In this document: piece by piece, positions 1 to 45,530 of the stretch | Numbering within the stretch: position 1 is the first letter of the stretch | How the letters are laid out: every line of letters starts with the position of its first letter | DNA from: a virus | Taxonomy: Duplodnaviria > Heunggongvirae > Uroviricota > Caudoviricetes | Virus record (IMG/VR): IMGVR_UViG_2721755643_000004 | Strand: one strand, 5' to 3' | Length of the DNA: 45,530 nucleotides | The notes under the pieces: generated by a model | What the model was told of the DNA's origin: nothing | The model's input: the letters and a program-made list of their open reading frames with translations, nothing else | The model's database searches: none | Position numbers and translations under genes: made by a program

Positions 1-8932: not shown

Positions 8933-9043
8933 TTTTCTTCTCCTTTCATGGCTGCTGATACTAAAGTAACAGAATATCTTGATACTTTGGATTCTCATGT
9001 TTAACATTCTTGGATAACAGAGTATCCGGTGTGAGGCTAAAGA
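8933..9043. promoter_or_regulatory. cI-cro divergent promoter/operator region
   Basis: 111-bp intergenic region between divergent regulators; contains TTGATACTTTGG and palindrome TACTAAAGTA. Confidence 0.55.
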
Positions 9044-9253
9044 ATGACCCTTTATGAAATATTAAAAACTCAATTTAAAACCAATGCCGCTATTGGCCGC
9101 AGGTTCCCAAAGAAAGGAAAGCCTCGTGGTAGTCAGGGAGTTGGAAAGTGGAAAACGCGGGGCGTTCCGGAGGATGTTGCCATTCTCTGCCATCTGGATC
9201 CGAACATTCCATATACACATCCAAGCTTAGCGCACACAGAGGATGAGAAGTGA
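9044..9253 (+). CDS. putative Cro-like early regulator (69 aa)
   Basis: Small basic ORF divergent from cI; call by position, sequence not confidently recognised. Confidence 0.5.
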   Translation: MTLYEILKTQFKTNAAIGRRFPKKGKPRGSQGVGKWKTRGVPEDVAILCHLDPNIPYTHPSLAHTEDEK

Positions 9254-9323
9254 TGGTGGTGATATGAGCGAAAAAATAACTATTAAATACGATGGGGCAA
9301 CAATTTCGATTGCCCCAATCACA

Positions 9324-9617
9324 TTAGCGTTCGCTGAGAAGTTGTTGGTAAGCCTTAAAGGATGCGAACTGCATTCTACCTTCGGCATTGATTCCAATGC
9401 CTTCGCTTGTGCACCAGGCGATGAACTCGGCTGTATCCGCTTCAACTTTAATAACTCGTTGCCCGCTTCTTTCGACACGCTTAATCAATTTTTCAGCGTC
9501 GTGTTTCCACTCGGTGTAACTGTCGGAGAGCACATCAGCATCAGTAAAAATATTTTTGAGCTCATGATACTGAATAGCATCGCGAAACCAGAATAAACCA
9601 ACGGCCTGAACTTTCAT
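9324..9617 (-). CDS. hypothetical protein (97 aa), antisense to early-right transcription
   Basis: Strong SD AAAGGAGG; hairpin plus T-rich tract downstream on minus strand (9292-9316); competing plus-strand ORF 9243..9596 judged less likely. Confidence 0.5.
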   Translation of the reverse strand: MKVQAVGLFWFRDAIQYHELKNIFTDADVLSDSYTEWKHDAEKLIKRVERSGQRVIKVEADTAEFIAWCTSEGIGINAEGRMQFASFKAYQQLLSER

Positions 9618-9730
9618 GTCGAACCTCCTTTGGTTCTTTTGTTTATAGGGATCAAAAGGATAACTGAAGGATGGTTCGGCACCAACAAGTACGAATGTGC
9701 GGAATCTTAAAAGAATTTATCCGTAAGGAG

Positions 9731-10444
9731 ATGGCAGTGAACACCGCAATTTTTAACGACAAAGTATCCATGACCAGCGTTGAAATCGCAGAGCTGGTTG
9801 GAAGTCAACACGGCAATGTCAGAATATCAATAGAGCGTCTGGCAAAACGCGGGGTGATTCAACTTCCTGCAATGCAAAAAGTTGAGAACGAACAATCATT
9901 TAGCCAAAACAAATTCACAAACGCATATATTTTCGAAGGCGAACAAGGCAAACGCGACAGCATCATTGTCGTCGCACAACTTTGCCCGGAATTCACTGCC
10001 CGCCTGGTAGATCGTTGGCGCGAACTGGAAGAGCAGGTGCGCAAACCAATGAGCGAAATCGAAATGGTTGCCGCGATGGCTCTTGAAGCCGTTCGTCAGC
10101 AAAAACGCCTCGACAAGATGGAAGAAAAAGTCAGTCACGTTACTGAAACTGTCGAACAAATCAAAAGAGGCACCATCCGCGATGGTTATGCAGGCTACCG
10201 TCAGCTGGTGGCGAAAACGGGTATGTCAGATGCGAAATGCCGCAATCTGGTGAACGCCTATCAAATTCCAACTGATACTCACGAATTTCTTACTCCGGAC
10301 GGATTGTTGTCACGCCGCACAATTGTTGCAGTGGAACCGTTTATGGCTGCTTTCCATCGTATGATGAGCGAAGCGGAACCGAGAGGAACTCGTTGGTATC
10401 ACCCGAAAATGGGGCTGTTCCAGGCGCTGGGCTGGCAGGGGTGA
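9731..10444 (+). CDS. Rha-type antirepressor (N-terminal Rha-like domain) with shared C-terminal domain (237 aa)
   Basis: Start MAVNTAIFND; C-terminus paralogous to ORF 2697..3446. Confidence 0.75.
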   Translation: MAVNTAIFNDKVSMTSVEIAELVGSQHGNVRISIERLAKRGVIQLPAMQKVENEQSFSQNKFTNAYIFEGEQGKRDSIIVVAQLCPEFTARLVDRWRELEEQVRKPMSEIEMVAAMALEAVRQQKRLDKMEEKVSHVTETVEQIKRGTIRDGYAGYRQLVAKTGMSDAKCRNLVNAYQIPTDTHEFLTPDGLLSRRTIVAVEPFMAAFHRMMSEAEPRGTRWYHPKMGLFQALGWQG

Positions 10445-10463
10445 CGATGTTTACGGGTAATTT

Positions 10464-10640
10464 ATGCAAGTCCTCAATCGCTGGTTCCGTGACGGAAGGG
10501 GGCGTCGTGTTCACGTTATACGCTGGGAGCCTGAAACACAGCGGGTTATTTATCTGCGTGATGGTTATCCATATGAATGTTTCAGCCCGTTGTGGTTGTT
10601 CAGGCGTGATTTTGTGGAGTGTGAAGCGCCGCCGGAATGA
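10464..10640 (+). CDS. hypothetical small Cys-containing protein (58 aa)
   Basis: Unlisted ORF MQVLNRWFRDGRGRRVHVIRWEPETQRV...; weak RBS. Confidence 0.35.
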   Translation: MQVLNRWFRDGRGRRVHVIRWEPETQRVIYLRDGYPYECFSPLWLFRRDFVECEAPPE

Positions 10641-10661
10641 CGGCACGGTATATACGAAAAA

Positions 10662-11021
10662 TTACGCCGCCTTGCCCAGCGTAAAATCAAAGTGGATGTC
10701 GTCATACGGGAATGACGTTCCGCGCTCGCTTTTTTCCAGTAAACCGTTGCTGATGAGTGCGGTCACGTCAGTATGCACGCTTTTTACATCACGTCCAACC
10801 AGGGCTGCAATTTTTCGGATGGACATTTCTCCGGCACCAGTCATTGCCATCAGAATGTCCATGCGTTTTGGTGTCAGTACCTTATGCATCATTTGCCAGT
10901 CAGGAAATGAAATAACGTTTTCTCTGGTTGCTTTTGCTCCGGTAGCTGCTTCCTGGAACGCAGACAGCACATCAGCCGTGAAATTATCCATTGACTCGAT
11001 TCGGATTGTTACGGTTCTCAT
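10662..11021 (-). CDS. HTH DNA-binding protein, putative antitoxin/regulator (119 aa)
   Basis: Start MRTVTIRIESM 1 nt after stop of upstream ORF; HTH-like MSIRKIAALVGRDVKSV. Confidence 0.55.
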   Translation of the reverse strand: MRTVTIRIESMDNFTADVLSAFQEAATGAKATRENVISFPDWQMMHKVLTPKRMDILMAMTGAGEMSIRKIAALVGRDVKSVHTDVTALISNGLLEKSERGTSFPYDDIHFDFTLGKAA

Positions 11022-11022
11022 G

Positions 11023-11310
11023 TCAGATACCTCTGCGGATGGATTTAACGTCAGCCAGAAAATCAGCGAGCAGTTGTTCAATGGTGACAAAGCTGGTGCT
11101 GACTTCCTGACTACCAATGTGTTTGTGATCGCCTTTACCCCGTTCGTTGTCGTAACGCATCACACACATGCCATCAACGACATAAGCCATGCTGTATTTG
11201 TAGTTGTGCTGGCTACCCAATACAGCAGGCTCCACTTCCCATATGCGGATTCGTATGTATTCAGATTCACCGAGATGACGGATGAACTGTTTATACAGTC
11301 TGGATGGCAT
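11023..11310 (-). CDS. putative toxin-like small protein (95 aa)
   Basis: RBS GAGGAA; tightly coupled to downstream HTH gene; family not recognised with confidence. Confidence 0.5.
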   Translation of the reverse strand: MPSRLYKQFIRHLGESEYIRIRIWEVEPAVLGSQHNYKYSMAYVVDGMCVMRYDNERGKGDHKHIGSQEVSTSFVTIEQLLADFLADVKSIRRGI

Positions 11311-11664
11311 TTAAAGCTTCCTCTGGTTCTTGTTGTAAACAATAACAACAAGGCTTCGCGTTGTCCACAGCTACAACATTTTGATATTGATTCTGCAAGT
11401 CCGGGACGTTACACTGTTCCGGCACCTTATAAAACGGGTGCCGGGATTTGCACCCCGGAATTGATCAAGGCGATATACGACGCGCCAGCGTCTTTTTTAT
11501 CGTCCACGCTCACGCACGCCAGAATTATGGTGGGCTGGGCAGGGGAGCCGAAAGGCTCGCCGGTTTCCTTGATCGCCGGTAGTGCAAACCCTGTTCAGTC
11601 CGCCACCAGCGAGATTTGCACCTCCGGTGGTGGAAGTATTTCACCGATCAAGGAGGCTGCCATT

Positions 11665-12396
11665 ATGGCTACGATCCCAGTTTCCCCATTCCTCAAAATC
11701 GAAGTCGTCAACGGTAAGGCCGTTACTACATCTCTTTTCGGATATCTCAAACTGTTGCGCCTTGCTGGTGTTCCGGGTTATATTTCTCGCGTTGCTGTAA
11801 ATCCAGCAACCGGGCTTCGCATCCCGAAACATCACACAGGGCTGACACGCCATAAGCGTGTTTTTTTGTCTACGCACGTCTATTCAATGGCGGCTCAGAT
11901 GGGAGCTTCTTCGGAAGCGCCGGTTTTCCCTTGTGTGTCCGGTAATGCGAATCCTGTCTGGGCTGCCACCAATCATGGTTTCGCATCCGTGGGTGGTAGC
12001 TGTAAAGCACACACACAAGGGGCTGTCACCATGACTACCACCACTACTCACCCATTCCTCAAAATCGAAGTCGTCAACGGCAAGGCCGTTATTTTCTCTT
12101 TGCATGTGGCCTGCCACTTTAAGCGCATGCACCAGAACATCGTCGACAAAATCGAGTATCTGAACTGCTCGCGCGAATTTTTTACCCGCAATTTCATACC
12201 GGGTACTTACCACATCTATGACGACTCTCTGCGTGGTTATTACATCACCCTTGATGGTCTGATGCTGCTTCAGCTTGGGTTAAGTCTGCGCACAATGCGG
12301 TACTACGAGAGTTGCATTGAAGCGTTCCATGAGGCTGAAACCAGCCTGAATCATACCGCTTTCCGTCGTAATCAATGGGAGGCGCGTCATGTGTAA
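11665..12396 (+). CDS. hypothetical protein (243 aa) with duplicated N-terminal motif PFLKIEVVNGKAV; may be two fused units
   Basis: ATG with AAGGAGG RBS; second in-frame ATG at 12031 with AAGGGG RBS; each preceded by a near-identical structured leader. Confidence 0.4.
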   Translation: MATIPVSPFLKIEVVNGKAVTTSLFGYLKLLRLAGVPGYISRVAVNPATGLRIPKHHTGLTRHKRVFLSTHVYSMAAQMGASSEAPVFPCVSGNANPVWAATNHGFASVGGSCKAHTQGAVTMTTTTTHPFLKIEVVNGKAVIFSLHVACHFKRMHQNIVDKIEYLNCSREFFTRNFIPGTYHIYDDSLRGYYITLDGLMLLQLGLSLRTMRYYESCIEAFHEAETSLNHTAFRRNQWEARHV

Positions 12397-12622
12397 TAAC
12401 CATTATTCAGATACCACTGTCACGGTAATTAAAAACCTGATGGATGCGCTTATTGACATCTCTGTTATTGCAGACAGGGTGCATAAGCACGCCGCCACTG
12501 AAACAGAATATACCGGGGCTCTCGTTCCTCATTCACTGACTGTCATGCAAATTAGCGCCGACCAGGCGCTGGAAACAGCCAGCAAAATGCTCATGGCTGA
12601 TGTGCAGGAGGTACGTCCATGA
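12389..12622 (+). CDS. hypothetical protein (77 aa)
   Basis: ORF, overlapping-stop/start chain. Confidence 0.5.
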   Translation: MCNNHYSDTTVTVIKNLMDALIDISVIADRVHKHAATETEYTGALVPHSLTVMQISADQALETASKMLMADVQEVRP

Positions 12623-12843
12623 TTCGCCGCATCGTTAATTCTCTGTATCACCGATACAACCGTTGCCCCCGTGTGGGGCAGTGGTTTGCCACCAGCAACG
12701 GTCACGTTCTGCGGGTTTGCCTGGTCAGCACCGAAAACCAGAAAGTTGTGTGTGAATTACTGGGGCGTAGCTACACCATCAGTTACCCACTGGTGGTGTT
12801 TCAGTCCGGAAAAATGTTTAAACGCCTGGGAGGTGCTGTGTGA
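12619..12843 (+). CDS. hypothetical protein (74 aa)
   Basis: ORF, ATGA overlap with upstream. Confidence 0.5.
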   Translation: MIRRIVNSLYHRYNRCPRVGQWFATSNGHVLRVCLVSTENQKVVCELLGRSYTISYPLVVFQSGKMFKRLGGAV

Positions 12844-13139
12844 ACTGTTTTCAGTTTGTGTGCGGAAGTGTTTTCGATAATCCGATTCAGCGCCTGATTA
12901 TGTTGCGTGTTTGGATGTCGGGGTCTTCAGACGGGGAAGGTGAGAGAGTTATTGAGCACCAAGTGCTTGCCGATTTTTGTTGCTGTTCAAAACAAGCGAT
13001 GTTCAGAGAAACCCTGGCCCTGGAAAGGGCGGGACATCTGCATATCCGAAAAATTGCAACGCTTACCATTGATGCAAAAGCCCGACTCCAGCCTGCCCGT
13101 GGTTACACAATTGTCATGCCGCGTAAGGAGGCTGTATGA
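12840..13139 (+). CDS. hypothetical protein (99 aa)
   Basis: ORF coupled to replication initiator gene. Confidence 0.5.
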   Translation: MNCFQFVCGSVFDNPIQRLIMLRVWMSGSSDGEGERVIEHQVLADFCCCSKQAMFRETLALERAGHLHIRKIATLTIDAKARLQPARGYTIVMPRKEAV

Positions 13140-14128
13140 GTCGTTATGCCCCCACACCGGAAGTTATGGCTATTGGTCAAATTAATATTTCCGGCAATGT
13201 CACACCGACAACCTGGTGGAAACATATCCAGCTACCCAGTGGGCGTCCGGATGCGACAGCCATTGCGCTGCTTTCAGAGATTGTTTACTGGTATCGCCCG
13301 ACAGAAGTCAGGGATGAGCATACAGGGGCTTTACTGGGATATCGCAAGCGTTTTCAGGGTGACAAGCTGCAAAGAAGCTATCAGGCGTTTGCTGAGCAGT
13401 TTGGCTTTGGGAAAAGGGAAACCGCAGATGCGCTGAAGCGTCTTCGTGACGCTGGGTTTATTACTCTGGATTTACGCACGGTGGAAATGCTAGACGGGGT
13501 GAAATGCAGCAATATTTTGTTTGTCGGGATCAACCCACAGGCAATTGCTGCCATCACCACACCTTCTTCTGTTTCGCCAGAAAGTAACAGCAATAACGCA
13601 ATCAGCGATACAGCTATTACGTTAAAACGGAACACCCCCCAACGTCATAACGGAACAGGGGATACGCCGAATGTTGATACAAATACAGAGATTACTACAG
13701 AGATTACAACGGAGACTAAAAACACTATTGGCGCATCCGCTGACGCGTCTGCACCAGCGCGTTCTTCCCGACAGGAATATTCACCGGAATTTGAACAGGC
13801 CTGGCAGGAATATCCCAAACGTGCTGGTGGCAATTCCAAGTCAGCAGCCTTCAAAGCCTGGAAAGCCCGTATCAGGGAGGGAATAAAACCGGAGACCATG
13901 CTTGATGGCGTGAAGCGGTATGCTGCCTGGGTACGTGCCACAGGAAATACCGGCACACAGTTCGTGAAGCAGGCTGCGACGTTCTTTGGACCCGATCGTC
14001 ACTTCGAAGACTTCTGGCAACAGCCAGCCGCTCCCGGAGGTGGGCGACAGCGACAGGTCGATGTCCTGGCTGGCCTGGGAGCCATGTCTGACAAATTCGG
14101 TAAATCCAGTGACAAACTGACATTCTGA
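13136..14128 (+). CDS. phage replication initiator / replisome organiser (330 aa)
   Basis: Position upstream of DnaC/DnaB-like genes; low-complexity linker TEITTEITTET encoded by short direct repeats. Confidence 0.65.
   Translation: MSRYAPTPEVMAIGQINISGNVTPTTWWKHIQLPSGRPDATAIALLSEIVYWYRPTEVRDEHTGALLGYRKRFQGDKLQRSYQAFAEQFGFGKRETADALKRLRDAGFITLDLRTVEMLDGVKCSNILFVGINPQAIAAITTPSSVSPESNSNNAISDTAITLKRNTPQRHNGTGDTPNVDTNTEITTEITTETKNTIGASADASAPARSSRQEYSPEFEQAWQEYPKRAGGNSKSAAFKAWKARIREGIKPETMLDGVKRYAAWVRATGNTGTQFVKQAATFFGPDRHFEDFWQQPAAPGGGRQRQVDVLAGLGAMSDKFGKSSDKLTF
13685..13717. repeat. direct repeats ACAGAGATTAC x2 plus partial third inside initiator gene; candidate origin iterons
   Basis: Seen directly; lambda ori lies analogously in the middle of gene O. 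Confidence 0.35.
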
Positions 14129-14129
14129 G

Positions 14130-15017
14130 GTGACAGCGATGATGACGTTTAACCTGCGTGAACAACAAAAAAGACTACAGGCGCGAATGGATGAGTTACG
14201 GGCAGAGATTGCATTTGCTCAGAAGGGCGAAAAGCCATGGCCTTATCGTTCCTGCCTGATGCGTGAAGGTCGCGGATATTGCGAAAAACATGGCGAATAT
14301 CACACGCATATACTGGTGTGGAGCGATCGTAATGGCGAGGACAGAGAAAAAATTTCATGCTGCCCTGACTGCTTAATCGCTGAGGCCAACGATTTGACCA
14401 TGGAGCTGTCGTCCATCAAGGCGGAAGAGCTGACTGATAACGCCGGAATTGCCCTGCGTTTTCGGGACTGCGAGTTTGATAATTATCTGGAGGTTAATCC
14501 TGACGCAGCCAGAAATCTTGCGGCCTGTCGCCGCTATGCGGAGAACTGGCCAGATATGCTGGAGAACGGTACCAGTCTTGTTATGACCGGCAGTTGTGGT
14601 ACCGGAAAAAATCATCTGGCTGTGGCTATGGCAAAACACATCATCCGTAACTATCTGGCCAGTGTGGAGATCACCGACGTGATGCGCCTTACCCGTGCTG
14701 TGAAAAATTGCTGGCGGAATGACAGCGAAAAAACAGCGGATGAAGTTATTGAGCGTTATGCGTCAATGGATTTGCTGATCATCGACGAAGTTGGCGTTCA
14801 GTTTGGCAGCGCGGCTGAAATGGCTATTTTGCAGGAAATTATCAACGCCAGGTACGAAAGTATCTTGCCCACCATTCTGATCAGTAACCTCTCACCGGAA
14901 GAGTTGTGGGCGTTCATCAGTCCCCGAATTGCCGACAGGATCACAGACGGGGGACGCAACTGGTTGTCGTTTAACTGGCCCAGTTACCGTTCTCGTATCA
15001 GAGGTGTGGCTGCATGA
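14130..15017 (+). CDS. DnaC-like AAA+ helicase loader (295 aa)
   Basis: Walker A GSCGTGKNHLAVAMA and Walker B LLIIDEVG; Cys/His-rich N-terminus. Confidence 0.8.
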   Translation: MTAMMTFNLREQQKRLQARMDELRAEIAFAQKGEKPWPYRSCLMREGRGYCEKHGEYHTHILVWSDRNGEDREKISCCPDCLIAEANDLTMELSSIKAEELTDNAGIALRFRDCEFDNYLEVNPDAARNLAACRRYAENWPDMLENGTSLVMTGSCGTGKNHLAVAMAKHIIRNYLASVEITDVMRLTRAVKNCWRNDSEKTADEVIERYASMDLLIIDEVGVQFGSAAEMAILQEIINARYESILPTILISNLSPEELWAFISPRIADRITDGGRNWLSFNWPSYRSRIRGVAA

Positions 15018-16405
15018 CAACTCCAGTATGGCGTAACGATGACCTTGAAGGCGCTGTCATCGGCGCGTTCTTTCTGCGCGGAGCAGATCCTGAAGTGATG
15101 GATATTCTGGCCACACTGCCAGCGGACGTTTTTTCTGTACGAGCGTATCAGGATATCTATACAGGCATCTGCAGACAGGCCCGTGTTTCAGGAGTGATTG
15201 ACCCCGTGCTGTTGTGTAATGAGATGCCGGAACTTGCCCCGGTGATTACTGATACCGGGCGTAAAACCTGGGTGAAGTCTTCACTGGAGCACTATGTTGC
15301 AGCGTTGCGGCGCAATGCCGCACTGCGCGATGCAGAAAAAACACTGAACGAGGCATTACAGAAATTACGCGATGCGCATACCTGTGAAGCAGCTGAAGAT
15401 GCCCTGAAGGATGCGCAGAACATGATGGTCACACTGTCGACAGGAAAGGGCGTCATTCAGCCGGTACATATTGATGATGTGCTTCCGGAAGTGGTTGAGC
15501 GTGTTGAATGCCGGAATCAGGGGCTGGAGAAATCCAGGACGTTGATGACCGGTATTGATGAACTGGACGCAAAAACAGGCGGCATGGAGCCCGGCGACCT
15601 GGTATTTATTGCGGCTCGTCCTTCGATGGGGAAAACCGAACTTGCGCTGGACATCATCGACAAGGTGACTGAGCAGGGGCATGGTGTGCTTCTGTTCACC
15701 ATGGAGATGGCGAACATCCAGATTGGTGAACGTATGGTGTCTGCGGCTGGAGGGATGCCAGTATCACGCCTGAAATCTGTGGCTCACTTTGAAGATGAAG
15801 ACTGGGCGCGTTTCTCACAAGGGGTGGGGCGGATGACCGGGCGCAATATCTGGATGGTGGACCAGGCGAACCTGACCATTGATGAGATATGCGCAACAAC
15901 GAAACACCATCTGATTAAACATCCGGAAACGGCGCTGGTGGTGGTTGATTATCTCGGGCTGATAAAAACCCGAACCACGGGGCGTCATGACCTTGCCGTG
16001 GGTGAAATCTCAAAGGGGCTTAAAGGCCTGGCAAAATCCGGTGGTTTTCCGTTGATTGCGCTGAGCCAGCTCTCCCGCGGTGTGGAGTCCAGACCCAATA
16101 AACGTCCCATGAACTCAGACCTGAAAAATTCCGGAGAAATAGAGGCGGATGCAGACATCATTCTGATGCTTTACAGGGATGAAGTGTACAACCCGGATAC
16201 GCAGGCCAGGGGCATCGCAGAAATCAATATCACGAAACAACGTAACGGTTCTCTGGGAACGATTTACCGGCGTTTTTATAACGGACATTTTCTGCCTGTG
16301 GACCAGGAAAGTGCACGGGTGCTTTCCACTCCCATGAAGCCCGGCAATCCGCGCAGATACAGTAATAAACGAACTTACAGCAGTAAGATGGAGCGTTTCT
16401 TTTGA
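15014..16405 (+). CDS. DnaB-family replicative DNA helicase (463 aa)
   Basis: Walker A ARPSMGKTELAL; RecA-like C-terminal domain motifs. Confidence 0.9.
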   Translation: MTTPVWRNDDLEGAVIGAFFLRGADPEVMDILATLPADVFSVRAYQDIYTGICRQARVSGVIDPVLLCNEMPELAPVITDTGRKTWVKSSLEHYVAALRRNAALRDAEKTLNEALQKLRDAHTCEAAEDALKDAQNMMVTLSTGKGVIQPVHIDDVLPEVVERVECRNQGLEKSRTLMTGIDELDAKTGGMEPGDLVFIAARPSMGKTELALDIIDKVTEQGHGVLLFTMEMANIQIGERMVSAAGGMPVSRLKSVAHFEDEDWARFSQGVGRMTGRNIWMVDQANLTIDEICATTKHHLIKHPETALVVVDYLGLIKTRTTGRHDLAVGEISKGLKGLAKSGGFPLIALSQLSRGVESRPNKRPMNSDLKNSGEIEADADIILMLYRDEVYNPDTQARGIAEINITKQRNGSLGTIYRRFYNGHFLPVDQESARVLSTPMKPGNPRRYSNKRTYSSKMERFF

Positions 16406-16416
16406 ACAACCAGACA

Positions 16417-16659
16417 ATGACTTTTACCCCTGAACAATTGCGTAAACACGCGCAGGAAATGCTGCGTCATGCTGAACAACTCGAAAAAACGGGCATAACA
16501 AAAGACGCTATCCGTAAAGATATGGTACCCGCGCTTCGGGAACTGATGCAGGCGAAGCATCGCGCACAGAAAGCAGTAGATGAGCTGGTGGACTGTGTGG
16601 CAGAGCTGGAAACCAGAGTCGGAAAGTTTGAAAAACTGGTGCAGGAGGTGCTGCGCTGA
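16417..16659 (+). CDS. hypothetical coiled-coil protein (80 aa)
   Basis: ORF between helicase and Q-like gene; start uncertain (TTG 16402 or ATG 16417). Confidence 0.45.
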   Translation: MTFTPEQLRKHAQEMLRHAEQLEKTGITKDAIRKDMVPALRELMQAKHRAQKAVDELVDCVAELETRVGKFEKLVQEVLR

Positions 16660-17030
16660 TGCGTGATATTCAAATGGTTCTTGAACGTTGGGGGGCATGG
16701 GTGGCAAATAATCACGAGGATGTGGAATGGTCATCTGTTGCTGCAGGTTTTAAGGGATTAATCCCTTCGAAAGTAAAATCCCGCCCGCAATGTAGCGATG
16801 ACGATGGCCTGATCATTAGCTCTGCGATGACAGTTCTTAAGAAAAAGGAACCGTATCAATACGAATTACTGGAAATGTATTATGTGTATGGGGTTACATT
16901 ACGGGCGTTGGGGGTAAAACTGGGGATATCACTTAATCAGGTTGTTATCAGACTGCAGAAAGCTGAAGGGTTTATTGACGGTTGTCTGGCAATGTTGGGG
17001 GTATCTTTAGAAATTGATTGTTACATATAG
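16659..17030 (+). CDS. putative late antiterminator Q (QuuD-like, 123 aa)
   Basis: Position before late/lysis region; recalled resemblance to DLP12 QuuD; not verified. Confidence 0.5.
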   Translation: MRDIQMVLERWGAWVANNHEDVEWSSVAAGFKGLIPSKVKSRPQCSDDDGLIISSAMTVLKKKEPYQYELLEMYYVYGVTLRALGVKLGISLNQVVIRLQKAEGFIDGCLAMLGVSLEIDCYI

Positions 17031-17105
17031 TAATAAATTCAATCAAAGTAAATAATCATATTTTATTATAACCTCCTGATGATACCTGTTCATCGGGAGG
17101 TTATT

Positions 17106-17462
17106 ATGGATAAAAATGTAGAGCATGTATTAGTTGATGCAATTGAAAATAAGCAATCTTTAACAGTCGTTTACTTGGGAGGGAGCCAGCCCGGAACATT
17201 AAGGAATATTTCTCCGATTAGTATAAATGGGGATAAATTGCGGGCAAGATGCCATAGTTCTGGAGCAGTAAAGGTTTTCAATCTTGGGAAAATACAGTTA
17301 CCCAGTGACTCCTGCGCGGTATCTATGCACTATGGAGATTTAGAAGTTAAAGCTTATGAGACGATGCAGAGCGTAAATGACAACTTTCATGCCCTTTATC
17401 CTGAAGGTCGATGGGGTGTTGATTTTAATGAGCATCGCTTTGCTTTATTTGATTTTTTTTAA
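17106..17462 (+). CDS. hypothetical protein (118 aa), possible WYL-like beta-barrel
   Basis: Start MDKNVEHV with GGGAGG RBS; approx 38% GC island; motif VVYLGG...RNISPISI...RARCHSSG. Confidence 0.5.
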   Translation: MDKNVEHVLVDAIENKQSLTVVYLGGSQPGTLRNISPISINGDKLRARCHSSGAVKVFNLGKIQLPSDSCAVSMHYGDLEVKAYETMQSVNDNFHALYPEGRWGVDFNEHRFALFDFF

Positions 17463-17489
17463 AACGGGAAACGAAAAAAAACGGCATTT

Positions 17490-17723
17490 ATGGCAATTGA
17501 GTTCAGGGAAAGAGATGAAGAGAAAATAATAACAGGTGTAACAATTGATATTGGTATATCTGGAACAGTGATTTCTGAGAAGTCCCGAATCCCAAAAAGA
17601 CGACCATGGGTAGTGGTTGGTCCCGAACACGGAGAATACAGTACTTATTCAACTTTGGACAAGGCTGCTACAGCGTTTTTTGAGAGGCTTTCGTTGATAG
17701 CATCCGGCCTGGAAGATAATTGA
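17490..17723 (+). CDS. hypothetical protein (77 aa)
   Basis: ORF 27 nt after previous gene in same AT-rich island. Confidence 0.4.
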   Translation: MAIEFRERDEEKIITGVTIDIGISGTVISEKSRIPKRRPWVVVGPEHGEYSTYSTLDKAATAFFERLSLIASGLEDN

Positions 17724-17852
17724 TTTTATGTTTGGTATTCAGAGTTCGCCGTGCTTAAGAAAGTCAAGATTCTAAAAATACTGAATGAGCTACTTGTGTT
17801 ATAACAAAAATGCTATTAGTGTGTTAAGAGTGGTTACTTCGCCACACAACTT

Positions 17853-17878
17853 AAACCCGCCACTGAGCGGGTTTTTTG
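17853..17878 (+). terminator. rho-independent terminator
   Basis: AACCCGC-CACTGA-GCGGGTT followed by TTTTTT. Confidence 0.7.
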
Positions 17879-17999
17879 TACCTGTAAACCTGGTGCAGTA
17901 CAGTAAACACGCTGGTGGTCGTGAATACTGACTTTTTATCTTGCTGGCTTTTTAGACAAGAGTTATTGGTATGTCATGTTAACCAGAAGGGAAAAAGAC

Positions 18000-18203
18000 A
18001 TGCTAAAACAGCAAGATATGACAGAAACCGCCGCCGCAGTCCTTCATTTCTTACCTGCTGACAAGTGGGTAACGCCACGCATGATGACGAGAACTACCGG
18101 AGTAAGCGAAGCCCGGTGCCAGTTAATACTGACTCAGTTAGTTCTGGCGGGTCTGGCGAAGGATAACGGCGGGTACGGGAATAAATTCAGACGCTGCCAG
18201 TAA
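18000..18203 (+). CDS. hypothetical winged-helix-like protein (67 aa)
   Basis: ATG with AAGGGA RBS; upstream of MTase gene. Confidence 0.4.
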   Translation: MLKQQDMTETAAAVLHFLPADKWVTPRMMTRTTGVSEARCQLILTQLVLAGLAKDNGGYGNKFRRCQ

Positions 18204-18353
18204 TGGCGGTTTCCTGCTGTGAAAATGGGCGGCTGGTGGGTGTTGGTAGCACCTGCCAGCCATTCGCTCATGCTTACTGGTCACAAGCGAACCACGGCCC
18301 ACTGCTTTAGCGCAAAAGCAGAGTGAGCCTACCAGAGTTACGCTTACTGATCC

Positions 18354-19412
18354 ATGAAAAATACTGTAAAAATAAACAGTGTTGATTTAATCAACGCTGA
18401 TTGCCTGCATTTTATTCAGTCCCTGCCTGATGATTCCATTGACCTGATTGTTACAGATCCGCCGTACTTCAAGGTGAAACCCAACGACTGGGACAATCAG
18501 TGGAAAGAGGACGAAGATTACCTTAAGTGGCTGGACCACTGTCTGGCCCAGTTCTGGCGGGTGTTGAAACCTTCCGGAAGTCTTTACCTGTTCTGTGGTC
18601 ATCGCCTGGCATCTGATATCGAAATCATGATGCGTGAACGCTTTAATGTGCTGAACCACATTATCTGGGCGAAGCCGTCCGGGCGCTGGAACGGGTGCAA
18701 CAAGGAAAGCCTGCGGGCGTATTTCCCCGCCACAGAGCGCATTCTGTTCGCGGAACATTATCAGGGGCCGTATCGTCCAAAAGATGATGGCTATGAGGCG
18801 AAGGGCAGGGCACTGAAACAGCATGTGATGGCTCCGCTGATTTCTTACTTTCGTGATGCGCGTGCGGCTCTGGGGATAACGGCAAAACAGATTGCTGATG
18901 TCTCAGGAAAGAAAAACATGGTGTCGCACTGGTTCAGTGCCAGCCAGTGGCAGTTACCGAACGAGGATGATTACAGAAAACTTCAGGTGCTGTTTGCCCG
19001 GGTGGCAGAAGAGAAACATCAGCGGGGTGAACTGGAAAAGCCACATCACCAACTGGTCAGCACATACAGTGAGCTGAACCGGCAGTATGCCAGCCTGCTG
19101 GAAGAGTACAAATCCCTGCGGCGTTATTTTTCCGTATCGGCAGCCGTTCCTTATACGGATGTCTGGACGCACAAGCCTGTGCAGTATTATCCGGGCAAAC
19201 ATCCCTGTGAAAAACCGGCAGATATGTTGCGGCAAATGATTACCGCCAGCAGTCGTCCGGGTGACCTGGTTGCAGATTTCTTCATGGGGTCCGGTTCGAC
19301 AGTCAAAGCAGCGATGGCGCTGGGGCGTCGTGCAATTGGTGTCGAGCTGGAGGCTGAACGTTTTGAGCAGACCGCAAGAGATGTACAGAATTCAATCAGA
19401 AAGAGAGAGTGA
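18354..19412 (+). CDS. DNA methyltransferase (N6-adenine/N4-cytosine class), orphan (352 aa)
   Basis: Motif IV DPPY near N-terminus and motif I FFMGSGST near C-terminus; no adjacent restriction endonuclease ORF. Confidence 0.85.
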   Translation: MKNTVKINSVDLINADCLHFIQSLPDDSIDLIVTDPPYFKVKPNDWDNQWKEDEDYLKWLDHCLAQFWRVLKPSGSLYLFCGHRLASDIEIMMRERFNVLNHIIWAKPSGRWNGCNKESLRAYFPATERILFAEHYQGPYRPKDDGYEAKGRALKQHVMAPLISYFRDARAALGITAKQIADVSGKKNMVSHWFSASQWQLPNEDDYRKLQVLFARVAEEKHQRGELEKPHHQLVSTYSELNRQYASLLEEYKSLRRYFSVSAAVPYTDVWTHKPVQYYPGKHPCEKPADMLRQMITASSRPGDLVADFFMGSGSTVKAAMALGRRAIGVELEAERFEQTARDVQNSIRKRE

Positions 19413-19452
19413 TATTGCTGAATTTATTCTGTAACGTTATCATTATGTTATC

Positions 19453-19528
19453 GGCCCTTTAGCTCAGTGGTGAGAGCGAGCGACTCATAATCGCCAGGTC
19501 GCTGGTTCAAGTCCAGCAAGGGCCACCA
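19453..19528 (+). tRNA. tRNA-Ile2 (anticodon CAU, lysidine type; could be scored as Met)
   Basis: Cloverleaf with anticodon loop CUCAUAA; close to E. coli ileX by recollection; CCA encoded. Confidence 0.8.
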
Positions 19529-19529
19529 A

Positions 19530-19606
19530 CCACCACTAGCTCATCCGGATAGAGCATCAACCTTCTAAGTTGACGGTGCGAGGTTCGAGTCCTCGGTGGT
19601 GGGCCA
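19530..19606 (+). tRNA. tRNA-Arg (anticodon UCU)
   Basis: Acceptor CCACCAC/GTGGTGG; anticodon stem TCAAC/GTTGA, loop CTTCTAA; T-arm GGTTCGAGTCC. Confidence 0.8.
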
Positions 19607-19608
19607 GC

Positions 19609-19684
<76 letters not shown>

Positions 19685-19687
19685 TAT

Positions 19688-19762
<75 letters not shown>

Positions 19763-20021
19763 GCGAGATTTGAGACGAAGGTTGTTATTTGCACTGACAC
19801 AATATTGTGTGGGAATGTCTGACTCCTTACCATCTCCTGTTCTGTGATGTTGTTTTGTTGCAGTTCCAGTGCTCTTTTTTCAGCACCAGAATGGTGCATT
19901 GTCGGTCAGGTTACGTAGTGAACCTCTGGCAGGGGACTGATGATTCATCATTCTGGTGTTGTAAATATCTCTTCGGACAACTTACAAAATATTCTAAGCA
20001 AACCCCGGGAACACACTCTTA

Positions 20022-20043
20022 ACTGCCTTGGCTGGCGGTTTTT
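20022..20043 (+). terminator. putative terminator downstream of tRNA array
   Basis: CUGCC-UUGGCU-GGCGG (one G-U pair) followed by UUUUUU. Confidence 0.45.
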
Positions 20044-20376
20044 TGTACAGCGCTCGGTATGTGTGAGCTGGAAATCAGATTTTGCATGGACTGGAATCAT
20101 GCTGTTATTTAGGGGCGAAGAACTGGCTTTTTCTTCCGCCTTCTCACCAGTAACGATTAGAAAAATAATGAAATGCCCCCCTCCGGGGAGGAGGACCGTA
20201 GAAAAAAGGACCCGCCAGCAAAAACATTGGGGATGAACAGCTTTCGCTACTCAGATTGCTGGCGGGTAAAGTTCCTCATGAATTAAGAATGCTACGCGAT
20301 CTTTTTTAATGGAAATGAAAATTATTGTCAATTAGTCGTGCGTGTTTTTTCATACAATATTGGTAAAGGTGATTCA

Positions 20377-20408
20377 GGCCATCAGAGTTTTGCTGATGGC
20401 CTTTTTTC
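20377..20408 (+). terminator. rho-independent terminator just upstream of holin gene (tR'-like)
   Basis: AGGCCATCAG-AGTTTTG-CTGATGGCCT followed by TTTTTT. Confidence 0.7.
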
Positions 20409-20442
20409 TTTCCGATAGCACAGGTCTGTCGGGGGGCGGGAT

Positions 20443-20658
20443 ATGTATCAGATGGAAAAAATATCAACAGGCATTGCCTACGGCACCTCCGCCGGCAGTG
20501 CCGGCTACTGGTTTTTGCAGTGGTTGGATCAGGTCAGTCCATCACAGTGGGCTGCGATTGGTGTGCTGGGAAGTCTGCTTCTGGGGCTTCTGACTTATCT
20601 GACGAATCTGTATTTCAAAATAAGAGAAGACAAGCGTAAGGCTGCGCGGGGAGAGTAA
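20443..20658 (+). CDS. S: class II holin, phage-21 S-type pinholin (71 aa)
   Basis: Dual-start motif [10 protein letters not shown]; two TM segments; recalled similarity to S21. Confidence 0.85.
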
Positions 20659-20662
20659 TTCA

Positions 20663-21193
20663 ATGACACAAAACTATGAACTGATTGTGAAAGGGATCCG
20701 CAATTTTGAGAATAAAGTTGCGGTAACTTTAGCGTTACGGGACAAAAAACGCTTTGACGGTGAAATTTTTGACCTGGACATCTCGCTGGACCGTGTTGAA
20801 GGTGCCGCGCTGGAGTTTTATGAGGCAGCGGCCAGAATGAGAATCAGACAGGTATTCCTGGATGTTGCTGCCGGGTTATGTGAAGGGGATGAGCAGTCGC
20901 CGGAAAAGCGCCCCATAATTTTAGAGGCGCAGAATGTGTGGATAACCTACAAAGGAAAGCTACCGGGAAGAATTACTGGTTCTCTGAAGACGCCACCGAC
21001 GGCATTGCGGTCAGAAAAAGATGATATTGAATCGCCCATTGAAAAACTGGAGAAAAAATTGTCGGTGCTGATTCCTTCTGAAGATGAAAAAAAACGCCGC
21101 GATGAGCAGTTTGCGGCGTTTTACGATTATTGCATTGAAGTTACTCGCAGGAATTTTGTGAAGATTTTTGAGGAGGGTAAATCTCTTCAGTAA
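20663..21193 (+). CDS. hypothetical acidic cytoplasmic protein (176 aa) inserted between holin and endolysin
   Basis: RBS GGGGAGAG; begins 5 nt after holin stop. Confidence 0.6.
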   Translation: MTQNYELIVKGIRNFENKVAVTLALRDKKRFDGEIFDLDISLDRVEGAALEFYEAAARMRIRQVFLDVAAGLCEGDEQSPEKRPIILEAQNVWITYKGKLPGRITGSLKTPPTALRSEKDDIESPIEKLEKKLSVLIPSEDEKKRRDEQFAAFYDYCIEVTRRNFVKIFEEGKSLQ

Positions 21194-21407
21194 GCTTAAT
21201 GGCGGACGCTGCAATTAATTCAGGAAGGTCCGCAAGGTCATCTGTCAGTGGATATGATGAAAAATCGGCGGCAGTTCTGTTAAGAAGCGCTTTAACTAAT
21301 TCCTTTTCCTTCTCCGGCAACAAGTTGATTAGAGCTACGACTGCTTGCCTGAGTGCGATTAAATCAGCAAAAGTTTGTTTTGGTAGATTTGTGTAATCCG
21401 TAGTCAC
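21141..21407 (-). CDS. hypothetical protein (88 aa, GTG start), convergent with 20663..21193
   Basis: ORF protein-like but weak RBS; 3' ends overlap 53 nt. Confidence 0.3.
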   Translation of the reverse strand: MTTDYTNLPKQTFADLIALRQAVVALINLLPEKEKELVKALLNRTAADFSSYPLTDDLADLPELIAASAIKLTEEIYPPQKSSQNSCE

Positions 21408-21514
21408 CTCTGTGTTTATCAGATTGACATCCTCCTCCCGCCAGTGCCCATCACTGGCGAGGTAAGATTTAACATATCCGGGGATTTGAAGCCGATAAAT
21501 CCTGATAAATATCC

Positions 21515-22048
21515 ATGAACGTAAAAATCAGATATGGCCTGTCGGCTGCCGTTCTGGCACTGATTGCTATCGGTGCGCCTGCGCCTGATATTCTCGACCA
21601 GTTTCTGGATGAAAAAGAAGGTAACCACACTACGGCATACCGCGATGGTTCCGGCATCTGGACCATCTGTCGGGGTGCCACGATGGTGGATGGTAAACCC
21701 GTTTTTCCCGGTATGAAACTGTCGAAGGAAAAATGCGACCAGGTTAACGCCATTGAACGTGATAAGGCGCTGGCATGGGTGGAGCGCAATATTAAAGTAC
21801 CACTGACCGAACCACAAAAAGCGGGTATAGCGTCATTTTGCCCCTATAACATTGGCCCCGGTAAGTGTTTCCCGTCGACGTTTTATAAGCGGCTGAATGC
21901 CGGTGATCGTAAGGGCGCATGCGAGGCGATTCGCTGGTGGATAAAAGATGTTGGGCGCGATTGCCGCATACGTTCAAATAACTGCTATGGACAGGTTATT
22001 CGTCGTGACCAGGAAAGCGCATTAGCCTGTTGGGGGATAGATCAATGA
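21515..22048 (+). CDS. R: endolysin, T4-lysozyme-like muramidase with N-terminal signal-anchor-release-like segment (177 aa)
   Basis: Hydrophobic N-terminus; catalytic E-x8-D-x5-T pattern ([16 protein letters not shown]). Confidence 0.85.
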
Positions 22049-22512
22049 GCAGAGTCACCGCGATTATCTCCGCTCTGGTTATCTGCATCATCGTCTGCCT
22101 GTCATGGGCTGTTAATCATTACCGTGATAACGCCATTACCTACAAAGAGCAGCGCGACAAAAACGCAAGAGAACTGAAGCTGGCGAACGCAACCATTACT
22201 GACATGCAGCAGCGCCAGCGTTCTGTTGATGCACTCGATGCTAAATACACGAAGGAGTTAGCTGATGCGAAAGCTGAAAATGATGCTCTTCGGCGCAAGC
22301 TTGATAATGGTGGTCGGGTGCTCGTCAAAGGAAAATGCCCTGTGCCAGCCTCAGCCAAAACCTCCAGCGCCTCCGGCATGGGCAATGATGCCACCGTCGA
22401 ACTCTCTTCAGTTGCTGGACGAAACGTTCTCGGTATCCGGGACGGAATTATCCGCGACCAAACAGCACTGAGAACGCTTCAGGAATACATCAATACGCAA
22501 TGCCTGAATTAA
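22045..22512 (+). CDS. Rz: i-spanin Rz (155 aa)
   Basis: N-terminal TM helix, coiled coil, overlaps endolysin 3' end. Confidence 0.8.
22265..22471 (+). CDS. Rz1: o-spanin Rz1 lipoprotein embedded in +1 frame of Rz
   Basis: Lipobox VVGC followed by Pro-rich segment; entirely inside Rz. Confidence 0.7.
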
Positions 22513-22553
22513 TCCCTCTGTATCAAAAACGAACTCAATTTGTTGGATAGTGA

Positions 22554-22865
22554 ATGAAAATTTATATTGCCGGGCCAATGACGGGATATGAGAACTTTAA
22601 TCGTGACGCCTTTAATAAAGAGGCAGATCGTTTGTCACGACATGGTCACTCTGTCTTGAATCCAGCCACTTTGCCTAATGGTCTGACACAACGTGAATAC
22701 ATGGATATTTGCTTTGCAATGCTTCGTTGTGCGGATGCTATTTTGATGCTTCCTGGCTGGAAAGCGTCTGCTGGAGCAACTGCTGAGTATCATTACGCAT
22801 ACAAGATGGAGATGCCGGTATTCACTACGCTGAATTACCCGCCAGCTTGTTCCTCTGCAGTATAA
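22554..22865 (+). CDS. hypothetical protein, DUF4406-like (103 aa)
   Basis: MKIYIAGPMTGYENFN N-terminus; moron position after lysis genes. Confidence 0.55.
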   Translation: MKIYIAGPMTGYENFNRDAFNKEADRLSRHGHSVLNPATLPNGLTQREYMDICFAMLRCADAILMLPGWKASAGATAEYHYAYKMEMPVFTTLNYPPACSSAV

Positions 22866-23224
22866 AAATCTCTTTGTTTCTCGTGTGCGATCGTGGTCGC
22901 TCGCTAAATTCCGCGCTGCATCGTCGCCGTATTTCCGCATTAACTATGACCGTAGCCCGACGGGGAACTCCTTCTGCGCGAGTGTGCGGGAATAATCAAA
23001 AACGATGCACACCGGGTTTTTACCGCGTTTATGGTTCGCGGGTTTGTCCCTCATGCTCGCCAGTCCTGTGCGGGGGTGGAAGAAACAGGACACTTACACT
23101 GATTCTTGTGGGTACGATGCTATTCCTTTCTGGATTATCCCGATGTCATTCATGCAGGGCGCTGTATCAGACGTTCGTCATGGCTGTCAGGCTGACGGGT
23201 CCTCCCGGTGGGGTGGCCTGCCAC

Positions 23225-23360
23225 GGGGCGGGAGCGGCGCAGAATTTCACTATTTATGAAAATTTTTCGGAAACCATGTCCGGTTTCTCTGAAGGTTAAC
23301 CATTTGAAAAATATAGAAATGTGCTTTCTGCGAACCGGACATGCGCAAAAATTGAACACT
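23225..23360. promoter_or_regulatory. cos region (cosN/cosB-like) with three CCGGACAT repeats
   Basis: CACTATTTATGAAAATTTTTCGG resembles the start of the lambda genome (from memory); lies upstream of Nu1. Confidence 0.5.
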
Positions 23361-23450
23361 CAAACCGGACATATATGCCGCGTTTCATAAAGTTGTTCGC
23401 AAGATGCATGTTTAAAACGCATGAGGGGAGATTTTTTGGCGAGGTGAACA

Positions 23451-23960
23451 GTGGCTACTCAGACTGAAGTTGCCAGGCATTTGAGTCTGACCGATCGCCA
23501 GCTTCGCAGATTACAGAAACTGCCGGGTGCCCCGGTTTCGAACAAGCGAGGACAACTGGATCTGGATGCCTGGCGTGATTTTTACATATCGTATCTGAGA
23601 AGAAGTAAAAACGATGTGCCTGATGGTGATCCGGAAGAGGATTATGAAGAGAAACTACTCATTGCGAGATGGGAACTGACCGCAGAACAGGCTGTCGCAC
23701 AGCAGTTAAAAAATCAGGTGTCAAAAGGAAATCTTATTGATAGCGGATTTTGTATTTTTGCCCTTAGTAAGCTGGCGATGGCTTTATCCAGTACGCTTGA
23801 CTCCATTCCTTTGTCCATGCAACGACAGTTCCCGGATTTAACGCCGCGTCATATTGATCATCTGAAAATCCTTATTGCTAAGGGAGCGAATCAGTGCGCG
23901 CGTGCGGGGGATAAATTACCGGATTTACTCGATGAATATATCAGAACAACAACTGAGTAA
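23451..23960 (+). CDS. nu1: terminase small subunit (169 aa)
   Basis: GTG start with GAGGTG; winged-HTH N-terminus; C-terminal region lambda Nu1-like. Confidence 0.85.
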   Translation: MATQTEVARHLSLTDRQLRRLQKLPGAPVSNKRGQLDLDAWRDFYISYLRRSKNDVPDGDPEEDYEEKLLIARWELTAEQAVAQQLKNQVSKGNLIDSGFCIFALSKLAMALSSTLDSIPLSMQRQFPDLTPRHIDHLKILIAKGANQCARAGDKLPDLLDEYIRTTTE

Positions 23961-25860
23961 TATGATGGTGGCAGTCACTATCGCACTGCAGCCACTGGTC
24001 AGGGTATTGCCGGTGACGGCTGTAGAATGGGCCGATCAAAATTATTACCTGCCTAAAGAATCGTCATACGGTGAGGGGGAATGGAAAACGCTGCCGTTTC
24101 AGGTCGCCATCATGAACTGCATGGGCAATGACGAGATTCGTACAGTTAACCTGATTAAATCTGCCCGTGTTGGTTATACAAAAATGGTGCTTGGTGTGAT
24201 CGGGTATTTTATTGAGCACAAATCCCGCAACACTCTTCTTTTTCAGCCGACGGACTCAGCTGCTGAAGATTTTATGAAGTCTCACGTGGAAGCAACAATT
24301 CGTGATGTTCCTTGCCTGAAAAAACTTTCTCCCTGGCTGGGCCGGAAACACCGGGATAATACGCTCACACTGAAGCGTTTTTCCTCTGGTGTGGGGTTCT
24401 GGTGTTTGGGTGGTGCTGCTGCCAAAAACTACCGTGAAAAATCTGTCGATGTGGTCTGCTATGACGAACTCTCCTCGTTTGAACCGGATGTGGAAAAAGA
24501 AGGTTCGCCAACACTGCTTGGCGATAAACGTATTGAAGGTTCGGTATGGCCAAAATCCATACGCGGTTCAACGCCAAAAATCAAAGGCTCCTGCCAGATT
24601 GAAAAAGCCGCGAATGAATCTGCACATTTCATGCGGTTTTATGTTCCTTGCCCTCATTGCGGGGAGGAGCAGTATCTGAAATTTGGCGATGATGCGACGC
24701 CGTTTGGCCTGAAATGGGAGAAAGGCAAACCGGAAACGGTGTATTACCTGTGTGAACATAATGGTTGCGTGATCCGTCAGTCTGAACTTGATCAGACCGG
24801 GGGGCGCTGGATTTGTGACAATACCGGGATGTGGACGCGTGACGGCCTGACATTTTACAGCGTCGGTGATGAGGAGATACCCCCGCCACGTTCTGTCACT
24901 TTCCACATCTGGACGGCGTACAGCCCGTTCACTACCTGGGCGCAGATTGTTTATGACTGGCTGGATGCACTGAAGGATCCTAACGGCGTCAAGACGTTTG
25001 TAAACACCACACTGGGGGAGACCTGGGAAGAGGCCGTGGGCGAAAAACTCGATCACCAGGTGCTGATGGATAAGGTTGTGCATTACCCGGCGGCGGTGCC
25101 TGTCCGGGTGGTTTACCTGACTGCTGGTATTGACTCGCAGCGAAACCGTTTTGAGATGTATGTCTGGGGATGGGCTCCGGGAGAGGAAGCCTTTCTGGTG
25201 GATAAAATCATCATTATGGGACGACCTGATGAGGAAGAGACGCTGTTACGTGTGGATGCGGCGATCAACAAAAAATACCGCCATGCAGACGGAACTGAAA
25301 TGACCATTTCCCGTATCTGCTGGGACATCGGGGGGATCGATGGCGAAATCGTTTATCAGAGATCGAAAAAACACGGTGTTTTTCGGGTGCTGCCGGTGAA
25401 AGGCGCATCTGTCTATGGCAAGCCAGTTATCACCATGCCGAAAACCCGTAATCAGCGGGGTGTGTATCTGTGTGAGGTGGGGACGGATACCGCAAAAGAA
25501 ATTCTCTATGCCCGAATGAAGGCCGATCCCACCCCTGTGAATGAGGCCACATCGTATGCCATCCGCTTTCCTGATAATCCGGAGATTTTTTCGCAGACAG
25601 AGGCACAACAACTGGTGGCGGAGGAACTGGTGGAAAAGTGGGAAAAAGGAAAGATGCGTCTGTTGTGGGATAACAAAAAGCGGCGTAACGAAGCGCTGGA
25701 CTGCCTGGTGTATGCCTATGCGGCATTACGTGTGTCCGTGCAACGCTGGCAACTTGATCTGGCTGTGCTGGCGGCATCCCGCAAGGATGCAACTGCACAA
25801 CCGACCCTTGAAGAACTGGCAGCGAAGCTGTCCGGAGGAGTGAATGGTTACAGTCGCTGA
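23932..25860 (+). CDS. A: terminase large subunit (642 aa)
   Basis: Start MNISEQQ overlapping nu1; ATPase and nuclease regions lambda gpA-like. Confidence 0.9.
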   Translation: MNISEQQLSNMMVAVTIALQPLVRVLPVTAVEWADQNYYLPKESSYGEGEWKTLPFQVAIMNCMGNDEIRTVNLIKSARVGYTKMVLGVIGYFIEHKSRNTLLFQPTDSAAEDFMKSHVEATIRDVPCLKKLSPWLGRKHRDNTLTLKRFSSGVGFWCLGGAAAKNYREKSVDVVCYDELSSFEPDVEKEGSPTLLGDKRIEGSVWPKSIRGSTPKIKGSCQIEKAANESAHFMRFYVPCPHCGEEQYLKFGDDATPFGLKWEKGKPETVYYLCEHNGCVIRQSELDQTGGRWICDNTGMWTRDGLTFYSVGDEEIPPPRSVTFHIWTAYSPFTTWAQIVYDWLDALKDPNGVKTFVNTTLGETWEEAVGEKLDHQVLMDKVVHYPAAVPVRVVYLTAGIDSQRNRFEMYVWGWAPGEEAFLVDKIIIMGRPDEEETLLRVDAAINKKYRHADGTEMTISRICWDIGGIDGEIVYQRSKKHGVFRVLPVKGASVYGKPVITMPKTRNQRGVYLCEVGTDTAKEILYARMKADPTPVNEATSYAIRFPDNPEIFSQTEAQQLVAEELVEKWEKGKMRLLWDNKKRRNEALDCLVYAYAALRVSVQRWQLDLAVLAASRKDATAQPTLEELAAKLSGGVNGYSR

Positions 25861-26047
25861 ACTGCAGGCGCTGCGTCAGGCGCGCCTTGATTTATTAACC
25901 GGTAAACGGGTTGTGTCGGTACAGAAAGACGGTCGCAGGATCGAATATACGGCAGCGTCCCTGAATGAGCTTAACCGTGCGATCAACGATGCGGAGTCGG
26001 TTCTGGGTACGACCCGACGCCGCCGACCGCTGGGAGTGAGGTTATGA
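25844..26047 (+). CDS. W: head-tail joining protein gpW (67 aa)
   Basis: Size, position and lambda W-like sequence. Confidence 0.8.
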   Translation: MVTVAELQALRQARLDLLTGKRVVSVQKDGRRIEYTAASLNELNRAINDAESVLGTTRRRRPLGVRL

Positions 26048-27635
26048 AACGAACGCCTGTCCTGATTGATGTGAACGGCGTTCCGCTTCGTGAGAGTCTC
26101 AGCTACAACGGAGGCGGCGCAGGATTTGGCGGGCAAATGGCAGAGTGGTTACCACCGGCGCAGAGTGCCGATGCGGCCCTGTTGCCTGCATTGCGTCTGG
26201 GGAATGCCCGGGCAGATGATCTGGTGCGCAATAACGGTATCGCGGCTAATGCGGTGGCCCTGCATAAGGATCATATCGTCGGGCACATGTTTCTTATCAG
26301 CTACCGTCTGAACTGGCGTTGGCTGGGGATGCGGGAGACCACGGCAAAAAGTTTTGTCGGGGAGGTGGAAGCAGCCTGGTCGGAATACGCAGAAGGAATG
26401 TTTGGCGAGATCGACGTGGAAGGGAAACGCACGTTTACGGAATTTATCCGTGAAGGGGTGGGCGTGCATGCCTTTAACGGCGAAATCTTTGTGCAGCCGG
26501 TCTGGGATACGGAAACCACGCAGTTATTCCGTACGCGTTTTAAAGCCGTGAGTCCGAAACGGGTGGACACGCCAGGACACGGTATGGGGAACCACTTTCT
26601 GCGGGCCGGGGTTGAGGTCGATCGGTATGGGCGGGCGATTGCGTACCATATCTGTGAGGATGATTTTCCGTTCTCTGGTGCCGGACGCTGGGAGCGGATC
26701 CCGCGTGAGCTTCCCACCGGGCGTCCGGCCATGCTGCATATTTTTGAGCCGGTGGAGGACGGGCAGACCCGTGGGGCTAATCAGTTTTACAGCGTAATGG
26801 AGCGGATGAAGATGCTGGACTCCCTGCAGGCCACGCAGCTTCAGTCGGCCATTGTGAAGGCGATGTATGCAGCCACAATCGAAAGTGAACTTGATACCGA
26901 AAAGGCATTTGAATATATCGCGGGGGCACCGCAAGGTCAGCAGGATAATCCGCTTATTAATATTCTGGAGAAGTTCACCCGCTGGTATGACACGAATAAC
27001 GTGACGCTGGGCGGTGTTAAAATTCCGCACCTTTTTCCTGGCGATGCGCTGAACCTGCAGACAGCGCAGGATTCAGACAATGGATTTTCGGCGCTTGAAC
27101 AGGCGCTGCTGCGGTATATTGCAGCCGGTCTTGGCGTTTCCTACGAACAGTTGTCCCGTGATTACTCGAAGGTCAGTTACTCAAGTGCCCGCGCCTCCGC
27201 CAATGAGTCGTGGCGCTATTTTATGGGGCGGCGAAAATTTATTGCGGCCCGGCTGGCCACGCAGATGTTTTCCTGCTGGCTGGAAGAGGCGCTTCTTCGG
27301 GGATTATTCGTCCGCCACGGGCGCGTTTTGATTTTTACCAGGCGCGTTCAGCCTGGTCACGGGCAGAGTGGATTGGCTCCGGAAGAATGGCCATTGACGG
27401 GCTCAAGGAGGTCCAGGAATCGGTGATGCGCATTGAGGCCGGACTGAGCACGTATGAGAAAGAACTGGCACTGATGGGCGAAGATTATCAGGACATTTTC
27501 CGCCAGCAGGTCAGGGAATCCGCAGAGCGCGAAAAAGCCGGACTCTCACGTCCGGTGTGGATAGCCCAGGCGTATCAGCAGCAGATAGCGGAGAGTCGCA
27601 GGCCGGAAGAGGAGACAACATCACGTGAGACGTAA
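26044..27635 (+). pseudogene. B: portal protein gpB, split by one apparent -1 frame break near 27300 (pseudogene or sequencing indel)
   Basis: ORFs 26044..27426 and 27210..27635 together give a lambda-B-like protein; break at CTTCTTCGGGGATT. Confidence 0.8.
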
Positions 27636-38708: not shown

Positions 38709-39247
38709 AAACGGGGGCTGAAGCCATCCGGGCACTGGCCACACAGCTCCCGGCGTTTCGTCAGAAACTGAGTGACGGCTGGTATCAGGTGCGCATTGCC
38801 GGGCGTGATGCAGGTGAAACCGAATTGTCTGCCCGTCTTAATGAGCCGCTGGCAAATGGTGCAGTGATCCACATAGTACCGCGTCTGGTGGGAGCTAAAA
38901 GTGGCGGTGTGTTTCAGGCGGTGCTGGGGGCGGCTGTTATGGCGGTTGCTATATGGATGCCGGGGGTAGGAATTATGGCGAGTAATCTGCTGTTTTCTCT
39001 CGGTGCCAGTATGACGCTTGGCGGTGTTGCACAGATGCTGGCACCGAAAGCCAGAACTCCCCGTACACAGACAACGGATAACGGTAAGCAGAACACGTAT
39101 TTCTCGTCACTGGATAACATGGTTGCCCAGGGCAATGTTCTGCCCGTTCTGTACGGTGAAATGCGCGTGGGGTCACGTGTGGTTTCTCAGGAGATCAGCA
39201 CGGCAGACGAAGGGGATGGTGGTCAGGTTGTGGTGATTGGTCGCTGA
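38606..39247 (+). CDS. I: tail assembly protein gpI (213 aa)
   Basis: Lambda I-like; intact ORF overlapping K 3' end. Confidence 0.75.
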   Translation: MAATHTLPLASPGMARICLYGDLQRFGRRIDLRVKTGAEAIRALATQLPAFRQKLSDGWYQVRIAGRDAGETELSARLNEPLANGAVIHIVPRLVGAKSGGVFQAVLGAAVMAVAIWMPGVGIMASNLLFSLGASMTLGGVAQMLAPKARTPRTQTTDNGKQNTYFSSLDNMVAQGNVLPVLYGEMRVGSRVVSQEISTADEGDGGQVVVIGR

Positions 39248-39307
39248 TGCAAAATGTTTTATGTGAAACCGCCTGCGGGCGGTTTTGTCGTTTATGGAGC
39301 GTGAGGA

Positions 39308-42300
39308 ATGGGTAAAGGCAGCAGTAAGGGGCATACCCCGCGCGAAGCGAAGGACAACCTGAAATCCACGCAGTTGCTGAGTGTGATTGATGCCATCAGC
39401 GAAGGGCCGGTTGACGGTCCGGTGGATGGATTAAAAAGCGTGCTGCTGAACGGTACGCCGGTCCTGGACAGCGAGGGGAAGACAAACTTTTCCGGTGTTA
39501 CGGTGGTGTTCCGCGCCGGCGAGCAGGAGCAGACACCGCCGGAGGGGTTTGAATCTTCCGGCTCAGAGACGGTGCTGGGTACGGAAGTGAAATATGACAC
39601 GCCGATCACCCGGACCATCACGTCGGCAAACATCGACCGTCTGCGCCTGACCTTCGGTGTGCAGGCACTGGTGGAAACCACCTCAAAGGGTGACCGGAAT
39701 CCGTCGGAAGTCCGCCTGCTGGTTCAGATACAGCGTAACGGTGGCTGGGTGACGGAAAAAGACATCACCATTAAGGGCAAAACCACTTCGCAGTATCTGG
39801 CCTCGGTGGTGGTGGGTAACCTGCCGCCGCGCCCGTTTAATATCCGGATGCGCAGGATGACACCGGACAGCACCACAGACCAGCTGCAGAACAAAACGCT
39901 CTGGTCGTCGTACACCGAAATCATCGATGTGAAACAGTGCTACCCGAACACGGCGCTGGTCGGCGTGCAGGTGGATTCAGAGCAGTTCGGTAACCAGCAG
40001 GTGAGTCGCAATTATCATCTTCGCGGGCGCATTCTGCAGGTGCCGTCGAACTATAACCCGCAGACGCGGCAATACAGCGGTATCTGGGACGGAACGCTTA
40101 AGCCAGCATACAGCAACAACATGGCCTGGTGTCTGTGGGACATGCTCACTCATCCGCGCTACGGCATGGGGAAACGTCTTGGTGCGGCAGATGTGGACAA
40201 ATGGGCGCTGTATGTCATCGGCCAGTACTGCGACCAGTCAGTGCCGGACGGATTTGGCGGCACGGAGCCGCGCATCACCTGTAACGCTTACCTGACCACA
40301 CAGCGTAAGGCGTGGGATGTTCTCAGTGATTTCTGCTCGGCGATGCGCTGTATGCCGGTATGGAACGGGCAGACGCTGACGTTCGTGCAGGACCGACCGT
40401 CGGATAAAGTGTGGACCTATAACCGCAGTAATGTGGTGATGCCGGATGATGGCGCGCCGTTCCGCTACAGCTTCAGCGCCCTGAAGGACCGCCATAATGT
40501 CGTTGAGGTGAACTGGATTGATCCGGACAACGGTCATGAGACGGCGACAGAGCTTGTGGAGGACACGCAGGCCATTCTCCGTTACGGTCGTAACGTCACG
40601 AAGATGGATGCCTTTGGCTGTACCAGCCGGGGGCAGGCACACCGCGCCGGGCTGTGGCTGATTAAAACGGAACTGCTGGAGACGCAGACCGTGGACTTCA
40701 GCGTGGGTGCTGAAGGGCTTCGCCATGTACCGGGCGATGTCATTGAAATCTGCGATGATGACTATGCCGGTATCAGCACCGGCGGGCGCGTGCTGGCGGT
40801 GAACAGCCAGACCCGGACGCTGACGCTCGACCGTGAAATCACGCTGCCATCCTCCGGTACCACGCTGATAAGCCTGGTTGACGGAAGTGGCAATCCGGTC
40901 AGCGTGGAGGTTCAGTCCGTCACCGACGGCGTGAAGGTGAAAGTGAGCCGGGTTCCTGACGGCGTTGCAGAATACAGCGTGTGGGGGCTGAAGCTGCCGA
41001 CGCTGCGCCAGCGCCTGTTCCGCTGCGTGAGTATCCGTGAGAACGACGACGGCACGTATGCCATCACCGCCGTGCAGCATGTGCCGGAAAAAGAGGCCAT
41101 CGTGGATAACGGGGCACACTTTGACGGTGACCGGCGCGGCACGGTGAATGGTGTCACGCCGCCAGCGGTGCAGCATCTGACCGCCGAAGTCACCGCAGAC
41201 AGCGGGGAATATCAGGTGCTGGCGCGATGGGACACGCCGAAGGTGGTGAAGGGAGTGAGCTTCCTGCTTCGCCTGACCGTGGCAGCGGACGACGGCAGTG
41301 AGCGGCTGGTCAGCACAGCCCGGACGACGGAAACCACATACCGCTTCAGGCAGCTGGCGCTGGGGAATTACAGTCTGACAGTCCGGGTGGTAAATGCCCG
41401 GGGGCAGCAGGGCGATCCGGCGTCGGTATCGTTCCGGATTGCGGCACCGGCAGCGCCTGTCACTATTGAACTGATACCGGGGTATTTTCAGATAACGGCG
41501 GTCCCGAAACTGGCTGTATATGACCCGACGGTGCAGTTTGAGTTCTGGTTTTCGGAAAAGCGGATTGCGGATATCAGGCAGGTTGAAACCAGCGCCCGCT
41601 ATCTTGGCACGGCGCTGTACTGGATAGCCGCCAGTATCAATATCAGGCCGGGCCATGATTATTATTTTTACGTTCGCAGTGTGAACACCGTTGGCAAATC
41701 GGCATTTGTGGAGGCCGTCGGTCGGGCGAGCGATGATGCGGAAGGTTATCTGAGTTTTTATAAAGGGTTGATCAATAAAACGCATCTCGGCAAGGAGTTG
41801 TGGACGCAGATTGATAACGGTCAGCTTGCGCCGGACCTGACTGAAATCAGGACGTCCATTACGAATGTCAGCAATGAAATCACGCAAACCGTCAATAAAA
41901 AACTGGAAAATCAGAGTGCTGCAATCCAGCAGATACAGAAAGTTCAGGTTGATACAAATAATAACCTGAACAGCATGTGGGCTGTGAAGCTGCAACAGAT
42001 GAAGGACGGACGCCTTTATATTGCGGGTATCGGTGCCGGTATTGAGAATACGCCAGCAGGAATGCAGAGTCAGGTGCTGCTGGCGGCAGACAGGATTGCG
42101 ATGATTAATCCTGCGAATGGCAACACAAAGCCGATGTTTGTTGGTCAGGGCGATCAGATATTCATGAACGACGTGTTCCTGAAACGCCTGACGGCTCCGA
42201 CCATTACCAGCGGCGGTAATCCTCCGGCATTTTCCCTGACACCTGGCGGACGGCTGACGGCGAAAAATGCCGATATCAGCGGTAACGTGAACGCGAACTC

Positions 42301-42805
42301 AGGAACGCTCAACAATGTCACGATTAACCAGAACTGTACGATTAAGGGCATACTGGAGGCGACCCAGGTCAGAGGGGATTTCGTTAAAGCTGTATCAAAA
42401 GCCTTCCCGAAAAAAGTCGGTACGTGGGGTAACACGGAAACACCAAACGGTACGGTTACAGTCACCATCAGCGATGATCATAACTTTGACCGCCAGATTA
42501 TTATTCCGCCCATTATTTTTAACGGTATAGCGTATGACGCTCCGGGGAGCGGAAATAACCTAGGAGGCACGCGATACACGGGTTATGGTTTTGAAGTTCG
42601 CAAAAACGGCGTATTAATCGCATCCAGAGAAACTAAAGGGGCCATTCCCGGTAGTTACAGTGCAGTTATTGATATGCCTAGTGGTGGTGGTAGCGTCACT
42701 CTGGAGTTTAAGATTTTCCAGAAAGGCAATCAGGGGGCAGGCAATATCACCGACTGTACGGTGATTGTGACCAAAAAAGCGGCTTCCGGCATCAGTATTC
42801 GTTGA
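39308..42805 (+). CDS. J: central tail fibre / host specificity protein gpJ (1165 aa)
   Basis: Intact 3.5-kb ORF, lambda J-like. Confidence 0.9.
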
Positions 42806-42825
42806 AATTGTTATAACCCATATAA

Positions 42826-42851
42826 GGGCACCAGAAATGGTGCCTTTTTTA
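42826..42851 (+). terminator. rho-independent terminator after J
   Basis: GGCACC-AGAAAT-GGTGCC followed by TTTTTT. Confidence 0.75.
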
Positions 42852-42874
42852 TTGCAGAAAAGCGAGAGGTAATT

Positions 42875-43474
42875 ATGCGTAAACTTTATGCCGCCATTTT
42901 GTCCGCAGCCATTTGTCTGGCCGTATCCGGTGCGCCTGCATGGGCATCTGAACATCAGTCCACGCTGAGCGCGGGGTATCTTCATGCCTCGACGAACGTT
43001 CCCGGCAGCGATGATCTTAACGGGATTAACGTGAAATACCGTTATGAGTTTACGGACACACTGGGGCTGGTGACGTCATTCAGCTATGCAGGAGACAAGA
43101 ATCGCCAGCTTACCCGTTACAGCGATACCCGCTGGCATGAGGATTCCGTGTGTAACCGCTGGTTCAGCGTGATGGCGGGGCCGTCTGTGCGCGTGAATGA
43201 ATGGTTCAGCGCGTATGCGATGGCGGGCGTGGCTTACAGCCGTGTGTCGACCTTCTCCGGGGATTATCTCCGCGTAACTGACAACAAGGGGAAAACGCAC
43301 GATGTGCTGACCGGGAGTGATGACGGTCGCCACAGCAACACGTCTCTGGCGTGGGGAGCTGGCGTGCAGTTTAACCCGACCGAATCCGTGGCCGTTGACG
43401 TCGCTTATGAAGGCTCCGGCAGCGGTGACTGGCGTACCAACAGTTTCATCGTGGGTGTCGGTTATAAATTCTGA
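42875..43474 (+). CDS. lom: Lom/Ail-family outer membrane beta-barrel protein (199 aa)
   Basis: Signal peptide; C-terminal GYKF; moron position after J. Confidence 0.85.
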
Positions 43475-43499
43475 TTAGCCAGGTAACACAGTGTTATGA

Positions 43500-43527
43500 C
43501 AGCCCGCCGTTTCAGGCGGGCTTTTTG
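43500..43527 (+). terminator. rho-independent terminator after lom
   Basis: AGCCCGCC-GTTTCAG-GCGGGCT followed by TTTTT. Confidence 0.75.
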
Positions 43528-43537
43528 TGGGGTGAAT

Positions 43538-44953
43538 ATGGCAGTAAAGATTTCAGGTGTACTGAAAGATGGGGCGGGTAAACCTGTCGTAAATTGTGCG
43601 ATTGAACTGCGGGCCAGAAGAACCAGTCCGACCGTTGTGGCACACGTTGTTGCCACTTGCGTGACGGACAATAACGGTGCTTATGTGATTGAGGCTGAGC
43701 CGGGGTATTACGAGGTTGCGCTTCACTGTAACGGCTGGCAGCCAACCCGTGTCGGGGATATTGATGTGGCACCGACTGATGCACCGGGGACACTGAACGC
43801 GTTTCTGAATGCACCAAAGGATGGTGATTTACGTCCGGAGGTGATGAAGCGCTTTGAGGAAATGGTGGCGCAGGCGCAGCAGAGTGCCGGGGCTGCAGCC
43901 GGAAACGCACAGCAGACGGCGCAGGATGTGGCGGCAGCCGCAACGGCCCGTGATGATGCACAACGTTTTGCGGAGAATGCCAGACAGGATGCAGTTGCCA
44001 CTGCAGAGGACAGAAAGGCCACTGCGGAAGACGTGAAAAGCACGGGGAAAAACGCCGTCTTATCCGGTCAGCGTGCACAGGCAGCCGCAGGTTATGCCCG
44101 CGCAGCAGAACAGGCCAAAAATGACATTGATGCTGCGCTGACCGGCACTCTGAAAACGGCTAACCATCTGTCTGAAATCGCAGCAGCAGGCGAAAAGGCA
44201 CAACAGAAGTCCCGGGATAGTCTGGGGCTGAAAAGTGCAGCCACGATGGAAGCACAGAGCGACATTTACGACCGGACAAAAGGCCGTCTGGCGATACCCG
44301 GCGCATTCGGCTTTGGGCGTGCTTTTCTGTCTGAAGATGTTATCCGTTTTGACACTAAGAGTGATTTCCTGGCCTGGGTAAGGAATGCGCTGCCAGGTGA
44401 ATATTCCGTTGCTGGCCCCTACGACATCATCATACCCGACACACGGTTTGAAGGGGTGCTCAGCATCCGGTGGACTGATGCACACCCTGAGACAACAGAA
44501 CCGCGGTGCAGAGCCAAATCCCTTACTTTTTACGGCATTAACGGCCCCATTTATCACACCCGCTACTGCTACTGGCCCATATCCAGACTGACTGACTGGG
44601 TGAAAATAAATATAACCACAGAAGATATTATTTACAGAATCGTGGCGAGCTCTGTCCGCAACAGATGGGGAGACCCTGACATTGGCGGGCTGATTATTGC
44701 TGCGTACCAGGGAGAAGCTGACGGTGATAAAGTCATCAGACTTGTCAGGGGGCAGTCATACAGAGGCTCACGACTGGGACCGGTGGGGATTTCAGTGCCC
44801 AGTACTCCCACCGGAACGTATATAGCATCCCCACAATTTTTCATTACGGGATGTTCAGAGCATTCATTACCGGGGTCATATTGCGCCCTGTCCGGGGTGC
44901 CGGATGCACATGTCTCTGGCGCAATGCCCGGGCTTTTTATTCGCACATCGTGA
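43538..44953 (+). CDS. stf: side tail fibre protein (471 aa)
   Basis: Start MAVKISGVLKDG with GGGGTG RBS; Ala/Gln-rich shaft; distinct C-terminal domain. Confidence 0.7.
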   Translation: MAVKISGVLKDGAGKPVVNCAIELRARRTSPTVVAHVVATCVTDNNGAYVIEAEPGYYEVALHCNGWQPTRVGDIDVAPTDAPGTLNAFLNAPKDGDLRPEVMKRFEEMVAQAQQSAGAAAGNAQQTAQDVAAAATARDDAQRFAENARQDAVATAEDRKATAEDVKSTGKNAVLSGQRAQAAAGYARAAEQAKNDIDAALTGTLKTANHLSEIAAAGEKAQQKSRDSLGLKSAATMEAQSDIYDRTKGRLAIPGAFGFGRAFLSEDVIRFDTKSDFLAWVRNALPGEYSVAGPYDIIIPDTRFEGVLSIRWTDAHPETTEPRCRAKSLTFYGINGPIYHTRYCYWPISRLTDWVKINITTEDIIYRIVASSVRNRWGDPDIGGLIIAAYQGEADGDKVIRLVRGQSYRGSRLGPVGISVPSTPTGTYIASPQFFITGCSEHSLPGSYCALSGVPDAHVSGAMPGLFIRTS

Positions 44954-44963
44954 GGAATGCACC

Positions 44964-45530
44964 GTGGAAATTAAAAAAATCATTAATCCCCGTTATACCG
45001 AAAGTGGCGCAGTAGACTGTGACGTTTTTTTTGACGACAGGGACCAGGCAGTCCCCTACACAGCCACCGCTGATGATGTCGCACCGACGGGTCAGCGAAT
45101 CTGGCAGGAACTGCAAAGCGGCAAATGGGGTGAGATAGCCCCATTCACTGTGACACCAGAAATGCTGGAAGCGGCCAGAGAGGCCAGACGTCAGGGAATT
45201 GAAGCATGGCGCACAGAACAGGAGGCGAAGCCGTTCACGTTTGAATGGAACGGTCGTATCTGGAATGCTGGCCCCGACTCACTGGGCCGCCTGTCCCCGG
45301 TAGTCATGCTGGCAAAATCTGTCACAGCACAAACACATATGGCGTGGAGCGATGCCGATAATCAGCAGGTGAAACTGTCGATGCCGGAACTGGAAGAACT
45401 GGCGGCAGCAATGGTGCAGGCGCAGGTCGATCGCAATGACGAGATTTATCAACGTCAGCGGGAGATGAAGGAAGAACTGAATAACCTGGAGGATTTGGGT
45501 TCAATCCGAGCGTTTGGTATTGGCCAATAA
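44964..45530 (+). CDS. tfa: tail fibre assembly chaperone Tfa-like (188 aa, GTG start)
   Basis: Follows stf; GAGGAA RBS; stop at last codon of window. Confidence 0.6.
   Translation: MEIKKIINPRYTESGAVDCDVFFDDRDQAVPYTATADDVAPTGQRIWQELQSGKWGEIAPFTVTPEMLEAAREARRQGIEAWRTEQEAKPFTFEWNGRIWNAGPDSLGRLSPVVMLAKSVTAQTHMAWSDADNQQVKLSMPELEELAAAMVQAQVDRNDEIYQRQREMKEELNNLEDLGSIRAFGIGQ

Follow-up and report, generated by a model that had tools for sequence, protein, structure and literature searches.

A TumE-like gene and its winged-HTH partner as a probable autoregulated toxin-antitoxin-like cassette in a lambdoid prophage

Two small genes on the minus strand of an E. coli lambdoid prophage probably make up a type II toxin-antitoxin-like cassette that belongs to the TumE superfamily, is self-contained and autoregulated, and sits in the prophage as a 'moron'. 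They encode a TumE-like protein of 95 aa and a winged-HTH (wHTH) protein of 119 aa, and lie in a stretch of 45,530 nucleotides (IMG/VR record IMGVR_UViG_2721755643_000004), here called the window. The genes and their Shine-Dalgarno (SD) sequences are arranged as follows.

11023..11310, minus strand: tumE-like gene, putative toxin; ATG at 11310, TGA at 11025-11023, 95 aa
10662..11021, minus strand: HVO_A0114-family winged-HTH gene, putative antitoxin/autorepressor; ATG at 11021-11019, TAA at 10664-10662, 119 aa
11318..11323, minus strand: SD sequence GAGGAA of tumE, from sequence inspection, with the ATG 7 nt further on
11030..11034, minus strand: SD sequence AGAGG of the wHTH gene, within the 3' end of tumE, from sequence inspection, with 8 nt to the ATG

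The first-pass annotation had described a 95-aa reading frame with the ribosome-binding site GAGGAA, a 1-nt gap and a 119-aa frame on the minus strand, and every one of these elements is seen in the sequence. The two genes meet at TGA-C-ATG, with the C at 11022 as the sole intergenic base, and a TGA-N-ATG junction is kept in all three diverged prophage copies (Stx1c phage, Salmonella and Serratia). A mechanical list of reading frames had extended the wHTH gene to 151 aa with a TTG start. Since its homologues without exception begin M-[RK]-T-V-T-I, the true start is the ATG at 11021 and not the upstream TTG.

An HMM search had been proposed in the first-pass annotation as a check, and Pfam assigns the 95-aa protein to TumE and the 119-aa protein to HVO_A0114. 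For the 95-aa protein the match to PF20126 (TumE, formerly DUF6516) reaches 56.5 bits, with a gathering score of 23.4 (E = 2.8e-15), and spans positions 6-80 of the 81 in the model. All of the homologues found (107/107) carry PF20126 as well. The protein also matches phrog_16135, and its RefSeq entry (WP_001141117.1) is named 'toxin-antitoxin system TumE family protein'. No model was matched in scans of NCBIfam and PADLOC-DB 2.0, and a PDB sequence search returned nothing. In the AF2 model (pLDDT 94.8) a single long C-terminal helix comes after six beta strands. A near-invariant TumE hairpin, Y53-D-N-E-R-G-K-G-D-H-K-H64, together with S33, H35, K38 and Y39 on the adjoining strand, is a putative active or binding surface.

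The 119-aa partner, earlier taken for an HTH protein, is indeed one of the winged type: it matches PF25212 (HVO_A0114) with 87.2 bits (gathering score 27.6, E = 6.5e-25), and other winged-HTH Pfam families give sub-threshold matches only. RefSeq names the product (WP_001300492.1) 'HVO_A0114 family putative DNA-binding protein'. In its AF2 model (pLDDT 82) a strand and a helix at the N terminus are joined by a low-confidence linker to an ArsR/MarR-like wHTH domain, and the best Foldseek matches of the model are ArsR/MarR-type regulators. RelB-type families are not matched; the matches are to HVO_A0114 and generic wHTH families only. A PDB sequence search with the partner gave weak generic wHTH matches, and in PADLOC-DB 2.0 it matches just the wHTH portion of Csa3/CasR/CARF models. 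A full-text literature search found no functional study of the HVO_A0114 wHTH family.

TumE-TumA systems were defined by Durairaj et al. (2023, Nature 622:646; PMC10584680). Six gammaproteobacterial DUF6516/TumE proteins arrest the growth of E. coli and are neutralised by their cognate partners, and one validated TumE lowered 35S-methionine incorporation; RNase activity has been proposed, not demonstrated, even for validated members (PMC10584680). The validated pairs all come from subcluster 1a of cluster 1. In cluster 1 the partner gene mostly precedes the toxin gene; the partners are for the most part uncharacterised hypothetical proteins, and one partner family is remotely homologous to RelB (PMC10584680). 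The published TumE fold has a seven-stranded antiparallel sheet, two helices and no PDB homologue, and the validated toxins are apparently about 110-135 aa long, judged from synthetic gene lengths (PMC10584680). A full-text literature search on TumE returned this paper and its preprint as the only relevant sources.

The pair in the window resembles these systems in its PF20126 toxin homologue, its two-gene operon with a predicted DNA-binding partner, and its occurrence in Proteobacteria and on mobile elements. It differs in several ways. The toxin gene comes first, unlike the order in clusters 1, 2, 4 and 6 and in the six validated pairs (PMC10584680); the partner is an HVO_A0114 winged-HTH protein, unrelated to the antitoxins of those six pairs, whereas published cluster 1 includes a RelB-like family; and the toxin is only 95 aa, with a predicted six strands and one helix where the published fold has seven and two. 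Neither a prophage location nor adjacency to isrK/C4 is mentioned in the TumE-TumA paper (PMC10584680). The guess of a TumE/TumA pair made in the first-pass annotation stands for TumE, on the Pfam match and the RefSeq name. 'TumA' is a functional label and not a homology family, and the gene to which it would be applied here is a downstream HVO_A0114 gene.

Both proteins belong to a widespread association. A scan of one genome per GTDB species for the motif [YF]DNERGKG found at least 590 loci, and a profile search of 1.84 billion representative proteins gave 1,964 clusters (50% identity) at E <= 1e-3. The TumE subfamily ranges over Enterobacterales, Burkholderiales, Rhizobiales, Chromatiales, Acidobacteriota and Planctomycetota. 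An HVO_A0114 gene lies directly downstream of TumE on the same strand in 78 of 78 informative GTDB loci; 80 were retrieved, and two are uninformative for this count because their contigs end about 80 nt past TumE. Across the GTDB loci the offset from the end of the TumE reading frame to the start of the partner HMM match is -34 to +77 nt.

Compared with the Stx1c-phage, Salmonella and Serratia prophage copies, both genes give dN/dS values of 0.06-0.14 at dS of about 1.4 to 3.3. The values are 0.07-0.14 for tumE, for which the ratio to the Salmonella copy is not computable as dS is saturated, and 0.06-0.09 for the wHTH gene. Both genes are under strong purifying selection, with dN/dS about 0.07, and the minus-strand pair consists of real genes, not chance reading frames.

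Upstream of tumE a promoter-like sequence is overlapped by two palindromes, and a hairpin lies at the other end of the pair.

11339..11367, minus strand: sigma-70-like promoter of the pair, from a promoter scan, consensus match only
11331..11350: operator-like palindrome O2, TGTTG-N10-CAACA, with 8-nt arms, spanning the -10 hexamer
11359..11378: operator-like palindrome O1, with one mismatch, spanning the -35 hexamer
10657..10684, minus strand: terminator-like hairpin over the TAA stop, then TTTTT, from a terminator scan, with an 8-bp stem

The predicted promoter has the -35 hexamer TGGACA (11367-11362), a 17-nt spacer and an extended -10, TG-TATTGT (11344-11339). An equivalent layout, with TTGACA as the -35, occurs in the Stx1c-phage copy and in eight other lineages. 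O2 is the sole perfect match to TGTTG-N10-CAACA in the 45.5-kb window. In the Stx1c-phage copy, which is 77.6% identical in DNA, the half-sites of O1 and O2 are kept and the spacers differ; the same pattern of conserved half-sites and diverged spacers is seen in homologous loci. With at most one mismatch allowed, 43 of 75 GTDB loci have TGTTG-N9-11-CAACA in the 90 nt that precede tumE, and 30 of them have two or more sites. The density of the palindrome upstream of tumE is 10.2 per kb, compared with 0.107 per kb elsewhere in the same loci (about 96-fold). Enteric copies carry an SD sequence in a leader of about 20 nt. In 30 non-enteric loci a -10-like hexamer is followed directly by a start codon that overlaps the last half-site (CAACATG), an arrangement suggestive of leaderless mRNAs at these loci.

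The half-sites also vary with the partner protein. Other clades have TGATG..CATCA or TATGG..CCATA at the equivalent positions, and within one lineage both arms of O1 and of O2 change together. Residue 79 of the partner opens its recognition helix (R-D-X-K). Among 99 distinct partner proteins this residue is V or I whenever the half-site is CAACA (64/64), F with CATCA (19/19) and Y with CCATA (16/16), so that the mutual information between residue and half-site class equals the whole label entropy, 1.29 bits. The main caveat is that this correlation could partly reflect shared ancestry of the gene clades. The palindromes, with their conservation and covariation, are good, if indirect, evidence of binding by the wHTH protein to the promoter of the pair. 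That the pair is type II TA-like, as was first proposed from the gene layout, gains support from the homology, the constant wHTH partner and the promoter-overlapping, covarying palindromes.

The hairpin at the distal end has a centroid energy of -10.2 kcal/mol and a z-score of only -0.39 against shuffles. Since this energy is indistinguishable from that of shuffled sequence, the hairpin is called 'terminator-like' only and is weak evidence for a terminator.

HigBA, MqsRA and HicAB are type II systems in which the toxin gene comes first, the HTH antitoxin is translationally coupled to it, and palindromic operators lie over the promoter. The pair in the window has the same layout, an upstream toxin gene coupled to a DNA-binding partner behind promoter-overlapping palindromes. 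In the proposed mechanism, the sigma-70 promoter at 11367-11339 would drive a bicistronic minus-strand mRNA, and translation of the wHTH gene would be coupled to that of tumE through TGA-C-ATG. The 95-aa protein, a minimal version of the TumE fold, would arrest growth by blocking translation, possibly as an RNase, as judged by homology to the validated TumE toxins. The 119-aa wHTH protein would neutralise it through direct binding and, probably as a dimer, repress the operon via the two TGTTG-N10-CAACA palindromes over the -35 and -10. Expression in the lysogen would not depend on the early-right operon, to which the cassette is antisense, and the cassette may act as an addiction, stabilisation or abortive-infection module.

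The surroundings of the pair include the following.

1-1314, minus strand: integrase
8276-9007, minus strand: LexA/S24-type repressor
9044-9253, plus strand: Cro-like ORF
9671-10444, plus strand: Rha
10464-10640, plus strand: DUF4222
12840-16405, plus strand: replication initiator, helicase loader and DnaB-type helicase
19453-19762: four tRNAs
Further right in the window: lysis, head and tail genes

With integrase, repressor, replication, lysis, head and tail genes around the pair, the window is a complete lambdoid prophage. The pair had been placed antisense to the early-right genes, between antirepressor and replication genes, and this is borne out by the plus-strand Rha and replication genes on its two sides. 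A ParE-like gene, a second toxin-like gene, lies elsewhere in the same prophage. DUF4222 was considered as a third component and rejected, since tblastn with the window's DUF4222 protein matched prophage loci of E. coli (O121) and Salmonella only, all of them closely related. By Pfam, DUF4222 genes adjoin the pair in Serratia and lie elsewhere in the P4-like satellite, and none was found in the GTDB loci fetched, which are mostly non-phage.

Identical pair DNA is annotated by RefSeq in E. coli O121 and other strains, and the pair is present over most of its length in 17 of 5,426 complete E. coli genomes. Lambdoid prophages of Salmonella and Serratia carry the cassette in the equivalent slot, on the opposite strand between cro/cII/DUF4222 and the replication genes. 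In phiSTEC1589-Stx1c its slot is a different one, past the replication genes and ahead of an antirepressor gene. Copies also occur in a P4-like satellite, on 74 of 72,556 plasmids, on 74 IMG/VR contigs and in ordinary chromosomal contexts, and in only one of 50,697 deposited phage genomes. This spread over prophage, satellite, plasmid and chromosome marks the cassette as mobile, self-contained and, in phages, rare.

The plus strand opposite the pair holds a reading frame of its own.

10393-12396, plus strand: ORF of 667 aa, antisense to the pair, a 2-kb open frame

Across the pair this frame is stop-free over all 648 nt. Those diverged copies in lambdoid prophages that were examined likewise have it open, as does one of the P4-like satellite groups, and it is closed in chromosomal enteric copies and in the closely related IMG/VR contigs L108-L115. 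Overall, stop codons are unusually scarce in this frame in phage-borne copies and in the majority of satellite-borne ones. Of 29 lineages of similar G+C, 8 have a fully open antisense frame. Resampling of synonymous codons predicts 0.67 (Poisson tail 6e-7), whereas the empirical base rate of an open antisense frame in real genes is 6.3% (binomial tail 3e-4); as this rate is about ten times the codon-resampling null, the significance weakens from 6e-7 to 3e-4. The antisense translation is 55-66% identical between copies, compared with about 67-87% for TumE and its partner. What is conserved in the antisense frame is openness, and not protein sequence. One idea for the open frame is that its translation shields the early transcript from Rho-dependent polarity.

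The region beyond the 5' end of tumE contains tandem RNA units, transcribed away from the pair.

11387-11392 (-35) and 11410-11415 (-10), divergent from the pair: inferred isrK promoter
11422-11498 and 11523-11610, divergent from the pair: first tandem isrK + C4 RNA unit, Rfam matches
11791-11866 and 11883-11973, divergent from the pair: second tandem isrK + C4 RNA unit, Rfam matches
12031-12396, after the isrK/C4 units: Rha-domain ORF of 121 aa, Pfam score 29.2 bits, below the cut-off of 29.9

Relative to the O121 strain, the window has a tandem duplication of about 366 nt that repeats the isrK/C4 unit, and Serratia prophages have four tandem units beside the pair. A back-to-back arrangement of the pair with isrK and/or C4 is seen in the window and in O121, and it recurs in the Stx1c phage, Serratia prophages, another four IMG/VR lineages and the P4-like satellite. 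By Rfam, this adjacency is absent from Salmonella prophages, the contig L113 and the two non-phage loci scanned. A RefSeq 'ash family protein' CDS and a Pfam Phage_ASH match (nt 11410-11686) coincide with the isrK/C4 RNA matches. In Gifsy-1, an antirepressor-like gene is under the control of the RNA IsrK (PMC4825925). The isrK/C4 units and the Rha-domain ORF in the window resemble a P1-type immI arrangement. The immI regions of P22 (mnt / arc-ant) and P1 (c4-icd-ant) are antirepressor control regions. As there, a small repressor-type gene is divergent from an RNA-controlled antirepressor operon, with C4/isrK and then a Rha-domain ORF. The likeness is one of neighbourhood and not of the two genes: neither TumE nor HVO_A0114 is related to Mnt, Arc or C1, and both are widespread without any immI module.

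Three other explanations of the pair have to be set against the toxin-antitoxin reading. One, that the minus-strand frames are mere shadows of the 667-aa plus-strand ORF, part of which is the RefSeq ash protein, has a negligible probability and is rejected. It would account for the stop-free plus-strand frame across the whole pair and for the 36-nt overlap of the RefSeq ash CDS with the 5' end of tumE. However, both minus-strand proteins match curated families strongly and are conserved even between phyla, in copies with a closed antisense frame, the low dN/dS values are those of the minus-strand frames, the antisense translation is the less conserved of the two, and the Pfam matches of the plus-strand ORF fall only outside the pair. 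Another explanation makes the pair mainly a regulator of the adjacent immI-like antirepressor module. The divergently transcribed wHTH protein would then silence the antirepressor operon in the lysogen, as Mnt does in P22, and TumE would be a co-regulator or sensor in place of a growth-arresting toxin. The recurrent back-to-back arrangement with isrK and/or C4, even in the Stx1c phage with its different genome position, is in its favour, as are the constant 111 nt from the isrK 5' end to the tumE ATG in three diverged lineages and the 9 nt between the edge of O1 and the inferred isrK -35. As a whole this account is unlikely. The pair and its promoter-overlapping operators occur in hundreds of non-phage loci that lack phage context, isrK/C4 is missing from the Rfam-scanned loci named above, the operators are fixed relative to the tumE promoter and not the isrK promoter, and relatives of TumE are toxic in experiments (PMC10584680).

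In a further possible reading, which concerns the prophages and satellites of enterobacteria, the TumE/wHTH pair would not be a free-standing addiction module and would work as one cassette with the divergent P1-type isrK/C4-Rha switch. The wHTH protein or the toxin-antitoxin complex would set both back-to-back promoters, tying toxin release to antirepressor expression and prophage induction. Because the cassette lies antisense inside the early operon, selection may also keep the opposite-strand frame stop-free, allowing translation through the insert and avoiding Rho-dependent polarity downstream. Taken as one proposal, this joint account is improbable. A somewhat better but still small chance is given to a dedicated role in anti-phage defence, by abortive infection or superinfection exclusion, in which the toxin would be freed on infection by another phage and addiction would not be the main role; this overlaps the toxin-antitoxin reading. 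Satellites and prophages concentrate defence genes, and the pair is moron-like, with its own promoter, on the opposite strand and in a recurrent slot in prophages and the P4-like satellite. Its rare and patchy distribution among E. coli genomes and the ParE-like gene in the same prophage also fit. Against this, TumE has no PADLOC match and its partner matches only the wHTH part of Csa3/CasR models, and the single phage record and 74 IMG/VR contigs are outnumbered by chromosomal or plasmid-borne copies.

The autoregulated toxin-antitoxin cassette is thus the reading preferred here. Public annotation already gives the family assignment of both proteins, and within the recently described TumE superfamily the pair is fairly ordinary; the regulation that we infer from its operators and promoter is new. 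If the 95-aa protein is toxic and can be neutralised by its partner, the pair would be the first toxin-first subfamily among validated TumE-TumA systems and the first case of a winged-HTH (HVO_A0114) antitoxin, with a minimal toxin of 95 aa. It would also be a rare accessory module of prophages in pathogenic E. coli, among them those of O121 strains and the Stx1c phages. The covariation of operator class with residue 79 offers a ready-made, testable candidate DNA-recognition code for this wHTH family. If the reading is true, the module could bear on the stability of the prophage or on resistance to other phages.

The tumE pair (a minus-strand tumE-like gene and, downstream of it, a gene for a wHTH protein) lies divergent from the isrK and C4 RNA genes, Rfam families of the P1-type antirepressor-control module. 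The divergent-promoter region common to the two is conserved, with a length of 111 nt in three lineages. It occupies 11311-11421 in the window, 8684-8796 in the homologous locus L002 and 5890-6000 in the Serratia prophage L087, and it is also found in loci L117 and L119. The association of the tumE pair with isrK/C4 is kept even when the cassette has another position in the phage genome. In the window isrK and C4 are arranged as two tandem units (11422-11973, plus strand), and all four RNAs score above the Rfam gathering score.

Features beside the tumE pair
11275-12396, plus: region of the RefSeq 'ash family protein' CDS
about 11410-11686, plus: Pfam Phage_ASH match
11422-11498, plus: isrK RNA, copy 1
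11523-11610, plus: C4 antisense RNA, copy 1
11791-11866, plus: isrK RNA, copy 2
11883-11973, plus: C4 antisense RNA, copy 2
12031-12396, plus: 121-aa ORF with a Rha N-terminal domain (29.2 bits, slightly below the Pfam cut-off of 29.9)
10393-12396, plus: 2-kb stop-free frame

Copy number of the RNA unit varies. Escherichia coli O121 strain 201805972 has a single isrK/C4 unit; compared with that strain, about 366 nt of the unit is duplicated in tandem in the window. In the Serratia prophages L087, L089 and L106, a unit of isrK/c4-a1b1, C4 and Rha is found four times in tandem, adjoining the tumE pair; in L087 this array spans about 3145-5902.

On the tumE side, operator-like palindromes lie over the promoter. 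In 30 non-enteric GTDB loci (e.g., L038, L053 and L071) the second operator half-site overlaps the tumE start codon (…TCCAACATG), and a -10-like CATAAT occurs only a few bases upstream of that half-site. This arrangement suggests leaderless mRNAs in these loci, with the operator over the start codon. The wHTH protein (10662-11021, minus strand) and its homologues are named 'glycosyl transferase family 1' in many NCBI records, a label that looks like a propagated mis-annotation.

Two other features of the prophage were noted. A second toxin-antitoxin-like pair occurs in the early-left region (6222-6627, minus strand), and a tRNA cluster is located in the late-regulatory region.

Other features of the prophage
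6222-6440, minus: ORF with a ParE_like toxin domain (PF24732, 63.7 bits)
6412-6627, minus: 71-aa ORF upstream of and overlapping the ParE_like ORF, with no family match
19453-19762, plus: four tRNA genes (Met-CAT, Arg-TCT, Thr-TGT, Gly-TCC)

Over 10662-11310 the 2-kb stop-free frame is antisense to the two genes of the tumE pair. Of 29 lineages with similar G+C, 8 have no stop codon at all in this antisense frame, compared with 0.67 expected from codon resampling; against an empirical base rate of 6.3% the binomial probability is 3e-4. All eight are prophage- or satellite-borne, and in chromosomal copies of the pair the frame is closed. At the amino-acid level the antisense translation shows little conservation between copies (55-66%).

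The Rha-domain ORF is directly 3' of the second C4 copy, an order of C4 and then Rha that resembles the RNA-then-antirepressor order of P1 immI; about 20 codons from its 5' end recur after the first C4 copy. In Serratia, gene callers predict ASH-Rha fusion proteins, 223-331 aa long. Both the Phage_ASH domain of Pfam and the CDS that RefSeq calls 'ash family protein' coincide with the isrK and C4 RNA genes. It may be that the 'Ash' protein family is for the most part a conceptual translation of the isrK/C4 RNA leader; alternatively, the region may be dual-coding.

Follow-up and report, generated by a model that had tools for sequence, protein, structure and literature searches.

The window analysed here, a 45,530-nt stretch of viral DNA (IMG/VR record IMGVR_UViG_2721755643_000004), derives from a phiP27-like lambdoid E. 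coli prophage and carries two serial cassettes on its + strand, each of ~366 bp. From 11400 to 12400 it matches E. coli CFSAN029787 (NZ_CP011416) at 100% identity. In each of them a promoter-like site is followed, in this order, by a short IsrK-like RNA that contains two target-like elements (a1 and b1) and ends in a terminator, a C4 antisense RNA, the elements a2 and b2, and an ATG. The two ATGs, at 11665 and 12031, lie 366 nt or 122 codons apart in the same frame. The parts of the first cassette are as follows.

~11385 to 11725, + strand: cassette 1
11387..11415, + strand: promoter-like site 1, with -35 TTGATT (11387-92), a 17-nt spacer and -10 TACACT (11410-15); predicted start ~11422
11422..11498, + strand: IsrK-like RNA 1, isrK RF01394 at 63.4 bits (gathering 50)
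11447-53, + strand: a1 of cassette 1 (TTTGCAC), in a hairpin loop, complementary to a' of C4-1
11463-70, + strand: b1 of cassette 1 (GATCAAGG), complementary to b' of C4-1
11479-11498, + strand: predicted intrinsic terminator 1, a terminator-like site (11479-92) followed by TTTTTT
11529..11607, + strand: C4 antisense RNA 1 (C4-1), 79 nt by homology to mature P1 C4
11566-75, + strand: b' of C4-1 (TCCTTGATCG), in the P3 loop
11582-88, + strand: a' of C4-1 (GTGCAAA), in the linker
11600-07 and 11626-33, + strand: a2 hairpin 1 (CCGCCACC / GGTGGTGG), with a2 in its loop
11615..11621, + strand: a2 of C4-1 (TTTGCAC), perfect complement of a', placed past the C4 3' end as is the a2 of P1
11645..11654, + strand: b2 of C4-1 (CGATCAAGGA), 10/10 complementary to b', overlapping the Shine-Dalgarno sequence AAGGAGG (11650-56) ahead of the ATG at 11665
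11665..11736, + strand: cassette 1 gene remnant of ~24 codons, beginning MATIPVSPFLKIEVVNGKAVTTSL

Those of the second cassette are the following.

~11750 to 12091, + strand: cassette 2
11755..11784, + strand: promoter-like site 2, with -35 TTGCGC (11755-60), an 18-nt spacer and -10 TATATT (11779-84); predicted start ~11791
11791..11866, + strand: IsrK-like RNA 2, isrK RF01394 at 62.2 bits
11816-22, + strand: a1 of cassette 2 (TTCGCAT), complementary to a' of C4-2
11833-41, + strand: b1 of cassette 2 (CACACAGGG), perfect but for one base
11844-11866, + strand: predicted terminator 2, a terminator-like site (11844-62) and then a T-run
11889..11970, + strand: C4 antisense RNA 2 (C4-2), 82 nt
11928-38, + strand: b' of C4-2 (CCCTTGTGTGT)
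11945-51, + strand: a' of C4-2 (ATGCGAA)
11963-70 and 11992-99, + strand: a2 hairpin 2 (CTGCCACC / GGTGGTAG), with a2 in its loop
11980..11986, + strand: a2 of C4-2 (TTCGCAT), perfect complement of a'
12011..12021, + strand: b2 of C4-2 (ACACACAAGGG), 11/11 complementary to b', overlapping the Shine-Dalgarno sequence AAGGGG (12017-22) ahead of the ATG at 12031
12031..12396, + strand: ORF2, 121 aa, a protein with a Rha-like N-terminal domain

A preliminary description of this stretch had reported a duplicated ~140-bp module with copies 365 bp apart, each with a 7-bp stem upstream of a start codon, and had suggested an Rfam search and a covariance analysis of homologues. The heptamers that it named, GTGCAAA (11582-11588) with TTTGCAC (11615-11621) and ATGCGAA (11945-11951) with TTCGCAT (11980-11986), lie where it placed them; the copies do share a frame, the 3' arms do end 44 and 45 nt upstream of the ATGs, and both heptamer differences between the copies are indeed matched by compensating changes in the partner arm. 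The period measures 366 bp and not 365, and the repeated unit is the entire ~366-bp cassette, the copies of which are ~77% identical (mean column identity). In a repeat search the common coding segment appears as direct repeat D1, with a spacing of 366, and the arms of copy 1 as inverted repeat I6 (13 nt, 85% complementary). The element had not been recognized as a described one, but its 5' arm is part of a C4 antisense RNA, of which it occupies the single-stranded linker, and this RNA clears the Rfam gathering threshold by a wide margin in both copies. The proposed stem is the antisense-target pairing between a' (the 5' arm) and a2 (the 3' arm). A second and longer pairing, b'/b2, spans 10-11 nt over the Shine-Dalgarno sequence and had escaped the preliminary description; it differs completely between the copies (TCCTTGATCG, 11566-75, with CGATCAAGGA, 11645-54, inverted repeat I12, 100% complementary; CCCTTGTGTGT, 11928-38, with ACACACAAGGG, 12011-21, inverted repeat I9, 100%). 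We consider it highly probable (roughly 0.88) that the region consists of two immunity cassettes, autonomous and placed one after the other, of the P1 immI / Gifsy-1 isrK / P4 CI type.

Both C4 elements match the Rfam C4 family (RF01695, gathering threshold 45 bits) over its full length (model positions 1-87 of 87), with 83.5 bits over 11523-11610 for C4-1 and 74.2 bits over 11883-11973 for C4-2. Their ends were set by alignment to P1 c4 (48343-48419), whose mature RNA measures about 77 nt, and among 44 modules the 5' ATG and the 3' CACC of C4 are invariant, with the adjacent G and C conserved in at least 90%. The minimum free energy (MFE) structure of C4-1 is the three-stem fold (-48.5 kcal/mol), and the canonical three-stem fold of C4-2 has -41.1 kcal/mol versus an MFE of -43.4. 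Upstream, the isrK family (RF01394) is matched above its gathering threshold of 50 bits in both copies, the model beginning at 11791, the predicted start of cassette 2, and each terminator-like site has a T-run. The overlapping c4-a1b1 family (RF03163) scores 46.5 bits in copy 2, slightly under its gathering threshold of 46.7, and a weak 19.8 bits in copy 1, whereas isrK passes in both. The target heptamers occur a third time upstream (TTTGCAC at 11447, TTCGCAT at 11816): a1 is complementary to a' at 7/7 positions in both copies, and b1 to b' at 8/10 and 9/11 positions with one bulge. The b2 sites lie 10 nt ahead of the ATG, and the positions of a2 and b2 agree with the P1 annotation. An additional GAG/CTC helix (11612-14 with 11622-24) on the a2 hairpin was considered and dropped, as only 41% of cells were paired.

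A strict sigma-70 scan found no promoter on the + strand; it missed the sites that we propose because these match the consensus at 8/12 positions. The candidate promoters of both cassettes are proposed from alignment to the mapped P1 promoter: promoter 1 aligns column by column with the annotated P1c4 (TTGACC...TATAGT), promoter 2 falls in the same columns, and TTGAnn/TAnnnT hexamers occupy these columns in ~60 related modules.

The strongest evidence for selected pairing comes from homologues. An alignment-free survey of 39 unique modules, out of 54 IMG/VR and 15 GTDB loci, revealed 9 a' heptamers, 20 b' loops and 25 combinations of the two. In 36/39 cognate cases, versus 0/1274 non-cognate ones, an exact complement of a' was present no more than 25 nt from the C4 3' end; a b2 match of at least 7 nt occurred in 32/39 versus 5.9%. 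When 44 modules were aligned with plain MAFFT, the stems of C4 together with a'/a2 and b'/b2 were paired in 93.1% of cells, versus 34-45% when the partners were slid, both-sided changes occurred in 30/44 pairs, and 0/500 shuffles attained the observed values; all five core a'/a2 pairs (5/5) showed double-sided changes. In the same unfitted alignment the P1 stem was 97.6% paired, with 9/17 pairs changed on both sides, the P2 stem 97.7%, with 5/5 pairs double-changed, and the P3 stem 100%. Since this alignment places the a2 of the cassette-2 type one column off, column-based counts understate the pairing and the alignment-free test is our primary evidence. The family assignment, the complementarities, the covariation among homologues and the architecture of the array are shown by the present analysis.

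These controls bear on two other readings of the arms. Inverted repeats of 7 nt are common (the repeat search returned 70 pairs in 1.2 kb), and the arms could in principle be a chance repeat within a recent segmental duplication; yet the copies are just 77% identical with both stem changes compensated, and the non-cognate (0/1274), shuffle and slide controls refute this reading, to which we assign a negligible chance. The preliminary description had left the choice between a selected RNA structure and a palindromic binding site, and it is the RNA-RNA pairing that stands: homologues keep the complementarity and not the sequence, with at least 9 unrelated heptamers. A palindromic DNA operator for a phage repressor or another protein would suit inverted-repeat arms near the promoter-proximal part of an immunity locus, and the GenBank record of P1 places a C1 operator near the c4 promoter. 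The arms here, however, are 26-28 bp apart, the a1 copy is oriented as a2, and G-U-type changes occur elsewhere in the structure, which together make an operator exceedingly improbable.

A third reading is a local, cis-acting leader hairpin or pseudoknot, made of the a'-a2 stem and a CCACC-GGTGG pairing, without a diffusible antisense RNA. The complementarity of CCACC and GGTGG, noted in the preliminary description, does covary in homologues (92.6% of cells paired; one pair is C-G in 25 sequences and U-A in 18), which favours a local structure of the leader, and it is this complementarity that makes up the hairpin with a2 in its loop. In the MFE structure of the whole, unprocessed precursor of copy 1, b' and a' are paired in cis with b2 and a2; in that of copy 2, a1 and b1 are paired with a' and b'. 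These two folds correspond to the two alternative states described for IsrK, and the Gifsy-1 IsrK model itself includes cis pairing in the read-through transcript (PMC4825925). Nonetheless, the 5' arm is part of a C4 RNA whose three stems, P1-P3, are conserved and covary, and the C4 of P1/P7 is processed and acts in trans (Weinberg 2010 supplement; PMC5320573). The local fold, moreover, prefers the CCGCCACC/GGUGGUGG hairpin, which leaves a2 unpaired in the loop. A self-contained hairpin would not need an a1, but the target heptamer recurs upstream in both copies and most homologues, and masking of the Shine-Dalgarno sequence would fall to b'/b2. We therefore regard a purely local element as quite improbable and retain the antisense cassettes as our reading.

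Between the two cassettes of the window the a'/a2/a1 and b'/b2/b1 sets all differ in concert, and the compensatory differences are the specificity determinants that match each C4 to its own cassette. Duplex energies, computed per element and not per whole molecule, gave -20.5 kcal/mol for b2 of copy 1 against the cognate b' and -7.2 against that of copy 2; for b2 of copy 2 the cognate and non-cognate values were -20.2 and -7.6 kcal/mol. Discrimination by a' is weak in one direction, the a' of C4-2 binding the a2 of cassette 1 with -8.6 kcal/mol, equal to the cognate pairing, so that orthogonality rests mainly on b'; owing to G-U wobble, a' is only partly orthogonal. Most of the discrimination between the cassettes is thus supplied by b'/b2. 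Whole-molecule RNAduplex comparisons of C4 with the leaders returned large energies that carried no information, since such calculations take no account of intramolecular structure.

The reading frame across the RNA module requires separate consideration. In the phase of the ATG it is open in 52/65 modules, against 0/65 and 10/65 for the other two frames, and a pure-RNA model leaves this unexplained. Pfam PF10554 (Phage_ASH) matches the translation of 11275-12393 with 86.3 bits (cutoff 26), its best stretch being aa 46-137 (nt 11410-11685), and PGAP calls an 'ash family protein' at 11275-11625 (pseudo) and 11752-12396. The region might accordingly code for an 'Ash' domain at the N-terminus of a longer Ash-Rha protein and the covariation be a by-product of coding; that insertions and deletions within the E. 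coli subset occur in threes, and that the 45-codon ORF across the C4-like RNA of Gifsy-1 is translated (PMC4825925), would agree with this. Yet the module fails a protein-coding test: among 26 modules its third codon position shows no excess variation, with a flat entropy of 0.60/0.65/0.61 by codon position, against a clear periodicity of 0.14/0.14/0.43 in ORF2, past the ATG. The start codon annotated at 11752 precedes the predicted transcription start of cassette 2, and coding constraint would not give covariation at 30 base pairs. In P4, PF10554 matches the obsolete 'cI protein' CDS, where it overlaps the Rfam C4 match in a stretch that we take to be the CI RNA gene; the actual epsilon protein belongs to a different family, PF25738. 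We hold an Ash-encoding module to be very improbable. A 667-aa ORF (10393-12396) was also rejected as a gene, as it runs antisense to TumE-type toxin-antitoxin genes over its 5' half and through the RNA modules in the middle.

ORF2 is the gene that cassette 2 would control. It falls just short of the thresholds of Pfam Phage_pRha (29.2 bits, cutoff 29.9) and TIGR02681 (41.4 bits, cutoff 45.95) and matches PHROG 995, 'transcriptional regulator', at 6e-56; a sequence search against solved structures gave no match at E<=1. Annotations of its homologues name a putative antirepressor or a transcriptional regulator, and an antirepressor-type role of ORF2 is putative. The gene remnant in cassette 1 comprises ~24 codons, past which the frame meets no stop and crosses cassette 2 to reach ORF2. 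Rha-like ORFs of 120 aa or 183-187 aa begin with the same N-terminus in related arrays, and the truncation found here recurs in 7 IMG/VR loci with an ATG-to-ATG distance of 366 in every case. Cassette 1, its gene body lost, is thus joined in frame with cassette 2.

As to how C4 is processed, how it represses and what the promoters do, the precedents of P1, P7, P4 and Gifsy-1 (Weinberg 2010 supplement; PMC5320573; PMC8201110) suggest the following mechanism. Each cassette would be transcribed from its own promoter. A short IsrK-like RNA would stop at the intrinsic terminator and display a1 and b1, while read-through would yield both the leader with its gene and a tRNA-like C4 of ~80 nt with CCACC as its 3' end, presumably released through RNase P cleavage at the conserved AU|GG. 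The 7-nt a' in the C4 linker would then pair with a2, in the loop of the hairpin just 3' of C4, and the 10-11-nt b' of the P3 loop with b2, which overlaps the Shine-Dalgarno sequence. These pairings would block translation of the downstream Rha-like antirepressor-type gene and, by analogy with P1, thereby also cause premature transcription termination; the RNA carrying a1 and b1 could compete for C4 and so lift the block.

Arrays of two or three heterospecific cassettes are present in 24/69 sampled loci, and phiP27/Stx-type E. coli prophages carry 2-3 differently keyed C4 cassettes before Rha-like antirepressor-type genes. One tentative and, in our opinion, rather unlikely interpretation is that such arrays confer a combinatorial a' x b' 'barcode' immunity, with gene-less cassettes acting as trans-silencers or as a second lock on ORF2; cassette 1 might be a serial lock of this kind because translation of ORF1 would run in frame through cassette 2. 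If this were true, gene-less cassettes would be kept to silence antirepressor-type genes of co-resident or incoming phages, and the open frame would reflect a required translation through C4 (cf. Gifsy-1 orf45) and not a protein product. Serial C4 cassettes are relevant to the question of how Shiga-toxin prophages that share a host perceive or disregard one another's induction signals, and the specificity code, built from two elements with at least 9 a' and at least 20 b' variants and their cognate targets, offers potential orthogonal translational repressors. There is also a consequence for annotation, in that the PGAP 'ash family protein' and Pfam PF10554 annotate an RNA module as protein; PF10554 has served as a marker of P4 epsilon (PMC8628076), whereas epsilon had no PF10554 match in the present analysis.

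The closest known system is that of P1 and P7, in which the a'/a2 interaction has been described (Weinberg 2010 supplement; PMC5320573). The GenBank record of P1 annotates a1, b1, c4, a2 and b2 in the order and with the spacing seen in the window, a2 beginning 4 nt past the C4 3' end and b2 stopping 10 nt short of the icd ATG. The P1/P7 immI operon, with its c4 antisense RNA, icd and ant, was reportedly described by Citron and Schuster in 1990; this type of regulatory RNA having been known since then, our finding opens no new field. The window shares with P1/P7 immI the succession of promoter, a1, b1, C4, a2, b2 and ATG, a C4 with three stems, a GG start after AU and a CCACC end, a 7-nt a' in the linker, a b' in the P3 loop and a b2 over the ribosome-binding site, and, as between P1 and P7, a small number of compensated bases determines the specificity. 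It differs in that the element is a lambdoid phiP27/Stx-like prophage and not a plasmid prophage, that a 121-aa Rha-like protein takes the place of icd-ant, that b'/b2 measures 10-11 nt instead of 8, that an isrK-style intrinsic terminator follows a1/b1, and that there are two consecutive cassettes, of which the first lacks a gene body. The frame that is open in the window closes in P1, 9 nt upstream of the ATG picked by our script; this ATG is found 7 nt past the icd start of the annotation.

The isrK, orf45/STnc1160 and anrP locus of Gifsy-1 (Hershko-Shalev 2016) likewise has a short RNA complementary to the downstream RNA. Its terminated IsrK-like RNA, the read-through transcript that gives a processed stable RNA and an antirepressor-like gene (anrP), and the alternative cis structures that hide or free the ribosome-binding site (PMC4825925) all resemble what we propose here. 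In Gifsy-1 the 45-codon ORF over the C4-like RNA ends before anrP and works by translational coupling (PMC4825925), whereas the equivalent frame of the window (AUG at 11527 and 11887) is stopless and shares the phase of the main ATG; the description of the Gifsy-1 locus, furthermore, is of a single cassette. For the trans activation by which an isrK RNA, an Hfq-binding RNA, promotes translation of its own read-through mRNA, the window offers the complementarity of a1/b1 to a'/b' of C4 and the alternative cis folds. The immunity region of P4 (seqA, CI RNA, seqC) is similar in that its presumed CI region matches Rfam C4 with 74.9 bits, its upstream region matches isrK with 60.8 bits, and a processed, leader-derived RNA pairs with sites that flank it on either side; there the replication operon is terminated early (PMC4825925), in contrast to the masking of the Shine-Dalgarno sequence of an antirepressor-type gene proposed for the window. 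The Group 1 C4-like sRNAs of Acinetobacter baumannii show the same C4 fold, variable a'/b' and GGW processing and are also many per genome, but they are dispersed on the chromosome with unknown targets (PMC5320573), unlike the tandem copies with adjacent targets reported here. The window thus holds elements of a known kind, that of P1/P7 c4, P4 CI and Gifsy-1 IsrK, in new specificity variants and in a tandem arrangement of C4 cassettes that has been little described so far.

The paired heptamers that a preliminary description had read as a covarying leader stem, present in two copies, are parts of two tandem C4 antisense RNA cassettes. An Rfam scan of the whole window, using gathering scores as the threshold and then permissive settings, recognised a described family at both copies, contrary to the earlier view of an undescribed element, and alignment of phage P1 with the window identifies the arms as a', a recognition element within C4, and a2, its downstream target. 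The 5' arm falls within the linker of C4, an unpaired stretch that joins stem P3 to the 3' strand of stem P1, and the 3' arm is 7-9 nt past the C4 3' end. The selected RNA pairing is thereby upheld, but as an antisense-target interaction instead of a simple leader hairpin. The permissive scan also gave a c4-a1b1 motif at 11778-11830 (46.5 bits vs a gathering score of 46.7).

Features of the two cassettes (all Rfam scores listed are above the gathering score)
From upstream of 11400 to ~11725: repeated unit, copy 1, by alignment
11422-11498: isrK RNA (RF01394) before C4-1, the C4 RNA of cassette 1; 63.4 bits
11447-53: a1, TTTGCAC, target copy inside the IsrK-like RNA of cassette 1
11463-70: b1, GATCAAGG, target copy inside the same RNA
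11523-11610: C4 antisense RNA (RF01695), cassette 1; 83.5 bits
11566-75: b' of C4-1, TCCTTGATCG, P3 loop; perfect complement of b2 CGATCAAGGA, 11645-54
~11765 to 12091: repeated unit, copy 2, by alignment
11791-11866: isrK RNA (RF01394) before C4-2, the C4 RNA of cassette 2; 62.2 bits
11816-22: a1, TTCGCAT, target copy inside the IsrK-like RNA of cassette 2
11833-41: b1, CACACAGGG, target copy inside the same RNA
11883-11973: C4 antisense RNA (RF01695), cassette 2; 74.2 bits
11928-38: b' of C4-2, CCCTTGTGTGT, P3 loop; perfect complement of b2 ACACACAAGGG, 12011-21

The heptamer positions were exact (GTGCAAA 11582-88 with TTTGCAC 11615-21; ATGCGAA 11945-51 with TTCGCAT 11980-86), both base differences between copies are compensated in the partner arm, and the start codons at 11665 and 12031 are in frame as claimed, with 122 codons between them. 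The proposed ~140-bp unit was too small, as ~366 bp align with 77% column identity. A repeat search returned the copy 1 arms as a 13-nt inverted repeat (85% complementary); the coding segment common to both copies came out as a direct repeat spaced by 366. Absent from the earlier finding was a second recognition element, the b'/b2 pairing, in which b2 overlaps the Shine-Dalgarno sequence (AAGGAGG in cassette 1, AAGGGG in cassette 2). Since a1 and b1 repeat the targets upstream, there are three covarying sites for each of two elements.

Covariance was examined in homologues collected by pattern scan from 54 IMG/VR loci and 15 loci of GTDB species (Photorhabdus, Pectobacterium, Rahnella, Mangrovibacter, Kosakonia, Izhakiella, a record titled Salinisphaera sp. 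and an Enterobacteriaceae isolate), which yielded 39 unique modules with 9 a' heptamers, 20 b' loops and 25 combinations. The a'/a2 covariation was present: in 36/39 modules an exact a' complement lay no more than 25 nt from where C4 ends on its 3' side, vs 0/1274 when a' was compared with leaders of modules carrying another a'. Cognate b2 matches of at least 7 nt occurred in 32/39 modules, vs 5.9% of non-cognate pairs. In a second test, with 44 modules in an unfitted MAFFT alignment, the structure comprising the C4 stems, a'/a2 and b'/b2 was 93.1% paired, vs 34-45% with partners slid by 1-3 columns. Double-sided changes were seen at 30/44 pairs in this alignment, including 5/5 core a'/a2 and 9/10 b'/b2 pairs, and the observed values were reached in 0/500 shuffles. 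The CCACC...GGTGG complementarity pointed out earlier is real (92.6% paired across homologues): stem P1 carries CCGCCACC, TCACCACC, TCGCCACC, CTGCCACC or TCGTCACC on its 3' strand, which covaries with GGTGGTGG, GGTGGTGA, GGTGGCGA, GGTGGTAG or GGTGACGA. The result is an alternative hairpin that places a2 in the loop. A possible overlap of the 3' half of the stem with another hairpin was described by Weinberg et al. (2010 supplement).

C4-1 folds into the canonical three stems (-48.5 kcal/mol), and the canonical fold of C4-2 lies within 2.3 kcal/mol of its minimum free energy (MFE). Each b' forms a duplex of about -20 kcal/mol with its own b2 and about -7 with that of the other copy; for a' the cognate energies are -8.6 and -8.7 and the cross energies -6.1 and -8.6 kcal/mol, a weaker discrimination because the differences between copies are transitions, which allow G-U pairs. 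In the MFE fold of precursor 1 as a whole, b'/a' form cis pairs with b2/a2 and the Shine-Dalgarno sequence is sequestered; in that of precursor 2, a1/b1 pair with a'/b' and a2 stays in its own hairpin loop. As modelled, these folds are the two alternative states. Competition of a1/b1 with a2/b2 has been proposed (Weinberg 2010 supplement). In Gifsy-1, the read-through transcript has an inactive and an active fold, and the short IsrK RNA switches it from the first to the second; a stable processed RNA, STnc1160, lies downstream (PMC4825925). Promoter-like hexamers (TTGATT-17-TACACT in cassette 1, TTGCGC-18-TATATT in cassette 2) occupy the alignment columns of the mapped P1 promoter P1c4 and stop 7 nt short of the start of the isrK model; both are weak matches, and a strict promoter scan returned neither. 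We infer processing, repression and promoter activity at the window locus.

PGAP annotates an "ash family protein" over both RNA modules, and Pfam PF10554 (Phage_ASH) matches nt ~11410-11685; the PF10554 and PGAP calls coincide with the isrK/C4 module at ~11410-11685 and ~11778-12030. In phage P4, PF10554 matches an obsolete "cI gene product" ("cI protein") CDS at 8330-8521 (-), overlapping a C4 match at 8420-8507 that we read as the CI RNA gene. The true P4 epsilon protein is PF25738, not PF10554, which a published P4-satellite survey used as the epsilon marker (PMC8628076). Codon periodicity is absent from the RNA module (entropy by codon position 0.60/0.65/0.61, vs 0.14/0.14/0.43 in the sequence that follows the ATG). 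The frame in phase with the regulated ATG (11422-11665 and 11791-12031 in the window) is nevertheless open across the module in 52/65 unique modules, vs 0/65 and 10/65 for the other two frames, and it is also the frame of a conserved AUG (11527, 11887) at the 5' end of C4. The open frame may be related to orf45 of Gifsy-1, where coupling requires translation across a C4-like RNA (PMC4825925); that precedent suggests possible translation without a conserved peptide.

Window positions 11400-12400 match E. coli CFSAN029787 (NZ_CP011416) and three further genomes at 100% identity; the nearest phages are phiP27 and Stx-converting phages. The gene order starts with a LexA-family repressor and a Rha-family regulator; a TumE-type toxin-antitoxin pair, encoded on the opposite strand, comes next, and beyond the cassettes lie small ORFs, replication genes and a Q antiterminator. 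The TumE-family toxin and transcriptional-regulator pair (10662-11310, -) is directly upstream of cassette 1, beside a promoter-like site (11339-11367, -) directed away from it. A 667-aa + strand ORF (10393-12396) was rejected as an artefact that runs antisense to this pair and then across the RNA modules. The prophage also carries four clustered tRNA genes at 19453-19762 (+): Met(cat), Arg(tct), Thr(tgt) and Gly(tcc).

Of 5426 complete E. coli genomes, just 10 have at least 80% of the exact tandem and ~480 have single-cassette relatives. Arrays as such were common in the pattern-selected sample of related prophage contigs: a profile search showed 24 of the 69 fetched loci (23/54 IMG/VR, 1/15 GTDB) to hold two or three same-strand C4 genes inside 1 kb. 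Array periods of ~656 bp (which take in a cassette and a 120-aa Rha-like ORF), ~478 bp and 362-368 bp occur; examples among the 24 (L004-L060) are L052 (5203/5859/6516) and L046 (6795/7157/7817). No array found repeats an a' or a b' among its cassettes and, except at the Pectobacterium locus, every cassette is accompanied by a cognate a2 and b2 of its own. The array in the window belongs to the 362-368-bp class, in which a ~24-codon gene remnant always precedes cassette 2 (ATGCGAA / CCCTTGTGTGT), the ATG-to-ATG distance is constant at 366, and upstream cassettes show four specificities. The constant remnant and cassette 2 beside a variable upstream cassette argue that remnant, cassette 2 and ORF2, the 121-aa gene that follows, travel as a unit while the cassettes upstream are exchanged, probably at the near-identical segment encoding PFLKIEVVNGKAV, noticed earlier. 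ORF2 encodes a Rha-domain protein that scores near the threshold (PHROG 995, 6e-56), and its codon periodicity is clear. Conserved VNGKAV codons form a hairpin, AACGGCAAGGCCGTT, at 12076-12100 (+) and also at 11710-11724; the ORF2 copy, followed by ATTTTCTCTT, was scored terminator-like by a scan and could be an attenuator forming only when the ORF is untranslated, or chance.

We found no paper describing C4 cassette arrays. The new content is modest. The two cassettes are further specificity variants, they stand in a tandem heterospecific arrangement whose first member is gene-less, and the a'/b' code is now seen at survey scale. In P1 and P7, RNase P processes c4 out of the operon transcript, b' covers part of the ribosome-binding site and specificity comes from a', the two phages being set apart by a 4-nt difference with matching target changes (PMC5320573). 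Some second cassettes (L013, L017, L022, L024), beside short 55-70-aa ORFs, carry a' = CTGTCAA, identical to the heptamer of phage P1 c4, which hints at a specificity shared by phages of unrelated types. In its GenBank record, phage P1 is annotated in the order a1, b1, c4 RNA (77 nt), a2, b2, icd, ant, the same layout as in the window, with a 7-nt a2 beginning 4 nt after c4 and an 8-nt b2 ending 10 nt before the icd ATG; unlike most modules here, its in-phase frame is not open through the module.

Follow-up and report, generated by a model that had tools for sequence, protein, structure and literature searches.

Between the gene for the antiterminator Q and the late promoter PR′, the window (the whole stretch of 45,530 nucleotides of tailed-phage DNA analysed here) carries an AT-rich segment (Table 1). 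Its GC content over 17031–17760 is 0.384, compared with 0.5135 for the window, which places it among the lowest 0.56% of all 730-bp segments; a dip from about 50% to about 38% had been estimated by eye in a preliminary description of this DNA. That description placed here a moron island with two small proteins, and both open reading frames are indeed present: ORF1, of 118 codons, with its GGGAGG ribosome-binding site, and ORF2, of 77 codons. The AT-rich character of the island stood, whereas its size did not. The true module is a mosaic segment, with the left break inside Q at about 16780; on the right, homology with other phages restarts at 17805–17822.

Table 1. Features of the Q–PR′ region, in window coordinates
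Feature	Position	Strand	Description
Antiterminator Q gene	16659–17030	+	123 aa; PF06530, E 4.5e-48; AT-rich 3′ two-thirds lie in the mosaic module of the cargo
AT-rich mosaic module	16780–17822	.	GC 0.387; 3′ part of Q, cargo gene, promoter-upstream part of PR′
RNA hairpin, 15 bp	17068–17104	+	Arms 17068–17082 and 17090–17104, loop 17083–17089; ATG 2 nt past the stem
ORF1	17106–17462	+	118 codons; GGGAGG at 17095–17100, 5 nt 5′ of the ATG
WYL + C-terminal-domain gene (phrog_8498), interrupted in frame	17106–17723	+	205 codons
Homopolymer-rich linker	17453–17481	+	T8A4 here, T7A5 in intact alleles; A8 at 17474–17481
TAA nonsense codon	17460–17462	+	A to T at 17460; AAA (Lys119, FKNGK motif) in intact alleles
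ORF2	17490–17723	+	77 codons; 27 nt past the ORF1 stop; first codon ATG
PR′-type late promoter, inferred by homology	17794–17830	+	−35 TTGTGT 17794–17799; −10 TAGTGT 17817–17822; start near 17829
GC-rich hairpin + T6, intrinsic-terminator-like	17853–17878	+	8 bp, 6-nt loop; about +24 to +49 of the putative late start

The interrupted reading frame

ORF1 and ORF2 lie in one frame and are separated by a single TAA and nine sense codons. Together they match the 205-position profile phrog_8498 over its full length, ORF1 covering positions 1–118 (E 7e-70) and ORF2 positions 129–205 (E 3e-41). E. coli strains S88 and E47 have a single 618-nt CDS at this locus (WP_000360285.1), which RefSeq names "WYL domain-containing protein". 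Aligned to these alleles, the window has T instead of A at 17460 and two other differences within the gene, both synonymous; the stop excepted, its translation is that of the S88 protein. The codon at the stop site is a sense codon both in close intact orthologues and in the family, where Lys119 is conserved in at least 90% of a 132-sequence alignment as part of the FKNGK motif. The claim of two small proteins therefore had to be given up, since one profile spans both halves of the frame and the intact alleles encode one 205-aa protein; the protein, which had not been assigned to any family, belongs to phrog_8498.

We surveyed 5,426 complete E. coli genomes and found the locus in 51. A single 205-aa CDS is annotated in 46 of these, and three carry a split copy identical to the window locus, in which PGAP calls two CDSs. 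In one of the remaining two genomes, expansion of A8 to A9, 14 nt beyond the TAA site, shifts the frame and splits the gene, and in the other it is broken by ISKpn26, so that the gene has been lost in 5 of 51 prophages through three independent lesions. Two of these independent disruptions fall within the homopolymer-rich linker. A sequencing error as the source of the TAA was ruled out, because the stop recurs in the three complete genomes as well as on about 90 contigs. The presence of the truncated allele on so many contigs also indicates that K119* is not rapidly purged. Compared with a copy of 72% amino-acid identity, the E. coli allele shows no indels and a dN/dS of 0.23 over the whole length, or 0.21 for codons 1–118 and 0.26 for codons 119–205. 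This absence of indels, together with the low dN/dS in both halves, argues that purifying selection has acted on the two halves as on a single protein.

A genuine two-gene module would pair a 118-aa WYL protein with a 77-aa partner, for example as toxin and antitoxin or as sensor and effector. The two CDSs called by PGAP are in keeping with such a pair, as are the recurrence of the 118-aa and 77-aa sequences in databases (on about 90 and about 169 contigs, respectively) and the ATG that opens ORF2. We nonetheless regard this reading as largely refuted and very improbable. Besides the common frame with its lone stop, the protein is one chain in 46 of 51 genomes and also in relatives at 23–36% identity. 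The stop falls inside a β-sheet domain, between predicted strands 111–117 and 123–133, and not at the domain boundary, the linker at residues 66–86 (see below). No Shine–Dalgarno sequence is present in the 20 nt 5′ of 17490 (AACGAAAAAAAACGGCATTT), and Met129, the first residue of ORF2, is not conserved in the family. Neither separate translation nor conserved pairing was thus borne out; co-occurrence had been proposed as a check, and no neighbour is conserved over 13 family loci. Still less probable is programmed recoding, in which readthrough of the TAA, or a slippage bypass on the T8 and A-rich tracts, would yield the full-length protein alongside the short one. The stop is set in homopolymers that are slippery in principle (T8 before it, A4 and then A8 after it), but the alternative frame across it terminates at 17529 and does not restore the C-terminus. 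TAA followed by A is, moreover, a strong stop context in E. coli, and the ancestral gene needs no recoding, because intact alleles have a sense codon at the site.

The locus is thus almost certainly a single disrupted gene, most likely a pseudogene in the window, derived from a cargo gene for a predicted stand-alone ssDNA sensor. It would yield at most a 118-aa fragment, consisting of the WYL barrel and a broken half-domain. Overall, the locus is best explained, with high probability, as one 205-aa stand-alone WYL cargo gene between Q and PR′ that was inactivated by K119*.

Q, the late promoter and the slot between them

The segment 16780–17075, which comprises the 3′ part of Q and the spacer behind it, has exactly the same distribution among the E. 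coli genomes as the WYL gene, both being present in the same 51. The 72%-identical copy, at a divergence of about 0.8 synonymous substitutions per site, also directly follows a Q homologue. Since Q and the Q-specific part of PR′ must be co-inherited, this strict linkage to one Q allele (51/51) is best explained if the gene is trapped, with Q on one side and the Q-binding site of PR′ on the other.

The PR′ block was aligned with those of Sakai Sp5, phiP27, SfII and PhiR40_1, and all have a common architecture: a −35-like element, a spacer, a −10-like element, GTT (GAT in Sp5), AAGAGTGGTTAC, and a hairpin with a T-run. The spacer contains AAAAAT and is 17 nt long in the window and 16 nt in Sp5. 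The PR′ transcript of Sp5 extends 258 nt from its start site to tR′ and is cleaved by RNase E (GU|AUU) at +173 (PMC7547250). These figures fit a start 7 nt past the −10 element, at base four of AAGAGTGG; counted from that base, the last T in the T-run of the second terminator is +258 and the A in GUAUU is +174. By homology, late transcription in the window would start near 17829. The homology with the Sp5 PR′/StxS leader covers the promoter and the initial transcribed block including the hairpin (window 17794–17878), and the hairpin block is conserved in 100 phage records, many lambdoid phages among them, and in about 1200 E. coli genomes. In Sp5, however, the PR′ block abuts the stop codon of Q, whereas in the window 764 nt of cargo (17031–17793) lie in between.

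Because PR′, as placed by homology, is located between the gene and the hairpin, the cargo gene lies upstream of PR′, outside the late operon. The "clean terminator" of the preliminary description is present as a hairpin with T6, yet on this placement it is not the gene's own terminator but the promoter-proximal hairpin of the late leader. Likewise, accessory AT-rich cargo beside Q was correctly recognized, but a position between Q and S within the late operon was not supported. Of the features of lambdoid morons, the locus shows a deviant composition, a variable slot and a hairpin 3′ of the gene. A consensus promoter scan found no plus-strand promoter for the WYL gene, a scan that also missed PR′ and the terminator-like hairpin.

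The Shine–Dalgarno sequence of the gene is buried in a 15-bp RNA hairpin, in which it is paired with the anti-Shine–Dalgarno sequence CCTCC. The fold of 17050–17125 (76 nt) has an energy of −26.1 kcal/mol (z −5.4), and none of 200 shuffled sequences was as stable. In the 72%-identical copy the 5′ arm, which carries the anti-Shine–Dalgarno sequence, has retained 12 of 13 positions, and the spacer upstream of it has diverged; the support from conservation is only moderate, because compensatory double changes are absent. Rfam returned nothing over threshold for the hairpins and the leader. The hairpin may be a translational switch set by the transcription start site: a start within the 5′ arm would free the Shine–Dalgarno sequence on the gene's own transcript, and transcripts reading through from Q would keep it masked.

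The slot between Q and PR′ holds different cargo in different phages. In phiP27 it contains a gene for a GIY-YIG protein (L22; 251–1480 of locus L022) that matches PD-Lambda-1 (E 2e-89). SfII has two reverse-strand genes, one of which (SfII_50; 415–1437 of locus L023) matches the defence candidate PDC-M53A (E 2e-32), PhiR40_1 has a reverse-strand ORF of 148 aa with no assigned function, and the slot of Sp5 is empty. The PD-Lambda-1 and PDC-M53 cargos share their position with the WYL gene, but the proteins are unrelated. A hotspot for cargo including defence genes, as had been proposed, agrees with these contents, and on the basis of three other phages the Q–PR′ slot looks like a defence hotspot.

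Several observations were made elsewhere in the window. We considered whether it is the RMDEC332 prophage itself and rejected this, as the two are 99% identical overall (99% over 42 kb and about 91–97% over the lom/tail-fibre end, 42337–45530), with the WYL locus itself 100% identical. The window would come from a close relative of the RMDEC332 prophage with a different host-range module, judging by this comparison. Four tRNA genes lie at 19453–19762, between the methylase and holin genes, with the anticodons CAT, TCT (Arg), TGT (Thr) and TCC (Gly); the CAT-anticodon tRNA is Met according to ARAGORN and Ile according to RefSeq. A second AT-rich island (6534–7760; 730-bp segments with GC ≤0.40) adjoins a LexA-family repressor gene (8276–8932, minus strand). 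Its ORFs 6627–6986 and 7182–7388 (minus strand) have no Pfam match, 7730–8179 encodes an HTH_3 protein, and its position resembles that of rexAB-type cargo expressed in the lysogen. Signs of decay and addiction modules occur at 4550–5706, 6222–6440, 10662–11625 and 20663–20998, among them an IS600-like element, a ParE-like toxin gene (PF24732, E 1.5e-17) and a ydfR pseudogene; a TumE/HVO_A0114 pair overlaps a truncated ash gene. Besides the WYL gene, the prophage has the IS600-like insertion and two other pseudogenes.

Fold and family of the intact protein

We modelled the intact protein with AlphaFold (AF2, 132-sequence alignment; mean pLDDT 86.3). Residues 3–63 are predicted to form a helix followed by a five-strand barrel, which is the Sm/SH3-like fold of the WYL superfamily. 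A poorly modelled linker (66–86) leads to an alpha/beta/alpha domain (87–204) with helices at 87–97 and 184–204, strands at 104–107, 111–117, 123–133, 168–171 and 178–181, and an insertion of low model confidence at 134–167. The WYL-like motif suspected in the preliminary description was confirmed at the level of the domain. In addition to the barrel fold, the WYL model PF13280 scores 12.5–20.0 bits in five members, below its gathering threshold of 21.8 but in the same register each time (residues about 6–64). A profile search of the PDB matched DriD (E 1e-4), and hhalign gave a 94% probability to residues 136–209 of E. coli CapW. The W-Y-L tripeptide is absent, and at the corresponding strand the family has K-[LV]-R-A-R-C; the tripeptide is not strictly required, as DriD itself has a degenerate NYL (PMC9186387). 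Searches of PADLOC, NCBIfam and Pfam gave no function and only sub-threshold WYL matches; in PADLOC v2 only weak Cas-associated WYL models matched (E 2.6e-5 to 1e-2), with no significant defence model, and BFVD gave nothing at E≤1e-3. A further WYL lead, Gifsy-1/RtcR, was dropped, as the connection turned out to be the citation of a WYL review.

DriD, the ssDNA-activated WYL activator of Caulobacter, is the best match in both sequence and fold, with 26% identity over 73 aligned residues. The two have in common the motif Y-x-G-G-S-x-P-G-x-x-R-x-[IV]-x-P. In DriD this motif includes the contacts Y168, S172 and R178 to the ssDNA backbone, and the double substitution R176A-R178A abolishes binding (PMC9186387). 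These three contacts align with Y23 (invariant), S27 (conserved in at least 90%) and R33 (invariant) of the family, and R176 aligns with the non-conserved T31. Of the CapW pocket residues (PMC11662680), R184 has its counterpart in R46 and R200 in K62, and the site of R180 lies within a 4-residue deletion. From these alignments we judge the chances to be even that the intact protein accommodates an ssDNA-type ligand in its WYL pocket; it would then bind short ssDNA or a similar nucleic-acid ligand there. The signal would leave through the C-terminal alpha/beta domain, by protein–protein contact or oligomerisation.

The protein differs from known WYL systems in what surrounds the pocket. Its N-terminus is only 2 residues before the WYL helix, and Pfam found no HTH domain in the 15 members scanned (5 typical and 10 longer ones). 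No WCX domain was detectable by hhalign against CapW, and the C-terminal domain has no detectable relatives. CapW and BrxR, the repressors of CBASS and BREX, are built as wHTH-WYL-WCX, whereas the family protein has no wHTH and no detectable WCX, and at 13 loci it is not beside any operon to regulate. Given these differences, and with the residue corresponding to CapW R180 deleted, it cannot act as a transcription factor. Unlike DriD, it has no DNA-binding domain, no three-helix bundle and no conserved R176, and the contacts Y240 and R288 of the DriD linker and WCX could not be mapped onto it. The Cas13d accessory protein WYL1 and the PIF1-WYL helicases have a ribbon-helix-helix or a helicase as partner domain, and the locus has no Cas or helicase context. 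The intact protein is a new architectural variant of WYL sensors.

A profile built from five full-length members was searched against cluster representatives at 50% identity and matched 957 of them at E≤1e-3 and 192 at E≤1e-30. Among the 150 matches listed, nearly all are 187–210 aa long and aligned end to end. In the phage collection, blastn at distant sensitivity found no record carrying the island, and a protein search gave two distant homologues and no others. Longer members were searched for informative fusions. Zinc ribbons and two predicted transmembrane helices follow the family module in P0118; PY3_2 of a Pseudoalteromonas phage (2006–3115 of locus L021) and P0097 have in common an extra C-terminal domain of about 170 aa, which is uncharacterised.

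Relatives were found in varied contexts: beside a cI-like/cro pair in a prophage; between the integrase and a LexA-type repressor in Pseudoalteromonas phage PY3, there fused to the extra domain; after tail-fibre-like genes in a phage contig; in an ICE; beside nSTAND3/Mrr and SMC-like genes; and in small-gene islands that include a SUKH immunity protein. The lack of a recurrent neighbour over the 13 loci (the genome scan with the five-sequence alignment gave 7) points to a single-gene module.

Possible roles of the intact protein

As a tentative proposal, the intact protein may have a defence role for the lysogen: it would be a prophage-encoded single-gene sensor that shields the lysogen from other phages. 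This role is favoured because two cargos of the slot match known or candidate defence genes and because distant relatives reside in lysogeny modules, an ICE and defence islands. Against it, expression in the lysogen is uncertain, as the scan gave no consensus promoter for the gene and its Shine–Dalgarno sequence is masked.

The same domain organization could instead serve anti-defence. As a decoy, a WYL module without HTH would soak up short ssDNA produced by induction or replication, the signal that derepresses CapW/BrxR systems. The class of pocket, as in CapW, BrxR and DriD, and the absence of a DNA-binding output are compatible with such a sponge; an ICE and further mobile elements carry relatives, and co-transcription with Q during lytic growth is possible. 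The phage would also have a motive, as lambda induction triggers CapW, which then limits phage yield (PMC11662680). We consider the decoy unlikely, though, since the matches of the slot-mates are to defence genes, known or candidate, and not to anti-defence genes, and several relatives sit in lysogeny modules or in defence or immunity islands of the chromosome. A protein made after Q would, moreover, come late for the derepression of CapW, which takes place at 15–30 min. The position immediately 5′ of PR′, the same Q allele in all 51 genomes and a Q homologue still 5′ of the gene after so many synonymous substitutions could also be taken to indicate a regulator of phage development tied to Q, coupling for example ssDNA from replication or damage to the timing of late transcription. 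This is improbable: more distant family members are not beside Q, the gene has been lost repeatedly in the E. coli prophages, Sp5 has PR′ straight after Q and lacks the gene, and the linkage is accounted for if the gene is physically trapped between Q and the site that Q binds. On positional evidence, the defence role is thus somewhat likelier than either the decoy or the developmental regulator.

For the window, the outcome is a correction: one pseudogene replaces a two-protein module, and the late promoter is placed 3′ of the gene instead of 5′. Two naturally occurring alleles, K119* and the frameshift, can serve as loss-of-function controls. If the intact protein binds ssDNA, it would offer a simple way to test how phages or prophages exploit the ssDNA alarm behind CBASS and BREX expression, or interfere with it.

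To our knowledge, every characterised WYL protein joins its sensor to a domain that binds DNA, binds RNA or acts as an enzyme; the present family, widespread on mobile elements, pairs the sensor only with an uncharacterised alpha/beta domain. More speculatively, the intact family (about 957 clusters, about 195 aa) could represent a new class of stand-alone WYL sensors of mobile elements, which would bind an ssDNA alarm without a DNA-binding output, their translation perhaps switched by an anti-Shine–Dalgarno arm in the transcript. Such sensors would either protect the lysogen, with the C-terminal domain as a new effector or adaptor, or act as decoys that mute WYL-controlled host immunity.

Follow-up and report, generated by a model that had tools for sequence, protein, structure and literature searches.

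In phage 21 itself, the lysis genes S, R and Rz are contiguous. The Qin prophage of Escherichia coli K-12 has the gene order essQ, ydfR (b1555, P76160), rrrQ and rzpQ, with a 4-nt gap between the first two; its YdfR is a protein of 103 amino acids (aa) with a short final helix, and the ydfR stop codon overlaps the start of rrrQ. In Escherichia phages 2H10 (gp52) and PhiR63_1, a 183-aa YdfR is combined with a gene of family phrog_2572, and Stx2a-converting phages carry a 213-aa protein after S and a small convergent open reading frame (ORF) ahead of R. Our literature search found a single functional study of YdfR, which concerns the K-12 protein, and no paper on the genes between S and R. In that study (Göpel et al., RNA Biol 2026; PMC13232886), a two-hybrid screen picked out ydfR's first 72 codons, and the encoded segment (residues 1–72) interacted in the bacterial two-hybrid assay with RNase G and with RNase E's N-terminal half (residues 1–597). 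Strep-YdfR co-purified RNase E 1–598 together with DNase-resistant nucleic acid, and by the authors' account the RNA may have come from a contaminant; overexpression of YdfR altered few transcripts and caused no growth defect (PMC13232886). The evidence for RNase E binding comes from the cryptic-prophage copy of K-12 only, as tagged and overproduced protein, and T4 Srd was cited as an earlier case of a phage protein binding RNase E in its N-terminal half (PMC13232886).

We analysed a stretch of 45,530 nucleotides (the window), which belongs to an E. coli lambdoid prophage; its 2.1-kb lysis region matches the chromosomes of strains RMDEC364 and VL46 with 100% identity. A preliminary description, made from the sequence alone, had pointed to genes of unknown function between the holin gene S and the endolysin gene R, and the coordinates, spacing and overlap of the 176-aa ORF, the convergent ORF and the spacer are as described there (Table 1). 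Two genes do occupy this interval, and the 176-aa one is a YdfR-family (DUF1327) gene that is already named and known. Its product scores 136.2 bits against the Pfam profile PF07041 (DUF1327/YdfR; gathering cut-off 25, E 4.4e-40), with residues 1–112 spanning profile positions 1–92 of 93, and is matched end to end by phrog_2091 (E 1.6e-103). These matches and the synonymous excess described below place the ORF far beyond chance. The identical protein (P0001) is present on 463 public contigs, where it bears the name 'YdfR family protein'. The second gene belongs to phrog_2572.

Table 1 Features of the lysis region of the window and of its surroundings
Feature	Position	Strand	Basis or remark
Q antiterminator gene	16659..17030	+	Pfam PF06530 Phage_antitermQ, E 4.5e-48; upstream of the lysis genes
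Terminator-like GC-rich hairpin, then T run	20376..20402	+	Consensus scan; 40 nt upstream of S
S21-type class II holin (pinholin family), 71 aa	20443..20658	+	PF04971 'P21 holin S', E 1.5e-35; phrog_9876 and phrog_20 'holin'
YdfR-family (DUF1327) gene, 176 aa, intact ORF	20663..21193	+	PF07041; phrog_2091
Conserved N-terminal domain of YdfR, residues 1–73	20663..20881	+	AlphaFold2; counterpart of the RNase E-binding region in K-12 YdfR
Variable module, 489 bp: YdfR residues 113–176, convergent ORF and the upstream region of that ORF	20999..21487	.	BLAST breakpoints
Convergent 88-aa ORF, GTG start	21141..21407	-	phrog_2572; shares 53 nt with the 3′ end of the 176-aa ORF
Spacer ahead of R, 107 bp	21408-21514		
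Perfect 8-bp inverted repeat (CGCCAGTG cccat CACTGGCG)	21439..21459	+	Within the spacer upstream of R
R endolysin (phage lysozyme)	21515..22048	+	PF00959, E 7.3e-24; phrog_7 'endolysin'
Rz i-spanin	22030..22512	+	PF03245, E 2.4e-30; phrog_13 'Rz-like spanin'

The window has the gene order of Qin, and its R is 93% identical to K-12 RrrQ. Residues 1–72 of the window protein agree with K-12 YdfR at 56 of 72 positions (78%; tblastn gives 77% over residues 1–74). The two loci differ downstream, where in the window protein a linker leads into another C-terminal module, after which come the convergent ORF and the spacer; because these two intervene, the YdfR/R stop–start junction of K-12 is absent. 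2H10 and PhiR63_1 have the same three-part layout as the window, with a YdfR 92–95% identical and a reverse ORF about 98% identical to those studied here. Relative to these phages, the window protein is shorter by seven residues (GSVADLN, an in-frame 21-nt deletion) and the reverse ORF has ACG instead of ATG. Downstream, the N-terminal segment of R is weakly hydrophobic, as is typical of SAR endolysins, and we would assign R to that class by analogy with R21; an embedded 68-aa ORF (22265-22471) that contains a lipobox-like MVVGC probably encodes the Rz1 o-spanin.

The 176-aa ORF begins after a 4-nt spacer (ttca) past the holin stop, and a GGAG Shine–Dalgarno sequence lies at 20650-20653, inside the end of S. 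This placement, with the Q gene upstream, fits the co-transcription with the lysis genes that had been proposed: ydfR would be transcribed together with S, R and Rz as late transcription from a Q-dependent promoter reads through into the lysis genes, and would be translated from its own Shine–Dalgarno sequence. The strong hairpin ahead of S (a 10-bp stem with 6 GC pairs and a TTTTTTCTTTC tail in the consensus scan) is a candidate late-operon terminator that Q-modified polymerase may read through.

The preliminary description regarded these genes as an unusual insertion into a contiguous S–R–Rz cassette and called for a comparison with related prophages; the comparison overturned that view, since the insert is common there and is also present in Qin. 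A search of 5426 complete E. coli genomes located DNA encoding the YdfR N-terminal domain in 4030 of them (7990 places, up to nine per genome) and the matching R allele in 4334 (9861 places). Among GenBank phages, tblastn found this holin type in 436 records and a YdfR relative in 106, which include many Stx1a- and Stx2c-converting phages. In all fetched loci that extend far enough upstream, YdfR comes directly after the holin and ahead of R, and 90 of the 92 fetched loci with a YdfR N-terminal domain have both an S21-type holin and the 4-nt S–YdfR spacer; of the other two, one is cut at a contig end and one (L068) has YdfR after a different, 101-aa holin. An occupied S–R slot is ordinary among E. 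coli prophages, and the cassette is not unusual: the region is the usual place for accessory genes in lambdoid pinholin/SAR-endolysin lysis cassettes of E. coli. For annotation, the feature is routine and is no marker of an unusual lysis cassette. The family as a whole is narrow all the same, with 73 clusters at 50% identity among 1.84 billion proteins. Among 185,579 species representatives, a survey with the narrower of two alignments (the broader one, with members 31–39% identical, lacked a searchable conserved stretch) found YdfR only in Escherichia/Shigella and on two MAG contigs that are probably E. coli contamination.

The PGAP annotation of an identical genome flags codons 1–112 as 'pseudo, missing C-terminus' and has nothing on the reverse strand. 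Taken at face value, this would make the region decaying or non-functional, with YdfR a truncated pseudogene and the rest non-coding, a reading with which the lost ATG of the reverse ORF and the 3 of 34 distinct YdfR alleles that are frameshifted or truncated in related loci would also agree. However, the other 31 distinct alleles are intact, as is the 176-aa ORF, the exact protein of which recurs on the public contigs; the difference between the 176- and 183-aa forms is an in-frame 21-nt indel; phrog_2091 covers both parts of the protein; and synonymous changes are in excess in both, at 52 of 113 in residues 1–112 (23.6% expected, p 1.5e-7) and 7 of 16 in residues 113–159 (20.7% expected, p 0.03) across related loci. 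Given the intact ORF and alleles, the in-frame indel and the synonymous excess, we judge YdfR to be a real gene and not a pseudogene, and decay of the region to be highly improbable. The 'pseudo' flag is best read as an artefact of a reference length mismatch and is likely to be a mis-annotation. In the NCBIfam library, YdfR, the reverse ORF and the holin have no match, and R reaches its model only below the cut-off (69 versus 315 bits). The locus should be labelled as a YdfR-family gene, not a pseudogene, together with a start-codon-defective phrog_2572 gene. The encoded protein had been called acidic, which holds only mildly (pI 5.5, with 32 D+E versus 30 K+R).

The C-terminal part of YdfR and the convergent ORF lie in a mosaic segment with sharp edges. 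Compared with loci that encode a 116-aa YdfR (L073), homology extends from S to 20998 (codon 112) and returns at 21488, 27 nt before R; these loci have 51 nt in place of the variable module. Compared with K-12, which lacks the module, homology breaks off at 20868 and is picked up again at 21505. The tail module and the reverse ORF always occur together, in 69 of the 69 loci that carry either one among 85 surveyed. Of the 5426 complete genomes, 363 contain the module (282 with a coverage of at least 80%), which amounts to about 5–7%; it is also in 8 phage records. The tail segment is also part of 183-, 211- and 296-aa YdfR variants, is joined to an unrelated N-terminus in one protein (P0161), and occurs without the DUF1327 domain in the 213-aa protein of Stx2a phages. 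In the 296-aa variants (phrog_1085) and the Stx2a-phage protein, which occupy the same slot, a coiled segment corresponds to window residues ~120–171 with 62% identity. The 296-aa variants have an extra C-terminal domain (phrog_26186) that is missing from the window, and the Stx2a-phage protein, entirely devoid of the DUF1327 N-terminal domain, is followed by a convergent 104-aa ORF (phrog_1853) that resembles the window in arrangement but is unrelated to its reverse ORF. Residues 113–176 are a swappable tail, predicted to be mostly helical, that recombination has shuffled between members of the family.

An 88-aa ORF by itself is not beyond chance in 45 kb. This one, however, matches phrog_2572 with E 8e-53, its residues 4–88 spanning profile positions 2–86 of 86. 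In relatives the convergent gene encodes 86 aa (hypothetical protein WP_001306174.1 in strain BEN5202), its indels are in frame, and 62 of 69 related loci have a conserved GAGG(T/C)G Shine–Dalgarno sequence placed four bases ahead of an ATG; of the 24 distinct sequences, 21 start with ATG (plus-strand CAT). At the place of the canonical ATG (21401-21399 on the minus strand), the window reads ACG (CGT at 21399-21401 of the plus strand), as do six other loci. The GTG that opens the 88-aa ORF lies two codons upstream of the ACG, overlaps the Shine–Dalgarno sequence and is GCG in many relatives, and so is not conserved. The 'GTG start, weak RBS' of the preliminary description therefore reflects an ATG that has turned into ACG: relatives have a real gene of 86 aa, and the ORF here is a start-codon mutant of it rather than a marginal ORF arisen de novo. 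Because the ATG is lost and the GTG is not a conserved alternative start, the copy in the window is probably silent, at least as regards normal translation.

The minus frame has a GC content of 0.53 at first and 0.37 at second codon positions, like the neighbouring genes, whereas an antisense 65-aa ORF on the plus strand shows the reverse (0.36 versus 0.56). This pattern, the Shine–Dalgarno sequence with ATG, the protein-like composition and the PHROG family lead us to prefer the minus strand as coding. Synonymous changes make up 14 of the 34 variable sites of the reverse ORF (23.5% expected, p 0.017), a count to be read with the fact that the wobble positions of the minus and antisense plus frames coincide. 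We also tried the substitution pattern as a guide to the coding strand of 21199-21396 and discarded it, as the plus-strand 65-aa ORF yields the same synonymous count. AlphaFold2 predicts three helices (residues 10–29, 32–50 and 58–76; mean pLDDT 72), on which basis the reverse ORF is a putative gene for a small three-helix protein. A fold search against the PDB gave no match (best E-value 5.3), and Pfam, NCBIfam and PADLOC gave none either; at E <= 0.1, Pfam did not bear out the label 'DUF1823' that the PhiR12 phage records carry. A consensus scan, which weak promoters would escape, found no sigma-70-like promoter at 21408-21514 on the minus strand and no terminator after the reverse ORF. The phrog_2572 family is small and shallow, with 18 clusters, almost all from E. 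coli. Mosaic breakpoints, the linkage of tail module and convergent gene, the start-codon loss and the likely pseudogene mis-annotation are what our analysis adds to the description of the locus.

The way in which the 489-bp module moves as one between sharp recombination breakpoints, and the presence of a non-homologous convergent pair (the 213-aa protein and the 104-aa phrog_1853 ORF) in the same slot of Stx2a phages, could be taken to mean that the tail module and the convergent ORF form an independent 'moron'-like unit that contributes, for example, to anti-defence, to superinfection exclusion or to the fitness of the lysogen and is under antisense control through the 53-nt 3′ overlap. The weak signal of purifying selection on the reverse ORF would agree, but the substitution test behind it fits the minus and antisense plus frames alike. 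Such a unit is also at odds with flanks that lack promoter- or terminator-like sites in the consensus scan, with a reverse ORF that lacks PADLOC, Pfam, NCBIfam or structural matches and with the tiny, shallow family to which it belongs; and, whatever its function, the unit is probably inactive in the window, where the start codon is gone. We consider this reading quite unlikely. At E <= 0.01, PADLOC, a library outside which anti-defence proteins fall, gave no match for YdfR, for the reverse ORF or for their Stx2a-phage counterparts.

YdfR is a soluble cytoplasmic protein as far as its composition and predicted fold indicate. It has no membrane segment, transmembrane or amphipathic (the maximum Kyte–Doolittle value over a 19-residue window is 0.83), and no lytic enzyme domain, with no match in a lysis category of Pfam or PHROG; the PHROG families of both inserted genes are classed as 'unknown function', not 'lysis'. 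The structure prediction that the preliminary description had suggested was informative for the N-terminal domain and much less so for the tail. AlphaFold2 is confident for residues 1–73 only, which form a predicted soluble β3-α unit of three strands (5–14, 18–27 and 34–43) and one long helix (50–73), with pLDDT values of 72–88 per 10-residue block over residues 1–70; values for the linker and tail are under 50, the exception being a long helix predicted at 140–174. Residues Y5, E6, L7, G47, Y53 and E54 of the N-terminal domain are conserved. A search for a solved homologue by PDB sequence returned PARP-1 matches alone, which are not significant (E 0.048–0.07), and Foldseek against the PDB reached a best E-value of 0.06. 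A giant G2F-repeat protein (P0192) with a weak match to YdfR residues 7–58 was set aside as a compositional or beta-repeat coincidence.

YdfR is not a core lysis protein, given that it has no hydrophobic segment and no lytic domain and is missing from about three-quarters of the phages with the same holin. On this point the preliminary description, which suggested an accessory function, is supported. It could still be a lysis regulator, that is, a cytoplasmic modulator of pinholin triggering or of SAR-endolysin release that sets the timing of lysis. Its invariant place right after the holin with a 4-nt spacer, the overlap of its stop with the start of R in K-12 and its confinement to lambdoid lysis cassettes would all suit such a role, as would the accessory SAR endolysin regulators of other phages (Mu; PMC9239132). 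Rare holin–YdfR fusions (P0090, P0096 and P0109), which arise through a 1-nt shift in the GGGG run that ends S, point in the same direction, but their number is small, and they may reflect decay or sequencing errors in the homopolymer. Set against this are the lack of a transmembrane or amphipathic membrane segment, the many GenBank phages that have the same holin type and no YdfR, the PHROG classification, and the finding that overexpression of K-12 YdfR gives no growth or lysis phenotype (PMC13232886). A lysis regulator is therefore an unlikely reading of YdfR. Of the two functions first suggested, lysis timing and anti-defence, neither gained direct support: a membrane segment, an overexpression growth defect and a PADLOC match are all wanting.

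We favour a reading in which YdfR of the window is a late-expressed cytoplasmic accessory protein that binds RNase E, RNA or both, because the region through which K-12 YdfR binds RNase E is 78% identical here; by analogy with that protein we give this reading a probability of roughly 0.4. For the conserved β3-α domain, the most likely partner is the host's RNase E in its catalytic N-terminal half, perhaps along with RNA, so that the protein may tune RNA turnover late in infection rather than disrupt the envelope. The convergent three-helix gene would travel with the tail module and, through the change from ATG to ACG, would probably be silent here. Other phage proteins that target host RNase E are T4 Srd, phiKZ Dip (gp37) and T7 gp0.7, for which a functional analogy to YdfR is only possible. 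YdfR shows no sequence similarity to any of the three, and we found no fold homology with Srd or Dip. The K-12 homologue binds the N-terminal half of RNase E, like T4 Srd (PMC13232886), and Dip binds the C-terminal scaffold (PMC4980113). Unlike these three proteins, YdfR is encoded by a late gene of a temperate phage.

More speculatively, the YdfR family might consist of genus-restricted late proteins of temperate phages that bind RNase E at its catalytic half, and perhaps late mRNA as well, and so reprogram RNA decay shortly before lysis, with exchangeable C-terminal modules and convergent antisense partners that diversify or regulate them. The most frequent 'y-gene' of E. coli lysis cassettes would then be a new kind of phage RNase E modulator, and we hold the idea to be tentative and on balance doubtful. 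Most E. coli genomes contain YdfR, frequently more than once, within the lysis operon of lambdoid and Shiga-toxin phages. If the RNase E binding seen in K-12 reflects a role in the phage cycle, YdfR would act widely as a modulator of host RNA decay in the late phase and, if so, could affect late-gene expression, including that of stx in Stx phages.

Two further points concern the surroundings of the gene. The tight embedding of ydfR between S and R suits a lysis-related role equally well, which counts against the RNase E model. In the spacer ahead of R, the perfect inverted repeat is not an intrinsic terminator, as it is without a T run. An Rfam search of the region gave nothing at the gathering score and only chance-level matches at E <= 1, none of them to the repeat. 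The variants of the repeat (21458 C>T and 21452 C>T) retain G–U pairing in the plus-strand RNA only.

The gene ydfR, which encodes the 176-residue YdfR-family (DUF1327) protein, is linked to its slot between the holin gene S and the endolysin gene R and not to one holin family. On a single IMG/VR contig (L068 2677-3516), YdfR follows a different 101-residue holin-like membrane protein that is not of the S21 type. The slot can also hold other genes: in the Stx2a-converting phage Stx2_12E129_PPompW (L086 1546-3393) it is occupied by a 213-residue protein that lacks the DUF1327 domain and is equivalent to positions 117-296 of phrog_1085, the last two thirds of the long YdfR variants. There, a convergent 104-codon open reading frame (phrog_1853), unrelated to the convergent frame of the window, precedes R. 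The layout of a forward gene plus a convergent one therefore recurs with different content.

The 176-codon ydfR frame is intact and conserved, contrary to its RefSeq/PGAP annotation, in which the identical gene (L001 3264-3599, corresponding to window 20663-20998) is labelled a 112-codon pseudogene with a truncated C terminus. Three public proteins (P0090, P0096 and P0109) are in-frame holin–YdfR fusions with the junction ...AARESNSMTQ..., the corresponding region of the window being 20648-20662, from the end of S to the start of ydfR. Such fusions would arise if the GGGG stretch at the 3′ end of S lost 1 nt; they could be true variants, products of decay or homopolymer sequencing errors. A 3,128-residue public metagenome/genome protein with 14 G2F-domain repeats (P0192) gave six weak matches to the three-strand region of YdfR (residues 7-58; 32% identity, summed E 2.9e-7); these are probably a beta-repeat coincidence.

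The Qin-like E. coli essQ-ydfR-rrrQ cassette is also present on two contigs from metagenome-assembled genomes that are GTDB representatives, labelled Veillonella parvula (L091) and Bacillota (L093). In L091 the proteins have the same identities to the window as in L090, a locus on a complete E. coli chromosome, and both contig cassettes are probably binning contamination.

Ahead of R, for which no obvious Shine–Dalgarno sequence was found, lies a perfect hairpin that, as read from the sequence, has no T run (see table). Because the natural variants 21458 C>T and 21452 C>T leave the stem paired, as G-U, in the plus-strand RNA only, they hint that the late transcript is structured before R.

Features of the window around the lysis genes and in the early region
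Feature	Coordinates	Strand	Position or support
isrK Hfq-binding sRNA, two in tandem, C4 antisense RNA after each	11422-11973	+	Rfam
DNA methyltransferase gene	18354-19412		5′ neighbour of tRNA cluster
Four phage-borne tRNA genes (CAT, Arg-TCT, Thr-TGT, Gly-TCC)	19453-19762	+	ARAGORN / PGAP
Perfect 8-bp hairpin	21439-21459		55-75 nt upstream of R
DUF4406 gene (nucleoside 2-deoxyribosyltransferase-like)	22554-22865	+	E 3.7e-34

Immediately 3′ of the spanin gene Rz and ahead of the small terminase subunit gene, the DUF4406 gene is a further accessory gene of the late operon. The tRNA cluster separates the methyltransferase gene from the lysis genes; its CAT tRNA is assigned to Met by ARAGORN, whereas PGAP assigns it to Ile in the annotation of an identical genome. 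All four isrK and C4 RNAs, which lie within the prophage early region, exceed their Rfam gathering scores in a search of the window.
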